Source: Candidatus Hermodarchaeota archaeon | GTDB lineage: Archaea; Asgardarchaeota; Thorarchaeia; Thorarchaeales; Thorarchaeaceae | DNA: 25,904 nucleotides | Direction of reading: 5' to 3' | NCBI GenBank assembly: GCA_048885865.1 | Contig: JBHLLF010000036.1 | Location: 1-25,904 of the forward strand | In this document: piece after piece, positions 1 through 25,904 of the stretch | Layout: each line of letters starts with the position of its first letter | How positions within the stretch are numbered: the first letter of the stretch is position 1 | Position numbers and translations under genes: made by a program | Notes under the pieces: model-generated | The model's input: the letters and a program-made list of their open reading frames with translations, nothing else | Database searches by the model: none | What the model was told of the DNA's origin: nothing

Positions 1-1
1 C

Positions 2-259
2 CCGAAGTTGGAATCCGATGCAAATCGTATAGATACAATCAATCTCAATGACCTTGAGGCTACATTGCATAGAATGGAAGTGTCTGAAATCGATGATGCG
101 AGCGGAGCAATGAAAGGGAAGCTAAAGGCAATAGCCGCAGCCAAACCGCTCATTGAGCAGGGTCTGGAAGTTGGGCTCTTATCTATGATGGAATATGGCT
201 CTCTAAAGGCCTTTCTTGAGAACGAAGCCTGTCAATGCACTAGAATAGTTGTAGAATAG
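2..259 (+). CDS. Partial (5'-truncated) amino-acid-kinase-family protein, probably isopentenyl phosphate kinase C-terminus
   Basis: Frame is open from base 2 (PKLESDANRI, like the DPKxxxDA motif). Contains DASGAMKGKL (compare DVTGGMxGKL of IPK/AAK kinases) and a terminal CTRIV (compare GTxI). Confidence 0.65.
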   Translation, partial: PKLESDANRIDTINLNDLEATLHRMEVSEIDDASGAMKGKLKAIAAAKPLIEQGLEVGLLSMMEYGSLKAFLENEACQCTRIVVE

Positions 260-261
260 CA

Positions 262-285
262 TGTGGGGCTTGGAAAAGTCCCACA
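262..285. terminator. Hairpin between convergent genes, candidate bidirectional terminator
   Basis: TGTGGGGCTT-GGAA-AAGTCCCACA: 10-bp stem (one G-U) with a GNRA tetraloop, in the 29-nt gap between the stops at 259 and 289. Confidence 0.55.
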
Positions 286-288
286 CTT

Positions 289-1503
289 TCATTTCTTATA
301 ACGGTCAATTATCTCTTGATATATCGCGATTAATTGCCTTGCATGTTTCTTGATGTCATACTTCTCTTCAACGGTCTTCAATGCATTTTGCACAATCTGT
401 TCTCTGCCTTTCTCGTCTGACAGCAGATACTCAACCGCATCAGCCAGCGCTCTGGCATCATCTGGAGGCACTGCGAAACCGTCATAATTATGCCTGATGA
501 TTTCTCTTGGCCCAAAGGCATCCGTAGTTATGACGGGCACACCACAGGCCATCGCCTCGACTATTGAGAGTCCAAATGGCTCACGTCGTGATGGATAGAG
601 GAATATTCTGCTCTTGTTGATCATGAGAGGGACAGCCGCAGTTTCAACAACGCCGCGATAGTCTACAATTGAAGACACCCCTTTCTTTTCAAATTCATTA
701 AAGAGCCAATTCTTGAGAGACCCCTCACCAGTCATCATCATCTTGAGGGTGGGGAACCTGGTCTTGAGAAGAGATAGCATCTCTGGAAACAGGTCTACAG
801 ACTTCATCGCTTCCAGACGTCCCATGAATGCTATGTCCCACTCCTTTTCTACATCCATCAGTGGCTTGAAGACCGACAGGTCAATGCCGCTGTATACCGT
901 ACGAACTCTATCATGAAGCTCAGATTCTAGATGCTCTTTGACCGCTCCTGCAACATGCTCGCTAACGGCAATAACAAGATCAAATCCGAAGTCTGAAACG
1001 AATTCCTGGAAATCTGTCGTTTCCCTTCCATCTGGCAGGATGAGCGGCTTAGGCAAACCATGAATTGTGATAACTGCAGGAATTTCTAGCTCAGACTGCG
1101 ATTGTAGTTTGGTGATTACTTTGTTGAAGACTACGTAGGTGCTATGCGCATGAATAATGTCTGGATGAACCTCATGAATTAGTCCAGCAAGCTGGTCTGT
1201 AAGTATACTCACGTTTTCTATAATGTCATTAGGCTTGAACAGATATCCAACTGCTTCTTGCCTCTTCTCCTCGGGCAAAGCATAGAATTCCCACTTACGA
1301 GCCTCAAGCAAGTTGCCTGGTAAGTGAAAAATGGTATAGTGTTGCTTCCTGACTGTTTCTGGAGAGTTTCGATAGGGTGGTTGTGTAGCTACAAATGACT
1401 CGTGTCCTTCTGCAGCCATCGCTTTTGATAGATAATGGATAATTGACTCGTATCCTCCAAGACCGGCAGGGTTAAGGCTGTCACAAAGGTGGAGAATTCT
1501 CAT
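289..1503 (-). CDS. Glycosyltransferase family 4 (GT-B fold)
   Basis: N-terminal MRILHL...GGYE; DIIHAH; C-terminal FMGRL..K and EPFGLSIVEAMACG (E-x7-E) motif. Confidence 0.92.
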   Translation of the reverse strand: MRILHLCDSLNPAGLGGYESIIHYLSKAMAAEGHESFVATQPPYRNSPETVRKQHYTIFHLPGNLLEARKWEFYALPEEKRQEAVGYLFKPNDIIENVSILTDQLAGLIHEVHPDIIHAHSTYVVFNKVITKLQSQSELEIPAVITIHGLPKPLILPDGRETTDFQEFVSDFGFDLVIAVSEHVAGAVKEHLESELHDRVRTVYSGIDLSVFKPLMDVEKEWDIAFMGRLEAMKSVDLFPEMLSLLKTRFPTLKMMMTGEGSLKNWLFNEFEKKGVSSIVDYRGVVETAAVPLMINKSRIFLYPSRREPFGLSIVEAMACGVPVITTDAFGPREIIRHNYDGFAVPPDDARALADAVEYLLSDEKGREQIVQNALKTVEEKYDIKKHARQLIAIYQEIIDRYKK

Positions 1504-1562
1504 TAGCAGTCACTGCCAATCTCAGTAAGAGGCGCCTAATCTATCTAACGAGGAGCACACCA

Positions 1563-2648
1563 ATGAAGACAGATGAAGAGAATCATCCAGCGTTGGTTTC
1601 CCTTCCGGATAGAGTCCGTGATCGAGATGTGTTTCATGATAAGGCAGGAAGAGTCTATGTGACGCTCGGCTACATCCAGCCAGAAGACAGAATCCTCTCC
1701 TTCTTCAAATATGCTCCACATCCAGAAGGAAAGTGGCGAACAGCAGACCAACGATACAAGCGTATCTTCTGGGGAGGGGGCGCATCAGCAGCCGAGGGTA
1801 TGACCAAGGCTCCAGATGACTATCTTGTACACGATTCGCACTTTGGTAGTGAGCTCCTTGAGGTTCCTAGAACAGATGTCGAGAAGTACTTCAGTCCTGA
1901 GATTCGAGTGAAAGAAATCCTGGAATCCACATCACGGGACCCTCTTGAAGAGAGTGTTGCGCAGATGACTGAAACTCTCCATGACACACTTGATATTCCC
2001 GTCGAAAGACTTGGTGTCACCGGCAGTATTGTATGGAAAGCGCATAACCCAAGCTTTTCTGACATCAACATGAACATCTATGGCTTTGATACAGCCTGGC
2101 ATCTGCAGAAGGGTTATGATGAAGTTGCAGAGCGGAATTCCCACATGCGCCTTCGACAAATGCATGAATGGAAACGGACCATGGCCAGAGTCGTGGAACG
2201 CATTCCTGTTCTTCCTATCGAATCCATGAAAGAGCTGTTCACAAGGAGAAAGGGCCTTCTCTGTCATGAACGATCAATAGGAGTCATGCCAATACTTCTC
2301 CCTGATGAGGCTCCAATAACTCATGGTAGTGAGTCGTATGCAACAATAACACCTGAACCAGTGCGAGTAAGCATGGAGATATCCGATGAAACATATGGCC
2401 TGTTTCTTCCTGCAATCTACTTGGGTGAGTCTCAACCTCTCGAGCTCATAGATGGCGAATGCGTTACTAGAATTCTGGTCTATGAGGGGTCATTCCGTGG
2501 GCTTATTCGGAGTGGTGACAGGGTAGAAGTGTCCGGGATTATCCAGAGAGTTACACCCATTGATTCAGACACGGACCCATTCTATCAGTTAATGGTAGGT
2601 TCAAAGACTGGTGCAGGGAAGGAGTATATCAGGCTCACAAATTCCTAG
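1563..2648 (+). CDS. COG1665-like archaeal pol-beta-type nucleotidyltransferase with C-terminal OB-like domain; degenerate DxN active site
   Basis: RDRD..F....G..Y N-terminus; GVTGS-x11-SDINMNIYG; C-terminal GDRVEVSG. Collinear with the neighbour at 2645-3718. Confidence 0.75.
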   Translation: MKTDEENHPALVSLPDRVRDRDVFHDKAGRVYVTLGYIQPEDRILSFFKYAPHPEGKWRTADQRYKRIFWGGGASAAEGMTKAPDDYLVHDSHFGSELLEVPRTDVEKYFSPEIRVKEILESTSRDPLEESVAQMTETLHDTLDIPVERLGVTGSIVWKAHNPSFSDINMNIYGFDTAWHLQKGYDEVAERNSHMRLRQMHEWKRTMARVVERIPVLPIESMKELFTRRKGLLCHERSIGVMPILLPDEAPITHGSESYATITPEPVRVSMEISDETYGLFLPAIYLGESQPLELIDGECVTRILVYEGSFRGLIRSGDRVEVSGIIQRVTPIDSDTDPFYQLMVGSKTGAGKEYIRLTNS

Positions 2649-3718
2649 AACTCGACGGTGTCAATCGTCTTTAGGACATTAGCCTCCCATCCCGGCGGAT
2701 AGCTCAATGCGATTTGGTCGTACTCGGTGCTTCTCCTTTCAACATGCTCGAGTATTCCGGAGACTATCACCTCTTCATCTCTAAAGGCCATCATCCTGAA
2801 CTGCTCAATATAGTTGAGGACTCTTGTTGGAGAGGCGCTTGAGTCGCCTTCAATCACCTCAAGTGTTTCAATTCCATACTCACTGGGCATGTAGTAACTA
2901 TCCTCGTGGTCTGTGATTCGTGCCCTGACGGTGATACGCTCACCCGGGGTCATTATTGCGTCCTCAGCAAGGTTGTCAATCTCCTCAAATCTGCGAATTG
3001 GTTCAAACTCAACCTTCAGAAACGGGTCACGGACTCCAGGAAGGACTCCATAGATTCCTTTTCGGCGGTGGTGAGCAATAATCTCTTCGCGGGTTATCGC
3101 GGTGAATGGAGAAGGTTTTTCCAGAAACTGCTGCACTTCAACAACGAACTCGTTGGCAAGATATCCGTTGGGCTCCGAATACCACTCGAGCAGATGTGGA
3201 CGAAGCCGTTCAAAGGTCTTCCTTCCGTAGACTGTTATGTCCAGATCTGAGAACTGAGGATGATATATTCCAGCCAGAAGACTCCCAAATATGCCTAAGT
3301 CAGCCCTCTTTATTGACGTGTTTTCAACGAGGTAATCAATGAGTTCAACCAAGAGACTCGCAAGCAGGTCATCAGGCGGCGATTCAAGCATCTCCCTCAG
3401 ACAATCATCAGTCCTTAGCTCCTTTTGGATGTCATGATGTGTCACTCCAACAAGGGTTGTGTTCAGTGGAGGATAGGGGACCATGAATTGAGGATACCTC
3501 TCTGTGACGAACTCGATACCCTCCGAGCCATAGAACTTACAGTACCCTTTCTTTCGAATTCGTTGGTCAAGGAGAGTTTCTGAGTTGAAGATTGACATGG
3601 GTACATATTCAGGGTCACAGACATAGCCTGATGATGGATGCCAATAGCCATAGACCCGAAAGAAGATTCCAGGTTCTGTGAGAATGAGATCACGGTCTCG
3701 GAGTGTATATTTTGACAA
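2645..3718 (-). CDS. COG1665-like archaeal nucleotidyltransferase with C-terminal OB-like domain
   Basis: LRDRD...GIFFRVYGY.HP; GIFGS-x11-SDLDITVYG (intact GS...DxD); C-terminal DEEVIVSGILE. TTG start. Confidence 0.8.
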   Translation of the reverse strand: MSKYTLRDRDLILTEPGIFFRVYGYWHPSSGYVCDPEYVPMSIFNSETLLDQRIRKKGYCKFYGSEGIEFVTERYPQFMVPYPPLNTTLVGVTHHDIQKELRTDDCLREMLESPPDDLLASLLVELIDYLVENTSIKRADLGIFGSLLAGIYHPQFSDLDITVYGRKTFERLRPHLLEWYSEPNGYLANEFVVEVQQFLEKPSPFTAITREEIIAHHRRKGIYGVLPGVRDPFLKVEFEPIRRFEEIDNLAEDAIMTPGERITVRARITDHEDSYYMPSEYGIETLEVIEGDSSASPTRVLNYIEQFRMMAFRDEEVIVSGILEHVERRSTEYDQIALSYPPGWEANVLKTIDTVEF

Positions 3719-3807
3719 TATTGCTACCCCTGCTGAAGAGAAGTCGCGTTTACGCCTGATGATAATCCTTGCCCTCGACAGCCAGACTCATTAGGCACGA
3801 TTGCTAA

Positions 3808-4878
3808 TTGATACCCGTGTCGTTCGATAGACCTTTCGTACGAACAAAAGAGCGTGATGGAGAGAAGGCTAGACAGGCCCTTATTGACGCAAAACTTCTA
3901 GATACCGAGTGCAAGATAGCAAAAGACGAAGACTGGCTATACTTTCCACTGACTCAGAAGAAGACAGAGAAAGGACTCAAGAAAATCCTTGGGAAAATTA
4001 AGTATGAGATTGGTAGGCGAGAGTTCACACCAGTCTTCATGGGTCCCAAGACCCTTTCAGAAGCACTTGTAGGTCTTCTCCCTTCAGATCTATTGGAATT
4101 GCTCCCTCGTGCGTACGACCTGATTGGCGACATCGCCGTCATAGAGATTCCTGATGAGCTCACAGACTATGATCGCCAAATTGGTGCAGCTCTCAAGACG
4201 GTCCACAAGAATTTCAATACTGTACTCGGTAAGAAGGGTGCAATATCCGGAACAACACGAGTACGTGAATATGAGGTGCTAGCAGGCCAGAATAAGACAA
4301 AGACCATTCACACAGAGTATAATCTTAGGATTGCGGTCGATGTCGCAAAGGCCTATTTCAGCCCGAGACTGCTTGAGGAACACAACAGAATCGCCGACTT
4401 GGTCAGAGATGATGAGCTGGTCATTGACATGTTTACGGGAGTTGGACCCTTTGCATTACATATTGCCAGACGCCACAGGGTCAAGGTCTATGCAGTGGAT
4501 ATCAACCCGGATGCAATTGACCTGCTTCAAGAAAGCTTGGAGCTAAATCGTTTCGCCGGAGAAGTTATCCCAATACTAGGAGATACCCATGAATACATTC
4601 AGAGCGGCTTTGATGGTGATGTCGATCGCGTGATTATGAACCACCCTTCAGGGGCATTCGAGTTTGTGGTGGATGCCTGCAAGGCTCTAAAACCTGAAGG
4701 CATCATGCATTACTATGAGTTTATGGGAGGGGACAACCCCGAGGGCAGCCTGACCGAGAGGATTACTAGTCTTGTCGAAGAAGCTGGCAGACAGGTTGCT
4801 CGGATTGAAACTATTCGAAGAGTGCGTGATAGCGCGCCTCATGAGTACCAAATGGTTGCTGATGTTGTCATTCAGTGA
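3808..4878 (+). CDS. trm5: tRNA (guanine37-N1)-methyltransferase, Trm5 family
   Basis: AYDLIGDIAV, TIHTEY, AYFSPRL..E, SAM-binding DMFTGVGPF, AVDINPDA, DRVIMNHP; N-terminal D1 domain present. Start uncertain (TTG 3808 or GTG 3817). Confidence 0.9.
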   Translation: MIPVSFDRPFVRTKERDGEKARQALIDAKLLDTECKIAKDEDWLYFPLTQKKTEKGLKKILGKIKYEIGRREFTPVFMGPKTLSEALVGLLPSDLLELLPRAYDLIGDIAVIEIPDELTDYDRQIGAALKTVHKNFNTVLGKKGAISGTTRVREYEVLAGQNKTKTIHTEYNLRIAVDVAKAYFSPRLLEEHNRIADLVRDDELVIDMFTGVGPFALHIARRHRVKVYAVDINPDAIDLLQESLELNRFAGEVIPILGDTHEYIQSGFDGDVDRVIMNHPSGAFEFVVDACKALKPEGIMHYYEFMGGDNPEGSLTERITSLVEEAGRQVARIETIRRVRDSAPHEYQMVADVVIQ

Positions 4879-5293
4879 CAAAGAGGATCTCACATTGCAA
4901 TTGCGTTTCATGATTCCTCAAAGCATCAACGAATGAGCGGTCCAAATCAACGGCAGCCTTGTCTGCGCCTACCATGAGAGTCCTATCACAAACGAATGAG
5001 CTTTTTCTTGCCACCATGCTGACGGTATCCAAATATGTGAGTCTTGGATCCCCTCTTCCTGTTATCTCCTCCATGAGATTACCCGCTTTCAGCTTCAGAA
5101 CAATCTTGGTCCTTTTTGATGCCGCAAGTGCCTTTATTTTGGGGGGGACCTCATTCAATGATTTGTCAGCTCGGACCCCTATGATACATGTGCCCCTCTG
5201 AGTGAGAAAGTCTTCAGTGGTGATTTCCACTGTGGTCCTGTGATTTGCAAGCACATTTACATGCCCACAGGCCTGAAAGTGCACACTCTGCAT
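4868..5293 (-). CDS. DUF371 domain protein (MTH639-like)
   Basis: GHVNV.A.HRTTVEIT.E.FLT.RG.CIIGV.ADK and RKSSF...RTL...ADKAA.DL signature. Confidence 0.88.
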   Translation of the reverse strand: MQSVHFQACGHVNVLANHRTTVEITTEDFLTQRGTCIIGVRADKSLNEVPPKIKALAASKRTKIVLKLKAGNLMEEITGRGDPRLTYLDTVSMVARKSSFVCDRTLMVGADKAAVDLDRSFVDALRNHETQLQCEILFVTE

Positions 5294-5349
5294 AGCGAAA
5301 ACATGGCGGTCAACGCTTTTATCATTGCATGTTCATTCGTGTATTGGTA

Positions 5350-6030
5350 ATGATGCGGGACAGCTCACTAGAAAAGCAGAAGGAAAACCTCGCTCATAGT
5401 CTTCAACGCAGAGGTTACCTCAAGACAGATGCAGTAAAACGCGCATTCATGGCTGTCCCCCGCGAGGAATTTGTGCTACCAGAGTCCAGAAAACATTCCT
5501 ACCGCGACTCGCCCCTCTCCATAGGACTTGGTCAGACAATCTCAGCTCCGCATATGTGTGTCATTATGTGTGAAGGCCTTAATCTGACTGAGGGACTTCG
5601 CGTCTTGGAAGTGGGTGCAGGTTCTGGCTATCACGCCGCTCTATGTGCTGAGATAGTGGCACCACCGAACTCCTCCAATCCAGGACATGTCTATACCATT
5701 GAGATTGTCAAGGGCCTTATTGACTTTGCACAGGGCAATCTTGAACGTGCAGGATATGCAGACAGAGTGACCCTTATTCAGGGTGATGGCGGCAAAGGGC
5801 TGCCTGATGAGGCTCCGTTCGACAGAATACTTGTTGCGGCCGCTGCCCCAACTGTTCCCCCGCCTCTGATAGAACAGCTCCGACCTGGAGGGATTATGCT
5901 AATCCCAGTAGGATCTCGCGGGTTCTATCAAGAGCTGATGATGGTTCATAAGGATGAAGACGCGAACGTGACGAAGAGAAGATGGGGTGGAGTGGCTTTT
6001 GTGCCTCTCACCGGAGAGTTTGGTCACTAA
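5350..6030 (+). CDS. pcm: Protein-L-isoaspartate O-methyltransferase
   Basis: VPREEF, GQTISAPHM, VLEVGAGSGY.AA, APFDRILV.AA, L..QL.PGG..LIPVG, VAFVPL. Start moved to ATG 5350 (ORF track gives 5329). Confidence 0.95.
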   Translation: MMRDSSLEKQKENLAHSLQRRGYLKTDAVKRAFMAVPREEFVLPESRKHSYRDSPLSIGLGQTISAPHMCVIMCEGLNLTEGLRVLEVGAGSGYHAALCAEIVAPPNSSNPGHVYTIEIVKGLIDFAQGNLERAGYADRVTLIQGDGGKGLPDEAPFDRILVAAAAPTVPPPLIEQLRPGGIMLIPVGSRGFYQELMMVHKDEDANVTKRRWGGVAFVPLTGEFGH

Positions 6031-6032
6031 AA

Positions 6033-6710
6033 TCATGCCTTGTGCAGCGGGACTATTGTGAGTGTTACTGGATCGTTGTCCTTGAGCTTCAGCTTTGCCC
6101 TCAGGTTGACCTCAGAGATGATCTCCAAGATTTCTTGTCCATGGTGAGTTCTCTGGGCGATGACAACGGCGCCATCAATTTTCTCGTTTATTTTAGCACG
6201 ATAGCAGACTACATCACCAAATGATCGGCCCTCATGAGTGAATCCTGGCACGATAAGCGGGGGTGTCTGCTTCATTCTGTTTATCGCACTCCGTGAGTCA
6301 TCATCAACAATCTTGACATTAAGGGTGCCAGAAAATGGCTCGAATCCAAGGGCATCATAGAATCTAGGAGCATATGCATCTACATAGTACGCGCCTTGCC
6401 CAAGGCCGTGGACAACCCGCCCAGCTATTACTATCTCCTCCTCAAAGGGAACAAGCGCAAGTTCAAGGCCTGTCCTCACGCTCTTCAGTTCCTTGACGCC
6501 CTTTTTTGATAGCTGAATAAGCATCCCATTTGCCGTATGTATTCTACTCACATAGCCCTCATCAGCACAGTAGGTCACTCTGCGGGATGCGGTCTGCTGG
6601 CTAACTCCTAGTAAATCACCAAGCTTTCGAGTTGTCAGGACGGCTCTCTTATGAACTGCACCTTCTTTAGCCAGAACATAGAGAGTGAACCAAACATCAG
6701 GTGCAATCAT
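6033..6710 (-). CDS. ribK: CTP-dependent riboflavin kinase with N-terminal winged-HTH (RbkR-type)
   Basis: N-terminal LG..LGVSQQTASR HTH; kinase motifs GLGQGAYY, LGFEPFSGTLN, RTHH, EIIS.VNLR. Confidence 0.92.
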   Translation of the reverse strand: MIAPDVWFTLYVLAKEGAVHKRAVLTTRKLGDLLGVSQQTASRRVTYCADEGYVSRIHTANGMLIQLSKKGVKELKSVRTGLELALVPFEEEIVIAGRVVHGLGQGAYYVDAYAPRFYDALGFEPFSGTLNVKIVDDDSRSAINRMKQTPPLIVPGFTHEGRSFGDVVCYRAKINEKIDGAVVIAQRTHHGQEILEIISEVNLRAKLKLKDNDPVTLTIVPLHKA

Positions 6711-6738
6711 CTTACTCTGCTCTCCTAGCTCTCTCTTA

Positions 6739-7374
6739 TTATTGATTGCCTCTCAGTCGGTCCTCAAAGCCTCTGAGTTCCTCCACCAGTTTGCTCTGTT
6801 GAATCGCCGAAGTGATGTCCCCACGGGTCCGTTCAATGATAGATCTGGCCACATCACATTTTCTCCTGAGTTCCGGTACTAGAGCATTCGGAAAATCAAA
6901 AGTGTGTAGCTCGTCAAGTATCTCCTCCATGAAACCAAGTAAGTTCACTGCGGAATCAACCTTCTCCTCTCGAAGTGAGTCCAATACTGCTCTTCTCAAT
7001 TCGCCGACAGTATCTGCAAGGCCAGTTAGATAGGCTCGTGTCGGAATCCCATACTTTTCAGGTGGAGTAAAGGCGCCGTCTTTGAGGAGGGCTAATAGAT
7101 TTGCTGCCTCTGCTATCTCTTGATAGGCAATATCTAGCAACTTGGAGCGGGACACGAATTCGCTCCCTTTCATTTCTGTCATAGCCTGCTCTATGATTTC
7201 TCGAGCCTCAGATAGAAGATTCTCGGCCGAGTCGAAGTTCCCCCTATGGGTTTCTTTTATTGACTCACTACATTTTCTTACTGCAGACCTTGACAATGGG
7301 AGTACTTTCTCTCGAACTCCATCGTCTGTTTCAATTTCAGCCCTCATAGGCTTAAGAATCTCGGAAAGCTTCAT
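6739..7374 (-). CDS. Translin/TRAX (C3PO) family protein
   Basis: D..RE....LSR, AYQEIAEA, YLTGLADTVGELRR, LRRKCD. GAGGTGA RBS at 7386-7392 supports ATG 7374. Confidence 0.9.
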   Translation of the reverse strand: MKLSEILKPMRAEIETDDGVREKVLPLSRSAVRKCSESIKETHRGNFDSAENLLSEAREIIEQAMTEMKGSEFVSRSKLLDIAYQEIAEAANLLALLKDGAFTPPEKYGIPTRAYLTGLADTVGELRRAVLDSLREEKVDSAVNLLGFMEEILDELHTFDFPNALVPELRRKCDVARSIIERTRGDITSAIQQSKLVEELRGFEDRLRGNQ

Positions 7375-8410
7375 GGCTGTCGCCATCACCTCGATTATTG
7401 TGAATCTTCTTTATGTGTTTCTTACTAGATAGCAGAACGACTCTGCTTTCGACCTGCTCGTTTTGAATATAGTACCCTGTTAAGGATGCTAGCTTCTCAG
7501 AAAAGGCACGAATCTCTCGATGTGAAGGTGCATTCTCTTGAGCCAGTCGTCCCCTAGATGAACCCAGATACATGAACCCCTTTACTTCGATGAAATCAGG
7601 TTCCCCCCTAAGAATCATATCCGCGTAGGATCGAACTTCATGCATGTTCTCTCCCTCGACCATTGTGAGTCGATTCGTGCGCCGACATGAGAGTGAATGA
7701 AGTAGCTCCTGTGTTTCGTTCAGTTTTTCCCAGCCGTCAGAAATACCCGGCCTACATAGATTTCTGTACACCTCTTCATTGGGTGCTGCAAGTGTGATAT
7801 ACAGCTGTGTGGGGAGTGACATCTGCGTTAGCACTTCTGGTTGAGTGCCATTTGTCACAAGAAAAGTGGTCATATCACGCTCTTGTGCTTCATCAATGAG
7901 TTCGCTTAGATAAGGATAGAGGGTTGGTTCTCCTGCTAATGAAATGGCAAGATGCTTTGGATCTCTTGCCTCCTCGTACTTCTTGGCAGAAACACTTGGA
8001 GTAACATCAGGGTTGTAACCTCCTAATGACCTAAGGTTCGCCATGAGAGTCTGGTCTAGCAATTCTGATGGAGGAAGTACATCGTCTTGTGTAACAGATG
8101 TCTGATCCCATCCCACACTCACATCCGCAGGAGTGACTCGCCAGCAGAAGTCACAGTTCTGAGTGCACTTGTCAACAACTGGAGTCATCTGCAGGCATCT
8201 ATGACTCTCAATCCCATAGAAACGCTGCTTATAGCAGACATCTCCATACAGCAGACTCTTTCTCTGCCATTGACATGCCTTGAATGCTCCACGCTCTCCT
8301 AGAAGATGATACCCCTGCCGTTTGAGCTTCTCTTGCAATTCAGTAGGCATGTCAGAACTCAATGTACATTCGGGCAGAGTCCGAGGGTCTGTCTTATGAG
8401 GGTTTGGCAA
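7352..8410 (-). CDS. taw1: 4-demethylwyosine (imG-14) synthase, radical SAM
   Basis: K.C.W, CYKQRFYGIESHRCLQMTP, CTQNCDFCWR, AISLAGEPTLYP, FLVTNG, FIEVKGFM.LG.SR, SRVVLL. Alternative start ATG 8350. Confidence 0.95.
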   Translation of the reverse strand: MPNPHKTDPRTLPECTLSSDMPTELQEKLKRQGYHLLGERGAFKACQWQRKSLLYGDVCYKQRFYGIESHRCLQMTPVVDKCTQNCDFCWRVTPADVSVGWDQTSVTQDDVLPPSELLDQTLMANLRSLGGYNPDVTPSVSAKKYEEARDPKHLAISLAGEPTLYPYLSELIDEAQERDMTTFLVTNGTQPEVLTQMSLPTQLYITLAAPNEEVYRNLCRPGISDGWEKLNETQELLHSLSCRRTNRLTMVEGENMHEVRSYADMILRGEPDFIEVKGFMYLGSSRGRLAQENAPSHREIRAFSEKLASLTGYYIQNEQVESRVVLLSSKKHIKKIHNNRGDGDSHEAFRDS

Positions 8411-8421
8411 TAGCCATTACA

Positions 8422-9684
8422 TCACTCGGGTGAAGCCAATCTTGTTGCCAGAGCCTCTTGACTACTCCATGACCCAGTCAATATACCTCTTCGGGAGAAC
8501 TCCCCAAGTGTGCTCCTACTATCCTGGTCCAGCTTTCCAGGTGGCATGTTCTCAAAAGCGCTCCCTGGCAAGGGCATGAAGACATGACCGTGGACCTTTG
8601 CACCCATATCCGAAAGCATTTCGCACATTTCTATGCTATCATCAAGTTCTTTCCTTGATTCGCCAGGAAGTCCGAATATCATGTCGACATGCGGAGTGAA
8701 ACCACAATCAAGTGCAATCTCAACTGCGTCTAGCCCTTCCCGTACGGTATGATGACGATTGCTATATTCGAGAACCTTGTCACTGGCTGACTGAAGCCCA
8801 ATCTGGAGTGTATCATTCGCCACATAGGTCCTCATCATCTCCAAGACTTGTTTGGTGACAAACTCAGGTCTTACCTCAGATGGAAACGCTCCGAAGAATA
8901 CCTCTTCAAGTCCTTCCACTGATGCAGATTCCTTTAGCAGACGCTCTAGCTTATCGGGTACCACCCTACGTCCTTTTCCACCATACGAGAGGGCATTAGG
9001 AGAGAGGAACCATGTTCTCTTGAAACCTCTTCTTTCAACCGCTTGTTCAAGCCAATAAACCACCGAATCCGCGGATCTGTGTCTTACGCTTCCCCCGGTG
9101 AGGAAAGGTGTGCAGCAGAATTTGCAGGCAAACGGACAGCCTCGAGTCACTTCTACTGGTCCCAGGATATTCAGACCTAGAGCAAATGGGGGGTAGTCAT
9201 CAAGTGAAACCCTTGGCCGGTCTCTTGGTTTCGGCATGGAAACATCCTCTTCTGTGACCACTCCATCTATTTTCGTTGGCTCATCATGATTGATTAGACT
9301 ATACATCAAATCTCTGAATACTTTCTCACCTTCGCCAATCACAACAAAATCAAAGCCCTTTCTTATCAATTCCTTGGGCCTTGCACTCGCATGAGGTCCG
9401 CCGCCGACGAGTAGCACGGATTCACCAAATCTGTCCCTTATCCTCTTAGTTTCATGGTAGACTCGATTTATCTGGGTGCTCATGACTGACTGGGCAATAA
9501 TGACCTGTCCCCGCTCAACCTCTCGTTGAATCATGTTATCTGAGAGTTCAAGAGGTGCACTCACCTGAAGGTCATTCAACCGATGGTCTGTTTCTATTGA
9601 CCCAAGAAGGGCTGCTACGCTATAACGTGAAGAGGAATGTGAACGAAATATCAAATGATGGGATGCCAAACAATGCACACGCAC
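8422..9684 (-). CDS. B12-binding/radical SAM protein (TIGR04013/MJ1487-like), function unknown
   Basis: VGGGPHAS and IGEGE cobalamin-binding region; EVTRGCPFACKFC; FPSEVRPEFV; DMIFGLPGE; FMPLPG. GTG start overlaps the psmB stop by 1 nt. Confidence 0.85.
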   Translation of the reverse strand: MRVHCLASHHLIFRSHSSSRYSVAALLGSIETDHRLNDLQVSAPLELSDNMIQREVERGQVIIAQSVMSTQINRVYHETKRIRDRFGESVLLVGGGPHASARPKELIRKGFDFVVIGEGEKVFRDLMYSLINHDEPTKIDGVVTEEDVSMPKPRDRPRVSLDDYPPFALGLNILGPVEVTRGCPFACKFCCTPFLTGGSVRHRSADSVVYWLEQAVERRGFKRTWFLSPNALSYGGKGRRVVPDKLERLLKESASVEGLEEVFFGAFPSEVRPEFVTKQVLEMMRTYVANDTLQIGLQSASDKVLEYSNRHHTVREGLDAVEIALDCGFTPHVDMIFGLPGESRKELDDSIEMCEMLSDMGAKVHGHVFMPLPGSAFENMPPGKLDQDSRSTLGEFSRRGILTGSWSSQEALATRLASPE

Positions 9685-10277
9685 TAGTTGTCAAAGACCT
9701 GTTCAGTGACCCCATCCTTGGTCACTGTCATAACGCGTATAGCTCCACCAGACTGTGCATCTCTGGCAATTCCAGCCTTCACTGCGTCGACCGCAATCTT
9801 CTCGGCTTCCTTGACTGTCAGGCCTTCTTTGTAATCTTTCTCAAGGACACCGTAGGCTGTCTGTGTACCACTCCCGGTAGCTGTATACTCGTCTGGAATC
9901 AATGAACCACCCATATCAAGGGTGTAGAGAGCGGGACCACCCTCGTCAACGCCAACAATCACTGTCTGTACATAGAGTGGCGCCATCTTCTGCTGATACA
10001 GAGTATTTGCGATCATCTTGGAGAGGGCTTTCACGCTGATGGTCTTCTTCTGGTTCAGCTCATAGAGCTTGATATAGGCCTGAAGCCTGTTCACAAGCAT
10101 TTGGTAATCTGACGTTAGTCCAGCAGAGGCCAAGACTATGGAATCAGTCAGCTTGAACGCCTTGACACCTTGGTCTGTGAGAATGAAAGTGCCCCAGCTT
10201 ATCAATGAGTCAGTAGCTACAACGGCACCATCACTGCATTTTATTCCGACAACAGTTGCACCAGTAGGAAGTGACAT
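9684..10277 (-). CDS. psmB: 20S proteasome beta subunit, predicted non-catalytic (Thr1 replaced by Ala)
   Basis: MSLPTG-ATVVGIKC.DG.V.ATD, K33, AG..SD.Q, ATGSG, RDAQSGG. Start ATG 10277 with GGAGGT RBS at 10287-10292; the ORF-track extension to 10532 overlaps nog1 and is rejected. Confidence 0.93.
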   Translation of the reverse strand: MSLPTGATVVGIKCSDGAVVATDSLISWGTFILTDQGVKAFKLTDSIVLASAGLTSDYQMLVNRLQAYIKLYELNQKKTISVKALSKMIANTLYQQKMAPLYVQTVIVGVDEGGPALYTLDMGGSLIPDEYTATGSGTQTAYGVLEKDYKEGLTVKEAEKIAVDAVKAGIARDAQSGGAIRVMTVTKDGVTEQVFDN

Positions 10278-10332
10278 TAATACAAGACCTCCGTCGGGAC
10301 TCACGTCCCAGATTAGGGTCAGGAAGGTTCTG

Positions 10333-10345
10333 TTTAAAACGTTTT
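10333..10345. promoter_or_regulatory. TATA-like element and palindrome in the psmB/nog1 divergent intergenic region
   Basis: TTTAAAA at 10333-10339 overlapping the palindrome AAAACGTTTT (10336-10345), between divergent starts at 10277 and 10396. Confidence 0.4.
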
Positions 10346-10395
10346 GACCTGTTCCTTTTGTACGGACATTAACTTTCAGGAAACGGTAGTCGGAA

Positions 10396-11472
10396 ATGAA
10401 ATGGTTGAATCCCTTTGTAAAGATCCCAACGATCATGACTGCAGAGGAGATTATAGACTTCGCCCATAGGAAGTCAACAAGACTCAGTATGAAGAGTTCT
10501 CTTAGACTAACGAGGGTGGAACGCTCTCGCATCAGAGAGATATCTCGCCTTCAAGAGTTCACAAAGCAGGTCAAGACGAAGCTGAAGAACGCGGTAGAGG
10601 ACTTTCCTACTCTGGACCGACTTCATCCCTTCTACTATGAACTGGCTGAGATTCTCGTTGGCACTGATAGACTGAAGCAGGCCCTGGGTGCAGTCTATAA
10701 CTGCATCCCTCCCATTGACGACATCACGAACAACCATATTCAGGCATTGAAGCTTGCCGATGACTTCCGACAAATGAAGAAGACACGCAGGGCTGCAAAG
10801 GGGAGGATTTCGTCCATCCTACGTGCAACTGCACCCAATCTGGATTTCATTATAGAGGCAAAGATGAAGATGGCCCGTCTCCCTGGTGTTGCGCCAGACG
10901 AGCCCACCATTGTCTGTGCAGGCTTTCCAAATGTTGGCAAATCAACCCTTGTGAAGGCAGTTTCCACTGCGGAACCTGAGATTGCACATTATCCATTCAC
11001 AACAAAGAACGTGATTATCGGGCATCTAAAAGTAGGAAACAGGAATGTTCAGATCATCGACACCCCGGGCATACTTGATAGACCCATGTCAGAACGAAAC
11101 GAGATTGAGAAACAGGGAATTGCAGCCCTGAAGTACCTCGCACATGTCATCATCTTCATGATTGACCCTTCCGAGGCATGCGGCTGGAAGCTTGAGGACC
11201 AACTGAATCTTCACAAAGAGGTTCGTAAGATGTTTCCTCTCAACCCTCTTCTTGTGACCTTCAATAAGGTAGACATCACTCAACCGGAGCAGCTGAACAA
11301 GGCAAGGCAGTTGATTCAGGATGCCCATGAGATTGTAGCGACTGAGGGGATTGGTGTCAATGAATTGATGGCTGCGGCCCTCGAAGAGGTGGACTTGGAG
11401 TCTGTACAGGAATCAATCCAGGAGTTTCTTGCAGGTATCTCACAGGGCGAGTCCGGCCCCACTGACAACTAA
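10396..11472 (+). CDS. Nog1-family GTPase (ribosome biogenesis)
   Basis: LHPFYYEL; G1 GFPNVGKS; G2 YPFTTK; G3 DTPGILDRP..ERN.IE; DPSE.CG; G4 NKVD. Confidence 0.93.
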   Translation: MKWLNPFVKIPTIMTAEEIIDFAHRKSTRLSMKSSLRLTRVERSRIREISRLQEFTKQVKTKLKNAVEDFPTLDRLHPFYYELAEILVGTDRLKQALGAVYNCIPPIDDITNNHIQALKLADDFRQMKKTRRAAKGRISSILRATAPNLDFIIEAKMKMARLPGVAPDEPTIVCAGFPNVGKSTLVKAVSTAEPEIAHYPFTTKNVIIGHLKVGNRNVQIIDTPGILDRPMSERNEIEKQGIAALKYLAHVIIFMIDPSEACGWKLEDQLNLHKEVRKMFPLNPLLVTFNKVDITQPEQLNKARQLIQDAHEIVATEGIGVNELMAAALEEVDLESVQESIQEFLAGISQGESGPTDN

Positions 11473-12501
11473 TATGCCTGGTTCCCCCAAATCTCCCTGC
11501 AAAGACACGTCAGCATCCAAGAGTTTCCTCGCTGCCCAGATGTTGGTCTTGAGATGGGATGTGACCTCAGTCACTCCAATCCTGCTCGCACCATCAGCTA
11601 GGGCCATATACGGAATCAACATATCACATAGATGTGAGTCAACAGCCATTCCTGTGGAGAGTTCCTTGAGAAGAGTGTCCGCGCATTCAGAGCCAACTTC
11701 TTCTGCTGGTTTTCCCTTTGCACCTAGACTGTCGGCCCCCAGTCTGGTTCCAGAAACAGACTCAGCCCAAAGCACAATTCCACTACCTGCTCCAAGATGT
11801 CTGTCTTCCTGCTTCTTGTATGATTCCTTCTCAATCAGTAGGTCAGTGATGCCGCTTCCAGAGAGCCTATCTCGTGCAGAATTGGCCTGTCGCTCAGCCA
11901 CATGAGACGGCAGTCTCACACAGTGTGAAATACCTCGTACCTCTTTCAGATTGCCAAACCTTTCTCGTTCTATCGGCCTTATCTTCTCCACAGGAGTCAC
12001 TGTGCAGCTCACCTTGCCACCCCCACGAGGGAAGTGGCCCCGCCGCTTCAATGAAATATCAACGACTGGCCCCATGGTATGAAGGGCGTGTACAAACACA
12101 TCACGCATGTAATCAATTGGAGGACTCCAAGCCACATCAGTACCCCCAGTCAGGTCAAATCGCACCGGTTCAGGTGACAGAACGGCAGTAGGCAGGGCCG
12201 CTTGAAGAATGAGCGAGATAGACCCTGCTGTACCAACATCATAACTGAAGTGACCCCCCTTTCTCTCACGTGGAGTGAATTCGATCTGTGTGCTCCCTAC
12301 TTCCATACCCCTCACATCTGCTTTAACAAGTTGAGCTAGGACTTCGATTCCAGCTAGATGCTGCCGCTTCAAACCTGGCTTTGGTCGTCCAGCCCGTATA
12401 TTATCTATGCTCACCGGCTGCATAGTCAAAGCAGAGAGGGCAATTGATGTGCGGAGAATCTGGCCACCACCTTCGCCAAAGGCACCATCAATCTCGATCA
12501 T
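11440..12501 (-). CDS. rtcA: RNA 3'-terminal phosphate cyclase
   Basis: IDG..GEGGGQILR, IRAGRPKPGL..QHL, TAGSI.L, GGTDV.WSP, G.FPRGGG, catalytic His in VDSHL.D, TSHL.TN. Confidence 0.96.
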   Translation of the reverse strand: MIEIDGAFGEGGGQILRTSIALSALTMQPVSIDNIRAGRPKPGLKRQHLAGIEVLAQLVKADVRGMEVGSTQIEFTPRERKGGHFSYDVGTAGSISLILQAALPTAVLSPEPVRFDLTGGTDVAWSPPIDYMRDVFVHALHTMGPVVDISLKRRGHFPRGGGKVSCTVTPVEKIRPIERERFGNLKEVRGISHCVRLPSHVAERQANSARDRLSGSGITDLLIEKESYKKQEDRHLGAGSGIVLWAESVSGTRLGADSLGAKGKPAEEVGSECADTLLKELSTGMAVDSHLCDMLIPYMALADGASRIGVTEVTSHLKTNIWAARKLLDADVSLQGDLGEPGILVVSGAGLAL

Positions 12502-12607
12502 TTACGTGCACCAAGCGTTTGGTAATGATTTGGACTGTAAAGACTTCCGTTCCGGAACAAGTGGAGAATGCTTTTAATGTCGCAGACCACGTCAGAATGA
12601 GGTCAAG

Positions 12608-13132
12608 ATGAGGTCTGTGTTCATTGGACGCTTTCAACCGGTCCATAAGGGCCATGTCCATACTGTAAAGCAGATACTTGAGAAGGGAGAAGACCTAATC
12701 ATTGTGATTGGGAGTGCTCAGTACTCACACACACCCAATAACCCATTCACGGGTGGAGAGAGAGTGATGTTCATGAAACAGGCCCTCATAGAGGAGGGCC
12801 TTCCCCTCGATCGAATTGACATTGTTCCCCTTGCTGACATCAACATCCACCCTCTCTGGGTAGCACATCTCAAGAGTTTCGTCCCATACTTCGATAAGGC
12901 TTACACCCACAATCCACTGGTGGCCAGACTTCTGAAGGATACTGGTATTGACGTGGATGAAACAGAGCTTCTTGAGCGAAATACCTACAGTGCGAAACAC
13001 ATACGGGACCTTATCCGATGGAACAATCCCGAATGGGAAACCCTTGTACCTCCAGCCGTTGCCAATCTGATTAAGGAGCACAAGATGGACGAGCGAATAC
13101 GTGAAATTGGTGAGGTCACTACAAAGCGCTGA
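12608..13132 (+). CDS. nadM: Nicotinamide-nucleotide adenylyltransferase (archaeal NMNAT)
   Basis: GRFQP.HKGH, IGSAQ.SHT..NPFT.GER, WVAH, W..LVP. Confidence 0.93.
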   Translation: MRSVFIGRFQPVHKGHVHTVKQILEKGEDLIIVIGSAQYSHTPNNPFTGGERVMFMKQALIEEGLPLDRIDIVPLADINIHPLWVAHLKSFVPYFDKAYTHNPLVARLLKDTGIDVDETELLERNTYSAKHIRDLIRWNNPEWETLVPPAVANLIKEHKMDERIREIGEVTTKR

Positions 13133-13146
13133 CTCACACAGCAGAC

Positions 13147-13154
13147 TTTAAATA
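13147..13154 (+). promoter_or_regulatory. Archaeal TATA box for proS
   Basis: TTTAAATA just downstream of the nadM stop; predicts a transcription start near 13175-13180, giving a ~105-nt 5' leader. Confidence 0.6.
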
Positions 13155-13171
13155 CGGACCCAAGGTGACTC

Positions 13172-13272
13172 TCTGTTGGTGAACGTTTATGCTAGGTGAA
13201 CGCGTTCCGAACCAATAGAATGCTGATTCTCTGTCCTAGCCATTGCTCCGTAAACCAATCAGATCACAGGAG
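13172..13272 (+). ncRNA. Candidate structured proS 5' leader with a kink-turn hairpin
   Basis: 9-bp stem 13172-13180/13211-13219; tandem G.A/A.G pairs (13181-82/13209-10); 3-nt bulge TCC; ACG/CGT stem. An alternative fold is possible (see findings). Confidence 0.5.
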
Positions 13273-13280
13273 TAGATACA

Positions 13281-14765
13281 ATGAGTAGTAATGACGAGAA
13301 CAAAGAATCGAAGCAAGCGATCTTCAATATAAGCAAGGAAGAGAACTTTCCTGACTGGTTTGGCGAGATATGCAAAGTTGCCGACCTCGCTGACATCCGA
13401 TATGGCGTCAAAGGCTTCACTCCATTTCCTCCTTGGAGCTACATGACCATGGACATCATGTTTGACTTCTATGAGGCAGCCCTAAAACGTAAGCGTCATC
13501 TACCTATGCTATTCCCGACTGTGATTCCTGAGAGTAACCTCACAAAGGAGGCTGAACATGTAGAGGGCTTTACACCTGCAGTGTTCTGGATTAGGGAGAT
13601 TGGCGATGGCGAAGAACTTGAGGAAAGACTGGCCCTTAGGCCCACTAGTGAAACCGCGATCTATCCAATGTACTCACTCTGGATACGAAGTTGGCGTGAC
13701 ATGCCTCTAAAGAGGTACCAGCGATGTTCGGTGTTTCGGTCAGAGATAAAGAGCACACGTCCTTTCCTTCGAGGTCGCGAGTTCTTGTGGATTGAGAGCC
13801 ACAATGTATTTGCCACACATGAAGAGGTTATTGCACAGGTGATGGAGGACATTGAAACGACCAAGGAAGTTGTCACAGATGATTATGGACTGCCAATAAT
13901 GGTGTTCAAACGTACACAGTGGGACAAGTTTCCGGGTGGACTGAACACATATGCGGCAGACACACTCATGCCTGATGGAAAGGTCATCCAGTTGCCATCC
14001 ACACATGACCTAGGTGATAACTTTGCAAGAGCTTTCGACATCAAGTACTTGAACGAGAACAATGAAACAGTCTATGCATGGCAGACATGCTATGGTCCTG
14101 CCGTTTCCAGGATGTTTGGCGCCCTGATATCAGTTCACGGTGATGACAAAGGACTACGCCTACCATTCAAACTGGCTCCTTACCAGGTTGTCATCATTCC
14201 TATCATCAAGGGGAAGAATGCAGATGCAATTCTTGAGTACTGCAAGAAGATTGAGCAGACTCTCGAAAAGGCTGGAATCAGGGTCCATTTGGATGACTGT
14301 GATGCTACCCCTGGTTGGAAATATAACTACTGGGAGATGAAAGGGGTTCCCATCCGGATTGAAGCCGGACCAAAAGACATCAAGAAGGACCAAGTGGTTG
14401 TGTTTCGCAGGGATCTGATGAAACGTGAATCTGTGGCTTTGAAAGGCCTCAAGAAACACGTCAATACTTTGGGTAAAGACATTGACAAGACTCTGAGGGC
14501 ACAAGCCGAAGCCAAGTTTGATGGTCTCGTAGTGGATGCTGATACAATCGGTCAGATTGATGATGCCATGAACAATGGCAAGATTGCCCGAATTCCATTC
14601 TGTACCACTGAGATGGAAGGCTTGAGCTGTGATGAAGAGATCAAAGACAGGACTGGTGGCGAAATCCGCGGGACAAGGATAGACATCGAGGAAAAGGCAG
14701 AAGGAGTCTGTGTCATCTGCGGAAAGGTCGCCCAAGAAGTCGTCTACGTCGCCCGATCCTACTAA
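13281..14765 (+). CDS. proS: Proline--tRNA ligase (archaeal/eukaryotic type)
   Basis: KEAEHVEGF.P, LALRPTSETAIY, FLRGREFLW.E.H, QTCYG...R, HGDDKGLRLP, WEMKGVPIRIE.GP.D, C-terminal Zn-site cysteines and terminal ARSY. AGGAG RBS at 13268-13272. Confidence 0.97.
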   Translation: MSSNDENKESKQAIFNISKEENFPDWFGEICKVADLADIRYGVKGFTPFPPWSYMTMDIMFDFYEAALKRKRHLPMLFPTVIPESNLTKEAEHVEGFTPAVFWIREIGDGEELEERLALRPTSETAIYPMYSLWIRSWRDMPLKRYQRCSVFRSEIKSTRPFLRGREFLWIESHNVFATHEEVIAQVMEDIETTKEVVTDDYGLPIMVFKRTQWDKFPGGLNTYAADTLMPDGKVIQLPSTHDLGDNFARAFDIKYLNENNETVYAWQTCYGPAVSRMFGALISVHGDDKGLRLPFKLAPYQVVIIPIIKGKNADAILEYCKKIEQTLEKAGIRVHLDDCDATPGWKYNYWEMKGVPIRIEAGPKDIKKDQVVVFRRDLMKRESVALKGLKKHVNTLGKDIDKTLRAQAEAKFDGLVVDADTIGQIDDAMNNGKIARIPFCTTEMEGLSCDEEIKDRTGGEIRGTRIDIEEKAEGVCVICGKVAQEVVYVARSY

Positions 14766-14773
14766 TATTGGGT

Positions 14774-14811
14774 TCTGGACCTACCAGTAGGTCCAGACTG
14801 TATCCTTTTTC
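14774..14811 (+). terminator. Hairpin plus T-tract downstream of proS
   Basis: Perfect inverted repeat TCTGGACCTAC-CA-GTAGGTCCAGA (14774-14797) followed by CCTTTTTC. Confidence 0.6.
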
Positions 14812-14847
14812 AATACCTTATCCTTCCGGTATTTGAAGGTGATTTCA

Positions 14848-15834
14848 TTGAAGGTCATGGTGACCTATAACGAGATATTGACCATCGCTGTCCAAGAAAC
14901 ACTGGGAGACAAGGCTGTCGTTGTTCAATCAGAGAGGACTCCTGAATCAATGCTCGAACATGGTCGAGATGCAGACATTGTAGTGGCTGGTCGAGTTAGT
15001 GGAGACTTCATACGTGAAGCACCCAATCTAAAGATGATACAAGCCCTGGGTGCTGGCATCGATAAGATTGACCGTCAGGCAGTTCTTGACAGAGGTGATA
15101 TCATTGTCTGTAACAATCACAGGAATGCCTCTGAGGTTGCTGAGTATGCCATCATGCTTCTCTTTGCAGCGGCAAAAAACATTATCCTGAGTGACAGGGA
15201 GCTCCGAAAAGGTGACTGGGTCTTTGGGTTTGGTGGGCCAAACCCCAATGTGGAGATTCGCAATAAGACATGCCTGATCATGGGGCTGGGTAACATTGGC
15301 GCTGAGATAGCAAAACGGTTGAACAGCTTTGATCTCACACTGAAGGCTGTGACACGAAGTGGGAAAAGCCCCAACGCCGCTCTTGTCGACAGCATCACAA
15401 GTATAGATAAGATGAAGCCATATGTGCAAGATGCGGACTTCATCATTCTCTCATTGCCGCTCACCCATGAATCACGAGGACTAATTGACAGTGAGGTCAT
15501 CTCTTGGATGAACCCCTCTGCGATTCTCGTCAACATCTCCAGAGGAGAGATAGTGGAAGAGCCAGCCCTCTTCCAGGCATTGAAGGAGAAGAGAATCATG
15601 GCTGCTGGACTCGATGTCTGGTGGAACTATCCCCACTTTGGTAAGCCAGGCATTGAGATGCCCTCTCTCAAGTTCCCATTTCATGAGCTGGATAATATTG
15701 TCATGTCACCTCACCGTGCAGCATATTCCTTGGGTACCCAGCTGGCTCATCTTGAATTCATTAGAGAAAATGTCCTGCGATTTGTAAATGGTGAGCGCCC
15801 TCTCAACATAGTGGACATGAATCTGGGATACTGA
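14848..15834 (+). CDS. D-isomer-specific 2-hydroxyacid dehydrogenase (NAD(P)-binding)
   Basis: GAGIDKID, VAEYA, GLGNIG Rossmann motif, LPLT.E.RGLI, LVNISRG, AGLDVW, SPH catalytic His. TTG 14848 preceded by AAGGTGA. Confidence 0.9.
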   Translation: MKVMVTYNEILTIAVQETLGDKAVVVQSERTPESMLEHGRDADIVVAGRVSGDFIREAPNLKMIQALGAGIDKIDRQAVLDRGDIIVCNNHRNASEVAEYAIMLLFAAAKNIILSDRELRKGDWVFGFGGPNPNVEIRNKTCLIMGLGNIGAEIAKRLNSFDLTLKAVTRSGKSPNAALVDSITSIDKMKPYVQDADFIILSLPLTHESRGLIDSEVISWMNPSAILVNISRGEIVEEPALFQALKEKRIMAAGLDVWWNYPHFGKPGIEMPSLKFPFHELDNIVMSPHRAAYSLGTQLAHLEFIRENVLRFVNGERPLNIVDMNLGY

Positions 15835-16013
15835 CCGCGCCAAAACATTGGTTTTGCAGGTGCTTTTCAATGAAAATACAGACGGAAAACTAGGAGTAAA
15901 CTCCATCAAAATGCATCAACTGATGGATTTCACCGGAGAGGTGTTTCATAGTGACGGAGAGTCAGGTCTTTAAGGAGTATCTCAAAGCAGACAACAACTG
16001 CGACACAGGGGAT

Positions 16014-18218
16014 ATGAGAGTGAGTCTAGAGAGTCTTTCAGATATTCCAGGAGTCGGTGACAAGGTCAAGAAGGCCCTGATTGACCATTTTGGAAGCGAA
16101 GCGGTGGCCCTAAAGGTAGTCACAGATTCGCGTGTCGATCTAGTTTCAGCGGCTCCAGGAATCGGAAGCAGACAAGCTGTCAACATCGTGAAGGCTGCTT
16201 TCGAGGTGCAGTTTGGTGCGAGTGCCAACACCATACTCAGGAGCACTGACGTGAGGAAGATATACGACTCAGTTGTAGGAATTATCCGTGGATATACCAA
16301 TACTGACTATGCACGTCACAAGCTTATCCTCTACTTCCCTCTTCCCCCAGACAAGATCGATTTCATAAAGGAGCGCCAGAAGTACTTCTCAGATGCCATC
16401 GAGATGGCTTCCAATCTAAAAGAAGACCAGAAAGAGGCACTCAAGACCAATCTGGCTCAGGTTCGAGGTCTCTATCGAAGAGTGAAGCCACGTCGACTGG
16501 AAGGCAGAGTAATAATCACCAATGATGACAAGGTGTTCGACACACTTGTGAGTGAGGGAGTTGACAGATGGTGTCCTGTCTATGTCCTTTCAGAGGGCGA
16601 AAACGCCGCTGACTATGCAAAGGGGTATGATCTTGTCCTGTTCATCTCGCCGTTAGGCATTTATGACGACTCGGTAGACTTGCTCGATAATGTGGAGATT
16701 CTGGGTAAGGACTGGAAGCTTGATGACCTACTTCCTGAACGGACTATAGGTTTCTATTCGCGGAACTACAGAGTTATTGATGCAGCAGCCAAGCTTGCCA
16801 GTGCGTTTGATGCTATACCCTCCAATGCGTCTGTAGAAGAATTCGTCAAGAGCCTGGATATGGAGAGTCTGAAAGAGGCTGGCGAGATTCTAAAGAACAT
16901 CAATGAAGATGGTGATCTGGCAGAAGGTATCGATCCCGAGTTGGACAGATACAGGAAGGCTGTGAAAGTATTTCCCACTGCAATTGCTGAAACCGAAGCT
17001 TGGTTGAATGAAGAGATAAAGAGCAGAGTTGCAAAGAGTGAGGTCACGCTAGGAGGAGAGCAGATCATCAACATCCTTCAATCTGCAGACATGGAAGGGG
17101 CTGAAGGTAGTGCTCTCAGAAACATGCTACCCGCAGAGATTGTAGAAACATTCACTACTGTAGTTCAGGAGGCTGAGGACAAACTCGTAGAGGAACTCGG
17201 TCTGACCATGAAGGAGGCTGACTGGGTCACTGGAGTAATCAGTGAAGAGATATCTCTCCCAATAAAGACAGTTCCCACGCAAATGAACGACCTTGAGGAT
17301 CGTCTTAGAAGGCTGTTTGCGGATCGTCAGTTTGGATTGATTAAGAGAGTTGCAGGCCAACTGGAGAAGCTGACACCAGCAGTCACTGAGGCAGTCCAAA
17401 CGTTGTTGGAGTATGACCTATTCCTTGCAGTGGGGCTTTTCGGTGTTGATTACAATCTTACTACTCCCAAGATTGGTCCAGAGTACAAGGGTGTGGGAGT
17501 TAAGGACGCAAGGAACATGTTCCTAGCTGAAAGCGAGTTCAAAGGAAAGCATGGCAAGGTCCAACCCATTGATTACGCAATAGGCGAAACTCCTATCCAG
17601 CCAATTGGAACAAACGGTGAGAACTGCGCTATTCTTTCGGGAGCCAATAGTGGCGGAAAGACCACAACGATTCAGACACTGGCTCAAATTGTCACCATGG
17701 CGCAGGCTGGACTACCCGTTCCCGCAGCGGAAACCTATATGCCAGTCTTTGAGGAAATCTACTTCTTCTACAAGAGCCGTGGAATGGTGAGTGCTGGCGC
17801 CTTTGAAGCCACACTGAAGCAATTTGCCGAGATAGTGACATCAGAGAAGTCAAAGCTCGCTCTGTTTGATGAAGTGGAAGCCATTACAGAACCTGGCAGT
17901 GCAGCCAACGTCATTGCAGGTTTGATTGAGATTCTACAAAAGGATCCCAAGAGCTATACTGTACTCTGTAGTCACCTTGCTAAGGAGATAAGGGATGCCA
18001 CGGAAGTCCCTGTGCGAATTGATGGTATTGAGGCACAAGGTCTAGATGAAGAGCTAGAGCTTGTGGTTGATAGAACGCCTCGCTTCGGGTATCTGGCACG
18101 AAGCACTCCTGAACTGATTGTTGAGCGACTCACGAAACTTTCTAAGGGCAGAAAGAGAGAAGTCTACGCCACAATTCTTGAGAACCTGACTGGTTCCCGT
18201 GGTGACATCCAGAGTTGA
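16014..18218 (+). CDS. Archaeal MutS-like ATPase with N-terminal helix-hairpin-helix (MutS5/MutS2-like; no mismatch domain, no Smr)
   Basis: HhH motifs IPGVGDK and APGIGSR; Walker A SGANSGGKTT; AGAFE.TL; Walker B LFDEVEAITEPG; SHL; RIDGIEA.GLD; ARSTPELI. ATG 16014 preferred to GTG 15951. Confidence 0.85.
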   Translation: MRVSLESLSDIPGVGDKVKKALIDHFGSEAVALKVVTDSRVDLVSAAPGIGSRQAVNIVKAAFEVQFGASANTILRSTDVRKIYDSVVGIIRGYTNTDYARHKLILYFPLPPDKIDFIKERQKYFSDAIEMASNLKEDQKEALKTNLAQVRGLYRRVKPRRLEGRVIITNDDKVFDTLVSEGVDRWCPVYVLSEGENAADYAKGYDLVLFISPLGIYDDSVDLLDNVEILGKDWKLDDLLPERTIGFYSRNYRVIDAAAKLASAFDAIPSNASVEEFVKSLDMESLKEAGEILKNINEDGDLAEGIDPELDRYRKAVKVFPTAIAETEAWLNEEIKSRVAKSEVTLGGEQIINILQSADMEGAEGSALRNMLPAEIVETFTTVVQEAEDKLVEELGLTMKEADWVTGVISEEISLPIKTVPTQMNDLEDRLRRLFADRQFGLIKRVAGQLEKLTPAVTEAVQTLLEYDLFLAVGLFGVDYNLTTPKIGPEYKGVGVKDARNMFLAESEFKGKHGKVQPIDYAIGETPIQPIGTNGENCAILSGANSGGKTTTIQTLAQIVTMAQAGLPVPAAETYMPVFEEIYFFYKSRGMVSAGAFEATLKQFAEIVTSEKSKLALFDEVEAITEPGSAANVIAGLIEILQKDPKSYTVLCSHLAKEIRDATEVPVRIDGIEAQGLDEELELVVDRTPRFGYLARSTPELIVERLTKLSKGRKREVYATILENLTGSRGDIQS

Positions 18219-18787
18219 AACGCATACTTGTATTTGGTGACGCACATATCCCATCCAGAAGGGACTCGATTCCCGCTTCATTTTATGGTCACATTGAGAC
18301 TGCCGATTATGATTTAGCTCTGGTCACTGGAGATCTTGTACGTGAGAATGAAATGAGGGCTGCGTTACCAACTCTGCCCATATGCCATATTGTCCAAGGC
18401 AACATGGACTATGGAAGAGGATTTGACTTCCACAAACAAGTTCAAATTGACGATTTCAACATCCTTCTCATTCATGGTACTCAGCTCCGTCCTCGCGGCA
18501 ACATCAAGCAGCTTGGAGAGATTGTCATGAATGTCAATGCTGATGTTGGCATTCACGGTCACACCCATACTCCTGCCATTGATGTGCATAATGGCCGACT
18601 TTTTCTCAATCCTGGAACCATCTCAGGGGCCACCGGGGGCTGGGCTGGAAGGGTTGATGCAAGCTTTATGGAGTTGGAGGTATCTGGTTCCCAAATGACA
18701 ATAGTCCTGCACTTAACTGACTGGCAAGTCACGAAGCAATCAAGTCTTAGATTTGTCAAAGAGAATGAAGAGATTGTCCGTGGCTAG
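18215..18787 (+). CDS. Vps29/MJ0936 (YfcE)-family metallophosphoesterase
   Basis: GDAHIP.R, TGDL, GNMD, IHG.Q..P.G, HGHTH, NPGT.SGA, ASF..L. TTG start overlaps the MutS stop (TTGA). Confidence 0.88.
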   Translation: MKRILVFGDAHIPSRRDSIPASFYGHIETADYDLALVTGDLVRENEMRAALPTLPICHIVQGNMDYGRGFDFHKQVQIDDFNILLIHGTQLRPRGNIKQLGEIVMNVNADVGIHGHTHTPAIDVHNGRLFLNPGTISGATGGWAGRVDASFMELEVSGSQMTIVLHLTDWQVTKQSSLRFVKENEEIVRG

Positions 18788-19410
18788 CCATTGTCCCATG
18801 GATCTGGACTGAGGAGCCGCAGGAAGATGCGCTTGATGACGTTGGTGCCTCCAGTCATGGCCATCTTGGTCACCTTGATTTTGATGTCAGAATATCGAGA
18901 TTCATCCAAATCTGTAGGCTTTGCAACACCAAACATTCGGAATAGATCAATCGCGTCAAGGTCCGAAACGTAAGCTTTTAGATCCGGCATTGCGGCTCGG
19001 ATGTTTTCTACTGGATCAATGTCCCTGGTAAACTTGACTTTTGCAAAGAACATTGCCAGGGTCTTCTTCACAAGCTTGTCTTCTGGGCCTTCAGGCTCCA
19101 TTTTAGCTACTAGTCCAAGTGACCCTGTTCTCAGCTTTGTAGATATTATATCTTGAACCTCTTCCGCTAGGCTTCGGTTCTGACCAACAGCAATTCCTAC
19201 ATTGATCATGAGCATCCGGATACGATCCAATAGGATTCCTATTGAGGTTCCGACGATAGACTTGCCCCTCATAACCGCCTGCCATTCATAGAAGGCATCG
19301 CTGATCTCTTGAAGTCCCTTTCTCTGACTAGAGAGCCTCTTCAGGTCCTCCTCTGGGATTATTGGACACCAAACATCTACAGGGCCACTGTCAGAACCTG
19401 GCAGATTCAT
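18784..19410 (-). CDS. Hypothetical protein (predicted helical)
   Basis: Long ORF with protein-like composition. ATG 19410 preferred to the upstream TTG at 19494. No recognised motif. Confidence 0.65.
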   Translation of the reverse strand: MNLPGSDSGPVDVWCPIIPEEDLKRLSSQRKGLQEISDAFYEWQAVMRGKSIVGTSIGILLDRIRMLMINVGIAVGQNRSLAEEVQDIISTKLRTGSLGLVAKMEPEGPEDKLVKKTLAMFFAKVKFTRDIDPVENIRAAMPDLKAYVSDLDAIDLFRMFGVAKPTDLDESRYSDIKIKVTKMAMTGGTNVIKRIFLRLLSPDPWDNG

Positions 19411-19555
19411 CTTGGTCGTTCGGGCTAGATTGAAGACTATTATCAGTCTATCCGTAACATATCTCACCCCTCTTCGAAATTCAAAATACTCCAATTGCGC
19501 AGTTCAGTCTATTTCTTAAAGGGATTTGATAGGCTTTTTCCAGGTTGTAATCTCA

Positions 19556-19828
19556 ATGCCCGTTAAGATTAGGATTGAAGTGATAGACATTCTTGGAACT
19601 GGAGAATGTTCGATGGGACAAAAGGTAGGTGAGGTCTACAACTACCCAGAAGATCGGGGTAAGATGTGTCCTAGCTCTTTTCATTCTCTTATTCCTTGGA
19701 TAATGGTCATGCAGTCAGGTGGAAAATATCCATTTTTCAAGGATGATGGGAATAGTGTGACCCTTGGCTGTCCAGACTACACGCATCAAGTAGTGTATAA
19801 GGTGACCAGGGAAATTGTCGAAGATTGA
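19556..19828 (+). CDS. TIGR04076 family small Cys-containing protein
   Basis: KIRIEV..I.G.GEC.MG.KVG..Y, MCP..FHSL.P....MQ.GG, CPD....V.YKV pattern. Confidence 0.75.
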   Translation: MPVKIRIEVIDILGTGECSMGQKVGEVYNYPEDRGKMCPSSFHSLIPWIMVMQSGGKYPFFKDDGNSVTLGCPDYTHQVVYKVTREIVED

Positions 19829-19888
19829 ATACAATCCCTGGTCCTAGGTCGGAATGAATTTATCTTGGGATAATGTGTTACTTTAGGT

Positions 19889-20227
19889 ATGGTAGGTCAT
19901 TCCCCATCTGAATGGGATCATGAACCCACAGGCCGAGAATCAGATGATAGTGACTACGAGGCAGATACTACAAACTATGATGATATGGTCTGGCTGACAA
20001 AGAAGGCTGCCCGGTCGAAGCTTGAGAAATGGCGAAAGGAACGAGCAAAGGCAGATGGAACGGAACCTACCAACAATGATGTTGATATCGAGAAGACCTG
20101 TCGAACCTGTTACTTCTGTTCATCACGCAGGGAATTCAACAAGGTCTTGTATGTGCGATGTACGAAAGAAGAACCTGAGTGGGTCGTTGCACAGGATGGC
20201 CTTCCATGTTGGAAACTGTTTGAATGA
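19889..20227 (+). CDS. Hypothetical small protein with Cys cluster (CxxCxxC...C...C)
   Basis: Acidic N-terminus, basic helix, C-terminal CRTCYFC...RC...LPCW. Confidence 0.6.
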   Translation: MVGHSPSEWDHEPTGRESDDSDYEADTTNYDDMVWLTKKAARSKLEKWRKERAKADGTEPTNNDVDIEKTCRTCYFCSSRREFNKVLYVRCTKEEPEWVVAQDGLPCWKLFE

Positions 20228-20252
20228 AACTGCATCTTAGGAGATACTCCTC

Positions 20253-20624
20253 ATGAATTCTGAGACCAACTACAATATTGATGCCGAAATTCATTTTGGT
20301 CCCCTGGAGCTGATTGACCTTCCGAAAATCATAGAAGGGTGTGATAAACGCTGGCAGAATCTTGGACTATGTCTGGTGAATGACAGTGTCATCCGACTCG
20401 GAGTCATCGAAGGAGAGTTTCACTGGCATAAGCACGACATTGAAGACGAATTCTTCTATGTGATAGATGGCCGTCTCATTATTGATTTGGAAAATCAGAC
20501 AGTCGAACTCAGTCCCCAGCAGGGCTTTGTAGTACCTAGAGGAGTAAACCATCGCACAAGAGCACCCAAACGAACAGCAATCATGATGGTTGAAGGCAGC
20601 ACGGTCACACCCACAGGCGATTAG
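20253..20624 (+). CDS. Cupin domain protein
   Basis: GEFHWHKH..EDEFF.V..G and VVPRGV.HRT cupin motifs; GGAG RBS upstream. Confidence 0.9.
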   Translation: MNSETNYNIDAEIHFGPLELIDLPKIIEGCDKRWQNLGLCLVNDSVIRLGVIEGEFHWHKHDIEDEFFYVIDGRLIIDLENQTVELSPQQGFVVPRGVNHRTRAPKRTAIMMVEGSTVTPTGD

Positions 20625-20626
20625 CC

Positions 20627-21496
20627 ATGGTGTATGATATCAGACCCCTTAGAGAAACAGACAAAGATGCTATCCTAGAAATAGCAAAGCATACCTGGGA
20701 GGGGCATGACTATCTTCCGTATTCCTTTGAATCATGGTTGAATGACAAAGACTCGCACACAGCTGCAATTGAACAGGATGGGCGAGTAATCGCCCTAGCA
20801 AATCTTAGGGTCATTGAGGACGGAAGGACAGGTTGGATGGAAGGTCTTCGTGTTCATCCAGATTATAGGGGAATGGGACTTGCTAACAGACTCACCAACC
20901 ATGTGGTGCAGACTGCTATCAGTTTGAAGCTGGAACGAATCCGCTATACCACGGCTACTGACAACCTAGAATCTTTGCATCTTGGAGAATCAATTGGCAT
21001 GTCTAGGAAGTTCAATCTAGCAGTCTTTTGGTTTGAGAATCCTACTCAGGTGTCCTGGAGATCATCAAATGAGGAGATTGTGTCAATTGATGCGAAGAGG
21101 CTTGCGTCATTACTAGCTGAAGCGAAACTACTGCCCTGTGGCGTCATTGTATTAGATTGGAAAGCATTAGATGCAACTCCCGAATCATTAGAGAAGATTG
21201 GCAAATCAGCCCCGTTTTATGCCACTTTAAAGCATGGAAACATGACAGCTCTATCTATGGGTTTCTCACGTGAGGCTTCAGAAGGGAAACAATGGCAGTT
21301 CACAGTATATGCGAAAAGCGAAAGCATGTTCCTCGACCATCTATCTCACCAGTTAGTCCTATCTACTGAAGAGAACTGCAAATCAATCTTCTGCGCCTAT
21401 CAGGATGAATTCTCTCCCGTTATGCGTTCTCTCGAATGGACTAAAATCGAAAACGATGAAGACTGGGCACTAACCCTTCTAGAGAGAGTCCTGTAA
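20627..21496 (+). CDS. GNAT family N-acetyltransferase
   Basis: IRPL...D, W.GHDYLP, GWMEGLRVHPDYRGMGLA (acetyl-CoA motif A), N..S..L. Confidence 0.88.
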   Translation: MVYDIRPLRETDKDAILEIAKHTWEGHDYLPYSFESWLNDKDSHTAAIEQDGRVIALANLRVIEDGRTGWMEGLRVHPDYRGMGLANRLTNHVVQTAISLKLERIRYTTATDNLESLHLGESIGMSRKFNLAVFWFENPTQVSWRSSNEEIVSIDAKRLASLLAEAKLLPCGVIVLDWKALDATPESLEKIGKSAPFYATLKHGNMTALSMGFSREASEGKQWQFTVYAKSESMFLDHLSHQLVLSTEENCKSIFCAYQDEFSPVMRSLEWTKIENDEDWALTLLERVL

Positions 21497-21515
21497 AAGA
21501 GCAGTCGACCCAAAC

Positions 21516-21544
21516 TTTATTAACTATTGTTAATTAATTATAAA
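21516..21544 (+). promoter_or_regulatory. AT-rich promoter with overlapping inverted repeat upstream of the PRC-barrel gene
   Basis: TTTATTAA and TTATAAA TATA-like boxes; ATTAAC-TATT-GTTAAT (21519-21534); GGTGA RBS just before ATG 21570. Confidence 0.5.
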
Positions 21545-21569
21545 CAGACTCTCCTCCTGTGGTGAAATT

Positions 21570-22238
21570 ATGGAATTATCCAAATCGGTATGTTGCAAGG
21601 AAATCAAGAATATGGATGTCATGGATGCATCGGGCAAGAAGATCGGCCGGGTTCTCGACTTGACATTCACTTTCGACGAATCACTCAAGCTGGCTCATTT
21701 CATCCTTGGTGGATCAAGGACAGAGGAATTCCTTGAAGCTATCAAACTCAAACCTGACGAAGACCCAGTGTTTGACTCTGCTTTGATCATGAAAATAGAT
21801 GATCATATCCATCTGAACACTTCTGTTAACAGTCTGAAGACCCCCCACTCCGAAATCTTGGATAATGAGATCAAGTTCTCAGACCTAAAGAAATTGGACA
21901 TTTACGACAAAGACAACATCAAATTGGGACATGCCATAGATGTGGATTTCCAGTTGGATGGTCATACAGCTCTGATAGTCGGTGGGGGATTCATAGAAGA
22001 GAAACTGGAGGTCATTGGCTTGAAAGATGATGTTGACATCATAGTCCCCTTTGAGGTCATCGTTTCAATCGATGAGTCGATTAAGCTTTCAGTTTCAAAG
22101 GATGAGCTTGATGCCAGTCTAGATGGTATTCTGAGAGAAAGGGCGCTTGAGATAAAGGAACAGAGACTGGCTGCAGCGGCTCACAATAAAGCCCAGAGGC
22201 AACGAGTACGCGCCTTCTCGCCTTATCGACCCACATGA
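21570..22238 (+). CDS. Tandem PRC-barrel domain protein
   Basis: Two repeats, EIKNMDVMDASGKKIGRVLDL and DLKKLDIYDKDNIKLGHAIDV, each followed by GG...EE.LE.I.LK.D.D; second ends IIVPFEVIVSIDESI. Confidence 0.82.
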   Translation: MELSKSVCCKEIKNMDVMDASGKKIGRVLDLTFTFDESLKLAHFILGGSRTEEFLEAIKLKPDEDPVFDSALIMKIDDHIHLNTSVNSLKTPHSEILDNEIKFSDLKKLDIYDKDNIKLGHAIDVDFQLDGHTALIVGGGFIEEKLEVIGLKDDVDIIVPFEVIVSIDESIKLSVSKDELDASLDGILRERALEIKEQRLAAAAHNKAQRQRVRAFSPYRPT

Positions 22239-22330
22239 TAAGGAACTCGTTACACTCGGCTGCTATGAGTGAAAGACCCATATTCTACGTTGTATCTTGG
22301 TCATCTTACAATCAGTGAAGGCAGCCAAAA

Positions 22331-23209
22331 ATGATCCCTAAGAGACCCTTTGGTCGCACTGGACATGTCAGCACTCGTATCATTTTTGGCGGCTATGCCC
22401 TCAGCAATGCAACGCAATCTGAAGCAGATGGCACATTTGCACTGCTGCAAGAATACGGAGTGAATCATATCGACACAGCTCCCATGTACGGAAACTCGGA
22501 GAAAGTTATCGGGCCTTGGTTGGCCGAACATCGTAAGGACTTCTTCGTGGCCACCAAAAGCCGCAGACGTTCGCGACAGGGAGCTTTAGATGATTTGAAG
22601 CGTTCGTTGGAGCGCTTGCGGATTGACTATGTCGACCTCTGGCAGATGCATGCCCTAACCAATCCGGCTGGTTGGGAGAAGGTGATGGGACCTGGTGGCG
22701 CCTTGGAAGCCTTTGTTGAGGCTCGAGATGAGGGTCTGGTCCGTTATCTTGGTGTAACGGCACATGGTGATACAGCCCCGGCAATGCACAAACGCAGTCT
22801 GGATCATTTTGATTTTGATGCTGTCTTGTTGCCATACAACTACCTGCAGATGCAGAAATCTCGCTACGCAGCTGACTTCAACGAGTTGGTTAAGGTGTGC
22901 CGAGAGCGCAACGTTGCTGTGCAAATAATGAAGTCGATTGTCCGGCGGCCATGGAGCAACCGCAGCCAGACTTACAACACGTATTTCTATGAACCGCTAG
23001 ACATTCAAGATGCAATCGACAAGTCGGTTCACTGGTCATTAGGGCTCTCGGATAGCTTCCTCACCACGGTAGGTGACATGCGGCTTTTGCCCAAGATGTT
23101 GGATGCTGCCAAACGATTTGAGAAACGGCCATCTGAAAAGGAGATGAACGCTATTGTCGATGAGTTTGATATGCAGACGATAAGATGCAGTATGAGCGAC
23201 TTTAGGTGA
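22331..23209 (+). CDS. Aldo/keto reductase
   Basis: RPFGRTG..ST.I.FG, G.NHIDTA.MYG.SE, ATK, SLERLR.DYVDL.Q.H, G.VRYLGV. Confidence 0.92.
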   Translation: MIPKRPFGRTGHVSTRIIFGGYALSNATQSEADGTFALLQEYGVNHIDTAPMYGNSEKVIGPWLAEHRKDFFVATKSRRRSRQGALDDLKRSLERLRIDYVDLWQMHALTNPAGWEKVMGPGGALEAFVEARDEGLVRYLGVTAHGDTAPAMHKRSLDHFDFDAVLLPYNYLQMQKSRYAADFNELVKVCRERNVAVQIMKSIVRRPWSNRSQTYNTYFYEPLDIQDAIDKSVHWSLGLSDSFLTTVGDMRLLPKMLDAAKRFEKRPSEKEMNAIVDEFDMQTIRCSMSDFR

Positions 23210-24044
23210 CTTTACCACATGTACTGGACTGATGATTTTTTAACCAATACTCGATTAGTCTTGGTCTTAGCCTCTTGAGTCGATTCATCCTTGTAGAGGT
23301 TACTCGTTGAGAGATTCTATTTACAGCGACAGATTTGAGTCTGATAATATCCTCATCACTGATTGATTTGGAGTACTCCAAGAATTCGTCAGGAATCTCA
23401 CTCGGGTTATCGAATTGGCTCCCATATTGCATAAGAATGGCGAATGTGATCTCTCTAGCGGTTGGAGTGCTACTCGATAGAGTGACCGCATCCTCTCCAC
23501 TCTTTCTGGTCTGGCCAAAGAGGTACCCTAATGCTCTCTCGTCAAGGTGTGTTGACACAAGGAAATGGAAAATCTCGTTCGCGGACTCCGGCTCCTTCTC
23601 ATAGACCCTCTTGCTCACTCGAATCATCTCATCACATGATTCACCACAGGCATATGACTCAGGAGGTCTTTCCACCTCAAAATATGCGGTCCTAAAACCG
23701 CTGTCGGGTTGATCGATAAATCCAATCAAGTTGATGGGAAACAACTGACATGTGAGAGGTCTCTTGGAATAGATCAAACACTGACCGTCGACGTGAAACG
23801 GACAATAGTCATCGAAATTCAGTACATATCTGTGCCACAGATTAAAGATTGTTGAGTTGATGCCAAGATGTTCCTTTGCTAATGATGCTCCACCTAACTC
23901 TATCAATGCCTGGGCAATGATTGGTGCCTCGGCATCTGTAAGGAATACTGCTTGCTTCTTACAGCACTCACCACAATGCGTGCATAGAGAATCCATGATT
24001 TCTCTGAATTCATTAACCGCTTTTTCAATCACTATTAGTCCCAT
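23202..24044 (-). CDS. YkgJ-family Cys-cluster (Zn/Fe chelating) protein
   Basis: CTHCGECC ... CPFH..GQCLIYSKRPLTCQLFP. Confidence 0.85.
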   Translation of the reverse strand: MGLIVIEKAVNEFREIMDSLCTHCGECCKKQAVFLTDAEAPIIAQALIELGGASLAKEHLGINSTIFNLWHRYVLNFDDYCPFHVDGQCLIYSKRPLTCQLFPINLIGFIDQPDSGFRTAYFEVERPPESYACGESCDEMIRVSKRVYEKEPESANEIFHFLVSTHLDERALGYLFGQTRKSGEDAVTLSSSTPTAREITFAILMQYGSQFDNPSEIPDEFLEYSKSISDEDIIRLKSVAVNRISQRVTSTRMNRLKRLRPRLIEYWLKNHQSSTCGKVT

Positions 24045-24153
24045 TGGCGAGAGGGCTCAGTCCGGCTATAAGACCATCGAGAAAGGGAACTATCGCCGCC
24101 GGGCCTACTATCTCAAAATGAAGTCTGTCTTCAATGATTATTGAGAATTATCT

Positions 24154-25380
24154 CTAGAGGGTAGTTGGAATTGTAATGACAAATTGAGTTTCAGGTGTAT
24201 TAGAAATCTCTATTGTACCTCCATGTGATTCAATAATCAATTTTGAAAGATAGAGACCTATGCCTCTATCTTGGTGTTGAAAATCTGTATCCTTTACGAA
24301 TAGGTCCTCTCTCACATTGGCTGGTATACCTGGACCATCATCTGTGATTACAATATGATATTGATGATCAACAACGGAGATGTCCACACTCACAATAGGG
24401 TTCTCTCCAGCATGTTGGGAAGCATTTCGGAAGATATTCGTCCAAACTAGGGGTAGCAGTCTACCCGCTGTAATTGTTTTTATTTCGGCTTCGCCTGTCC
24501 AAGAAACTTCAATACTAAGATTACCATGAGTTCTTTCACTGTCCAAGGCAATGCTTTGGAGATTCTCAACCAAATTCAAATCAGGTTGTTCAGTGGGTAG
24601 TCTAAAGACGTGAAGCAGTTTCTGCATTCTCTCCCCAAAACTCAGAGAGCGCTCAAGGTTTTCATCTACTGTTTCTAGATTCACAGGGAGAAACAATTTT
24701 GATAGCTCTACTGAGTTCATTATGACTTGAAGATCGTTTGCTAGGTCATGCCTGAGAAGTCTGGTATAAATCTCAAGTTCTCTGTTCTGTTTCCTGAGCT
24801 CCACCGATTGCTTGTTCATCTCATCCAAATACGAGTTGATCAATCGTGAGAATACAATGACCATGAAAGAAAGAACTCCAACTGTTAGGAGATGGTTGTC
24901 GTATTCCATAAGAGGGATACCATGAACTAAACCAACAGTGCATACTAGAATGAGAGATATCACTACGCCTTGAATTAGCACTACTCTCTCGTCATAGAAA
25001 AGTGCCCCTAAAGCAAGAGCTACAATCACATAAGGCATTATCCGAGGAATGTCAAAAGGTTGCCAGTCCGCAACTGACAACCAAATGAAAACTGGCAAGA
25101 ACGTATACAAGGATACTATTAGTGCCGCTGATGCTTCGTAGGTTAGGATTCTGGTTATCGAATATGTGGCAAGAATAGCAGCAATCGCCGCAAACAACAG
25201 GAATTCAACATTATTCAATAAGTCACCAGTAAGAATCGTGAGAACTGCAAACGGAATCATTGCGAGTTGAAATGAAGACAGTAGAATCGATTGCTGACGT
25301 TGAGTCTTATCTTCAATTCTTGGATTTGGGCCAATTAAGATATTGAACAGTTTTCGTAATCTAGAATGGTGAGTGCTCAT
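24154..25380 (-). CDS. Membrane-bound sensor histidine kinase
   Basis: About 6 N-terminal hydrophobic segments; H-box LRHDLANDL; N-box NIFRNA.QH; G1 DDGPGI; G2 GIGLYL....IESHGG.I. Confidence 0.92.
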   Translation of the reverse strand: MSTHHSRLRKLFNILIGPNPRIEDKTQRQQSILLSSFQLAMIPFAVLTILTGDLLNNVEFLLFAAIAAILATYSITRILTYEASAALIVSLYTFLPVFIWLSVADWQPFDIPRIMPYVIVALALGALFYDERVVLIQGVVISLILVCTVGLVHGIPLMEYDNHLLTVGVLSFMVIVFSRLINSYLDEMNKQSVELRKQNRELEIYTRLLRHDLANDLQVIMNSVELSKLFLPVNLETVDENLERSLSFGERMQKLLHVFRLPTEQPDLNLVENLQSIALDSERTHGNLSIEVSWTGEAEIKTITAGRLLPLVWTNIFRNASQHAGENPIVSVDISVVDHQYHIVITDDGPGIPANVREDLFVKDTDFQHQDRGIGLYLSKLIIESHGGTIEISNTPETQFVITIPTTL

Positions 25381-25559
25381 AGACGGGCAATCCTGCGTTG
25401 ATAGAAACCGCCCTCCTTGGCCTTAATTTAAACAATATTCGTTCACATCCTTCCAAAAGTTGGACCACACATATGACGATTCACTAGATGTGGATAGAAT
25501 AAGAAGGCGCTGCCCACATCCATGAACTATCATTCTTGTAGGCTTCCTTCACTATCAGC

Positions 25560-25904
25560 TTAAGACTCTCTTCTTCGAATGTACCAAGCTATGACAACTG
25601 TTATGGTCGCAATCACAGCAATTACCTCAAGACCTACTATAGGCGGGATCTCTCCGGCAATCTGAATGTTTCTTGTTGATAGAGAATGAATATCCTGTTC
25701 AGCCAGTTCGACAAGGATATAGTCATCATAGAGTAGAATCACCTCATCAGGCTCTCTTGTCACTTCAAGAGTAAGAGTAGTCGTGCCATTTATCCACACA
25801 GCTTTGTCATTCAGAATCTCATGCGTGGAGTCGAGGACTCTGATAGGCACCTGTTGCGAATAGGAATGTGTATTATACACTTCATTTTCATCCTCAATGG
25901 TCAC
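25560..25904 (-). CDS. Partial (5'-truncated) extracellular protein with C-terminal membrane anchor
   Basis: Frame runs off the window edge; beta-strand-like polar region, then hydrophobic IVGLEVIAVIATITVVIAWYI and a basic tail RRRES. Confidence 0.65.
   Translation of the reverse strand: MTIEDENEVYNTHSYSQQVPIRVLDSTHEILNDKAVWINGTTTLTLEVTREPDEVILLYDDYILVELAEQDIHSLSTRNIQIAGEIPPIVGLEVIAVIATITVVIAWYIRRRES

Follow-up and report, generated by a model that had tools for sequence, protein, structure and literature searches.

A conserved proline-codon upstream open reading frame as a candidate sensor of prolyl-tRNA supply in the proS leader of Thorarchaeota

The T-box of Gram-positive synthetase genes reads the tRNA directly by RNA–RNA contacts, and no ribosome takes part in the reading. 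Among the operons with bacterial attenuators, pheST is a synthetase operon. A lone sensor codon is unusual among leader peptides. To our knowledge, archaea offer hardly any documented case of regulatory programmed frameshifting. A search of the literature on archaeal leader peptides, upstream open reading frames (uORFs), frameshifting, and synthetase regulation found no description of a system like the one presented here, in line with the statement of a sequence-only reading of the same DNA that it knew of no archaeal aminoacyl-tRNA-synthetase leader of such a type. The prfB gene is autoregulated by +1 programmed frameshifting, and its site comprises a Shine-Dalgarno (SD)-like element, a shift-prone P-site codon, and a slow A-site codon (PMC5009743). 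Frameshifting at hungry codons is also a known phenomenon (PMC5009743). In translational attenuation of the ermC type, as summarized in PMC10219788, a ribosome stalled on a uORF alters access to the downstream start. In Sulfolobus and Archaeoglobus, the protein L7Ae regulates mRNAs via kink-turns (K-turns) in the 5′-UTR, and the G·A pairs are the defining feature of the K-turn and are essential for L7Ae binding (PMC5539422, PMC6298567).

The window analyzed here is the whole stretch of 25,904 nucleotides of contig JBHLLF010000036.1 from a Candidatus Hermodarchaeota archaeon. Its proS gene is preceded by a leader that is flanked on the other side by a nucleotidyltransferase gene of the NMN-adenylyltransferase type (12608–13132). 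The conserved element of this leader is probably a translational sensor of Pro-tRNA-Pro supply, to judge from a comparison of related genomes, and not the K-turn that had been proposed from the single sequence. The uORF in the leader has a conserved start, frame, stop, and Pro codon, a +1 reading frame with a conserved end point is kept open across the leader, and the whole is linked to proS in single copy. The coordinates are collected in Table 1.

Table 1. Features of the proS leader and its surroundings (positions of the window; all on the + strand).
Feature	Position	Strand	Remarks
TATA box of the proS promoter	13147–13154	+	Invariant or nearly so in 74/74 leaders
Hairpin of the sequence-only reading	13172–13219	+	Apparent lineage-specific complementarity; 3′ strand corresponds to uORF codons 8–9 and stop
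Predicted transcription start G13178 and SD-like pentamer for the uORF	13178–13182	+	TATA spacing; 16S complementarity
Possible RNA hairpin	13179–13208	+	13179 and 13181–85 with 13203–08, enclosing the uORF start
Putative sensor uORF, 9 codons and stop (MLGERVPNQ*)	13189–13218	+	Conserved start, frame, stop, and Pro codon
Internal SD-like hexamer in the uORF	13194–13199	+	Contains GUG 13196–98, the first +1-frame codon after the stop 13193–95
Proposed shift site	13204–13210	+	GUU (P site), CCG Pro codon (A site), then A
+1 reading frame across the leader	13208–13288	+	Ends at UAG 13286–88, just past the proS AUG
Second conserved block	13223–13242	+	Nearly invariant; +1 frame reads L-I-L-C-P-S-H; 13235–40 complementary to 13191–96
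SD sequence of proS	13268–13272	+	AGGAG, 8 nt upstream of AUG 13281
proS, archaeal/eukaryotic-type prolyl-tRNA synthetase (ProRS)	13281–14765	+	Pfam tRNA-synt_2b, HGTP_anticodon, ProRS-C_1

The window contains no Rfam match at the gathering score, and a search at E ≤ 10 gives two chance-level matches only. ARAGORN finds no tRNA in the window, and neither a terminator-like site nor a U-tract is present on the + strand of the proS leader. A purine-rich equivalent of the proS SD sequence occurs in every leader compared. In the window's genome, the genes for tRNA-Pro(CGG), tRNA-Pro(UGG), and tRNA-Val(GAC) are all present. ARAGORN detects the two tRNA-Pro genes only in its intron mode, with a length of ~110 nt and a DNA-encoded CCA end, and without this mode it finds only 19 tRNAs in this genome.

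The comparison set began with the ProRS loci of 40 related genomes, from whose conserved leader a covariance model was built. A search with this model finds the motif in single copy in the window's genome, and likewise as one copy in each of 74 among the 86 genomes of the family, covering 15 of 16 genera, with no credible match in 125 other genomes of the phylum. All 74 copies precede proS, at 31–39 nt from its start as measured from the model end, and they are 74 different sequences. A pattern scan of a genome collection gave mostly chance matches; the 16 real ones all belong to Candidatus Thorarchaeota or Promethearchaeota MAGs. A similar scan of metagenomes gave chance matches only, among the matches listed. 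The leaders of other class II synthetase genes contain nothing that resembles the proS leader. In what follows, the uORF counts rest on 74 leaders and the +1-frame stop counts on 70.

The TATA-like box noticed in the single sequence is confirmed at its position. The distance from this box to a conserved GG is always 22–23 nt in the 74 leaders, the spacer being variable in sequence and constant in length. In archaeal promoters, initiation takes place ~23 bp after the TATA box (PMC4247193). Because the spacing matches this distance, G13178 is the predicted +1 position, and conservation begins exactly there. A GAC at 13167–13169 is conserved in most of the 74 promoters, about 9–11 nt before the predicted start, and is possibly a promoter-proximal element. 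The SD-like pentamer at the predicted 5′ end lies 6 nt before AUG 13189, and 5–8 nt before the start in relatives. It is complementary to UCACC of the 16S rRNA 3′ tail, the tail having been taken from relatives, namely one congeneric genome and one of another genus. The 16S rRNA genes of two relatives (L345, 3109–3140; L344, about 1490–1530) contain inserted hairpin-like segments near the 3′ end, before the anti-SD tail, and the Rfam 16S model ends short of these segments.

The uORF begins with AUG (67) or GUG (6) in 73 of the 74 leaders and has a frame of 8–12 codons with the pattern M-L-G-(E/D/G)-x-V-P-(1–5 residues)-stop. The two most divergent leaders have a 3-nt insertion in the uORF, which is in frame. 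Codon 4 varies in its third base only, except for GGU (Gly) in two leaders, and codons 2, 3, and 6 are without synonymous variation. The Pro codon (13207–09) is CCG or CCA in 74/74 leaders, and in all 74 the frame closes 2–6 codons past it. The stop at 13216–18, UAG in the window, interchanges among UAG, UAA, and UGA at the same site within the window's genus. The codon before the Pro codon is GUU in 73 of 74 leaders. The internal SD-like hexamer is invariant at synonymous sites, is complementary to the 16S tail, and is separated from the GUU codon by a constant 4 nt, which themselves vary in sequence. This hexamer may act as a frameshift stimulator or may provide a start codon.

In 67/70 leaders, the +1 frame runs without a stop from the Pro codon as far as the proS AUG. 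The other two frames are stop-free in 0/70 and 8/70, with means of 2.7 and 1.8 stops, respectively. In 45 of the 70 leaders, the +1-frame stop and the proS AUG share an AUGA, and the remaining stops lie at +5, +8, or +11 within proS, or rarely a few nucleotides upstream. Modulo 3, the spacing between the Pro codon and the proS AUG falls into only two of the three classes, and the +1 frame is therefore never the proS frame (0/70). Of the three frames, the +1 frame has the lowest pN/pS in 5/5 groups of equal length, with values of 0.63–0.80. As these values are only moderately below 1, selection would act mainly on the openness and the end point of the frame, as for a regulatory ORF. In the +1 frame, the codons of the second conserved block are hydrophobic, with synonymous Leu changes (CUC, CUA, CUU, and UUA) and an alternation of AGC and AGU. 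An AUG at 13220, in the +1 frame and one base past the uORF stop, is found in part of the genus only and is not conserved elsewhere.

These patterns suggest a transcription start, the translation of the uORF, a frameshift, and a direction of regulation, which could be combined as follows. Transcription would begin at about 13178, and ribosomes would bind the 5′-terminal SD-like pentamer and translate the 9-codon uORF, in which the single Pro codon is the one conserved sense codon whose identity has a clear meaning. When Pro-tRNA-Pro is plentiful, the Pro codon would be decoded and the ribosome would terminate at 13216–18, 62 nt upstream of proS. When it is scarce, the ribosome would wait with GUU in the P site and the Pro codon unoccupied in the A site, and the most likely outcome of this wait would be a +1 slip on GUU_C. 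The shifted ribosome would then read the stop-free +1 frame across the leader and terminate on or just after the proS AUG. The leader would thereby be opened, and termination-reinitiation would bring the ribosome to the proS start. More ProRS would be made when its product is short, and the arrangement would therefore be a homeostatic feedback. A point that weighs against the proposed slip is that the re-pairing of tRNA-Val(GAC) from GUU to UUC gives 2 of 3 pairs, with a mismatch in the first position. The lone sensor codon, the pN/pS values only moderately under 1, and the lack of a conserved helix over the proS SD also count against the proposal.

Leaders of other synthetase genes in the window's genome have comparable uORFs. 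The genes for IleRS, LeuRS, and PheRS-alpha, identified by NCBIfam, are each preceded by a uORF that begins M-D-C and has the cognate Ile, Leu, or Phe as its fifth codon. The IleRS uORF, MDCQIH* (contig C39, minus strand), lies ~123 nt before the gene start, and its +1 frame is stop-free to −8. The LeuRS uORF, MDCVLEY* (contig C4, minus strand), lies 108 nt before the gene start; GUU_C precedes the Leu sensor codon, and the +1 frame runs to an AUGA overlap with the gene start. This uORF is kept in 19 relatives of the family (L356–L375), with the +1 frame open in 17; the end of that frame lies at the AUGA overlap or slightly inside LeuRS. The PheRS-alpha uORF, MDCFF... (contig C2, minus strand), has 28 codons, and its own frame reaches an AUGA overlap with no shift. 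A second short uORF upstream of PheRS-alpha, MYRQFTSL*, contains one Phe codon. No SD-like stimulator was seen in the IleRS and LeuRS leaders. In the ThrRS and ValRS leaders of the same genome, a cognate sensor was looked for and none was found. The ThrRS leader has a uORF, MILRQA* (contig C11), which is without a Thr codon and has a +1 frame open to 5 nt before the AUG. As the PheRS leader involves no shift, and the ThrRS and ValRS leaders have no sensor, a single uniform mechanism is not established.

Beyond the family, a relative at the order level (L377) has a LeuRS leader peptide, MRNCVLLLLFL*, with five Leu codons, 98 nt before the gene start, and a +1 frame that ends 5 nt into LeuRS. 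This five-Leu peptide looks like a classical attenuator peptide. The covariance model missed a homologous Pro uORF in another Asgard family (f12), in a genome (L025) with a ProRS of only 53% identity, where the uORF lies 132 nt upstream of the ProRS gene. It shows a synonymous change of the Leu codon and has UUU_CCC at the site, where a move from UUU to UUC means full re-pairing in the +1 frame. That frame ends 5 nt before the main AUG. It can be tentatively proposed, with a confidence that falls a little short of even, that ribosome-based sensing of tRNA charging controls the Pro, Leu, Ile, and perhaps Phe synthetases in Thorarchaeota and in at least one further Asgard family, by a +1 shift at the one cognate hungry codon of a uORF and subsequent termination-reinitiation.

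The strongest alternative comprises two independent, overlapping uORFs and no frameshift, a short one from AUG 13189 and a long one from GUG 13196 that is coupled to proS. The choice of start, perhaps made through the hairpin 13179–13208, would set the expression, and the Pro codon would be a by-product of the overlap. GUG 13196–98 is indeed invariant and directly follows the +1-frame stop, the overlapping frames account for most of the invariant synonymous sites, and the PheRS leader gets to its main AUG without a shift. Against this, the sole SD-like element stands 13 nt from GUG 13196 and at the usual 6 nt from AUG 13189, so that it is at the right distance for the AUG only, which favors the +1 shift. 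The conservation of the uORF stop is a second difficulty; the zero-frame stop is under selection, as expected for a shift, and two independent uORFs give no reason for it, nor for the cognate codons in four synthetase leaders. In some LeuRS leaders the +1 frame stays open although it contains no start codon, and independent initiation is therefore disfavored as a general route. The shift is favored further by the placement of the SD-like hexamer at a fixed 4 nt before GUU behind a variable spacer, as in prfB, and by the fact that the proS product makes the substrate that decodes the A-site codon. Two independent uORFs are thus an unlikely explanation that nonetheless deserves consideration beside the preferred sensor with a +1 shift.

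Another explanation leaves the leader untranslated. The RNA would fold into a pseudoknot, with helices 13179–85/13203–08 and 13191–96/13235–40, which would bind a ligand or a protein such as ProRS, and the ORFs would be coincidental. RNAalifold, applied to 70 leaders that start at the GG, predicts exactly the helix of 13179 and 13181–85 with 13203–08. This helix is paired in 97% of cells, its changes are mostly wobble-compatible, and two double changes from G-C to A-U occur, so the hairpin 13179–13208 has moderate support. The second helix, 13191–96 with 13235–40, consists of 6 bp, is paired in 98% of cells, and shows changes of the G-U type only. The absence of synonymous variation in uORF codons 2, 3, and 6 also fits a structured RNA. 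In contrast, true covariation is almost absent, and the second helix loses its pairing in three leaders, which belong to two lineages and have an identical change in each of its strands. A conserved helix that masks the proS SD was looked for, and the anti-SD/SD pairing is not significant (p = 0.10). The two pairings are treated as unproven, since the overlapping frames explain most of the invariance, the three leaders break the second helix, and no helix that masks the SD is conserved. A pseudoknot also leaves unexplained the AUG/GUG start, the in-frame insertion, and the interchange of stop codons, as well as the stop-free +1 frame that ends on the proS AUG and the cognate codons before other synthetases, and it finds no counterpart in Rfam. 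This explanation is improbable, distinctly more so than that of two independent uORFs.

Some other readings of the same letters were considered and rejected. A T-box-like pairing, of 13205–10 with the anticodon loop of tRNA-Pro(CGG) and of the pentamers with the acceptor end, explains the letters less well than the coding frames do, and the nucleotide that precedes the GG lacks conservation. For mimicry of the tRNA-Pro anticodon arm or D-loop, by which ProRS would be bound, there are no hairpins in support. Duplicated modules with switch-like folds are impossible as pairings, because a gap of only 2 nt separates the second heptamer from the partner it would need; the heptamer duplication is better read as the SD plus codons 3–4.

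For the predicted start of the proS transcript, the sequence-only reading had proposed a hairpin with a K-turn, bound by L7Ae and controlling ProRS translation. Its letters and coordinates are correct: 13172–80 pairs with 13211–19 in 9 bp that include one G-U, GA 13181–82 is opposite GA 13209–10, ACG 13183–85 is opposite CGT 13203–05, and 13206–08 forms the bulge. The K-turn layout, comprising the C-stem, the 3-nt bulge, the tandem G·A, and the NC-stem, can be drawn, but in the window's genome and its closest relatives only. Of 200 shuffles, 199 are less stable than the isolated hairpin, taken as a 56-nt piece (z = −3.3). The minimum-energy fold of this piece pairs 13181–86 with 13202–07 and leaves a CGA bulge, and this fold is not a K-turn, because Watson-Crick and wobble pairs replace the sheared G·A pairs; this alternative is also the one that is conserved. 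The folding of the whole intergenic region is no better than that of shuffles (z = 0.05).

That reading had named the conservation of the tandem GA and the stems in relatives as its own check and their loss as a reason to abandon the K-turn. Run on the 74 leaders, the check finds the conservation absent. The proposed structure is paired in 66.6% of cells, as compared to 65.7% in shuffled data; for its outer 4 bp the figure is 42%, and its apical stem is mostly unpaired. The stem, including the NC-stem, is lost even among members of the same genus. An alignment-free comparison of the 5′ flank with its own 3′ flank and with the flanks of other genomes gives duplex energies of −5.15 versus −5.00 kcal/mol (p = 0.25). 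Positions 13209–10 are GA, GC, GU, AU, AC, or GG across the 74 leaders, 13209 being G or A and 13210 any base, and A13182 is replaced by G in three leaders. This variability of the second GA follows from the codon that 13208–10 forms in the +1 frame, which is CGN or CAY with all four bases in the third position. The bulge 13206–08 is 100% invariant, contrary to what is expected of a K-turn loop. As read in the uORF, the bulge and the GA comprise the final base of the Val codon, the whole Pro codon, and the first base of the codon that follows.

The position of the hairpin is also unfavorable. Conservation starts at the predicted G13178. Of the 9 nt in the 5′ strand of the hairpin, 6 lie upstream of this predicted start and would be untranscribed, so that only 3 nt would be left; the element also lies ~60 nt from the ribosome-binding site of proS. 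The notion of a cis-regulatory leader that controls ProRS holds to the extent that a conserved leader exists, and the element appears to be a translated uORF with an open +1 frame in place of a protein-binding kink. Because the G·A pairs are critical for binding in K-turns and are not conserved here, control by an L7Ae-bound K-turn is very improbable, even with the precedent of the known archaeal examples. The comparison indicates a lineage-specific chance complementarity within a leader that is read as translated. An operator at the DNA level, in which the repeated heptamers and two CTAG hexamers bind a transcription factor just past the start site, is the least probable of all, for although the conserved blocks lie at +1 to +64 and CTAG changes to CCAG in both hexamers together in two lineages, the 10-bp palindrome at 13198–13207 is not conserved in its left half, the substitutions are strand-asymmetric and wobble-compatible, and the codon-phase signals have no explanation in DNA.

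If the preferred sensor with a +1 shift is correct, it would be the archaeal analog, at the level of translation, of both the bacterial T-box and prfB autoregulation. A ribosome-read charging state of tRNA that is turned into translational coupling would add a third solution to a problem that is universal, beside the T-boxes and attenuators of bacteria and the GCN2-type control of eukaryotes, in a host lineage that comprises the archaea closest to eukaryotes. A direct reporter test of the proposal is possible, as the amino-acid specificity should depend on a single codon. For annotation, conserved leaders of this kind, which look non-coding, are easily mistaken for structured RNAs, as happened here.

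When compared to the known systems, the proS leader resembles the L7Ae-bound 5′-UTR K-turns of Sulfolobus and Archaeoglobus in that it is an archaeal 5′ leader in which, in this one genome, a K-turn layout can be drawn. It differs in the lack of conserved G·A pairs and helices, in its distance from the proS ribosome-binding site, and in its apparent reading as codons. It differs from ermC in that no conserved helix masks the proS SD, and the stall signal would be the tRNA supply and not a drug. With the T-box it would share an increase in synthetase expression when the cognate tRNA is uncharged, and a leader codon that acts as the specificity determinant, whereas T-box features and a corresponding Rfam match are absent from the proS leader. 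Bacterial attenuators of amino-acid operons and of pheST (pheM) likewise have a short leader with cognate codons and sense charged tRNA via the speed of the ribosome. In contrast to these attenuators, the proS leader has no terminator/antiterminator pair or U-tract, contains one sensor codon in place of a run, and apparently gives a translational output via a second frame.

The closest likeness of design is to prfB: a short zero-frame ORF, an A-site decoding that would depend on the gene's own product, and a homeostatic logic. A conserved +1 frame is found in the proS leader too, together with possible counterparts of the shift-prone P-site codon and of the SD-like element a few nucleotides upstream. 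The slow codon of proS would be a sense (hungry) codon, whereas that of prfB is a stop, and the proS output would be termination-reinitiation and not a fused product as in prfB, since the +1 frame is not the proS frame in any leader. The hosts also differ, as prfB encodes the bacterial release factor 2, while the proS case is archaeal and known from sequence alone. The proS leader, as a wholly computational proposal, would be a new form that combines leader-peptide sensing with prfB-like autoregulation, both of which are of known kinds.
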